From: Thermoplasmata archaeon
GTDB lineage: Archaea > Thermoplasmatota > Thermoplasmata > Lutacidiplasmatales > UBA184
Assembly (NCBI GenBank): GCA_030040915.1
Contig: JASHSI010000040.1
Location: forward strand, 1-40,393
Direction: 5' to 3'
Length of the DNA: 40,393 nt
How positions within the stretch are numbered: position 1 is the first letter of the stretch; each line of letters begins with the position of its first letter. A program made the translations under genes and the position numbers. Below are positions 1-40,393 of this stretch, in pieces. The notes under the pieces were generated by a model, which was not told the DNA's origin, ran no database searches, and worked only from the letters and a program-made list of their open reading frames with translations.

Positions 1-12
1 GATGGCGCTCAT
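1..12 (-). CDS. 5' end of a downstream gene (MSAI...), probably ETF alpha subunit; runs off the window
   Basis: ATG at 12-10 overlaps the etfB TGA at 11-9 (ATGA coupling). Only 4 codons are visible, so identity rests on the usual etfB-etfA gene order. Confidence 0.4.
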
Positions 13-809
13 GGCAGGACCTTCGCCTCCTCGCCGAGGAGGCGTACGAGCTTCTCCGCGGCCTCTTCGGGCGTCTTGTACTCGATCATCCGGGCCCCCG
101 TCCGGGGGGCCGGGAGCCGGAAAGCGAGGGGCCGGACGAGCGCGCGGTCTCCCGCGGCGGCGAGCGCGGCCTCGACCTTGGCCCGCCCGATCCGGCCGAT
201 CGGGGCCTTGCGCGACTTGAGGATCATCGGGAGCTTGGCAGTTCGCGGGTCGTTCTTCGCCTCCTGGAGGCCGATCACCACCGGTCCGGCCGATCCGATC
301 GAGGTGCGCCCCGATTCCGAGACGACGGCGAACTCGAAGCGGCGCTCGCCGGGGTTCCAGGCGAGGGAGACGACGGGGGAGAACTCCGGAACTCCGAGGA
401 TCTCGCCGAGGATGGACGGGACGACCCCGGATTGCTCGTCCTGGGACTGTTTCCCGGTGAGGACGAGGTCCGGGTGACCCATCTGGACGGCGAGCGCGAG
501 GGCCCGCGCCACCGCGACCGGGTCATGGGAGATCCCCGGTGGCGCCTCGACGGCGGTGGCCGTGTCCACCCCGAGCGCCAGGGCCGAGCGCAGGACCTCC
601 TCGACCCGCGGGAGCGGGCCGAGGCCGATCGCCTGGACGGTCGAGCCCGAGTTCGCCTCCTTGAGGAGCAGCGCCTGCTCGACGGCCGACTCGTCGTAGC
701 CGGCGAGGACGAACTTGACCCCCTCCGTCTCGGCGACCGTCCCCGACGCGTCGGGCCGCAGCCGCGTCTCCGATTCCGGGACCGGCTTGACGAGGACCGC
801 GATCTCCAT
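9..809 (-). CDS. etfB: Electron transfer flavoprotein beta subunit
   Basis: N-terminal IAVLVKPVP, DESAVEQALLLKE, ALALGVD, DLVLTGKQSQD and NDPR motifs; lies next to an acyl-CoA dehydrogenase. Confidence 0.92.
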   Translation of the reverse strand: MEIAVLVKPVPESETRLRPDASGTVAETEGVKFVLAGYDESAVEQALLLKEANSGSTVQAIGLGPLPRVEEVLRSALALGVDTATAVEAPPGISHDPVAVARALALAVQMGHPDLVLTGKQSQDEQSGVVPSILGEILGVPEFSPVVSLAWNPGERRFEFAVVSESGRTSIGSAGPVVIGLQEAKNDPRTAKLPMILKSRKAPIGRIGRAKVEAALAAAGDRALVRPLAFRLPAPRTGARMIEYKTPEEAAEKLVRLLGEEAKVLP

Positions 810-827
810 CGGTATCGGTCGGGCCGG

Positions 828-1976
828 CTATCGGTAGGCCTTGAGCAGCTCCTTCGCGATCACGAGGCGCTGGATCTCGTTCGCCCCCTCGTAGATCTGG
901 GCGAGCTTGGCGTCCCGAAGGAGCTTCTCCACCGGATACTCCCGCATGTAGCCGTTCCCGCCGAATATCTGGATCGCCTCGTCGGCGACGCGCATCGCGG
1001 CGTCCGAGGCGAAGCACTTCGCCATCGACGACTCGAACGTGCCCTTCCGGCCCCCGTCGATCGCCCACGCGGATTGCCAGGTCAACAGGCGCGCGGCGTG
1101 GGTCGCCATCGACATGTCCGCGAGCTTGATCTGGATCGCCTGGTGCTCGGCGATCGGGCGGCCGAACGTCACCCTTTGGAGGGCGTACGCCGCCGCGTGG
1201 TCGATCGCCGCCTGGGCGATCCCCGTCGCGAGAGCCCCGATCGGGGTCCGGGTCTGGTCGAGGGTGCGCATGGCGATCGCGAATCCCTCGCCGTCCCCCC
1301 CGAGCCGGTTCGACCTCGGCACCCGGGCCCCGTCGAACCGGACCGTGCTCGTCGCCGAGGCCCGGTGGCCCATCTTCTCCTCCTCCTTCCCCGGGACGAC
1401 CCCGGGGGTGCTCCGGGGGACGACGAACGCGTTGATCCCCTTGTGCTTGAGCGCGGGATCGCTCGTCGCGAACACCGTGTAGAGGCTCGCGAACGGGCCG
1501 TTCGTGATGAAGCACTTCTCCCCGTCGATCACGAACCCGTCGCCGTCCGGGCGCGCCCGGGTCTTGAGGGCGCCCGCGTCGCTCCCCCCCCCGGGCTCGG
1601 TGAGGCAGAAGGAGGCGAGCTGGTAGGAGGCGCAGAACGGCGATAGGATCGCCCGTTTCAGTTCCTCGGACCCCCCGAGGAGAATCGGCTCGAGGGCGAG
1701 GCAGTTCGCGATGATCGACGTCGTCATCCCGGCGCAAGCGTGGGCGAGCTCCTCGACGATGAGGCATTGCTGGAACAGGGAGAGCCCGCTCCCGCCGTAA
1801 TCGGACGGGACGTTGAGGTTCATCAGACCGAGCTCCCACGCCTTCCGGTAGATCTCCTCCGGGAAGCGGCCGACCCGGTCGCACTCCGCGGCGTGCGGGG
1901 CCATCTCGGTCCGGGCGAACTTCCGGGCGAGCTCCTGGAGGCTCTTGTCCTCCTCCGAGAGCGAGAAGTCCGCCAT
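828..1976 (-). CDS. Acyl-CoA dehydrogenase
   Basis: [47 protein letters not shown] and [10 protein letters not shown] motifs. Confidence 0.95.
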
Positions 1977-2038
1977 GTTCCGCCGGCGCGATGGGCGTCA
2001 CCGGAATCCGATATAAGTGAATCGGGGAGTCGCCCGCA

Positions 2039-2782
2039 GTGCGTCGGAGGAACGGGCCCGCCGGCCCGCGGGGGTCCCGCGAGGTGGCGGTGGGCGCCTA
2101 CGCCCGATTCGACCGGGACCGCGCGGCGCGGACCGGGGCCCCCGAGGTGGTCCTCGGAGAGGGGAAGACCGTCGCGCATCTCGAGGGGATCGTCGCTCGG
2201 CTCGCGCGGCGCGGCCTCGGCGCGATCGTCTCCCGGCCGACCCGGCCGCAGGCGACCGCCCTCGGCCGCCTCGCGAAGCAAGGGATCCCCCTCCGCGAAC
2301 TCGCCGGGGGCCGGCTCTTCCTCCTGGACGGCCCGATCGGCGGACCGGCCCCGGGGGGGACGGTCGCCGTCCTCACGGCCGGGACGGCCGACGTCCCGGT
2401 GGCGGAGGAGGCGATCGCGCTCCTCGAGGCGGTCGGGGTCGAGGTCGCGGTCGCGCACGACGTCGGGGTCGCCGGCCTCCACCGGCTCTCCCGGGGGCTC
2501 GAGCGGATCCGCAAGCGGCGTCCGCGCCTCTACCTCGTCTTCGCGGGTCGGGAAGGAGCCCTCCCGACCGTCGTGGCGGGTCTCGTCCGGGCCCCGGTGG
2601 TCGGCGTGCCCACCTCGGTCGGGTACGGGCGGGGCGGTCGCGGGGAGGCCGCGCTCCTGGCGATGCTCCAGTCGTGCGCCCCGATCGCGGTGGTGAACAT
2701 CGACGCCGCCGTCCCGGCGGCGCTCTTCGCGCTCCAGCTCCTGGCCGCCCCCGGCCCGGGCGGACGGTCGGGGCGGTCGTAG
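2039..2782 (+). CDS. larB: Nickel-pincer cofactor biosynthesis protein LarB (PurE/AIR-carboxylase-like)
   Basis: R..RTGAPEVVLGEGKT, TAGTADVPVAEEA, DVGVAGLHRL, AGREGALPTVVAGL, VPTSVGYG, AMLQSCA and VVNID motifs. Exact start is uncertain. Confidence 0.88.
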   Translation: MRRRNGPAGPRGSREVAVGAYARFDRDRAARTGAPEVVLGEGKTVAHLEGIVARLARRGLGAIVSRPTRPQATALGRLAKQGIPLRELAGGRLFLLDGPIGGPAPGGTVAVLTAGTADVPVAEEAIALLEAVGVEVAVAHDVGVAGLHRLSRGLERIRKRRPRLYLVFAGREGALPTVVAGLVRAPVVGVPTSVGYGRGGRGEAALLAMLQSCAPIAVVNIDAAVPAALFALQLLAAPGPGGRSGRS

Positions 2783-2834
2783 CCCCTTGGGCCGCCGGGC
2801 TATCTTTTTGACGCTCGACGGTCCTAGCCCGGCG

Positions 2835-3746
2835 ATGCCGGGGCGGGCGTACCTCTCCGAAGAGGCGGAGGAGGAGGAGCGGAAGGACCGCGACCGCCTC
2901 TACGAGCTTCGCGGGAAGCTCCGCGAGCTCGTCGACAAGCGGAGGGTCCTCCTCGGGGAGTTCCACCGCCTCTCCGACGAGCAGCGGGTCCTGTACGAGG
3001 CCCGCGCCCCGAAGGAGGAGGAGGTCGAGCGGGTGCACCGCGAGTACCAGGAGCTCGGCCACGCCCTCAGCCGCGCCCGCACGGCCCGGGACGCGGCCCG
3101 CCACCAGCTCGAAGAGTCCGTCGCCGAGCTCCGGGAGTTCCAAGCGCTGAACCCCCGGGCCGAATCGTCCCGGCCCGAGGAGATCCGGCGGGAGGTCGCC
3201 GAGCTCGAGCGCCGCCAGCAGACCCAGACGCTCAGCCTGACCGACGAGAACGCCCTGATCGACCGGCTCCGGGCCCTGACGAAGCGCGCCGAGGAGGCCG
3301 AGAAGGGGAAGACCCGGGCGGAGGAGCGCGAGAAGCGGATCCACGCCCTCGAGAAGGTCGTCGCCGAGCGGCTCGCCCTGGCCCGGAAGGCCGCCGAGGA
3401 ACTGCCCCGGCTCCGCGCCGAGCGGGACCAGCGGATGCAGTCGATCCGCGGCCGGCTCGCGGCGTCCGGCGAGCTCGTTTCGCAGATCCGGGAGAAGGCG
3501 AAGGCCCGCGGCGCGGCGATGGACCGCGTGCGGACGATCAGCGCCGAGATCGACGGACTCGAGCGGGAGGCCGACCAGCTCGCGCGCAATTCCCGCCAGC
3601 GCCGGGACGAGGCCCGCCAGGCGATCGGCGCCTATCGCCAGGGGGTTCGGGCGACCGGCTCGGCCCGAGGGGCGAGCGACGCCCAGGTCGCCGACCGGCA
3701 GCTCGAGGAGCTCCTCAAGCGCGGCCGGGTCACGCTCCGGGGCTAG
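2835..3746 (+). CDS. Archaeal long coiled-coil protein (COG1340-like)
   Basis: E/R/K/A-rich heptad sequence with the QQTQTLSLTDENALI motif and an LKRGRVTL C-terminus. ATG 2835 chosen over the ORF-track TTG at 2787. Confidence 0.7.
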   Translation: MPGRAYLSEEAEEEERKDRDRLYELRGKLRELVDKRRVLLGEFHRLSDEQRVLYEARAPKEEEVERVHREYQELGHALSRARTARDAARHQLEESVAELREFQALNPRAESSRPEEIRREVAELERRQQTQTLSLTDENALIDRLRALTKRAEEAEKGKTRAEEREKRIHALEKVVAERLALARKAAEELPRLRAERDQRMQSIRGRLAASGELVSQIREKAKARGAAMDRVRTISAEIDGLEREADQLARNSRQRRDEARQAIGAYRQGVRATGSARGASDAQVADRQLEELLKRGRVTLRG

Positions 3747-3788
3747 CCGTACGGGGATGGCCCGGGGCGCCGTCTCGGCCCGATCGCG

Positions 3789-4742
3789 TTAGACCACGGC
3801 GGCGACCGGCACGTAGATGTCGATGACCGTGACCACGAAGATCAACGTCGCCCCGTCGACCTCCTGGTTGTAGTCCTCGGTGAACGTCCCGCTCGTGTAG
3901 TTGACCGCGGTGACGATGAAATCGTCCTCGGAGGTCGACGAGCACAGCCCGGTCGAGGAGGTCCCTTTGAGGTGCCCGGCCTCGGTCGGGGTGAGCTCGT
4001 TCTGCACGGTGATCATCCCGCTCCCGTTCGCCGTGGAGGTGACGTTGGTGACCTCCGCGGGCCATCCCTGTAGGTAGGTCGTATTGCCCGCCTGGGCGAG
4101 GTTCTCGATCGTCACGGAGGTCGAGTTCGCGCTCAGGATGACCGTCTTCCACCCGTAGGTGGTGTTGTCGAACGAGGCGCCGGTGGTCGCGACCACCGTC
4201 GGATACCGCTTGGTGAACACCGGGCCCGAGATCGTCTCGAACACCGGCACCTTCACCGTGAGGGGCAGGGCTTCGATGCACGCAGAGTTCACCGGGTAGC
4301 CGAGCGCCGGGGGCACGACGATCGCGTGGGACTGGTTCCCGGGGAGGCCGACGAGACCCTGCCAGAACCCCGGGATGACCTCCGAGAAGTTCACGCCGTT
4401 CAGCGTGTACTGGCCGTTCGGGGCGCTCGGCCCCACGTACACCGGGAGCGGAGCGTACTGGCTCAGCGACCCGCGAAGACTGTACTGGAGCGCCTTCGGG
4501 TAGGTCGCGTTGTCGTAGGCGACGCTCAGGAGCGAGGTGTCGAACACCTTCCCCTGTTCGGGTCCGGAACCCAGGATCCCGATGTAGTTCACCGTGATGT
4601 TGTCGCCGACGGCGACGGTCAGGGGCGTCGGGGCCGACTTGGGGCGGTTCTTCTCGTACAGGTAGGCGCCGGTCGCCCCCCCGGCGACGAGGACGATCGC
4701 CACCAGGACGACCACGGGGATGATGGAGGCCTTCTCCGGCAT
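3789..4742 (-). CDS. Membrane-anchored FKBP-type peptidyl-prolyl cis-trans isomerase
   Basis: N-terminal hydrophobic anchor; GDNITVNYIG, GKVFDTS, VIPGFWQGLVG, VPPALGY and C-terminal DYNQEVDGATLIFVVTV motifs, with a long insertion. Confidence 0.82.
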   Translation of the reverse strand: MPEKASIIPVVVLVAIVLVAGGATGAYLYEKNRPKSAPTPLTVAVGDNITVNYIGILGSGPEQGKVFDTSLLSVAYDNATYPKALQYSLRGSLSQYAPLPVYVGPSAPNGQYTLNGVNFSEVIPGFWQGLVGLPGNQSHAIVVPPALGYPVNSACIEALPLTVKVPVFETISGPVFTKRYPTVVATTGASFDNTTYGWKTVILSANSTSVTIENLAQAGNTTYLQGWPAEVTNVTSTANGSGMITVQNELTPTEAGHLKGTSSTGLCSSTSEDDFIVTAVNYTSGTFTEDYNQEVDGATLIFVVTVIDIYVPVAAVV

Positions 4743-4750
4743 GATCGGGA

Positions 4751-4814
4751 GGGGGGGTCAGCTCGTCGCGTGTCTCGTCATCGGATCGGAGAGACAGGTG
4801 CTCCTCATTCCCCC
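4751..4814 (-). ncRNA. Box C/D methylation-guide sRNA
   Basis: Minus strand reads GGGGG-A-[C: AUGAGGA 4808-4802]-12-nt guide GCACCUGUCUCU-[D': CCGA 4789-4786]-UCCG-[C': AUGACGA 4781-4775]-13-nt guide GACACGCGACGAG-[D: CUGA 4761-4758]-CCCCCCC. Terminal G/C stem and canonical archaeal spacing. Confidence 0.8.
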
Positions 4815-4833
4815 GCCCCCGACCCGGCTACCC

Positions 4834-4841
4834 ATATAAAA
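4834..4841 (-). promoter_or_regulatory. TATA box for the C/D sRNA (and probably the FKBP gene)
   Basis: TTTTATAT on the minus strand, 20 nt upstream of the sRNA 5' stem, in otherwise very GC-rich DNA. Confidence 0.65.
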
Positions 4842-4942
4842 CGGGCGGTGCCGGCCAGGCGCCGACTTCGGAAGGCGGCTACGTCGGGCCGTTCGGGGCG
4901 GCCTCCCTCCGGCCCTATTAGGGCCGGCCCGTTCCGCGGGGC

Positions 4943-6688
4943 GTGCGGGCCCAGTGGGAAATCGAGGCCGAGGCGTTCGTCGTCGCCGCGGAAGCCCGGC
5001 TCCTCGAACTGTCCATCGAGGCGTCGCGGGCGGCCTGGGTCTACGAGACGTACATCACCCCGGACACCGAGGCCCTCACCGCGCGGGCCGACGCCCGGCT
5101 CACTTCGGCCACCGTCGATCTCGCGCGGCGGGCGGCCGAGTTCGAGGGTCGGCCCCTACCCGACTCGACCTCCCGCAAGCTCCGTCTCCTGCGGCTCTCG
5201 CTCCCGCTACTCGCCCCGCCCGGCGAACGGGAGAGCGAGGAGCTCGCCCGGCTCTCGGCCTCGATGCGGGGACGGTACGCGAAGGGCCGATACCAGCCGG
5301 ATCGCGCCGGGGAGGCGCTTGACCTCAACGCGATCGGCCGCCGCATGGCGGAGAGCCGCGACCCCGTGGAGCTCGCGGCCCTGTGGACCGGATGGCACTC
5401 GGTCGGGGTCCCGATGCGCCCCGAGTTCGTCCGGTACGTCGAGCTCGCGAACGCGGGCAGCCGCGCGGTGGGGTTCGCGGACACCGGGGCGATGTGGCGC
5501 GCGAAGTACGACATGCCGCCCGAGGAGTTCGTGGCGGAGACCGAGCGCCTTTGGGCGGAAGTTCGCCCGCTCTACCGCCTCCTCCATGCCTACGTGCGAC
5601 ACCGGCTCGTCGAGCGTTACGGGGAGTCGGTTGTCCCGCGGAGCGGCCCCATCCCGGCCCACCTCCTCGGCAACATGTGGGCCCAGACCTGGGACAACCT
5701 CTACCCACTGCTCGCCCCGCCGGACGCGGACCCTGGGGTCGACCTCACCGAGATCCTTCGCCGCCGAAAGGTGGATCCTCGGGAGCTCGTTCGCATCGCC
5801 GAGCGGTTCTTCGCCTCGCTCGGATTCGAGCCGCTCCCCGCGACCTTCTGGGAGCGGTCGATGTTCGAGAAGCCCGCGGGCCGTGAGGTCCTATGCCACG
5901 CGAGCGCGTGGGACATCGACCTCGTGGACGACCTGCGGATCAAGATGTGCATCGAGATCACCGGGGAGGAGTTCCACGTCGTTCACCACGAGCTCGGACA
6001 CAACTTCTACCAGCGCGCCTACGCCCACCAACCCCTTCTCTTCCGAGACAGTGCGAACGACGGTTTCCACGAGGCCGTCGGGGACACGATCGACCTGTCC
6101 GTGACCCCCGAGTACCTCGCCCGGACCGGCTTCCTCGACGCCGTCCCGCCGCCCGACCGGGACGTGGGGCTCCTCCTCCGCAAGGCGCTCGAGAAGGTCG
6201 CCTTCCTTCCGTTCGGCCTTCTCGTCGACGGGTGGAGATGGCGGGTGTTCTCCGGGGACGTCCCGCCGGAACGGTACAACTCAACGTGGTGGGAGATGCG
6301 ACTCCGCTACCAGGGGGTGGCCCCTCCGACGCCCCGTTCCGAGGCCGACTTCGATCCCGGGGCGAAGGCGCACATCCCGTCGAGCACCCCGTACATGCGC
6401 TACTTCCTGGCGGCGATCCTCCAGTTCCAGTTCCACCGCGCCCTCGCTCGCTCGGCCGGATGGACCGGACCCCTCCACCGGTTCTCGATCTACGGGGACC
6501 GGGCCGCCGGTGCCCGCCTGCGGTCGATGTTCGAGATGGGCGCCAGCCGGCCGTGGCCGGACGCCCTCGAGGCCCTGACCGGAAGCCGCACGATGGACGC
6601 GACCGGGATCCTCGACTACTTCCGGCCGCTCATCGGGTGGCTCGAACGGGAGACGCGCGGGGTGCCAATCGGCTGGCCGGGGGAATGA
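4943..6688 (+). CDS. M2-family zinc metallopeptidase (ACE-like peptidyl-dipeptidase A)
   Basis: HHELGH zinc motif, GFHEAVGD, PAHLLGNMWAQTW, CHASAWD, FDPGAKAH and PYMRYF motifs. Confidence 0.93.
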   Translation: MRAQWEIEAEAFVVAAEARLLELSIEASRAAWVYETYITPDTEALTARADARLTSATVDLARRAAEFEGRPLPDSTSRKLRLLRLSLPLLAPPGERESEELARLSASMRGRYAKGRYQPDRAGEALDLNAIGRRMAESRDPVELAALWTGWHSVGVPMRPEFVRYVELANAGSRAVGFADTGAMWRAKYDMPPEEFVAETERLWAEVRPLYRLLHAYVRHRLVERYGESVVPRSGPIPAHLLGNMWAQTWDNLYPLLAPPDADPGVDLTEILRRRKVDPRELVRIAERFFASLGFEPLPATFWERSMFEKPAGREVLCHASAWDIDLVDDLRIKMCIEITGEEFHVVHHELGHNFYQRAYAHQPLLFRDSANDGFHEAVGDTIDLSVTPEYLARTGFLDAVPPPDRDVGLLLRKALEKVAFLPFGLLVDGWRWRVFSGDVPPERYNSTWWEMRLRYQGVAPPTPRSEADFDPGAKAHIPSSTPYMRYFLAAILQFQFHRALARSAGWTGPLHRFSIYGDRAAGARLRSMFEMGASRPWPDALEALTGSRTMDATGILDYFRPLIGWLERETRGVPIGWPGE

Positions 6689-6775
6689 GCCCGCCGAGAC
6701 CCCTGCCCTCCCGAATTCGCGGAGCGACAAAGGAGATGAGGGGCCGCCCCCCTTGATTCCCGGCGTCGGGGCGGA

Positions 6776-9700
6776 ATGGTCGGGGCAAAGGTCGCGGTCC
6801 GGACGGCGCTCGTGACCGCGCTCCTCGTTACCTCGGCGTTCGGACTCGCGGCCCCAGCGGCGCGTTCCGCCCCCGTCCCTTGGATTCTCCCCGTGGCCGG
6901 ACCAACGTCCGGCTCCGCCGGCCACGAGCCGATGGTAGCGCCCGACCGGTCCTTCGAGCCCGGTCCGCCGTACTGGCTCGGGGGTCCGACCGACCCCGCG
7001 TCGGGCCGCAGGCTCGCCCCGGGGGGCCTGACGGTGGACCCGTTCGGTTACTATTCGAGCGAACCGGCACCGGTCGGGGTGGGCGACTTCGGGATCAGCT
7101 CGACCGGCGCCGCCTACACCTACAACACCACCCGCTTCCTCGCGACGGCCCATTTTGGGAGCTGGAACGCGGGCCCGGCGAACGTGTCGACCGGGAACGG
7201 GAACTTTACCACGATCCAGCTCAACGTCGTGGTCGTTCTGACCCACGGGAAGGCGTCGGCCGACTACTGGATCCAGGACGTCCCGTTCTACAACACCTCG
7301 AGCCACTTCATCACCTTCGAGGACAACGTCTGGAACTTCTCCGGATCGAGCAACCACCTCCCCTCCCGGTCGGTCGTCGGGAACGGGACGATCTACGGGG
7401 GGGAGTACTACGCCGACGGCGCCGCCTCGGGCCTACCGGGAAACGGGGTGGCCCTGCGCTCCCCCGCGAACGTTTCCGCCGAGGTCGTGGCGAGCGACGT
7501 TCGGGGCCTCCCGTACGTGGCGTTCCTCTACAACGACGGGTACGGCTGGGTCACCTACGACAACGTCACCTTCCCGTGGACCTCCGGGTGGACCCTCCGC
7601 GGTTTCCAGGTGAACGGCTCCTCCCTGAACCCGTTCGGCCTGTTCAACGACGCCGAGTGGGTGATCGGCGGCCCGGGCGGTGGCTCGGGGATCATCGACG
7701 AGTCGTCGAACTTCACGATGGACCTCGAGTACTACAACGGCCACAACTTCGAGGCGGTCCCGAACGCCTACGACTTCGGCTCCGATACGGCGGAGAACAC
7801 GGCGAACGTCGTCGCCTCGACCGCGACGGCGGTCGACCCGTTCGGCACCCCCGGCGGGCGCTACGTCGGCGGCTCCGGCACGTTGCACGCGCTCTACGGT
7901 TACAAGAACCAATCGATCGTGAACGTCACCGCGGAGATTGGGAACGCGACCCTCCTCGTCAATGGCTCGTCGGTCCCGTACCGCGGGCTGGACGCGAACC
8001 TCACGCTCGTCCCGGGAACCTATCGCCTCACCGATACGAACGGCACGCCCGCCGATTCGGCCAAGACGGTGCTCGTCCAGGCCGGGCAATACACCGCCGT
8101 CTCCTTCGGCGTCCTTTCCGTCGAACCGGCCAGCGGCCGCAGCGACACCACCGCGACCGCGCAGGCGAGCTCGTTCACTCCGGGCTCGACGCTTTCGATC
8201 ACATGGGGCACGAACAACGCGTCGTTGTGCTCCGGCACCGTCCCCCCCAACGGGTCCTACTCCTGCACCTTCGATGTCCCCCTGACCGCCAACGGAACGT
8301 ACGAGGTGACCGCCCACGAGGACGACCCGGGTCAGGAGACGGCGGTCGAGCCGTTCCTCGTGACCACGAACCTCACGCTCACGCTCGCCGCGGATCGGGA
8401 CCTGACGGACGCAGGCGGCACCGTCGAGTTCTGGGCGAACGCCTCGCTCGGATACCCCCCGTACGCGAGCTACCGCTGGGTGTTCGGCAGCGATGGGAGC
8501 GCGACCACCTCTACGGGGAGGACGAACCACACCTTCGGCGAAGCGGGGGACTATGAGGTGAACGTCACCGTCACGGATCAGATCGGAGATCTCGTGAGCG
8601 CGGCGGCGGGGGTCGTGGTGAACCCCGACCCGACGGTCGGTCAACCCACCGCCTCCCGTTCGAGCGCCGATGTCGGCCAATCGGTTGACTTCTCGTCCCT
8701 CGCATCGGGGGGGAGCGGCGGCTACACGTACGCGTGGAGCGGACTACCGGTGGGCTGCGCGACGGACGGTCCCACCGCCACGTGCCCGGAACTCACCGGG
8801 GTGGGCAACTACTCGGTCGCGGTGGCCGTCAATGACACCGAGGGGTTCGAGGCGCGCTCCCCCGCGACGGTCTTCCGGGTCTTCGCCGCGCCCACCCTCC
8901 TCGGGATCGACAACCTGGAGCCCTACACCGACGCGGGCCAGGACGTCGTGCTCGCCGCCGAGGTCTCGAACGGGTCGGGCCGGTTCACCTTCAATTGGAG
9001 CGGGTTGCCGAGCGGGTGCGCCCCGAAGACATCGACCGCGGAGGTCTCCTGCGCGGCGACGAACCCCGGTACGCTCGACGTGACGGTCCGCGCGACCGAC
9101 TCGAACGGGATCACGACCGGGTCCGCCAACCTGTCGGTCACCGTCTATCCGGTGCCGCAGGTCACCGTGAGCGCGGACCGGCCCGGAACGGCCGACGCCG
9201 GTCAGTACGCCCGGTTCGAGGCGGGGGTGACGAACGGCTCCGGTGGGTTCTCGTACATCTGGGCGGGGCTCCCGCCGGGATGCGCGACCGAGAACTCCGC
9301 CTCGCTCACGTGCCTGATGAACGTGGTGGGCCCGTTCACGGTCCGGGCCTACGTGACCGACCGGAGCGGGACGGAATCGCAGGGCGACCTCCCGTTCACC
9401 GTCGACCCGACCCTCGTGCTTGGATGGGTGACCCCGCCGCCGGCGGGGGACGACGTCGGGGGGACGATCCCCCTCGCCGTCGAGGCGACCGGGGGGCTCC
9501 CGACCTACGCCTACAATTGGTCCGGGCTCCCGGGCGGCTGCGTGGCCGCGGACGAACCGACGCTGACGACCTGCACGCCCGAGACGGCGGGAACCTACAC
9601 CGTGAACGTTACCGCCGAGGACGCGAACGGGTTCGTCGCGACGACGGCCTCGGTCGAAATGACGGTCCACGCGCTCCCCGCCGTCGCCGCGATCTCCGCC

Positions 9701-10087
9701 GCACCGGATCGACTGTCGACCGGGCAGTCGCTCCGGCTCGAGGCGGACGTCTCCGGCGGGACCGGGAACTTGAGCTACACCTGGACCGGGCTTCCCGGGG
9801 GTTGCTCGAGCCAGGACCTGGCGACGATCTCTTGCACGCCGTCGCAGACGGGGAACTTCCGGATCTCGCTCTCGGTCACCGACTCGCTCGGACGCTCGGC
9901 GAACGGGTCGGTGAACGTCACCGTGTCGAAGGGCCCCCTCGGGGGGGCGGGTTCGACGACCTATCTCGCGCTCGCGGCAATCGTCGTGATCGGCCTTGGG
10001 GCCGTCATCGCGCTCGTCTCGGCCCGGAAGCGGCGGGCGACCCGGTCCCAGCCCCCCGACGGGACGAGCGACGAGCCGAGCCCGTAG
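6776..10087 (+). CDS. Thermopsin (A5) family protease with PKD/Ig-like repeats and C-terminal membrane anchor
   Basis: Signal peptide; thermopsin motifs PVGVGDFG, IQLNVV, YWIQDV, DNVWNFS, DAEWVIGGPGGG and DFGSDTAE; a PKD-like unit (YRWVFG...HTFGEAGDYEVNVTVTD); repeated GG.G.Y.Y.W.GLP.GC units; C-terminal TM followed by RKRR. Confidence 0.85.
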   Translation: MVGAKVAVRTALVTALLVTSAFGLAAPAARSAPVPWILPVAGPTSGSAGHEPMVAPDRSFEPGPPYWLGGPTDPASGRRLAPGGLTVDPFGYYSSEPAPVGVGDFGISSTGAAYTYNTTRFLATAHFGSWNAGPANVSTGNGNFTTIQLNVVVVLTHGKASADYWIQDVPFYNTSSHFITFEDNVWNFSGSSNHLPSRSVVGNGTIYGGEYYADGAASGLPGNGVALRSPANVSAEVVASDVRGLPYVAFLYNDGYGWVTYDNVTFPWTSGWTLRGFQVNGSSLNPFGLFNDAEWVIGGPGGGSGIIDESSNFTMDLEYYNGHNFEAVPNAYDFGSDTAENTANVVASTATAVDPFGTPGGRYVGGSGTLHALYGYKNQSIVNVTAEIGNATLLVNGSSVPYRGLDANLTLVPGTYRLTDTNGTPADSAKTVLVQAGQYTAVSFGVLSVEPASGRSDTTATAQASSFTPGSTLSITWGTNNASLCSGTVPPNGSYSCTFDVPLTANGTYEVTAHEDDPGQETAVEPFLVTTNLTLTLAADRDLTDAGGTVEFWANASLGYPPYASYRWVFGSDGSATTSTGRTNHTFGEAGDYEVNVTVTDQIGDLVSAAAGVVVNPDPTVGQPTASRSSADVGQSVDFSSLASGGSGGYTYAWSGLPVGCATDGPTATCPELTGVGNYSVAVAVNDTEGFEARSPATVFRVFAAPTLLGIDNLEPYTDAGQDVVLAAEVSNGSGRFTFNWSGLPSGCAPKTSTAEVSCAATNPGTLDVTVRATDSNGITTGSANLSVTVYPVPQVTVSADRPGTADAGQYARFEAGVTNGSGGFSYIWAGLPPGCATENSASLTCLMNVVGPFTVRAYVTDRSGTESQGDLPFTVDPTLVLGWVTPPPAGDDVGGTIPLAVEATGGLPTYAYNWSGLPGGCVAADEPTLTTCTPETAGTYTVNVTAEDANGFVATTASVEMTVHALPAVAAISAAPDRLSTGQSLRLEADVSGGTGNLSYTWTGLPGGCSSQDLATISCTPSQTGNFRISLSVTDSLGRSANGSVNVTVSKGPLGGAGSTTYLALAAIVVIGLGAVIALVSARKRRATRSQPPDGTSDEPSP

Positions 10088-10094
10088 GCGCCGA

Positions 10095-10511
10095 TCACCG
10101 GGCCGGGTCGGCCCCCTTCGGGGCAGCGGCCGAGGGCCCGGCCTCGAACCGGAGCGAGATCGAGTTCACGCAGTGCCGGGTGTTCTTCGGGGTGAACTTC
10201 TCCCCGAGGAAGACGTGGCCCAAGTGGGCCCCGCACCTCGCACACTCGATCTCGGTGCGTTCCCCATCCGGATCCGGGATCCGGCGGACCGCCCCCGCGA
10301 TCTCCTGGTCGAAGCTCGGCCACCCGCAGCCGGCGTCGAACTTGTCGGTCGAGCGGTAGAGCGCGGCGCCGCATCGCCGACACACGTAGGTGCCCGCCCC
10401 CCGATGGTGCTCGTACTCGCCCGAGAACGGTCGCTCGGTCCCCTTGTGCACGATGACCCGCTCCTCCTCCCGGGTGAGCTTCCTCCATCCCGGATGCTGG
10501 GGGTCCTCCAC
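10095..10511 (-). CDS. msrB: Peptide-methionine (R)-S-oxide reductase
   Basis: [33 protein letters not shown] and RHCVNSISL motifs. Confidence 0.95.
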
Positions 10512-10829
10512 GGCCTAGCCCTCCCGACCCCGGAAGCCCCGCGGTGATCCGGTGGGCGGGGCCGACGCGCTCGGGAGGACGGGCTCGGGGGGTGGGGGTC
10601 TTCGGGGTCTCGCCATCGGATCCGGCGAGAGGGTACAGGCTCAAATTCCTTCGGGGCGCACCATGGCGCTGGGTCCGTGACCCCAGGCCCTTCCTCGAGC
10701 GACCTTGCCTCCCGGGGGCGCAGGTAATGAGCCCGTAGCCGACATCCGGTTCGAGGAGATGATCGAGCGCGATCGCGCCCCGGGGCGTGGCCGGGCCGCG
10801 CCAAGGGGCCCTTCCCCCGGGTTCGACCG

Positions 10830-11789
10830 ATGACCCGCATCCTGGTCGCCCTCGGGGGGAACGCGATCCAGCGTGCCCGCGACGCGGGCACCTGGTCGGA
10901 CGCGATCCGCCAGATGCGGCGAACGGCCCGCGCCCTCGTCGCCGTGGTCCGGGCCGGTCACGAGCTCGTCCTGACCCACGGGAACGGCCCCCAGGTCGGC
11001 GACCTGCTCCGCGAGGCCGAGCTCGGGGCGGCGGAGATCCCGCCCCCACCGATGCACGTCCTCGATGCGGAGACCGAGGGCCAGATCGGCTTCCTCATCG
11101 CGCAGGAGCTCGGCCGCGCCCTCGCTCGGGCCCGCCTCTCCCGGACGGTCCTGCCGATCGTGAGTCGGACGGAGGTCGCCCGGGCCGACCCGGCCTTCCG
11201 CGCGCCGGCGAAGCCGGTCGGGCGATTCTACTCGGCCGCGGAGGCGAAGCGCCTCGCCTCCCTCCACGGATGGACGATGCGCGTCGACCCCGCCCGCGGG
11301 GGCTGGCGGCGGGTGGTGGCCTCCCCGCGCCCCCGACGATGGCTCGAGGGCGAGGCGGTCCGCTCCGCCCTCGACGCCGGGCTCGGTCGTTCCTCGGTCC
11401 TCGTCGTCTCGGGAGGGGGCGGGATCCCGGTCGTCCGCTCCCAGAACGGCGGGTTCGACGGCGTGGACGCGGTGGTCGACAAGGACCGGGCCGCGGCGGT
11501 CGTGGCCCGCCAGCTCGGCGCAACGACGCTCGCGATCGTCACCGACGTCCCGGGGGCCGCGGTCGGCTTCCGAGGACCTCGGCCGGAATGGCTCGGAAAC
11601 GTGACCGCCGGTCGTCTCTCGGCGCTCCTCGCCGCCGGGGAGTTCGCCGAAGGGAGCATGGGCCCGAAGGTGGGGGCGGGGCTCGACTTCCTCCGGGCCG
11701 GGGGCCGCTACTTCGTCATCACCGACGTCCGTTCGCTGCCACGGGCCCTCCGGGGCGAGGCCGGCACGCGGGTGGGGAGGCCGGGGTGA
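10830..11789 (+). CDS. arcC: Carbamate kinase
   Basis: VALGGNA, THGNGPQVG, KPVGRFY, GWRRVVASPRP, GGGGIPV, AVVDKD and GSMGPKV motifs. Confidence 0.93.
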   Translation: MTRILVALGGNAIQRARDAGTWSDAIRQMRRTARALVAVVRAGHELVLTHGNGPQVGDLLREAELGAAEIPPPPMHVLDAETEGQIGFLIAQELGRALARARLSRTVLPIVSRTEVARADPAFRAPAKPVGRFYSAAEAKRLASLHGWTMRVDPARGGWRRVVASPRPRRWLEGEAVRSALDAGLGRSSVLVVSGGGGIPVVRSQNGGFDGVDAVVDKDRAAAVVARQLGATTLAIVTDVPGAAVGFRGPRPEWLGNVTAGRLSALLAAGEFAEGSMGPKVGAGLDFLRAGGRYFVITDVRSLPRALRGEAGTRVGRPG

Positions 11790-12511
11790 GCACACCTGGG
11801 GTCGCGACAGAGCCCCTCTCGCTGCTCGGGATCACCGTCCGGAGAGCGAGCGTGAGCGGCCGGTTCTTCCTCGTCTACGGCACCGGGATGTCGATCTTCC
11901 TCGGCGTCGTCCTCGCGATCACTCCCGGCGGCGCGTTCAGCACCTCGTTCCCGGTCCTCCTCCCGATCTTCGCGGCGGTCGGCTCGATGGGGGGGCTTGT
12001 GGTGTTCAGCAACGACCGGATCAAGGGGGTCCTCGAGTGCCTGATGGCGTACGGGATCTCGCCCCGCCGCCTGTTCACGAACGCCCTCGCCGCTTCCCTC
12101 GTCCTGGCGAGCGTGGTGCTGGTGGGGTCCATCGGCGTCGGGGTCGGCGTCGACCTCGCCGCGGGGCACCCGCTGACGCGGAACCTGGCGCTCTTCCTCA
12201 CCGTGTACTCCATCCCGATGAGCTACGTCTCGGCGGCGTTCGCCGCGACGATCGGGATGTACTGGACCGCGCTCTCCTCGCCGCGCGCCGGGATGAACAG
12301 CCCGATCGGCCTCGCCCCCTTCTTCGGGATCCTCCCCCCGGTCACCACGTTGGTGCTGTTCGCGGCGCTCGGGATCGCGGGCGACGTGAGCGATGGGTTC
12401 TTCCTCGCCGTCGCCGCCGCGGTGGCGGGCGGGGTGGCCGTGATCGTGGGGCTCCTCCTGGGGCTCATCGGCCGGTTGCTCCGGCGGGAACGGCTGCTCT
12501 CGCCGGCGTGA
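11786..12511 (+). CDS. ABC-2-type exporter membrane subunit
   Basis: About 6 hydrophobic segments and an NDRIKGVLECLMAYGIS motif. GTG start overlaps the arcC TGA; the gene precedes an ABC ATPase. Confidence 0.72.
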   Translation: MSTPGVATEPLSLLGITVRRASVSGRFFLVYGTGMSIFLGVVLAITPGGAFSTSFPVLLPIFAAVGSMGGLVVFSNDRIKGVLECLMAYGISPRRLFTNALAASLVLASVVLVGSIGVGVGVDLAAGHPLTRNLALFLTVYSIPMSYVSAAFAATIGMYWTALSSPRAGMNSPIGLAPFFGILPPVTTLVLFAALGIAGDVSDGFFLAVAAAVAGGVAVIVGLLLGLIGRLLRRERLLSPA

Positions 12512-12519
12512 GGCGGACG

Positions 12520-13410
12520 ATGGGAGATCGGGGCGAATCGGGGACCCCCGCTCCCGGGGAGGGTCGGGCCGTGCTCGACTGCCGGTCCGTGAGCGCCGGC
12601 TACCTCGGCACCGAGGTCCTCCACGAGGTCTCCTTCCGCGTCGGTGAACCGGCGATCTACGTCGTGCTCGGCCCGAACGGCGCCGGCAAGACCACCCTCT
12701 TCCGGACCCTCTCGGGGATCCTCCGCCCGACGCACGGGGAGGTACGGATCCAAGGCACGGCGGTCGACGGGGACGGAACCCGGGGGAGCCTCCACTATCT
12801 TTCCCATCTCGACGGGATCCCGGACGGCCTCAACGTGCGCGAGGCGCTCGAGTTCTACGCTCGGGTGGAAGGGGCGGGGGCGGCCGACGTCGAGCGGATC
12901 CTCGATCGGCTCGAGCTGCGCGCGCTCGCCGACCGGTACTTCTCGGAGCTGAGCTCGGGCCAGCGCCGGCGGGTCGCGATCGGACGGATCTTCCTGCGGG
13001 AGCGCGAGATCTACCTCCTCGACGAACCGACGAGCAACCTCGACCCGAAGGCCGCCCGCGAGATCCGCGCCCTGATCCTCGAGCTCAGCCGGGAGAAGGT
13101 CGTGCTCTACTCGTCGCACAACCTGTTCGAGGCCCGGGAGATCGGCCGCTACGTCCTCCTGTTGCGCGACGGTCGGCTCGCCCTGTTCGACCGGATCGAG
13201 AACCTGAGGAGCGCCCGCTACGTCGTGGGCATCCGCCTCCTCGAGCCCGCCTCGGGGTTCTCCGATGCCGCGCGTCAAGGGGAGTACTACCTGATGGAGC
13301 TCTCCGGCCCGGAGGAGGTGCCGAGGCTCCTCCACGACCTCGACGCCCGGAGGGTCAAGGTTCGCGAGGTCCGGGAGATGGACAACCCGCTCGAGGACCT
13401 GTTCGCCTGA
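12520..13410 (+). CDS. ABC transporter ATP-binding protein (multidrug/CcmA-like)
   Basis: Walker A GPNGAGKTT, LSSGQ signature, LLDEPTSNLD, H-loop SSH, C-terminal LEDLF. Confidence 0.92.
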   Translation: MGDRGESGTPAPGEGRAVLDCRSVSAGYLGTEVLHEVSFRVGEPAIYVVLGPNGAGKTTLFRTLSGILRPTHGEVRIQGTAVDGDGTRGSLHYLSHLDGIPDGLNVREALEFYARVEGAGAADVERILDRLELRALADRYFSELSSGQRRRVAIGRIFLREREIYLLDEPTSNLDPKAAREIRALILELSREKVVLYSSHNLFEAREIGRYVLLLRDGRLALFDRIENLRSARYVVGIRLLEPASGFSDAARQGEYYLMELSGPEEVPRLLHDLDARRVKVREVREMDNPLEDLFA

Positions 13411-13443
13411 CCGAGCGCCCGACCGGGGCCGACCGAGCGGCGC

Positions 13444-14487
13444 TCAGCCCGAGCGGGCGCGGGCCGGTGCCTCCCGCCCGGACGCCCGGTGCATGGCGGG
13501 ATAGCGGTGGTGGACGTGCGGGCGGATCGATTCGACCGGCTCGACGATGACCTCCGCGTGATCGAGGTGACGTTCGATCGTGGCGAGGACCGAGCCTTGG
13601 GCGGAGCGAACGGGCGCACGGCCCGGAGTCCGCGCGCTCGTCTGCCCGATGCCGAGGAGCAGGACTCGGCGGCCCGCCGAAGCCAGCAGGAGGGGGAAGG
13701 AGTGGCACTCCGCCGTGAGATCGTGGAGCAGCTCGGTCGGCGCCGCCGGGACCCTCAGGTCGCCGAACACGTAGAGTAGCTCCCCAAGGCGGCGCCCGTC
13801 AAGGGGAGGGACCCGCGCTGGATCGAGCACCGTACGGGGCTGGAGAACGCCCCGATCCACGGCGCGACGCTCGGGTCGCTGCGTCCGCAGGAAGTTGGTC
13901 CAGGGAGAGGCTTGACCTTCGCGGTGACCTCGGGCTTCGAGCGCACGGGCCGCCGAGCCGGCCGTTCGAGGACCCGACGGGCCGGCCGAAAGGTCGAGAC
14001 CGGCCGGGTACGCGGCGGGTACGTCCTCCCCCCCGAAGCGGGCCCAGAGACCCGAGAAGTCGAAGTACACGGGGATGGAGCCCGAATCGCGCTCGACGAA
14101 CAGGCGGGCGGGGGGCGAGGAACCGCCGTTCGGCGGGGGTCCAGCCGACGCGATCGGCCCATCCCTCCGGTAGAACACCCCGAAGACGGAATGCACGCCG
14201 GCCCACAGGAGGACGGTCTCGAGGTCCTGGGTCCAACCGGCGAGGAGCGAGCTCCACTCGGCGATCGGCGGCCGGGCGAGGACAAGCTCGACCCCGGCGT
14301 ACCCGAACGGGCCGGGATTCGGGATCAGGATGTCCTCGAGCCATCCCTCCGAGAAGATCCTCCGCCGCGCGACGTTGTAGGTCGACGAGGAGAGGGCGGA
14401 GAGGCGGATCCGCTCCCGCTCGGTCGCCCGCGGGAGCGCGAGGATCGCTTGCGCCGCCCGGTACTCGGCGTCGGTGAGCTCCCGCAC
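13444..14487 (-). CDS. Hypothetical protein, probable winged-HTH transcriptional regulator (duplicated Lrp-like layout)
   Basis: N-terminal ERERIRLSALSSSTYNVARRRIFSEGWL is HTH-like, and a second similar unit occurs (RRAVDRGVLQPRTVLDP). GTG 14487 chosen as start; the ORF is open to 14523. Confidence 0.5.
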   Translation of the reverse strand: MRELTDAEYRAAQAILALPRATERERIRLSALSSSTYNVARRRIFSEGWLEDILIPNPGPFGYAGVELVLARPPIAEWSSLLAGWTQDLETVLLWAGVHSVFGVFYRRDGPIASAGPPPNGGSSPPARLFVERDSGSIPVYFDFSGLWARFGGEDVPAAYPAGLDLSAGPSGPRTAGSAARALEARGHREGQASPWTNFLRTQRPERRAVDRGVLQPRTVLDPARVPPLDGRRLGELLYVFGDLRVPAAPTELLHDLTAECHSFPLLLASAGRRVLLLGIGQTSARTPGRAPVRSAQGSVLATIERHLDHAEVIVEPVESIRPHVHHRYPAMHRASGREAPARARSG

Positions 14488-14579
14488 GTGCCGCCCGGCC
14501 TCGGAAGGCCAAGGGTAGTACAATTTCCCACCGAAAAGCTGTCGCCGGGTTGAAGTCCCGCCCGACCCTCGCTTCCCTC

Positions 14580-15233
14580 ATGCGGCCGCGGGGTCCGGGG
14601 CCCGACGTACGTTCCGGGCTGAAGCTGGGGATCGCCCTCGCCATCCTCCTTTCGGCCAGTTCGGTCGGCCTCCTCGCTTACGCCGCCCCGTCCGATCGGG
14701 ATCGCCCAGCCGCTGCACCGGGCATCCCGCTCCAGATCCCCGCGGTGGGGGAGACCTACCCTGTGACGTTCGAGGAGCATGGGCTTCCCAACGGAACCAA
14801 TTGGTCGATCCGGGTCAACGGCGCCTCCTCGTTCAGCTCGGGGGAGTCGATCGTCGTCGACCTGGGGAACGGATCGTACACCTACGCAGGGTACGCGGCG
14901 TCGAACGGCTACTCGAACGGCTCCTTTGACGTCCAAGGGGGGCCGACCGCGGTCGGGGTGACCTGGACGGCGTCCGAACCGGTCTCCCCACCAGTTTCCG
15001 CAGGGGCCTCCCAGGGGCCCCCTATCCCCGCTCCCGTTTGGGGAGCGGCGTTCGCCGCGGTGGCCCTGACGATCGCGGTGGCGACCGTGGCCGTCACCCG
15101 GCGTCGCCGCCAGTCGATCACCGCGGAGCTCCCCGCCCGGCGATCCGCGCGAGAGCCGGCTCCGGCGAGCCTCACCGGTGCTCCCGGCGTCGAGGACGCT
15201 CCGGAGCCGGATCCTCTCGCCCACATGCTCTGA
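14580..15233 (+). CDS. Small secreted, membrane-anchored protein with a Thermoplasmatales-type beta repeat
   Basis: N-terminal hydrophobic segment, a YPVTFEEHGLPNGTNWSIRVNG repeat, and a C-terminal TM followed by RRRR. Confidence 0.65.
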   Translation: MRPRGPGPDVRSGLKLGIALAILLSASSVGLLAYAAPSDRDRPAAAPGIPLQIPAVGETYPVTFEEHGLPNGTNWSIRVNGASSFSSGESIVVDLGNGSYTYAGYAASNGYSNGSFDVQGGPTAVGVTWTASEPVSPPVSAGASQGPPIPAPVWGAAFAAVALTIAVATVAVTRRRRQSITAELPARRSAREPAPASLTGAPGVEDAPEPDPLAHML

Positions 15234-15269
15234 TCCCGACGTCGGACACGAACATAGGAGGGCCGAAAG

Positions 15270-17615
15270 ATGATCGAAGGAACGGACGAACGCGCGAAGG
15301 CCGTGGACCCGGAAGCGACCATCCGACGATCGAACCCGGCGGTCCCCTCGGGGAGCCATGCCGGGCGGACGACGGGCGCACCGAGGACCGACCGCCGTAA
15401 GGTGTGGTACGTCGGGATCGCCGTGGTGATCCTGATCGGCGGCATCGGCCTCTCGGTCGTCGCTGAGGCCACCCCCGAGTACACCTCGAGCCTGCTCCCC
15501 GATTCCGGATCGTTCTACGCACTCGCGGAGGCCGGCAACACGCTCTATGCCGCTTCGGACAACGGCGGGTCGATCCTCCTGGAGCGAAGCACCGACCAAG
15601 GCGGGAGCTGGACGGCGAGCCCGGTCCCGTACTCGGCGGTGGCCGGCGGCGCTCCCTGGACCTACGCCGTCGTGGCCGCGGACGGGTCCGACATCATCAT
15701 GGCGGCGTCGACCGGGAGCCCCTCCGAGTACGTGAGCGCCGTCCCCCCCAGCGACCCCGTGAATTCGGGGGTGACGCCCGAGCTGACGAATGGGACGTGC
15801 AGCGAGAGTTCGACGATCCTTCTCGCGGCGAGCGGCAACGGGGGGGCCTCTTGGCAGTCACGGACCTTCTCCACCCCCGGGCTCGTGGTGACCTCGCTCC
15901 AGGCGAACCTCGTGGGGGACCTCGCCGCGGTGGCCTGGCTTGCCGAGAGCACCGCCTGCTTTGCGAACAACGAGACGGCTCAATCCGTCACGAGCTCCGA
16001 TGCGGGGGCCTCCTGGTCGACGGTGCAGGCGATTTCGCCCGCGGACGCCGCGATCCCCGATGGCGAGGCGCTCGAAATGGCCCCGGGCGTCGGCGGCCTT
16101 GACCTCGCGTTCGTGGCGGACCCGTCGAACGGAACGCCCCCCGAGCTCACGATATGGAACTTCACCGGGGGCGACGGGCCGACGTTCGCCCCGATGCTTC
16201 TCCTGGTCGCCCCGTCGAGCTGGACCCTCCAGGGCCAGCCCGACGCGGGGGCGTTCTTGCTCACGCCGAGCTACCTCATTCCGCTGACCTCCGGCTCGAT
16301 CACGGCGCTCCCGTTCGACCAGTTGGCGAGCGACGACAGCGACCTCGGGAGCCTTCCGGACGTCGTCTCGCTCGTCTCGACCTCGCCGGGCACGGTCGTC
16401 ATCGCCGCCACGACCTCGAACGACCTCGGGGTCGACTGCTGGCAGGTCACCCTCGCGACGGGCTCGGTCGCCGAGACCTGCCACGTACCGCTCGACTCCT
16501 TCCTCGGGTCGTCCTCGGGGGCCCTCCCCATCGTGGCCCTCCTCGACGGCGGAAACTTCTGGACCGCCATCGGGGCGTCCTCCGGAGGTGGCTGCGCGGG
16601 TCCCGTAGAATGCGGCGGCGGAACCTCCTCGGGTGGGTCCTCCGGGGACGTACCGGTGGCGGCCCCCTCCTCCGTCGGGACCTCGGTCTGCGCCGCCGGG
16701 TGCACCTCCACCGCGGGGTTGGTGAGCTATTCCTACACGATGTCGAGCGCCGGGTACCAAGAGACCCTGACCGTCCTCGGGATCGCCTTGGCGGTCGCGG
16801 GCGTGGTCGGCCTGATCGTCGCCGTATGGAACGATCGGCGGGAGGGCCGATCCGCCCCGGGCGCGGACGCTCCTTCGGCCGAAGCCCGGGCCGCCCGGTC
16901 GTACCGGTACGCCCTCGTCGCCTGGGCCGCCGCCTGGAGCCCGCTCGCGGTGCTAGCCCTAATACCCGGAGGATCGGCCCAGACCACGCTGTTCCTCGCG
17001 CTGATCGCGGTCGGCCTCCTCGGTGGAGCGGCCGCTTCGGCCCCATTCGTTACTCGCGTTCGTCGGGAGCTCGCGAGCTCGACCGGTTTTTCGACGAGCG
17101 CGTGGATGGACGGGTCGATCTCGGCCCCGCCCGGCTCGCCGCTCGACCGGATGCGATGGACCAGCGCGTTCGCCTACGCAAGCTGGCTCGCGGCGTTCGG
17201 GATCCTCGTGGTCCTGATCGCCGACCTCGCGGGGGCCGTATCCGCGGATGGATTCACCTCGGTCGGTGCGCCGATCGTCGTTCTCGTGGTCTCCTTCGCC
17301 GTCCTCCGGATCCTGTACCATCACGGGCTCGCGAGGCTGACCGCGGTCGAGATGGATGGGAATCGAGTGGGCGCGTCCGCCGCCCAGGGTTTCCGCAGCG
17401 CCGCCGGGGCCGCGCTGCTCCCGTGGAACCCGTTCGTCGGGCTCCTGATCGGGGTGGCGGTCGCGAGCGGAGGGGCGGGCGACCCATTCCTCTTCGCCTG
17501 GGCGTTCCTACCGGTGACCCTCCTCGGGATCGCCTTGTCGTGCGGGGCGTTCGGCCCCACGCTCTGGTCGGCTCCCGTGGCCCGATCGCGCCCGGCCCCC
17601 GCGATCGGCGCTTAG
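15270..17615 (+). CDS. Polytopic membrane protein with an extracellular BNR/Asp-box (sialidase-like) domain
   Basis: N-terminal TM; Asp-boxes STDQGGSW, SGNGGASW and SSDAGASW; a Cys/Gly/Ser linker; about 7 C-terminal TM segments. Confidence 0.65.
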   Translation: MIEGTDERAKAVDPEATIRRSNPAVPSGSHAGRTTGAPRTDRRKVWYVGIAVVILIGGIGLSVVAEATPEYTSSLLPDSGSFYALAEAGNTLYAASDNGGSILLERSTDQGGSWTASPVPYSAVAGGAPWTYAVVAADGSDIIMAASTGSPSEYVSAVPPSDPVNSGVTPELTNGTCSESSTILLAASGNGGASWQSRTFSTPGLVVTSLQANLVGDLAAVAWLAESTACFANNETAQSVTSSDAGASWSTVQAISPADAAIPDGEALEMAPGVGGLDLAFVADPSNGTPPELTIWNFTGGDGPTFAPMLLLVAPSSWTLQGQPDAGAFLLTPSYLIPLTSGSITALPFDQLASDDSDLGSLPDVVSLVSTSPGTVVIAATTSNDLGVDCWQVTLATGSVAETCHVPLDSFLGSSSGALPIVALLDGGNFWTAIGASSGGGCAGPVECGGGTSSGGSSGDVPVAAPSSVGTSVCAAGCTSTAGLVSYSYTMSSAGYQETLTVLGIALAVAGVVGLIVAVWNDRREGRSAPGADAPSAEARAARSYRYALVAWAAAWSPLAVLALIPGGSAQTTLFLALIAVGLLGGAAASAPFVTRVRRELASSTGFSTSAWMDGSISAPPGSPLDRMRWTSAFAYASWLAAFGILVVLIADLAGAVSADGFTSVGAPIVVLVVSFAVLRILYHHGLARLTAVEMDGNRVGASAAQGFRSAAGAALLPWNPFVGLLIGVAVASGGAGDPFLFAWAFLPVTLLGIALSCGAFGPTLWSAPVARSRPAPAIGA

Positions 17616-17779
17616 GCGACGGGAAGCCTGGACGCCGGCGACGTTGGGGCGGCATCGACCGGCCGAAACCACGGTCCGTTGGCGGATCGTGGGGGGCGGG
17701 CACCGGGGAAGGGCGTACCCTCCCCTGCCGCCCGGTCCGCCGGACGGGGGGACTCGGAGGTCGGCCAAGATTTTGGTAC

Positions 17780-17804
17780 TCATGTAACATATAATGTTAC
17801 ATGA
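17780..17804. promoter_or_regulatory. Perfect 11-3-11 inverted repeat, probable Rrf2 operator
   Basis: TCATGTAACAT-ATA-ATGTTACATGA. It is AT-rich, contains TATAAT and overlaps the Rrf2 ATG at 17801. Confidence 0.8.
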
Positions 17805-18322
17805 TGACCGACCGGCGACTGTCGCTCGCGCTCCATGCCCTCCAACATCTCCACGGACGCAAGACGCCCGTGACCTCGGAGGAGCTCGGTTCCCTGCTGA
17901 AGGCCCACCCCGTGGTGCTGCGGAGGACCTTCGCCGGACTTCGGGAGTCGGGAATTCTGCGAGCCGCCAAGGGGCACCGCGGCGGATGGTCGCTCGGGAG
18001 ATCACTCGACAGGATCTCGCTCCGGGAGGTGTACGACGCCGCTGGGATCACGCCGAGGTTCTCCCTCCGTCGAGTCGGGCCGCCGGCCCGGTGCGTCCTC
18101 GAGCGGGCGGCCGATCGGACCCTCGAGAACGCCTCCTCCGAGGCCGAGGCCCACCTGAGGATGCGCCTCCAGGCGACGATGGTCTCCGGACTTCTGGAGG
18201 TGGCCCGCGCCCGGAAGGAGGGACGAGATGGAGGATGTCATCGTCGTCGGGGGGAGCTTTGCCGGCCTCTCGGCGGCGATGTACCTCGCCCGAGCTCGAA
18301 GGAGGTTGCTCGTCGCGGATAG
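17801..18322 (+). CDS. Rrf2-family transcriptional regulator (YwnA/HypR-like, single conserved-region Cys)
   Basis: LSLALHAL, TSEEL, HPVVLRR, GHRGGWSL, ISLREVYDA and RCVLE motifs; no 3-Cys Fe-S motif. Confidence 0.85.
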   Translation: MMTDRRLSLALHALQHLHGRKTPVTSEELGSLLKAHPVVLRRTFAGLRESGILRAAKGHRGGWSLGRSLDRISLREVYDAAGITPRFSLRRVGPPARCVLERAADRTLENASSEAEAHLRMRLQATMVSGLLEVARARKEGRDGGCHRRRGELCRPLGGDVPRPSSKEVARRG

Positions 18323-19142
18323 CGGCCACCCCAGGAATCGCTACTCGGTCCGCTCCCACGGCGTCCTCGCCCTCGACGGTCGAGAAGGATCCGAGATCCT
18401 GAGGTCGGCCCGGGCCCAGCTCCTCGAGTACTCGACCGGCGACCTCGCGGACGCACGAGTGGAACGCGTCATCCGGCGCGAACATCCCCTCTCGTTCGAG
18501 GTGTCGACATCGGAGGGTCAGCGCTTCGCCTCCCGTCGGCTCATCCTGGCCACCGGACTCGTCGACCAGCGGCCCGGGATCCCCGGCCTCGAGGAACGAT
18601 GGGGGAAGTCCGTCTTCCACTGCCCGTACTGCGACGGCTACGAGTTCGGCGGGGCCCCCATCGGCGTGCTCGCCACGGTCCCGCTCTCCGTCCACTTCGC
18701 CGAGATCGTCGCGGACTGGGGCGACGTGACGCTGTTCACGAACGGGTCGATCGCGGTCGACGCCGCGGGGCGGGCGGGCCTTCGGCGGCGCGGGGTGCGG
18801 TTGGAAGAGGGCGTCGTCACCGCCTTAGAGGGGGGTTCCAACGGGGGCCTCGAGCTCGTCCGATTGGAGGGCGGAGGGACCGTACCGATCCGGGCACTGT
18901 TCATCGCCACGCTCTTCCAACAGGCGGCGCCCTTCGCGCAGGACCTCGGTTGCGAACTCACGGAACATCCGAGGGGCCCGCTGGTCCGGACGGACGAATC
19001 GAAACGGACGACCGTCGACGGGGTGTACGCGGCGGGCGACATGGCCCGGCCCACCCACAGCATCCCGTCCGCGATCGCGGACGGGGCCACGGCCGGCACG
19101 AGCGCTCACCAGTCGCTGGTGGTCGAGACGACCGATCCGTGA
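18228..19142 (+). CDS. Thioredoxin-reductase-like NAD(P)/FAD oxidoreductase
   Basis: VVGGSFAGLSAA, ILATG, HCPYCDG redox motif, TTVDGVYAAGD; purine-rich RBS (GGAGG) upstream. Confidence 0.9.
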   Translation: MEDVIVVGGSFAGLSAAMYLARARRRLLVADSGHPRNRYSVRSHGVLALDGREGSEILRSARAQLLEYSTGDLADARVERVIRREHPLSFEVSTSEGQRFASRRLILATGLVDQRPGIPGLEERWGKSVFHCPYCDGYEFGGAPIGVLATVPLSVHFAEIVADWGDVTLFTNGSIAVDAAGRAGLRRRGVRLEEGVVTALEGGSNGGLELVRLEGGGTVPIRALFIATLFQQAAPFAQDLGCELTEHPRGPLVRTDESKRTTVDGVYAAGDMARPTHSIPSAIADGATAGTSAHQSLVVETTDP

Positions 19143-19152
19143 GCCGAGCGCT

Positions 19153-19584
19153 TCAGCCCACCGCCTTCTTGATGAGCGCGGAGATGCGGGCCTCGTCGGC
19201 CGCGGTCAGCGCCTTCACCGCGAAGTACGTCGGCCAGATCGTGCCGTCGTCCAGCTTGGCCCGGTCGTTGAAGCCGAGCGTTCCGTACCTTGCCCCGAAC
19301 TTGCTCGCGGGCTGAAAGAAGCACAGCACATCGCCCTGCACCGAGTAGGCGGGCATGCCGTACCAGAGCCTCGGAGAGAGCCCGGGGGCCGAGGTGGTGA
19401 TGATCGCGTGGAGGCGCTGGCCCATCGAGCGGTCCGGCTCGGGGAATCCCGCGATCTTGGCGAGGACGGCGCGCTCGTCCTCCGCGCGGTTCTTTCCCCA
19501 CACGACCTTTCGTTCCTGGACGACCTCCCGCGCCGCGGCTCGCTCCTCGGTGGTGAATCCCTTGGCGCCCTTCCTGGCGGGCAT
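19153..19584 (-). CDS. DUF1801 (YdhG-like) protein
   Basis: GFTTEERAA, RLHAII, PRLWYGMPAY, CFFQPASKF, RYGTLGF and WPTYFA motifs. Confidence 0.82.
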   Translation of the reverse strand: MPARKGAKGFTTEERAAAREVVQERKVVWGKNRAEDERAVLAKIAGFPEPDRSMGQRLHAIITTSAPGLSPRLWYGMPAYSVQGDVLCFFQPASKFGARYGTLGFNDRAKLDDGTIWPTYFAVKALTAADEARISALIKKAVG

Positions 19585-19610
19585 GGTCGGTCTCGAGCGG
19601 GGGGCGACCC

Positions 19611-20009
19611 TTAGACTTTGCGAGCTCCGCCGTTCCTCGGTCCGACGGCCCGATGCCTCCGGGCGGCGTTCCGCACGAGCTTCTCGATGAGCGGGATCGG
19701 AACCGGCTGATCGAGCGCGAATCGAAGGGCGGATTTCGAGCCCCGGTACTTGGCGACCGCGCGGGCGTGGGGGTCAAGGTCCCTGGGCCGAAAGTAGACC
19801 CCTAGGCTCGCCCTCTGGAGCCCAAAATAGCAGAGCCGTCGTTCGATGCCGGCCTCTCCCTTGTAGCTGTAGAACGGCAGGCCGTAGCTGATGCTCTCGT
19901 CGGCTCCGGGCGCGGCCCTCCGAATGGCCGCCCGGACCTTCCGCAAGAGAGACCGCGTTCCAGCCGGAGCGGCCCGGATGTACTCATCGACGCTCTTCAA
20001 GACGGGCAT
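19611..20009 (-). CDS. DUF1801 (YdhG-like) protein
   Basis: SVDEYI, VRAAIRRAAPGADESISYGLPFY and KSALRF..DQPVP..LIEKLV motifs. Confidence 0.82.
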   Translation of the reverse strand: MPVLKSVDEYIRAAPAGTRSLLRKVRAAIRRAAPGADESISYGLPFYSYKGEAGIERRLCYFGLQRASLGVYFRPRDLDPHARAVAKYRGSKSALRFALDQPVPIPLIEKLVRNAARRHRAVGPRNGGARKV

Positions 20010-20145
20010 CGAGGGCCCTGATCGCTATTGAACGTTCTCGCGTGGGTTCGAGCGTCGGACGACGGGGGGTTGCCCGAGCTCAAGCCCGTAGGGCACAGCG
20101 ACGTTCCCTATCGAGCCGCTGAGCGAACGGTCCAGTGCGAACAGA

Positions 20146-20358
20146 CTAGCCATCGAGCATGAGCGTTCGAGCGTGACGGCGGGCCGAGGTACCTGAGCGC
20201 CAGAGCACCAGACCGATCGTGATCCCAAGGACCCCAGCCGGAAGAAACGGTGTGAACGGGTCAAGGAGCAGCAACCAGCTGATCAGACCGCCGATCAGGA
20301 TGATCGACCCTCCGATCAACAGGTACGTTCCGACGGCACGCCGGATTACCCCTGCCAT
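20146..20358 (-). CDS. Small two-TM membrane protein
   Basis: 70-aa ORF with two hydrophobic helices and a basic tail; no recognised family. Confidence 0.5.
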   Translation of the reverse strand: MAGVIRRAVGTYLLIGGSIILIGGLISWLLLLDPFTPFLPAGVLGITIGLVLWRSGTSARRHARTLMLDG

Positions 20359-20711
20359 CGTACCGTCATTTCCCGAGGCCCATGTTTAGCTGTCGGAGGA
20401 CGGTTGAAACCGTTGCCTTCGTCCGGGTCGACCAAGATGGCCGCCGGCGGTTGCGAGAGAGGAGGGGGCGCGACCCCTCCTTCGGGGGGGCTGAGCCCCG
20501 GCGGGCGGGCGCCTTCCAATCGTGTCCCCGACATCGCGATGGACCGACGTGTATCCAGCCGAGACCTCCTGCGCCTCAACGAACGGAGGGAGGTGACCCG
20601 TTGGCCGCATCCCTCTCGGAAGGGCCGGCGGCCGGGTCCGGTCGGCTGGTTCGAGAGCGGGAGTGCTCCCGATCACGATCGGCAGCCGGGCGAGGATTCC
20701 GATGATTGGAA

Positions 20712-20783
20712 TGGACACGGGGGGATTTGAACCCCCGGCCTCTGCTTTGCGAAAGCAGCGATCTTCCGCTGATCTACGTGCCC
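20712..20783 (-). tRNA. tRNA-Ala(CGC), intronless, CCA not encoded
   Basis: GGGCACG/CGTGTCC acceptor stem with G3:U70, anticodon arm CTGCT-TTCGCAA-AGCAG, T-loop TTCAAAT, discriminator A. Confidence 0.96.
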
Positions 20784-21454
20784 TTGGCCGCCGTCGACGT
20801 AGGAGGAGCCATAAGCGTTACCGAGGCGGGCTTTCGCCGGGAGCGCGGAGGGGCGAGGTTCGCCACGGGCGGCTCCGACCCTGTCGGCGTCGGGGTCGGC
20901 GAGGGGGGCACGCCGCTTCCCTTCGCGGAACCCTCCTCCGGTCCGGCGGGCGGACCCTTTCGCCCACCGCCGGCGGCCCGTCCCGTTCGGCGGGCCGGGA
21001 GCAGGAGATGCTCGTCCGAGTCGTACCGGAACAGGTCGGCGTACCTCCCCCAGTTGATGATGTTCTGGACGAACTCGTCGGCCGGCGCGGTCGTGAACGA
21101 GATGAGCTGGAGCATCTCCTCCTCGGTGAGCCGCCGCTCCGGCGCGCTTTCGAGCGCGCGGAGGAGCGCCTTGAACAGCGCGGTCTTCGCGAGCTGCTCG
21201 CGGACGATCTCCTTGCGAGCGTTGATCGACCCGGCGAGCAGCTTGCGGCCGAGGTCGCTCAAGACGGCCCGGCCCTCGGAGACCTTCAGGAGCCCGAGGA
21301 GCTGGGCATAGTCCACGGAGGGCAGGATCTCGTCGATCTCGAGGTCGAGGTCGTCGGCGAGACGGGCGATCTCCTCGTTCCCCTTGTGGTTCCCCAGGAG
21401 GACCACGAGCCCGAGCATCTCGGTCGGGGAGCACTTGGGGTAGACCGTTGGCAC
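20774..21454 (-). CDS. Stand-alone AAA-associated C-terminal domain protein of a NitT/TauT ABC system
   Basis: LADDLDLEIDEILP...AQLLG and INWGRYADLFRYD motifs; Pro-rich tail; TATA-like CTTATATG near 21498-21505. Confidence 0.8.
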   Translation of the reverse strand: MPTVYPKCSPTEMLGLVVLLGNHKGNEEIARLADDLDLEIDEILPSVDYAQLLGLLKVSEGRAVLSDLGRKLLAGSINARKEIVREQLAKTALFKALLRALESAPERRLTEEEMLQLISFTTAPADEFVQNIINWGRYADLFRYDSDEHLLLPARRTGRAAGGGRKGPPAGPEEGSAKGSGVPPSPTPTPTGSEPPVANLAPPRSRRKPASVTLMAPPTSTAAKGT

Positions 21455-21531
21455 GTTCCCTCTTCGCTACGCGGGGCGTCCGCGGATGGTTTGGGGCATA
21501 TAAGAGGGCCGAACGACGGCCAGAGGGCGGT

Positions 21532-22395
21532 TCACGTCTCCCCCGGGGCCGAGGTCCCGGCCCGCCCCGGGGTCGGTTCGGCCGGCCCCTTCGGAACGCC
21601 GGCCGCCCCGGCGAGCGGGGGGGCTCCGGCCGGGTCGAACTTCCCCTCGGTGATGAGGGAGTAGACGTAGTCGGTGAGGGCGTAGAACGCCTCGGACTTC
21701 CGGTCCCGGGGTCTCGGGAGGTTCACGAGGACCCCGGCGAGGACCCGGCCCGGGCGGCGGGAGAGCACGAGGACCCGGTCGGCCATGGAAAGCGCCTCCT
21801 CGATGTTGTGGGTCACGAGGACGACCGCCTCCGGGGGGAGGTTCGGGTCCTGCCAGAGCTGGAGGACCTCCTCGCGGAGGCTCTCCGCGGTGAGCGGGTC
21901 GAGCGCGCTGAACGGCTCGTCCATCAGGAGGACGGCCGGATCGATCGCCAGCGCGCGAGCGAGCCCGACCCGCTGTCGCATCCCCCCGGAGAGCTCCCTC
22001 GGGTAGGCTTCCTCGAACCCGGTGAGGCCGGTGACGTTGATGTAGCGCTCCGTCTGGGCGTCGATCCGCGCCGGGTCCCATCCGCGCGCCTCGAGGCCGA
22101 GGCCGACGTTCTCCTTTACCGTGAGCCACGGGAAGAGGGCGAAGCTCTGGAAGACCATCGCCATCTCGTGGTTCGGCCCGGTCACCGGCGCTCCACGGAA
22201 GCGGATCTCGCCTCCGTTCGGCCGGTCGAGCCCCTGCATCAGACGCAGCAGCGTCGATTTGCCGCAGCCCGAGGGCCCGACGATGGCGAGGAAGTCGTTG
22301 TTCGCGACCGAGAAGGAGATGTCCGTCATGATGGTGATCGAGCCGTGGCGCGAGGCGAACGACTTCTGCACCCCGTCGACCTCGATGAGCGCCAT
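21532..22395 (-). CDS. NitT/TauT-family ABC transporter ATP-binding protein
   Basis: GPSGCGKST, FQSFALFPWLTV, LSGGMRQRV, MDEPFSALD and VTHNIEEA motifs; GGAGG RBS. Confidence 0.94.
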   Translation of the reverse strand: MALIEVDGVQKSFASRHGSITIMTDISFSVANNDFLAIVGPSGCGKSTLLRLMQGLDRPNGGEIRFRGAPVTGPNHEMAMVFQSFALFPWLTVKENVGLGLEARGWDPARIDAQTERYINVTGLTGFEEAYPRELSGGMRQRVGLARALAIDPAVLLMDEPFSALDPLTAESLREEVLQLWQDPNLPPEAVVLVTHNIEEALSMADRVLVLSRRPGRVLAGVLVNLPRPRDRKSEAFYALTDYVYSLITEGKFDPAGAPPLAGAAGVPKGPAEPTPGRAGTSAPGET

Positions 22396-22420
22396 CCTCC
22401 CTCCTTCGCTTCCGGGCCCG

Positions 22421-24214
22421 CTAGTCGTAGCGGTACTTCTCGACCGCCCTCCGGTAGAGGGGCTTCCAGAGAACCTCGTTCACGACGACCACGGTGAGGA
22501 CCATCGTGAACAGCGCCAGGACCATCAGCGGCAGTCCGGCCTCGGGGGGAAGGTTCAGGAAACTGGGCTCCTTGTTCCCGATGTCGATGAGCTGCCCGAT
22601 CCCGAGCGTTTGGAACGGAGACTGCCCGTTCGGGTTCTGCAGGTACTCCGCGATCACGAGGGCGTTCCAACCTCCCCCGAGCGCCGTGATCGACCCGGTG
22701 ACGAACGCCGGGAACAGGGCCGGGAGGAGGAGGCGGCGCCGGTACTCGGCGCCGGCGAGCCCGTAGGAACGGGCGGCCTCGTCGAGGTCCGGCGGCATCG
22801 ACCGGACCCCGGAGAGGAGATTGAAGAACAGGTACCAGACCATCCCGGTGAGCAGCATCAGGATCGAGGTCGCCTCCGTCCCGATCACCGGGTACAGCAC
22901 GAAAATGAACGCAGGGAACAGCGCGGTCGCCGGCACCGAGGCGACGATCTCCACGGCGGGGAGCCCGTAGCGGGAGGCCCTCGGGCTCCGGGCGATCGCC
23001 AGCGCGAGCGGGAGCGCGATCGCGAGCGAGATCGCGTACGCGGCCACGAGGCGGGCCCCGGAGAGACCGAGCGCGAGCGGGATGCTCTCGATCTGGTGGC
23101 GGACCGGAAGGTAGATCGGCCCCGTGAGGACGTGGTAGACGTCGACCCCGAGGGTGATCAGGAGGAGCCAGACCAGGACCAGGATCGTCCCGAGGGCGGC
23201 CGAGCGCGCCGCCGACTTCCAGAACGGACGGTGGCGGGCGGGTCGCCCTTGCGCGGCCCGGCTCGCGAGCGCCACGAACGGCGTGCTGAGCCGGGTGACC
23301 CCCGTGGTGAACCCCCGCCGGACGTAGCTCACGGCCCGGACGAGCGGGGCCCGTCCCTTCGGCCCGCCGGTGACGAGACCCTCGCCGCTCGGGCTCGTGT
23401 CGTACCGGTACTTCTCGGCCCACCGCCCGAGCGGCCGCCAGACCCAAATGTCCATCGCGGCGATGAGCGCGACGAGGACCGCGAGGCCGACCAGGAGCTT
23501 CGTGCCGTTGCTCTGCGCCGCGGCGTTCAACAGGTAGGTACCGATCCCCGGCAGGGCCGTCGTGCGAGATGCGGTGGAGATGAGCTCCGCCGCCACGAGG
23601 AAGTACCACCCGCCCGTCCACGAAAGGACCGAGTTGTAGACGAGCCGGTTCGTCGTTGCCGGGAGGAGGACCCGGCGGAGCCGCTGCCACCCGTGCACGT
23701 CGAACGTCTGGGCGGCCTCCTTGAGGTCGCTCGGGACCGACTTCAGGGATTCGTACACCCCGAAGACCATGTTCCAGGACATCGAGGTGAAGATGAGGAA
23801 GATCGAGGCGAGATTCGCCCCGATCGGGCTCCCCGGGGTCAGGCTGACGAACACGGCGATCGCCACGGGAAAGAACCCGAGGATCGGGACCGACTGCAGG
23901 ATGTCGAGGACCGGGATCAGGACCCGTTCGCCGGCCCGGTACGTGGCGGCGAAATAGCCGTAGACGAGCGCGAAGCCGAGGGAGAGAAGGTAGGCGATGA
24001 GCATCCGGGTGAACGAGTAGCCGAGGTCCGGGAGCGCGAGACGAAGATCGGCGGCGATCTGGGGGAGACCGGAACCGCTCGCGACCGCGGCGACGGGGAG
24101 CGCGAACGCGCCCGCCAAGAGCCCGAGCGACCAGTAGACGCTGCGGGCGCGTCGGGCTCCGCCCGCGGCGGCCGGGCCGGTCGAGAGATTCGGGTCGGGA
24201 CCGGCCCCCTGCAC
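22421..24214 (-). CDS. NitT/TauT-family ABC transporter permease (two fused TM domains)
   Basis: LDILQSVPILGFFP, WNMVF, DLKEAA and DLDEAA EAA loops, GGWNAL. GTG 24214 chosen because the ORF-track start at 24424 falls inside tRNA-Gln. Confidence 0.88.
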   Translation of the reverse strand: MQGAGPDPNLSTGPAAAGGARRARSVYWSLGLLAGAFALPVAAVASGSGLPQIAADLRLALPDLGYSFTRMLIAYLLSLGFALVYGYFAATYRAGERVLIPVLDILQSVPILGFFPVAIAVFVSLTPGSPIGANLASIFLIFTSMSWNMVFGVYESLKSVPSDLKEAAQTFDVHGWQRLRRVLLPATTNRLVYNSVLSWTGGWYFLVAAELISTASRTTALPGIGTYLLNAAAQSNGTKLLVGLAVLVALIAAMDIWVWRPLGRWAEKYRYDTSPSGEGLVTGGPKGRAPLVRAVSYVRRGFTTGVTRLSTPFVALASRAAQGRPARHRPFWKSAARSAALGTILVLVWLLLITLGVDVYHVLTGPIYLPVRHQIESIPLALGLSGARLVAAYAISLAIALPLALAIARSPRASRYGLPAVEIVASVPATALFPAFIFVLYPVIGTEATSILMLLTGMVWYLFFNLLSGVRSMPPDLDEAARSYGLAGAEYRRRLLLPALFPAFVTGSITALGGGWNALVIAEYLQNPNGQSPFQTLGIGQLIDIGNKEPSFLNLPPEAGLPLMVLALFTMVLTVVVVNEVLWKPLYRRAVEKYRYD

Positions 24215-24370
24215 CCCCGCCCCCGGCTCAGGAGCTCTCCCTGCGCCCGAGGAGAGAGGCTGGCCGCGTGGGCGACCGTTCCTCCCTATATCTGACTTCG
24301 GGCGGGCGAGCGTGCTCCGGGCACGAGTTCGGGTCGGCCGGGAGCGTGCGGGCCCGGTGACTCGGCAACG

Positions 24371-24376
24371 TTTATC
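24371..24376 (+). promoter_or_regulatory. TATA-like element for the tRNA-Gln/tRNA-Leu pair
   Basis: TTTATC about 30 nt upstream of the tRNA-Gln 5' end. Confidence 0.5.
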
Positions 24377-24402
24377 TCCCCACCTCGGCTCGACCGGGCC
24401 GT

Positions 24403-24509
24403 AGCCCCGTAGTGTAGTGGCCAATCATGCGAGACTCTGGATCTCGCGACGCAGGTTCGAACGCCCCGGGGGCCCACCTCCCTGGGGGCCGGAAATCCTG
24501 CCGGGGCTA
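24403..24509 (+). tRNA. tRNA-Gln(CTG) with a 34-nt intron at 59/60 (24462-24495)
   Basis: AGCCCCG/CGGGGCT acceptor (A1-U72, typical of archaeal Gln), anticodon arm CGAGA-CTCTGGA-TCTCG, T-stem GCAGG/CCTGC. Removing the intron restores TTCGAAT and a 73-nt tRNA; the junctions form a BHB. Confidence 0.92.
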
Positions 24510-24542
24510 CTCCGGCCCTTTCGAGCGGCTCGATATCCCATT

Positions 24543-24687
24543 GCGGGGGTGCTCCAGCTCGGCCAAACCGGTCCTCTCGAGGACCGGGGCCTCCGAGGCA
24601 GGGCTTAGGACCCTGTTGCCTAGGGCATTCGCCGGTTCAAAGGGTGGGACGGCCCCGGCCGTCCCCCGGGAACTCCGGCCCCCCGCA
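24543..24687 (+). tRNA. tRNA-Leu(TAG) with two introns: 27 nt at 21/22 (24567-24593) and 32 nt at 59/60 (24642-24673)
   Basis: GCGGGGG/CCCCCGC acceptor plus A73, anticodon arm CAGGG-CTTAGGA-CCCTG, variable arm TGCC-TAG-GGCA, T-stem GCCGG/CCGGC. Splicing gives an 86-nt tRNA with D-stem CTC/GAG and T-loop TTCAAAT. Confidence 0.9.
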
Positions 24688-24742
24688 CCTCGCCGTCGTC
24701 GATGAGCCACAGGGATCGTCGGTCCGTGGTGAAGGAGACCGT

Positions 24743-25633
24743 TTGCTCGAACCCCCCGAACTCCTCCGGCTCGAACCGGAGGCGGCCGACGAGCTCCTCG
24801 ACCGGTTGATCGCGACCGTTCCGCTGCGAAGGCCGTTCGTCGGGGTCCCGGATGCCCCCGGGACGACGGCGACGGTGTTCGGCGACACGCACGGCGACTG
24901 GCGCTCGACGCTCGCCGCGTGCACGCGCTTCCTCGCCGATCCCGGCCGCTCCTTCTTGGTGGGGCTCGGGGACTACATCGATCGGGCCCCGGCCGACTGC
25001 GGCGAAGGGTCGGTCGCGAACGCCCTCTACCTCCTCCAGCTCGCCGCCGAGTACCCCGACCGGGTCCTCCTGATCCAGGGGAACCACGAGACCCACCGGA
25101 AGATCCCGGTCCTCCCCCACGAGCTCCCGGAAGAGGTCGACCAGTTGTGGGGACCGGTGGAGGAGCGCTACTGGCGTCTCCTCGAGCTACTCGAGCGGGG
25201 CCCCCTCGCCGCGACGACGGGGAGCGGGGCGTACCTCGCCCACGGGGGATTCCCGTTGGCGCCGGGAGACGTCCCCTTCCCCCAGGAGCTCCTCGCGCCG
25301 ACCGACGATGGACTGGCCGAGGTCGTCTGGGGCGAGCCGGCGGCGAGCCGATCCCACCGGGGGTTCGTGCGGCCGTTCACCGAGGAGGAGCTCGACCGGT
25401 TCCGACGACGCAGCGGGACCTCCGTCTTCGTGCGGGGCCACGACCCGGACCTTACGGGACGGCCGATCTACCACGGGCACTGCCTGACCTTGCACACCTC
25501 GAGGCTGTACGAGCGGTTCGGCGGCGTCGTCGTCGCCCGCCTCCCGATGGGGGAGCGGGTGGAGGACTGCTCCGGGATCCAGATCGACCACCTTGAGACG
25601 GAAGGACGCAGCTACCCGGAGCCCGGCGGGTAG
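24743..25633 (+). CDS. Calcineurin-like metallophosphoesterase (PPP-type Ser/Thr phosphatase)
   Basis: GDTHG, GDYIDR, GNHE, HGG and RGHD motifs. TTG 24743 follows a GGTGAAGGAG RBS; the ORF-track start at 24644 lies inside the tRNA-Leu intron. Confidence 0.85.
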   Translation: MLEPPELLRLEPEAADELLDRLIATVPLRRPFVGVPDAPGTTATVFGDTHGDWRSTLAACTRFLADPGRSFLVGLGDYIDRAPADCGEGSVANALYLLQLAAEYPDRVLLIQGNHETHRKIPVLPHELPEEVDQLWGPVEERYWRLLELLERGPLAATTGSGAYLAHGGFPLAPGDVPFPQELLAPTDDGLAEVVWGEPAASRSHRGFVRPFTEEELDRFRRRSGTSVFVRGHDPDLTGRPIYHGHCLTLHTSRLYERFGGVVVARLPMGERVEDCSGIQIDHLETEGRSYPEPGG

Positions 25634-25655
25634 CCGGTCCCGCGTGGCCCGATCC

Positions 25656-26237
25656 CTATCGGGAGGGGCCGCCCCCGTAGACCCGTCGCTCGGCCTCCAC
25701 GATCGCGTCGGGGCCGTCGGCGCCGACGAACTCTCCGAGCGCCTTCGCGTTCACGCGGCGGAACGCCTCCCCCCCCGCGAACCCCTCGAGGAGCCGGTCC
25801 GCCTGCTCGGGGTACCCGAGGATCCGGACGCCGGCCGAGAACGCCTCGGCGGTGTTGAGCTCGCCGACCCGGCCGAAGTGCTGGGGATTCGTCGCGAGGA
25901 GCCAGGGGAGGCGGCGCCGTTCCTTGATCCGGACCAGATCGCCCGCTCCGGGGTAGCCGCCCCGGGCCCCGAACCGGTTCCACGAACAGTCGACGCCGAG
26001 GAGGCCCCCCCGCTGCGCCGACCGCCAATCGGCCGAGGAGAGGGGGAGGTCGGCGCGTGGATCGAGGAGGACCGGCGGGGGGAACAGGCGGGCGGCGCTC
26101 CCGATCGGACGGACGAGGCCGAAGCGGACGAGCCGCCGGCCCGTGCAGGCCCGGGGGCGGTCCTCGGAGGCGAGCAGGAGGAAGAGGGGGACGCCCGCGC
26201 TAGCGGTACGGTTCCGCGTGCTCCCGGAAGATCGCAT
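25656..26237 (-). CDS. tsr3: 16S rRNA aminocarboxypropyltransferase Tsr3 (DUF367)
   Basis: D.PRACTGRRL, LSSAD, VDCSW and RRLPWLLATNP..FG...ELNTAEAF motifs. Start uncertain because it overlaps the aldolase 3' end. Confidence 0.8.
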   Translation of the reverse strand: MRSSGSTRNRTASAGVPLFLLLASEDRPRACTGRRLVRFGLVRPIGSAARLFPPPVLLDPRADLPLSSADWRSAQRGGLLGVDCSWNRFGARGGYPGAGDLVRIKERRRLPWLLATNPQHFGRVGELNTAEAFSAGVRILGYPEQADRLLEGFAGGEAFRRVNAKALGEFVGADGPDAIVEAERRVYGGGPSR

Positions 26238-27171
26238 GGACCGCCTGGGTCATCTTCAGCGCGTCCTCCCGGGGGCGCTGCCAGAGGTTCCGCCCGAAGA
26301 TGATCCCGGTCGCCCCGCCGGCCATCGACTCCCGGACCTTCTCGAGGAGCTCGGGGTCCCCGACCTTCTCCCCGCCGGAGACGAGGACGAGGGCGCGCCC
26401 GGCGCTCTCCACGACCTTCCGGAAGGCGTCGACGGGGGAAAGGTCGAGGGTGTTGTACGGCGGCGGGCTCTCCTTGTCCTTCTCCGACCGGACCGGATAG
26501 TTGAGCTTCACGATGTCCGCCCCGAGCTCGAGGGCGACCCGGGCGGCGTAGTCGACCGCCCAGAGGCTCTCCTTCCCGCCCTTCTTCGCGACGGCCTCCC
26601 CCCTCGGGTACGCCCAGACGATGACGGGCAGCCCGAGGCGCTCGGCGTCCCTCCGGACCCCGCGGAACTGCTCGAAGTCCCGGTCCTGGCTTGGCGAACC
26701 GACGTAGACCGTGTAGCCGACGGCGTCGGCGCCGAGCCGGGCGGCGTCCTCGACGGTTCCGGTGAGGGGACTGAACGCTTGGGCGTCCGACGGGATCGAG
26801 GTCTTCCCGTTGAGCTTGAGGATCAGTGGCACCTCGCCGGTGTACTCCCCGAAATACTTCTCCGCGAGGCCGATGTGGAGCGCGATCGCCGAGAACCGGC
26901 CATCGCGGGCGAGGCGGAACTGGTACTCCGGGTCGAGCGCGTCCGGGTTCGAGAAGAAGTCGACCGGACCGTGCTCGAGCCCCTGGTCGATGGGGAGCAC
27001 GAGGAGGGTGCCGCCGCCCGGTCCATGGTGGTAGAGGAGGCGCTTGAGGCGCACGAGCTTGCCGAGCGACAGGCCCATCGAGGAGAGGGCGGGTCGCCGG
27101 AACGTTCTCGCCGATGGGGCGGACGACGGGCCGGAGGTCGATCCGATCGGGCGGGCGGAAGGGGCGTCCAT
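26200..27171 (-). CDS. Class I (DhnA-type) fructose-bisphosphate aldolase
   Basis: LPIDQGLEHGP, ILKLNG, LGADAVGYTVYVGS, WAYPRG, ELGADIVK, SGG and GRNLWQ motifs. Start is 27171 (TTAAA box near 27205) or 27078. Confidence 0.9.
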   Translation of the reverse strand: MDAPSARPIGSTSGPSSAPSARTFRRPALSSMGLSLGKLVRLKRLLYHHGPGGGTLLVLPIDQGLEHGPVDFFSNPDALDPEYQFRLARDGRFSAIALHIGLAEKYFGEYTGEVPLILKLNGKTSIPSDAQAFSPLTGTVEDAARLGADAVGYTVYVGSPSQDRDFEQFRGVRRDAERLGLPVIVWAYPRGEAVAKKGGKESLWAVDYAARVALELGADIVKLNYPVRSEKDKESPPPYNTLDLSPVDAFRKVVESAGRALVLVSGGEKVGDPELLEKVRESMAGGATGIIFGRNLWQRPREDALKMTQAVHAIFREHAEPYR

Positions 27172-27281
27172 CGCTCCGGTCGCCGCATCCAACGGGGCCG
27201 CTTTAAGGCTTGGTCAACGCGCGCGACGCTCCGCGGCGGCCGCGCCTTTATTCGCCGCGGCCCCCGTAGGAGAGCCCCCGG

Positions 27282-28166
27282 ATGCGGTCCCAGTTCATCG
27301 TCGGCGCGACGATCGCCGTCAACGCCGTGCTGTTCGTCGCCCTTTACGCGGTCGGCACGATCACGGGGAGCCACGCGGTCCTCTCCCAGGCGGTCTACGC
27401 GATCTCCGACCTCATCGGCGCGGTCCTGCTCGCGGGGGGGTTCGTCGCCTCCCAGCTCCCGCCGGACGACCGCCATCCGTTCGGGCGGGGGAAAGAGCGG
27501 TACTTCTGGGCGTTCACCGCCTCTCTCGTCACGTTCACGGTCGCCGGCCTCCTCGTCATCGCCGACGGGCTCCAGGCGCTCGGCCATCCCGGCAACGTGA
27601 CCGACCTCCCGTTCGCGGCGCTGATCCTCGTCCTGACCGTGGGATCGAGCCTGGTCACCCTCTACGTCACGCTCCGGGAGCTCCGCCGGGAGAACACCAC
27701 CCTCCTCTCCTTCCTCGAGTCCTCCCACCTCGGGCTCAAGATCGTCTTCTACCAGGACCTCGTCTCGATCGTCGGGGCGTTCGTCGCCCTCTCGGGGATC
27801 CTCCTCGTCGACGTCACCCACCGGGACGTCTTCGACCCGTTGGCCTCGCTCGGCGTGGGGATCCTCCTGTTCATCACCGGCCTCCTCGTCGCCGCCGAAT
27901 CGCGCGAGCTCCTCGTGGGGAAGGCGATCTCCCCGGCGATCGCCCGCACCATCCTGCAGATGGTCGAGCGGGACGCGAGGGTCCGCAGGGTCCGCGGCCT
28001 CCAGTCGATGATGCTCGGGCCGGAGGACCTCCTCGTCGCTCTTCGAGTGAACTTCCAGGACGGCCTCACCACCGACCAGATCGAGGGGGCGATCGACCAG
28101 ATCTCCGCCTCCCTGCGGGAGGCGATGCCGGCGATGCGCCACCTCCTCATCGAGCCGGAATCGTAG
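27282..28166 (+). CDS. Cation diffusion facilitator (CDF) transporter
   Basis: PPDDRHPFGRGKERYFW, QDLVS, FDPLAS and ESRELLVG motifs; C-terminal cytoplasmic domain ending IEPE. Confidence 0.9.
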   Translation: MRSQFIVGATIAVNAVLFVALYAVGTITGSHAVLSQAVYAISDLIGAVLLAGGFVASQLPPDDRHPFGRGKERYFWAFTASLVTFTVAGLLVIADGLQALGHPGNVTDLPFAALILVLTVGSSLVTLYVTLRELRRENTTLLSFLESSHLGLKIVFYQDLVSIVGAFVALSGILLVDVTHRDVFDPLASLGVGILLFITGLLVAAESRELLVGKAISPAIARTILQMVERDARVRRVRGLQSMMLGPEDLLVALRVNFQDGLTTDQIEGAIDQISASLREAMPAMRHLLIEPES

Positions 28167-28199
28167 CCGGATCCCGGGCACCGTCGGAGGACCGGCCCG

Positions 28200-29420
28200 C
28201 TACGTGGGGGGCGCTCCGCGGAGCCGCAGGGCGGTCAGGACCACGAGACCGGCCGCGATCCCACCGAAGTAGACGTCGAGCCCGGCGGCCCCGTACGTGT
28301 CGAAGAGGGAGGTCGAGACCAAGAGGCCGATGAGCATCCCGAGGCTGATCGAGAGCGTGTACACGGCCATCGTCGTCGCCCGAGCGGTCGACCGGCTCGC
28401 GTCCGTGAGCGCCGCGAGCGCGGCCGGCCCGTAGGCGAGCGCCGGCAGGACGCTCACCCCCACGACGGCGATCGCCTCGTCGGAGACCCCCCAGGTCGCG
28501 AGCAGACCGGCCCCGGTGAGCACGCCGACGAAGCCGAGCGTCCCGGTCAGCATGAGCCGGTTCCGCCCGAACCGATCGGCGAGGCGGCCGAAGTACGGTT
28601 GCGTCGCCAGGAGGATCAATCCGCCGCCCCCGATCAGGGCCCCGAGCTCGGTCGGGGGAAGGCCGGCGGTGCTCGCGGCCCCGCCGAGGAAGACGAACAG
28701 CGTCCCGAGGAGGAGATAGATGACGAGCCAGGGAAGGGTCACGAGGAGGATCTCCCGAGCGAGCGCGGCCCGCAACAGCGTCGCGAGGTGGATCCGAGGG
28801 GCCGGGCGGGCCGGCTCCGGCCGACCCCGCAGCGAGACGAAGGCGAAGCCGAACCCGGCCGCGAGGACGCCGCCCCCGAGGATGAACATGAGGGCGAGGT
28901 CGGAGTTCGGCAGCGTGCCCAACAGCGCGAACCCGACCGCGAAGCCGAGCACCCACCCCATGAGGTTCATCGCGTCGAACCGTCCCATCTCGTAGCCGCG
29001 CACATCGGCGCCGGCCTCGTCGCCCACGAGAGCGAGGCTCGTGGTCAGGATCGCGCCACTCGCGACCCCGAACAGGAAGTTGAGGGGCCCCAGGTAGTAC
29101 GGGTCGCGCGAGATCGCGCACAGCAGCATCAACGCCGCCGCCCCGGCGATCGCCACGGTGAGCACGGGGAAGCGCCCCCGACGGTCGGCGAGCTGGCCGG
29201 AGAGGAGGACCGTCGAGAACTCCCCCGCCGGGGCGAGCGCCGAGACGAGGCCGATCGTCCCCAGGGACTCGGTCCCGAACCCGAGGCTCGTCTTGGCGAT
29301 GTACGAGGCGAAGACGCTCAGCGTGAGCCCGAAGGCGAAGCGGACGAGGAAGGTCGCCCCGAAGACGACGCGCAGCACCCGAGGGCGGTCCGCCCACGTC
29401 GGTTCGGGCGCGCCGCTCAC
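28200..29420 (-). CDS. MFS transporter
   Basis: About 12 TM segments; motif A twice (GQLADRRGR and GRLADRFGR). Confidence 0.9.
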   Translation of the reverse strand: MSGAPEPTWADRPRVLRVVFGATFLVRFAFGLTLSVFASYIAKTSLGFGTESLGTIGLVSALAPAGEFSTVLLSGQLADRRGRFPVLTVAIAGAAALMLLCAISRDPYYLGPLNFLFGVASGAILTTSLALVGDEAGADVRGYEMGRFDAMNLMGWVLGFAVGFALLGTLPNSDLALMFILGGGVLAAGFGFAFVSLRGRPEPARPAPRIHLATLLRAALAREILLVTLPWLVIYLLLGTLFVFLGGAASTAGLPPTELGALIGGGGLILLATQPYFGRLADRFGRNRLMLTGTLGFVGVLTGAGLLATWGVSDEAIAVVGVSVLPALAYGPAALAALTDASRSTARATTMAVYTLSISLGMLIGLLVSTSLFDTYGAAGLDVYFGGIAAGLVVLTALRLRGAPPT

Positions 29421-29427
29421 GCGCGGA

Positions 29428-29820
29428 TCACCGCGATTCCCGGACGGGCCGCTCGAGGAGCTCGATCCAGACGTCGTCGGGGTCGAGCACGAAGGCGATC
29501 CGGCCGGAGCCGCCCTTCAACGAGTACGGCTCCTTGGCGACCCGCACCCCCTTCGCCCGGGCCCGGGTGAGGAAGGCGTCGAGCTCGGGGACCTCGAACG
29601 CGAGGTGGTCGAGCTGCTCGCCGGGATCGATCTCCTCCTTCCCCTCCCAGTAGGTGAGCTCGATCCGGGACCCGCTCTCCGGGTCCCGCACGAACGCGAT
29701 CTCCGCGCGGTTCTCGGGGATCGGGCGGCGGCGCTCGAACTCGAGACCCAAGACCTCCGTATAGAACGCGAGGCTTCGCTCGAGGTCCCGTACCGTGATG
29801 GAGGTGTGGGCGAACCGCAC
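29428..29820 (-). CDS. VOC-family protein (glyoxalase I / lactoylglutathione lyase-like)
   Basis: HTSITVRDLERSLAFYTEVLG, IELTY, DHLAFEV and FVLDPD..WIEL motifs. Confidence 0.88.
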   Translation of the reverse strand: MRFAHTSITVRDLERSLAFYTEVLGLEFERRRPIPENRAEIAFVRDPESGSRIELTYWEGKEEIDPGEQLDHLAFEVPELDAFLTRARAKGVRVAKEPYSLKGGSGRIAFVLDPDDVWIELLERPVRESR

Positions 29821-29877
29821 CTTGGTCCCCGCGGGAGGTAAGCGGCGGTCCGACGGTATAGGGATTACGATACCCAG

Positions 29878-31608
29878 CTACGGGTGGCCGAAGCATACCC
29901 GGAGGGGCGAGACGCCCGGTACCTGGTCCGTTTCCACCCGGACGAAGCCGATCCGCTCGAACTGGAAGACCTGTCGGGGGGTCGCCTCGGCGAGGGCCGC
30001 CTCGCCGAGCCCGATCCGGTGGGTGCCGTCGGGGTCGAGCAACGAGACCGGGACGGCTCCGGACGCGCCGACCCACTGGACCCGGGGCAGCTTGCGGTTC
30101 TCCCGGGAAGTGAAGCGCGCCGGAACGGGACCGCTCACGGGGAGGGGGCTCGGGAGCTCGATGTTGACAAGATCCTTGAGCCGGATCTCCCCCCCGGGAT
30201 GCGCGGCGAGGTCCGAACCCGCGAGGAGGAAGCGGGGCCCGGCGGGCACGCTCCGCCGTCCGAGCTCCGGCCGGTCCGGGTGGTTCGGGAGCTCGGTCCG
30301 GGCGAGTTCGGGGGGGTAGTCCGCGACCTCCACCTCCCGAGCGTCGATCACGGCCGACCGACGGGGGGTCGTCGGGTCGATCAGCTGGCGGTTCTCCGCA
30401 TAGAGCGTCTCCGCCGGTACCTCGATGTCGGCGAGGGAGAGCCCGAAGCCGAGCGTGAAACGGCGGAGGGCCTCCGGCTCGATCCCCCGCCGGTCGAGCG
30501 AATCGATCGACCAGAGCCTCGGGTCGGCCCACCCGTCGTACTCGCCGGACCGGACCTGCTGGTAGCCCTTGCTCTTCGAGATCTTCGCCTCGGCGACCCT
30601 AAGAAGGCCCCAGTGGAGGAACGGGGGTCCGCGCTCCCCGAGGAGCTTCCAGACGAACGCTTCCATTCGGTCCTCCATCACGAGGTCCTTTCCCCGGAGG
30701 ACGTGCGTGATGCCGAGCTCGATGTCGTCGACGGCCCACGAGAACTCGAGCATCGGCCAGACCCTCCAGCGGCGGCCCACCCGCGGGTGGTCGAGGTCGC
30801 TCAGGCGGCAGAGCACACGATCCCGGAAGGCGGGGTCCGGATCCGCGAGGTCCGTACGCAATCGGAGGACCGCCTCGCCCGGCGCAAATCCTCCGTCGAG
30901 CATCTTCTGCCAGAGGTCGGCGGTCTCCCCGCCCGGCTGGGATCGTTCCGGGCAGGCGGTCCCCTTCGCCCGGTTCGCCTGCAGCGTCTCCGCGGGGCAG
31001 GTGCAGACGTACGCCCCTCCGGCGTCGATCACCCGCCGGGCCCATCGGTAGACGGTCGGCAGTCGATCGGACTTGTAGAGGACCTCGTCCGGGGGAACCC
31101 CCGCGATGTCGAGGTCGTGCCGGATGACGTCGAAGAGCTCGGGCGCGATCCGCTTCTCCTGCGACCCGACCGTGTCGTCGAAGACGAGGAGCAGGCGGCC
31201 GTGGTGGAGCCGCCGGTAGTAGTCGTTCACGTAGAGCATCCGGGCGTTGCCGATGTGCAGCGCCCCCGAGGGGAACGGTGCGAGCCGTAGGACGACCTTG
31301 CCGTCGATCGCGTCCGGAAGCTCGGGGAGCGCCCCCTCCTCGCGGCCCTTCGCCTCCCGCGGAGAGCTACGGATTGGTCCCCCAAGGCGTTCGAGCTCGG
31401 CCCGCTGGGCGTCGAGCGAGAGCGCTGCCACCTCCGAGACCACGGCGTCGATCGCCGAGCGGACCTCCGCGGACCGGCCCCGGAGCTCGGGGTTCGTTCC
31501 CAGGACCTTCGATAGGAGGGGACCGGCCGCCGCGTGGCCCCCGTGCCCGGAGGCGTTCTCAAGGGCCATGCGTCGAATCGTGCCGAGGAGCGCCGGGTCG
31601 AGGGCCAC
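29878..31608 (-). CDS. gltX: Glutamyl-tRNA synthetase (archaeal, presumably non-discriminating)
   Basis: RLAPFPSGALHIGN, YVCTC, THVLRGKD, KISKS, GWADPRL and FQFERIGF motifs. Confidence 0.96.
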   Translation of the reverse strand: MALDPALLGTIRRMALENASGHGGHAAAGPLLSKVLGTNPELRGRSAEVRSAIDAVVSEVAALSLDAQRAELERLGGPIRSSPREAKGREEGALPELPDAIDGKVVLRLAPFPSGALHIGNARMLYVNDYYRRLHHGRLLLVFDDTVGSQEKRIAPELFDVIRHDLDIAGVPPDEVLYKSDRLPTVYRWARRVIDAGGAYVCTCPAETLQANRAKGTACPERSQPGGETADLWQKMLDGGFAPGEAVLRLRTDLADPDPAFRDRVLCRLSDLDHPRVGRRWRVWPMLEFSWAVDDIELGITHVLRGKDLVMEDRMEAFVWKLLGERGPPFLHWGLLRVAEAKISKSKGYQQVRSGEYDGWADPRLWSIDSLDRRGIEPEALRRFTLGFGLSLADIEVPAETLYAENRQLIDPTTPRRSAVIDAREVEVADYPPELARTELPNHPDRPELGRRSVPAGPRFLLAGSDLAAHPGGEIRLKDLVNIELPSPLPVSGPVPARFTSRENRKLPRVQWVGASGAVPVSLLDPDGTHRIGLGEAALAEATPRQVFQFERIGFVRVETDQVPGVSPLRVCFGHP

Positions 31609-31629
31609 GGCGGCCCACCGACGGTCGGG

Positions 31630-32451
31630 TTAAGAACGTTCGGTCGACCGCCGGGGGCGCGCGCCCTGAGAAGGCCGCGCCTGGTAGCGCTGGGCGCCGA
31701 GACCGACTGCCTCGGAGAGCGTCAGCTCGCCCCGGAGCACCCGGTGCGCCTCCGCGCGGGGGATCGTGAATTGGCCGCCGCTGTGCTCCCGGCTCAGCCG
31801 CTGGACGTTCGCGATCTCGCCTGCGGTCACCGGCATGGCGGAGGAGGCATGCGGCTCGACGGGGCGACCCGGGCTCCGGGCGATCACCCGGGCGGCGATC
31901 GCGTCCCGCGGCCTACGGCTCCCCCGGGGGGTCGTGCCCTCCTCGTTGACGATCTCGACGGGGAGGGCGGAGGAGGACAGGGCATTGAGGATCCGCTCGC
32001 GCGCGGGCCGATCGCCATCCCCGACCCGCACCCGGATCGAGCGCTTGGGGAAGCGCCGGTGGAGCTCCTGGGCGAGCTCGGCCGACTCCTCCGGTCGGCG
32101 GAGGTTCCCCTCGGCGAGGCATCGCTCATCGGAAAGGACCGCATATCCCGGTCGGGGGCCCGGATCGAGGCCCAGCAGGATCTCGGTCGATGGGCTCGCC
32201 GGGTGCAGGGCCTGCTCGACCGCGGCCCAAAGCGCCGTGCGGTCCGTGCCCGGGGCGATTGGGATCACGCGAGGGTGTCGGAAGCGGCCCGCCTCCTCTG
32301 GGGTCGTTAGGACCACCGACACTTCGGCCGGGATCCGCTGGCCCGGGACGAGGCTCACGCACGAAAGATGACGCTCGCGCAATTCGCCGGCGAGCTCCTC
32401 GTACAGCCGGGCGTCCAACGTAGCGAGGGCTACGCACCGGGCTCTCAACAT
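31630..32451 (-). CDS. Conserved hypothetical protein with an RNase H-like (YqgF/RuvC-like) fold
   Basis: LLGLDPGPRPGYAV, VRVGDG, VNEEGTT and DAIAA provide candidate acidic catalytic residues. Confidence 0.6.
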   Translation of the reverse strand: MLRARCVALATLDARLYEELAGELRERHLSCVSLVPGQRIPAEVSVVLTTPEEAGRFRHPRVIPIAPGTDRTALWAAVEQALHPASPSTEILLGLDPGPRPGYAVLSDERCLAEGNLRRPEESAELAQELHRRFPKRSIRVRVGDGDRPARERILNALSSSALPVEIVNEEGTTPRGSRRPRDAIAARVIARSPGRPVEPHASSAMPVTAGEIANVQRLSREHSGGQFTIPRAEAHRVLRGELTLSEAVGLGAQRYQARPSQGARPRRSTERS

Positions 32452-32492
32452 CCTCTACAACGCTGATATGCGCCATATAGCCTTCGGGGTGC

Positions 32493-32780
32493 GTGGTGGA
32501 ATGCCCTTACTGCCAGGCGAGGGCGTTACCGGGCCACGGGTTCTGCGGTTACTGCGGTCGACCTCTTCCGCCCGAATCCAGCCCCTCCGGGCCCTCGGGA
32601 ACCTCGGCCCCGCCGGGCGTCCTCCCGATCGATTGGGTCCCTCCCTCGCTGGCCGGCCGCGCGAAGCATTGCCCCCGCTGCAACACCCTGATATCGACCG
32701 CTTCGGTGGTCTGCCCGGCATGCCTCGCACCGGTCCGGAGCCCCGCCGGCGTGGACGGAGGGGCCGTCGCACCGCCCTGA
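32493..32780 (+). CDS. Double zinc-ribbon protein
   Basis: CPYC..CGYC and CPRC..CPAC pairs; its TGA overlaps the rnp4 ATG. Confidence 0.6.
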   Translation: MVECPYCQARALPGHGFCGYCGRPLPPESSPSGPSGTSAPPGVLPIDWVPPSLAGRAKHCPRCNTLISTASVVCPACLAPVRSPAGVDGGAVAPP

Positions 32781-33190
32781 TGGTCCAGGCGGCCCGCTCC
32801 CGGATCGACGATCTGTTCGGCCTCGCGATGATCGAGGGGCTGAAGCGCCCCGCTCCGCTCGCCGATCGCTACGTCGTCCTCGCCCGATCGGTGGGAACCC
32901 GATACAACGTGCGCATACCGCCGGAGTACCGAGAGCTCTACTGTCGGGGTTGCTCCTCGTATTGGACCGAGGGGAGGACGGTCCGAAGCCGTCTCCGCGG
33001 AGCCCACCGGGTCCGCACCTGCCTCGTGTGTGGGAGGGTCCAGCGGACCCCGCTCCGTCCGCGCGCGACCGCCTCCGGGGAGCCCGCCGAATCCGTCCGG
33101 CTCGGGGAGGTCCCGCAGTCGATGCTCGCCGAGGAGCCCACGGACCTCGACGAGGAGGCGGCCGAGCTCGGCTCCCCGGACGAGGAGTAA
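32780..33190 (+). CDS. rnp4: Ribonuclease P protein component 4 (Rpp21)
   Basis: ARSRIDDLF and ADRYVVLARSVGTRYNVRIP motifs; CRGC...CLVC zinc site; R.P motif. Confidence 0.88.
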   Translation: MVQAARSRIDDLFGLAMIEGLKRPAPLADRYVVLARSVGTRYNVRIPPEYRELYCRGCSSYWTEGRTVRSRLRGAHRVRTCLVCGRVQRTPLRPRATASGEPAESVRLGEVPQSMLAEEPTDLDEEAAELGSPDEE

Positions 33191-33223
33191 GGCCAAAGGG
33201 GCGGGTCGGCTCGCCCCTCACGT

Positions 33224-33306
33224 GCCGGGGTGGCCGAGCGGCCAAAGGCGGCAGACTCAAGATCTGCTCTCGCAGGAGTTCCCAGGTTCAAATCCTGGCC
33301 CCGGCA
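33224..33306 (+). tRNA. tRNA-Leu(CAA), intronless
   Basis: GCCGGGG/CCCCGGC acceptor, anticodon arm GCAGA-CTCAAGA-TCTGC, long variable arm, T-arm CCAGG-TTCAAAT-CCTGG. Confidence 0.96.
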
Positions 33307-33439
33307 GCCGAGTCGCTGCGGCTTGCCGAGCGGGGTGCCGTTCGAGGAGGATCGACCAGGGGCCCGGAAGGTCAACGGTGGTCGACGGAACCACAACGTC
33401 CGACCCGAGGCCGTACACCCCCCGGTTGGTTCGGCCCCC

Positions 33440-34063
33440 GTGAGCTCGATGCGCCGCGTCGATCTCGCCCGCCGCATCGGGCGGATCCCCGCGTTCCCAT
33501 CCCCGAACCTGGCGCTCGAGCAGGTTGTGACCCCGGCTGCCATCGCCGCGGAACTACTCCAGGAAGCGTTCGGACGAGGCGACCTGACGAGCGGCCCGGT
33601 CGTCGACCTCGGCTGCGGCACGGGTCGCCTCGCCATCGGGGCCGCCATCATGGGAGCCCGGCCGGTGATCGGGATCGACGCCGATCCGATCGCCCTCCGC
33701 GTGGCCGAGCGGGCCGCCGCATCCCTCAAGGTCCACGTCGAATTCCGGGCCGGGTCGCTTCCCGGCGCACCCGTCCCCGAGGGCACAGTGATCATGAATC
33801 CGCCGTTCGGGGCCCAACGGAAGAGGGCGGACCGACCGTTCTGGGACGTCGCGCTCCGGGCCGGTCGCCGGGCCGTGTACGCGTTCGCCCTCGCCGAGTC
33901 CCGAAACTTTATAGCGGCCCTCGCGGTCGAGCGAGAGGCCCAAATCGAAGCGACCCGTTCGGTCCCCTGGACACTTTCCGCTACCTTCGCCCATCATCGG
34001 AGGAGGTCGGTGGACCTGCCGGTCGACCTCTGGGTGTTGCGCACGGGCAAGGATTCGGGATGA
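33440..34063 (+). CDS. METTL5-family (COG2263) RNA adenine methyltransferase
   Basis: LEQ..TP, DLGCGTGRL, MNPPFGAQ, AD.PF and F.HH motifs; directly upstream of csl4. Start is 33440 or 33449. Confidence 0.85.
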   Translation: MSSMRRVDLARRIGRIPAFPSPNLALEQVVTPAAIAAELLQEAFGRGDLTSGPVVDLGCGTGRLAIGAAIMGARPVIGIDADPIALRVAERAAASLKVHVEFRAGSLPGAPVPEGTVIMNPPFGAQRKRADRPFWDVALRAGRRAVYAFALAESRNFIAALAVEREAQIEATRSVPWTLSATFAHHRRRSVDLPVDLWVLRTGKDSG

Positions 34064-34668
34064 GCGGACACGGTGGCGATCGGCTGGTGGTTCCCGGAGA
34101 GCTTCTCGGCACCGCGGAGGAGTTCGTGCCGGGACATGGCACCTACGAGGATGGCGGTCGGATCTACGCGGCGCTCCTCGGCCACAGCCAGGTCGATCCT
34201 TCCGACCGCGCCATCCGGGTCCGGGCCCTCAACGCGATCCCGCGCCTCGCCGACAACGATGAGATCATCGGGCGGGTGGACGAGCTCAAGAGCGCGATGG
34301 CCATCGTTTCGATCCTCGCCGCGGCCGACACCGGCCGCGGGGCCCCTGGGACTCCGGAGGGGACCATCCACATCTCCAAGGCGAAGGATGGCTACACCGA
34401 GTCGCTCGCCGACGAGTTCGCCCCGGGCGACCTCGTGATCGCGCGGATCATCCAGAGCAAACCGACCGTCAAGCTCACTACCGCCCCCCCCGAGCTCGGG
34501 GTCGTCGCGGCTCGTTGCCAGCTCTGCCACGCCCTCCTGGGCCAGCGGGAGCGGGACCTCGAATGCCCGAGATGCGGCCACCGGGAGCGGCGCAAGATCG
34601 CCTCGCGCTACGGGCAGGCGTTCGGTAGCGCCGGGGCCCCGACCGGCCCACATGCCGAGCGATCGTAG
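34060..34668 (+). CDS. csl4: Exosome complex RNA-binding protein Csl4
   Basis: VVPGELLGTAEEFVPGHGTYE N-terminus, S1 domain (IHISK, GDLVIARI), LGVVAARC..C...CPRCGHRERRK zinc ribbon. Confidence 0.93.
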   Translation: MSGHGGDRLVVPGELLGTAEEFVPGHGTYEDGGRIYAALLGHSQVDPSDRAIRVRALNAIPRLADNDEIIGRVDELKSAMAIVSILAAADTGRGAPGTPEGTIHISKAKDGYTESLADEFAPGDLVIARIIQSKPTVKLTTAPPELGVVAARCQLCHALLGQRERDLECPRCGHRERRKIASRYGQAFGSAGAPTGPHAERS

Positions 34669-35878
34669 CGGCGCCGAGCTCGCCCGGCTCGTCCGCGCCC
34701 ACGACCGCTGGCGCGGTCGGGGGGTCTTCAATCTCCTGGCGAGCGAGAACGCGATCTCGCCGGCCGCCCGAAGGTTCTTGTCGAGCGACCTCGCCGGGCG
34801 CTATACCCTCCCGCACGCCCCCCGTCCGGGCGAGCCCGGCACGGACAACGACTACGGGGGGACCCGATTCACCGACCAGATCGAGCGGATGGCCAACGAC
34901 GCCGCGGCCCGCCTGTTCCATGGTCGCTTCGCCACGACCCGGCCCCTCTCCGGGCACCTGGCGGCGATGTCCGCGCTCGTACCGCTCCTACCCCGCGGCG
35001 GACGGCTCCTCGCGATCCCGCCGGAGGACGGCGGGTACGACGGCTACGCTCCGGGCTACCTTCCCGCGATGTTCGGCTGGGAGGGTCGGCCCCTCCCGGC
35101 GAAGGGTCCCGGCGCGTCCCTCACGGCCGAGGCCGCGGCCGAGGAGATCCGACGGGAGCGGCCGAGCATCGTCCTGCTCGGGCAGAGCCGCTTCCTCTTC
35201 CCCTACCCGTTGAAGGAGATCGCCGAGGCCGCCCACGCCCAGGACGCGCTCGTTCTCTACGACGCCTCCCACGTCCTCGGGCTCCTCGCCGGAGGCGAGT
35301 TCCAGGACCCGCTCCGCGAGGGGGCGGACGTGGTGTACGGGAGCACGCACAAGTCCCTCCCCGGGCCCCAAGGAGGGCTCCTCGTGACCGACCGGGAGGA
35401 TCTCTTCCAGCAGATCGATCCCGCCCTCACCTGGAGGGTGTTCGACAACGCGCACTGGAACCGGATCGCCGCGCTCGGGCAGACGCTCCTCGAGATGGAG
35501 CGCCACGGGCCCGAGTACGCCCGGACCGTGGTGGCGAACTCCCAGGCCCTCGCGACCGAGCTCGATCGGCGCGGCCTCCCAATCGTCGCGAAGGAGCTCG
35601 GCTTCAGCCGCTCCCACCAGGTCCATGTCGATCCGGACCGCCTGCTCTCGGACCACGGCCTCCGCCCGTCCGAGCTCTCGTACCGGTGGGAGCGGCAGCG
35701 CCTGCTCACCGACCGGATCGGACGGATCGGGACCGCCGAGGTGACGCGGCTCGGGCTCAAGCCCTCGGACATGCCGAGGATGGCCGAGTTCCTCGATCGG
35801 GCCGGACCGAAGCGCGAGCGGGTCGGCGCTGAGGTCCTCGCCTGGCGCCGGAGCTACCGCTCGCTCGCCTTCACGTAG
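34652..35878 (+). CDS. glyA: Serine hydroxymethyltransferase (archaeal type)
   Basis: NLLASEN, YGG, RPLSG, YDASHVLGL and STHKSLPGPQGG (PLP lysine) motifs, plus RIGTAEVTRLG. Confidence 0.88.
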   Translation: MPSDRSGAELARLVRAHDRWRGRGVFNLLASENAISPAARRFLSSDLAGRYTLPHAPRPGEPGTDNDYGGTRFTDQIERMANDAAARLFHGRFATTRPLSGHLAAMSALVPLLPRGGRLLAIPPEDGGYDGYAPGYLPAMFGWEGRPLPAKGPGASLTAEAAAEEIRRERPSIVLLGQSRFLFPYPLKEIAEAAHAQDALVLYDASHVLGLLAGGEFQDPLREGADVVYGSTHKSLPGPQGGLLVTDREDLFQQIDPALTWRVFDNAHWNRIAALGQTLLEMERHGPEYARTVVANSQALATELDRRGLPIVAKELGFSRSHQVHVDPDRLLSDHGLRPSELSYRWERQRLLTDRIGRIGTAEVTRLGLKPSDMPRMAEFLDRAGPKRERVGAEVLAWRRSYRSLAFT

Positions 35879-35926
35879 GGGAGACGACCCGGCTCGGCCG
35901 GGTCGCCGGGGTCGGACGGGTCCCGC

Positions 35927-38900
35927 CTACTCCTCGACCCCGTGCACCACCCGCTGGTGCTGGTGGAGTCCGAGCGGCGTCTCGAACCGCTCGTGGCAGA
36001 TCGGGCATTCGTTGGCGGAGGCCGACGCCTTCTTCCCCTCGCCCTTCCCCTCCTCCCACGCCTTCGGCGGGGCGGCGATCGCGCCGCTCGCCGTGGACGG
36101 CGTGGTGGGGCGGAGGGCCGGGGAGATCCACAGCCCGAGCAGGATGCCGACGATGCTCCCGATCAGGACGAGGAGCGTCCCAGCCGTCGCCGACGGAAGG
36201 CCGAAGAGGCCGGTGGCCGTGTCGGTCTTCGTGATCGTCGTGGCCGGGTTGAGGTTCGACACGTTCACCGCCTCGCCGGCGATGTCGCTCCCCTCCTTGC
36301 TCCCGACGCTTAACGAGACCCAGTAGATCCCGGCCGATACGGCCGTCCACGTGGTGCTGCCGCTGCGCAACGCGCCGCCGATCCCGGGCTGGAAGGCGAG
36401 CTGGCTGAAGACGAGCTCGCTCTTCCCCGGGCTCAGGTTCTGGTAGACGTACAGCGTGGCGTTCGTGACGTAGTCGCCCTGGTACTGGTAGGCGATGGTC
36501 ACGTTACCTAGCGGTACGACCGCGTTCGCTAATGGCCCTAAGATCTCGGCCTGGACCGGGTCGAAGATGAGGTCCACCGAGACCCCCTGCCGGAGGTATC
36601 CCGAATGGTTCGCGTGGAACCAGATCGTGATCTCGTAGTCGGACGAGGTAGGTAACTCCCCGGCGTCCGAGTAGAATCCCTTCGACTCGAGCAGGGTGAG
36701 GTTGATCGACTGCGCGTAGTTCAACTGCTCCGGGTGCACCTTGATCGAGTAGTTCACCACGACGCAGCCGACGGTCGGGCAGTTGGTGCCGAGGTAGGTG
36801 ATCTCGAGCGAGGAGTTGAACGTCACGTTGCTCACCTGGGTCGCGTTGAGGTTGAGCGACCAGGTCAGGTTGTACGGGACGTTGATGTAGCCGGTCGCCT
36901 GGTTGATGTTCTCGTTGACCACCGACCCGACGATGAACCGCCGCGAGTAGCTGAACGTCTGCCCCATGCTCGTCGTCACGATGACCTCGAGCTCGTGGAT
37001 GCCGACGGTGTAGTTCCCCGTCAGATTGACGAAGTCGTCGTACAGCTGCATCTCGGGCGGCTCTTCGGGCGTGATGTTCTCGATGTAATGCCCGTCGATG
37101 TAGACGTCCATCCCGGTGATGTGCTCTAACCCGCTCGACCAGTAGAACGGATTGCCGTTGTACCCGTTCGGCAGGTAGTAGAACTCCCCGAGCGGGTCCT
37201 CGGTCGGGAGCGTCACGTTCACCATGAACGAGAGCGGCTGGCCCGGCGTGAAGAACGACTCGGGGACGCGCGCGTTCGTCATCGTCGTGATGTTGACCGG
37301 ATCGGGTAAGATCCACATCGGGGTCGCCGTGTAGTTCCGGTAGTACGAGTTGTTGTAGACGCAGGTGATGATCAGGTTCGGGTTCGAGGCGTTGTCCGGA
37401 GTGCACGGCTCCCGGTAGTCGAAGCTCTCGTTCTGGGTCCCGGGGATGGAGACCGCCACCGCGGCCAGACCGATCGGGACGAGCTCGAGGTTCCCCAGGT
37501 AATTCTCGTCGCTCGCGTTGTCGGGGATCTGTAGGGAGACATCCCCGTTCGCGTTCGTGTACCCGGACGTGTTCGAGCTGTTCGTCATCCCTAAGATGCC
37601 CGCCGACGCCGAATACCGGATGAACTTGTACTCGTGGCCGGTATCGTAGGTGCCGAGCCACACCGGGTTCTCCACGAGCGGGGCCCCGGTCGAGTTCGTG
37701 ACCTTGAGGCTCAGGATCTGTCCCTGCCACCCGTATAGCGTGTCGTAGAGCGCGGAGGTGTTGGTGAAGTTCGGTACGAGCGTGTTCAGCGTCGAGTTCG
37801 AGTAGCCCTCCCGGTAGATGTACGAGAGGAGGTCGATCGAGTTGAACTCGGCATACTTCCCTCCGTCAATGCCGCCCGGGAGGACGTTCGGTGCCGGCGT
37901 TACCGTGTAGTTCGTGTACCCGATCTCGGGGCCGTAGCTTGCCGTGATCTGGTACGGGGCCGAGTAGGCCATGTTCTCGGTGTAGACGAACGCGACGCCA
38001 GTCAGGTTCGTAAACGAGAACGAGACGAGGGTGTTGGTCGACGTGTCGTACCGATTCGCGGTGCTTCGGCCGTAGTAGCTCGCCTGCGTCTCGGCCTCCG
38101 AGCAGGTGAAGGCAAGGTCGACGCACCGGGGAACGGTGGCCGTCACTTGCGCGTTGTAGACCGGCTCGCCCAGGTAGTTCGTGACCTTGACCTCGAAGAC
38201 GTTGGAGTAGAGGGTGCCCTCCCCGCTCCACGCCGAGAAGTCGTAGCAGAAGAGGCCCTCCTGGCTCAGCCCCGGGATGAGGCCGAAGCCGCCGATCCCG
38301 CCGAGGGGGTTGTCGAGGTTCGCCGAGGCGCACCCGCCGACGATCGAGTTCGTCGAGCTCGGGTCGACCACGCTGACCGTCAGCGGGCCCGGGCTGATGT
38401 CCGGACCGACCCAGTCGTAGCCGAAGCCCATGTTCCGGTGGCCGGTCGTCCCCAGCGTGAAGATGAGCAACCCCGGACTGAAGTTCGGGGCGAACGGCCC
38501 AGCGCCGGTGTTCAGGGTGAAGCGCATCGCGTTAGTCGGGGTCCCGACGTACGTCAGATCAGCCGAACTGTAGTTGATGAACTCCTCACCACCGCCCTGC
38601 GGGAAGTACTCGACGATGACGGTCGGATTGGACCCGTCCACCGTCGTGTTTGCCGTGACGTCGATCGTGTAGGTGTTGTTCAACGTCATGTTGAACCACT
38701 CGGAGGTGGCGTTCGCGTTGGTCGTCGTGTTGACCGTGTCGAACGCGCCCTCGTGGTCGATCTGGTTCAGGTCGTGGGCGAAGTTGTAGACGTTGATCGA
38801 CCCCCAGCCCGTCGGGAAGTCCCAGCCCGGCATCGTGTCGCCGTAGGTGGACTGCCCCGTGGCCGTGGTCGGGAGGTTCTGGCCGGGCGGCCAGGAGTAC

Positions 38901-40393
38901 TGGGGGTTCGCGCTCGCGCCGCGGTTCCCCCAGACGCTCGTCCCGTTCGTGATGTCGTAGAACGGCGCGAGCGAGAGGTTCCCGTTCTGCCAGGCGTTCG
39001 CGACCTCCCAGATCGGCATGTTCAGGTTCCCTAGGTAGGCCGCGGTCTTCGGATCCGTCGGGTTCTGGGCAGGGTTCCTCAGGAAGTCCTCGATGTCGGC
39101 GATCATCCCGGCGGTGGTCGGGCAGGCGAAGCTCGTCCCGCCGTACAGGTAGTTCGGCACGCCATCGAAGAATATCGACTCGTTGAAGTCCGCCTCCGCG
39201 CCGACCGCGCTCCCTAACGACCGGCCCACGTCCGGCACGCCGACCGCGTGCTGCCACCAGGGCTGCTGGAAGTCGTAGCTGATGCCGAAGCCGCCCGACG
39301 CCTCCGGCGGCGCGTCGTAGAGCGTGAGGTTCGAGAAGTCCGCGGGCACGTACCAGAACGACTCGTTGTTGAGGCCCGTCGACTTGGACACCTTGAAGTC
39401 GAGGTTGACCCCGAGGCTCCCGTCGTTCCCTCCGATGAGGCCGGGGATGAACATGTCGAGGTTGCCGTAGGTCAGGTTCGTCGTCGGGAAGACCTGGTCG
39501 CCCGAGGAGTAGACGTCCGAGCGGAGGCCGTTGATCGACGCGACATACGGGTCGTTCGCCGGGAACGAGCCCGAGAGGATCCCGGTGGTCGTGTCGAACC
39601 CGCCTCCGTCCCCGCTCGAGGCGAGGATCGAGGCGCCCTTGGCGTCGAGGAGCATGAAGTAGTAGTTCATCACCGAGTCGGAGCCGAGGCCGGGGCCGAA
39701 GATCGTTCCGCCGTCCTCGGAGCCCCCCCACGAGTTCGAGATGATGTTCGGGGTCGTCGGCATCGCGTCGATGGTCGCGTACTGGTCGTCGAGGAAGTTC
39801 CCCGCGAAGTACTGCGAATAGACGGGGATGATCTCGGCGCCGGGCGCCATCGTGCTCGAGTACTCGATGTCGAGCGCCATCTCGCCGGAGCCCCCGTCGG
39901 TGTAGTATTCGGTGCCGTTCCAGGTGTACGCCCCGTCCACCGGCGTGGGGTCGATCCGGTTGTAGAGCTGGTAGGGGTTGTTCCAGACGAGCTGGGAGTA
40001 CGCCTCGATGTCGCCCGGGTTGATCCCGCCCTCCATCACGATCACGATCCGGATCGGGGTCCCGGTCGAGTTCCCATTGTAGCCCTGGGCGAGGAGCGGG
40101 TCGGCTTGGTAGAGCTCGGTGGTCGTCGCCGCCGAGATGGTCTGCCACTTGAGGTGCTCCAGCTGGTGGCCGAACGCGTAGTTGATGTTGAACCACGCCG
40201 TCGCCTTGTCGGTGTAGTTGTACAGCTCCGCGACGGTCGCGTTGTAGACGACCGGCGCGCTCGCCGGGTCGGCCGCCGCGCCGGAGTAGCCCGACTCGTT
40301 CGCGGCCGCGATCGCGTCGGCGAGCAGCGGGCTCTGGGAGTGGAAGTACTGGTAGTTGCCCGGCCCGGTCAGCCCCGAGATCGAACTCACGCC
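35927..40393 (-). CDS. Large membrane-anchored S53 (sedolisin) protease, 5'-partial, with a C-terminal C2H2 zinc finger
   Basis: EMALDIE (catalytic Glu/Asp), SNSWG, ASSGDGG, GGTSFACP (Ser) and GWDFPTGWGS motifs; N/T/S-rich stalk; TM; CPICHERFETPLGLHQHQRVVH. The reading frame is open to the window edge. Confidence 0.88.
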   Translation of the reverse strand, partial: GVSSISGLTGPGNYQYFHSQSPLLADAIAAANESGYSGAAADPASAPVVYNATVAELYNYTDKATAWFNINYAFGHQLEHLKWQTISAATTTELYQADPLLAQGYNGNSTGTPIRIVIVMEGGINPGDIEAYSQLVWNNPYQLYNRIDPTPVDGAYTWNGTEYYTDGGSGEMALDIEYSSTMAPGAEIIPVYSQYFAGNFLDDQYATIDAMPTTPNIISNSWGGSEDGGTIFGPGLGSDSVMNYYFMLLDAKGASILASSGDGGGFDTTTGILSGSFPANDPYVASINGLRSDVYSSGDQVFPTTNLTYGNLDMFIPGLIGGNDGSLGVNLDFKVSKSTGLNNESFWYVPADFSNLTLYDAPPEASGGFGISYDFQQPWWQHAVGVPDVGRSLGSAVGAEADFNESIFFDGVPNYLYGGTSFACPTTAGMIADIEDFLRNPAQNPTDPKTAAYLGNLNMPIWEVANAWQNGNLSLAPFYDITNGTSVWGNRGASANPQYSWPPGQNLPTTATGQSTYGDTMPGWDFPTGWGSINVYNFAHDLNQIDHEGAFDTVNTTTNANATSEWFNMTLNNTYTIDVTANTTVDGSNPTVIVEYFPQGGGEEFINYSSADLTYVGTPTNAMRFTLNTGAGPFAPNFSPGLLIFTLGTTGHRNMGFGYDWVGPDISPGPLTVSVVDPSSTNSIVGGCASANLDNPLGGIGGFGLIPGLSQEGLFCYDFSAWSGEGTLYSNVFEVKVTNYLGEPVYNAQVTATVPRCVDLAFTCSEAETQASYYGRSTANRYDTSTNTLVSFSFTNLTGVAFVYTENMAYSAPYQITASYGPEIGYTNYTVTPAPNVLPGGIDGGKYAEFNSIDLLSYIYREGYSNSTLNTLVPNFTNTSALYDTLYGWQGQILSLKVTNSTGAPLVENPVWLGTYDTGHEYKFIRYSASAGILGMTNSSNTSGYTNANGDVSLQIPDNASDENYLGNLELVPIGLAAVAVSIPGTQNESFDYREPCTPDNASNPNLIITCVYNNSYYRNYTATPMWILPDPVNITTMTNARVPESFFTPGQPLSFMVNVTLPTEDPLGEFYYLPNGYNGNPFYWSSGLEHITGMDVYIDGHYIENITPEEPPEMQLYDDFVNLTGNYTVGIHELEVIVTTSMGQTFSYSRRFIVGSVVNENINQATGYINVPYNLTWSLNLNATQVSNVTFNSSLEITYLGTNCPTVGCVVVNYSIKVHPEQLNYAQSINLTLLESKGFYSDAGELPTSSDYEITIWFHANHSGYLRQGVSVDLIFDPVQAEILGPLANAVVPLGNVTIAYQYQGDYVTNATLYVYQNLSPGKSELVFSQLAFQPGIGGALRSGSTTWTAVSAGIYWVSLSVGSKEGSDIAGEAVNVSNLNPATTITKTDTATGLFGLPSATAGTLLVLIGSIVGILLGLWISPALRPTTPSTASGAIAAPPKAWEEGKGEGKKASASANECPICHERFETPLGLHQHQRVVHGVEE

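Follow-up and report, generated by a model that had tools for sequence, protein, structure and literature searches.

Translation of CUA codons needs the isoacceptor tRNA-Leu(UAG), and the locus considered here raises the question of whether a Thermoplasmata genome encodes this tRNA in a gene interrupted twice, once in the D-loop and once in the T-loop. The locus lies within a window of 40,393 nucleotides, the whole stretch of DNA that was analysed, which belongs to a Thermoplasmata MAG of the UBA184 / Lutacidiplasmatales group, uncultured archaea of soil, with an assembly of 1.81 Mb in 181 contigs and 70.4% GC; the order Lutacidiplasmatales has been described at about 69% GC (PMC9287336). On the evidence of sequence and conservation, we judge it very likely that positions 24543-24687 form a functional tRNA-Leu(UAG) gene, whose two BHB introns would be removed by EndA and RtcB. 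The features of the locus and its surroundings are collected in Table 1, and each element that the original prediction had named was found where it had been placed.

Table 1. Features of the tRNA-Leu(UAG) locus and its neighbours, with further loci bearing an intron at 59/60 (positions are those of the window, except where contigs are named)
Feature	Position	Strand	Description
TATA-like promoter element AACGTTTATC	24367..24376	+	about 28 nt upstream of tRNA-Gln; putative
tRNA-Gln(CUG) exon 1	24403..24461	+	positions 1-59
tRNA-Gln(CUG) intron	24462..24495	+	34 nt, T-loop 59/60, strict BHB: TTCG/CGGA, bulges AAC, AAT
tRNA-Gln(CUG) exon 2	24496..24509	+	positions 60-73
Gln-Leu spacer	24510..24542	+	33 nt
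tRNA-Leu(UAG) gene with two introns	24543-24687	+	145 nt
tRNA-Leu(UAG) exon 1	24543..24566	+	positions 1-21: acceptor 5' strand, D-stem 5' strand, most of D-loop
tRNA-Leu(UAG) intron 1	24567..24593	+	27 nt, D-loop 21/22, strict hBHBh'
tRNA-Leu(UAG) exon 2	24594..24641	+	positions 22-59: D-stem 3' strand, anticodon arm (TAG), long variable arm, T-stem 5' strand, T-loop to A59
tRNA-Leu(UAG) intron 2	24642..24673	+	32 nt, T-loop 59/60, BHB with A57.G mismatch in central helix
tRNA-Leu(UAG) exon 3	24674..24687	+	positions 60-73: T60, T-stem 3' strand, acceptor 3' strand, discriminator A
Metallophosphoesterase gene	24743..25633	+	Pfam PF00149, E 5.6e-15; probable start TTG 24743, not GTG 24644
Further 59/60-intron loci	G000 contigs C35, C36, C37 (two loci), C44, C48, C61, C147, C154, C179, C180

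When the two introns are cut out by coordinates in a script, the three exons join into a product of 24 + 48 + 14 = 86 nt that ARAGORN calls as tRNA-Leu(tag), a call that carries no score, and the normal Leu cloverleaf that had been expected of the double excision is indeed obtained. In the structure drawn by ARAGORN, acceptor and anticodon stems of 7 and 5 bp are accompanied by G18G19, a long variable arm, the T-loop TTCAAAT, and discriminator A. Together with an alignment to the Leu CAA, CAG, and GAG tRNAs of the same genome, this structure identifies a class II tRNA-Leu with a long variable arm, A73, a Leu anticodon, and a 3-bp D-stem with 13/22 unpaired, features that we take to be Leu identity elements. 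The same alignment puts intron 1 after the D-loop sequence GGCCAA, that is, at 21/22, and is consistent with both this site and 59/60. An alternative intron 1 of 31 nt, beginning after base 14, also yields an ARAGORN Leu(tag), of 82 nt, and was rejected: it forms only three of the four central pairs and loses G18G19.

A BHB motif is laid out as h-H-bulge-h' on its 5' strand and h'-H-bulge-h on its 3' strand, and is cut after the second base of each bulge, a rule that fits the canonical 37/38 case. Intron 1 conforms to this layout throughout. Its outer helix (h) is the 3-bp CTC (24558-60) / GAG (24595-97), its central helix GGCC (24561-64) / GGCC (24588-91), its bulges AAA (24565-67) and TCC (24592-94), and its inner stem (h') the 8-bp CCGGTCCT / AGGACCGG; a cut past the second bulge base on either side reproduces the intron limits of Table 1 exactly. 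The strict motif claimed for it is thus borne out in its 3-4-3 geometry, and across 23 aligned loci 100% of the central-helix cells are paired. Intron 2 takes the 5-bp T-stem as its outer helix, followed by the central helix TTCA (24636-39) / GGGA (24668-71), read U-A, U-G, C-G, A.G, by the bulges AAG and ACT, and by an h' of 2+8 bp in which the inner stem GGGACGGC / GCCGTCCC follows two G-C pairs and a 1-nt bulge. Here three of the four central pairs form, short of a strict 3-4-3 motif, while the bulge sizes and positions are kept; the relaxed motif with a single A:G mismatch had been correctly foreseen, and A57 stands opposite G in 22 of the 23 loci.

Both motifs recruit parts of the tRNA itself. 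In the precursor, D-loop positions 16-20a pair with the 3' end of intron 1 and the D-loop CUC (16-17a) pairs with GAG of the D-stem 3' strand, so that the precursor must have a pairing that replaces the mature D-stem, where the 5' strand also reads CTC. That the intron-1 motif requires the D-stem 3' strand to be freed from its mature partner counts against the reading that we favour. At intron 2, T54-C56 pair with the intron 3' end and extend the T-stem. Folded as a single sequence, the unspliced locus has a z-score of -2.5 with both hairpins together in the centroid, and RNAalifold, unprompted, predicts the intron-1 BHB exactly. In the mechanism that we propose, EndA would cut each 3-nt bulge past its second base, after which RtcB would ligate the three exons into the 86-nt tRNA; as the two motifs lie 48 nt apart, do not overlap, and can form together, no fixed order of removal need be assumed.

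A motif of this kind proves little by itself in a genome of 70% GC. With an intron-1-grade motif defined by a 4-bp central helix, an outer helix of at least 3 bp, an inner stem of at least 8 bp, and an intron of 20-45 nt, 114 examples occur in 3.6 Mb (both strands), against 53-71 (about 64) in five block shuffles, and about 0.003 are expected in any given stretch of 145 nt. The case for the gene is therefore built, at the level of sequence, on the cloverleaf that excision restores together with the conservation of the locus, and not on the motif by itself.

The full 145-nt locus with both introns is present in 21 of 24 sampled same-genus genomes, as found in a search of 40 relatives; the three genomes without it have completeness values of 90%, 67%, and 80%. 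We aligned 23 rows, namely the window, the 21 relatives, and a further copy on contig C108 of the same assembly; one row (G019) comes from an unpublished genome, and the result is independent of it. Since all of the relatives belong to one genus, they are not independent of one another. Across these 23 loci, 82 of 86 exon columns are invariant as against 9 of 65 intron columns, and the exons average 98.6% pairwise identity, the introns 57%; only 3 of the 48 columns of exon 2 vary, and exon 3 is the same in every locus. Invariant exons amid variable introns and a variable spacer point to purifying selection on the exons. The introns change in a patterned way: in the precursor structure, 93.0% of cells are paired compared with 87.2% in shuffles, a value reached by none of 500 shuffles, and pairing falls to 51-57% when the partners are slid by one column. 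Two-sided changes occur in 13 pairs, all of them within the two intron hairpins (7 of 8 pairs in the intron 1 stem and 6 of 10 in that of intron 2).

Other families of the order and class have Leu(UAG) genes that are either uninterrupted or bear a mini-intron. The uninterrupted genes, at seven loci in seven genomes, share 68-71 of 86 positions with the spliced product. Mini-introns of 10-13 nt at 59/60 were found in one family (f3), in two Leu(UAG) loci and one Leu(UAA). These three loci (L023 and L033 in G028, L024 in G026) belong to a low-GC sister family, have a perfect TTCA/TGAA central helix and no inner helix, and come from genomes whose EndA is of the same two-repeat type as that described below. 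The compensatory intron changes, the exon conservation, and the identity to uninterrupted orthologues contradict the idea that GC-rich hairpins in an intergenic spacer have produced a cloverleaf by accident; although BHB-like motifs are as common at this GC content as the counts above indicate and the genome scan described below met many ARAGORN-accepted artefacts elsewhere, we hold such an accident to be next to impossible.

How visible, then, is the gene to annotation software? ARAGORN, run on the unspliced window, reports only Ala, "Gln", and Leu(caa), with no Leu(UAG), and the Rfam tRNA model gives no match at the locus, either at the gathering score or at E values up to 10. With introns enabled, ARAGORN produced many calls with introns of hundreds of bases, which were disregarded. 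The original prediction that standard pipelines would miss the gene thus holds for these two tools and is too broad as a general statement, because tRNAscan-SE 2.0 in archaeal mode looks for non-canonical introns iteratively by default (PMC8450103). The supplement to that paper lists as newly found a 139-nt tRNA-Lys(TTT) of Ca. Methanomassiliicoccus intestinalis, so tRNAscan-SE 2.0 does detect related cases.

The suggested search for another Leu(UAG) gene returned none besides the locus and its counterpart on C108, which has both introns. No contiguous Leu(UAG) is present in the assembly, where ARAGORN gives Leu CAG, UAA, GAG, and CAA only, and BLAST of the spliced product against the assembly yields split matches only, at 24543-24687 and on C108. 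This 4170-bp contig is colinear over its whole length with window positions 23391-27515 at about 70% identity and includes both tRNA genes, Gln and Leu, and their three introns; the colinearity rules out a paralogue and marks a co-binned relative, so that C108 probably derives from a related species, a piece of whose genome was binned into the MAG.

A decaying pseudogene, disrupted by hairpin insertions in a genome that reads CUA by some other route, would account for a locus that ARAGORN and Rfam do not recognise before splicing. It would also fit the RNA data, in which no spliced product was seen: four metatranscriptome runs, from libraries that possibly contain DNA and are unsuited to tRNAs, gave five contig pieces, all from relatives, all intron-retaining, and with no joints. 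Decay is nevertheless hard to reconcile with exons held nearly constant between introns and a spacer that drift (the last 30 nt of the spacer have about 44% mean ungapped identity in the 23 loci), with an assembly that offers no replacement gene, and with the recurrence of the same intron design in many isoacceptors that are essential, Asn-GTT and Asp-GTC among them. We therefore regard a pseudogene as exceedingly improbable and return to the functional gene and its setting.

Immediately upstream lies a tRNA-Gln(CUG) gene interrupted in the same manner. Removal of its single intron gives a 73-nt tRNA-Gln(ctg) in the genome scan and ARAGORN, and its acceptor strand AGCCCCG finds its partner CGGGGCT only in the 3' end at 24496-24509. 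Its exons are constant and its intron variable in the 23-locus alignment, and the intron-bearing gene is matched in 73 of 74 sampled family genomes, mostly at full length. ARAGORN misdraws this tRNA, also as 73 nt, at 24403-24475 by borrowing the intron as a T-arm, and it reaches only 21.8 bits with the Rfam tRNA model. The TATA-like AACGTTTATC is kept in most of the 23 loci amid variable flanks, and the spacer between the two tRNAs contains no comparable conserved element in that alignment, which suggests one transcript; the element thus probably acts as the promoter of a dicistronic Gln-Leu precursor. Downstream, the longest metallophosphoesterase ORF (24644-25633, +) begins at a GTG within intron 2, which agrees with the expectation that the phosphatase ORF would be extended into the tRNA. 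Of 19 relatives that have the motif, 14 show their first in-frame start codon 18-44 nt past the tRNA; here TTG 24743 is the probable start.

The shared 59/60 site of the Gln and Leu genes recurs across the genome. Our scan of the assembly sought TTCRA together with a T-stem of 5 bp and an acceptor of 7 bp, made the removal of a BHB intron optional, and passed the products to ARAGORN; it yielded 334 candidate regions, 6418 variants, and 155 ARAGORN-accepted variants, from which 15 loci were kept, comprising 13 distinct genes and two C108 copies. Removal of a 30-35-nt intron at 59/60 restores a full-length tRNA at 12 of these loci by itself and at the other three together with a second intron. 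The genes concerned, at least 13, are Ser-GGA, Ser-GCT, Ser-CGA, Arg-TCG, Arg-TCT, Ala-GGC, Asp-GTC, Asn-GTT, Glu-CTC, Gly-TCC, Gln-CTG, Leu-TAG, and Lys-TTT, and such an intron is thus present in roughly a third of the tRNA genes that the scan recovered, which number about 40. Leu(UAG) is not the sole gene with two: tRNA-Lys(UUU) (G000:C147:4200-4339, +) has a D-loop intron of about 29 nt (about 4222-4250), with no clear outer helix, and a 35-nt T-loop intron (4291-4325), and both must go for a clean 76-nt cloverleaf to appear.

Several products of the scan were set aside. Variants called tRNA-Leu(tag) on C101 are artefacts of a tRNA-Met(cat) with a canonical 30-nt intron, and those on C4, C45, C48 (at 26752), C113, C122, C167, and C177 have long (53-122 nt), weak "introns" and are probable false positives. 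On both strands of G000:C1:4244-4480, two tRNA-like loci need at least one non-canonical intron; the scan solutions are ambiguous between Arg, Ser, and Pro, and ARAGORN calls one of these loci "tRNA-Pyl(cta)" with an intron.

Whether the insertions are removed by a BHB endonuclease depends on the enzyme that is available. EndA is encoded by one 353-aa ORF with two N-terminal and two catalytic endonuclease domains (G000:C167, L038:721-1779); no second splicing endonuclease was found in the genome, and the RtcB ligase is present (561 bits). Residues 29-338 of EndA align with the Archaeoglobus fulgidus alpha'2 enzyme over its full length (E 1.5e-25), and its catalytic Tyr, His, and Lys are matched there. 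The catalytic repeat aligns without gaps to the Methanocaldococcus jannaschii alpha4 enzyme (residues 8-174 against 5-171), which by sequence leaves no room for an insert of the specificity-loop type. A single two-repeat ORF without an insert thus appears to be neither of the broad-specificity architectures, (alpha-beta)2 or epsilon2, and to have neither a CSL nor an ASL loop. The protein is longer than its counterparts in A. fulgidus (305 aa) and Thermoplasma acidophilum (289 aa) by short inserts, mostly in the N-terminal non-catalytic repeat. In five relatives from three families, EndA is likewise encoded by one two-repeat ORF (352-364 aa), and none of the families shows an insert of its own.

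According to published reviews, alpha4 and alpha'2 enzymes need strict motifs and relaxed ones are handled only by (alpha-beta)2 and epsilon2 enzymes (PMC3239211, PMC5829648, PMC6379350). Intron 2, which lacks the fourth central pair where the published rule asks a strict 3-4-3 motif of alpha'2 (PMC3239211), therefore speaks against the splicing that we favour, as does an EndA that shows no specificity-loop insert. The tension is not confined to this gene. T60 directly follows the cut in all 15 T-loop intron loci; the six loci with G57 all have C as the facing base and so a strict motif, and the nine with A57 face G in eight cases and A in one, a mismatch that sets purine against purine in all nine.

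One could argue from the non-strict status of intron 2 for an alpha'2-type enzyme (PMC3239211, PMC5829648) that the insertions are real and escape the BHB endonuclease, being either retained as extra arms or removed by another nuclease. The constancy of T60 after the cut is at odds with this, as is the fact that all 23 loci keep the 3-4-3 geometry, the positions of the bulges, and the bulge bases on the exon side, with the remainder of the intron variable. Contact between the D-loop and the T-loop at the elbow is an established part of tRNA structure, and insertions retained in both loops would break it. Retention or removal by another nuclease appears to us highly improbable, and excision by EndA is by far the better account. 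How EndA would manage the mismatch is another matter. Tentatively, and with the balance leaning somewhat against it, we suggest that the alpha'2 enzyme of this order may cut relaxed motifs outside the anticodon loop, perhaps with the T-arm as a handle, one type of 59/60 intron having spread through about a third of the family's tRNA genes beside the D-loop introns of Leu(UAG) and Lys(UUU). If true, the published rule reserving relaxed motifs for (alpha-beta)2 and epsilon2 enzymes would have an exception here.

Neither multi-intron tRNAs nor 59/60 introns, nor the blindness of ARAGORN to such genes, are new as such, having been described in Thermoproteales, ARMAN-2, and others (PMC4033280, PMC3239211, PMC8450103). 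The multiple-intron genes of Thermoproteales and others (Sugahara et al. 2008, cited in PMC4033280 and PMC8450103) resemble the Leu gene in their two non-canonical BHB introns, colinear exons, processing by EndA and a ligase, and absence from the output of general finders. They differ in that the host here is a member of the Thermoplasmata, the EndA is alpha'2-like rather than (alpha-beta)2, and the introns are concentrated at 59/60 instead of scattered. Closest in position are pre-tRNA-Cys GCA and pre-tRNA-Pro GGG of ARMAN-2, which have an intron at the same T-loop site, Pro(GGG) likewise with two introns, of strict hBHBh' form (PMC3239211). ARMAN-2, however, has a three-unit epsilon2 EndA with a specificity loop, and its Cys intron is a 13-nt relaxed hBH (PMC3239211), whereas the introns here, of 30-35 nt, form a long GC hairpin and go with a two-repeat EndA without an insert. 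Canonical 37/38 introns cut by alpha'2 enzymes (A. fulgidus 1R0V/2GJW, T. acidophilum 2OHC) have the same 3-4-3 BHB geometry; the introns of Leu(UAG) depart from them in lying in the D-loop and T-loop rather than the anticodon loop and, for intron 2, in the purine-purine mismatch of the central helix. Split and permuted tRNAs of Nanoarchaeum and Caldivirga (PMC3218864) share the BHB-dependent joining of pieces, and the Leu(UAG) gene is neither split nor permuted, its exons standing in order at one locus within 145 nt, so that trans-splicing is unneeded.

The table of multi-intron tRNAs in PMC4033280 names Crenarchaeota, Nanoarchaeum, M. kandleri, M. thermautotrophicus, Korarchaeum, and ARMAN-1/2, with no Thermoplasmata. 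Our literature search found no description of these introns in Thermoplasmata, although PDF supplements outside its reach may bear on the point. The authors who described Lutacidiplasmatales used tRNAscan-SE 2.0, and the word "intron" has no occurrence in the main text of their paper (PMC9287336).

Several consequences follow for this lineage. Without the gene at 24543-24687, the genome seems devoid of a tRNA for CUA codons. Callers of the ARAGORN type would miss or misplace the ends of about a third of the lineage's tRNA genes, which distorts the tRNA counts used for MAG quality and lets protein-gene callers push ORFs into tRNAs, as with the phosphatase start at 24644. The gene extends multi-intron tRNAs to Thermoplasmata, and the wider pattern, in which the 59/60 site is spread through many genes, the sole EndA is alpha'2-like, A57 loci are mismatched, and a sister family has mini-introns, is a more interesting lead than the single gene. 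Strict G57 loci, mismatched A57 loci, and the mini-introns of the sister family together make up a natural test set for the tolerance of alpha'2 enzymes toward non-strict BHB motifs, one that bears on the model in which enzyme architecture and intron diversity evolved jointly.
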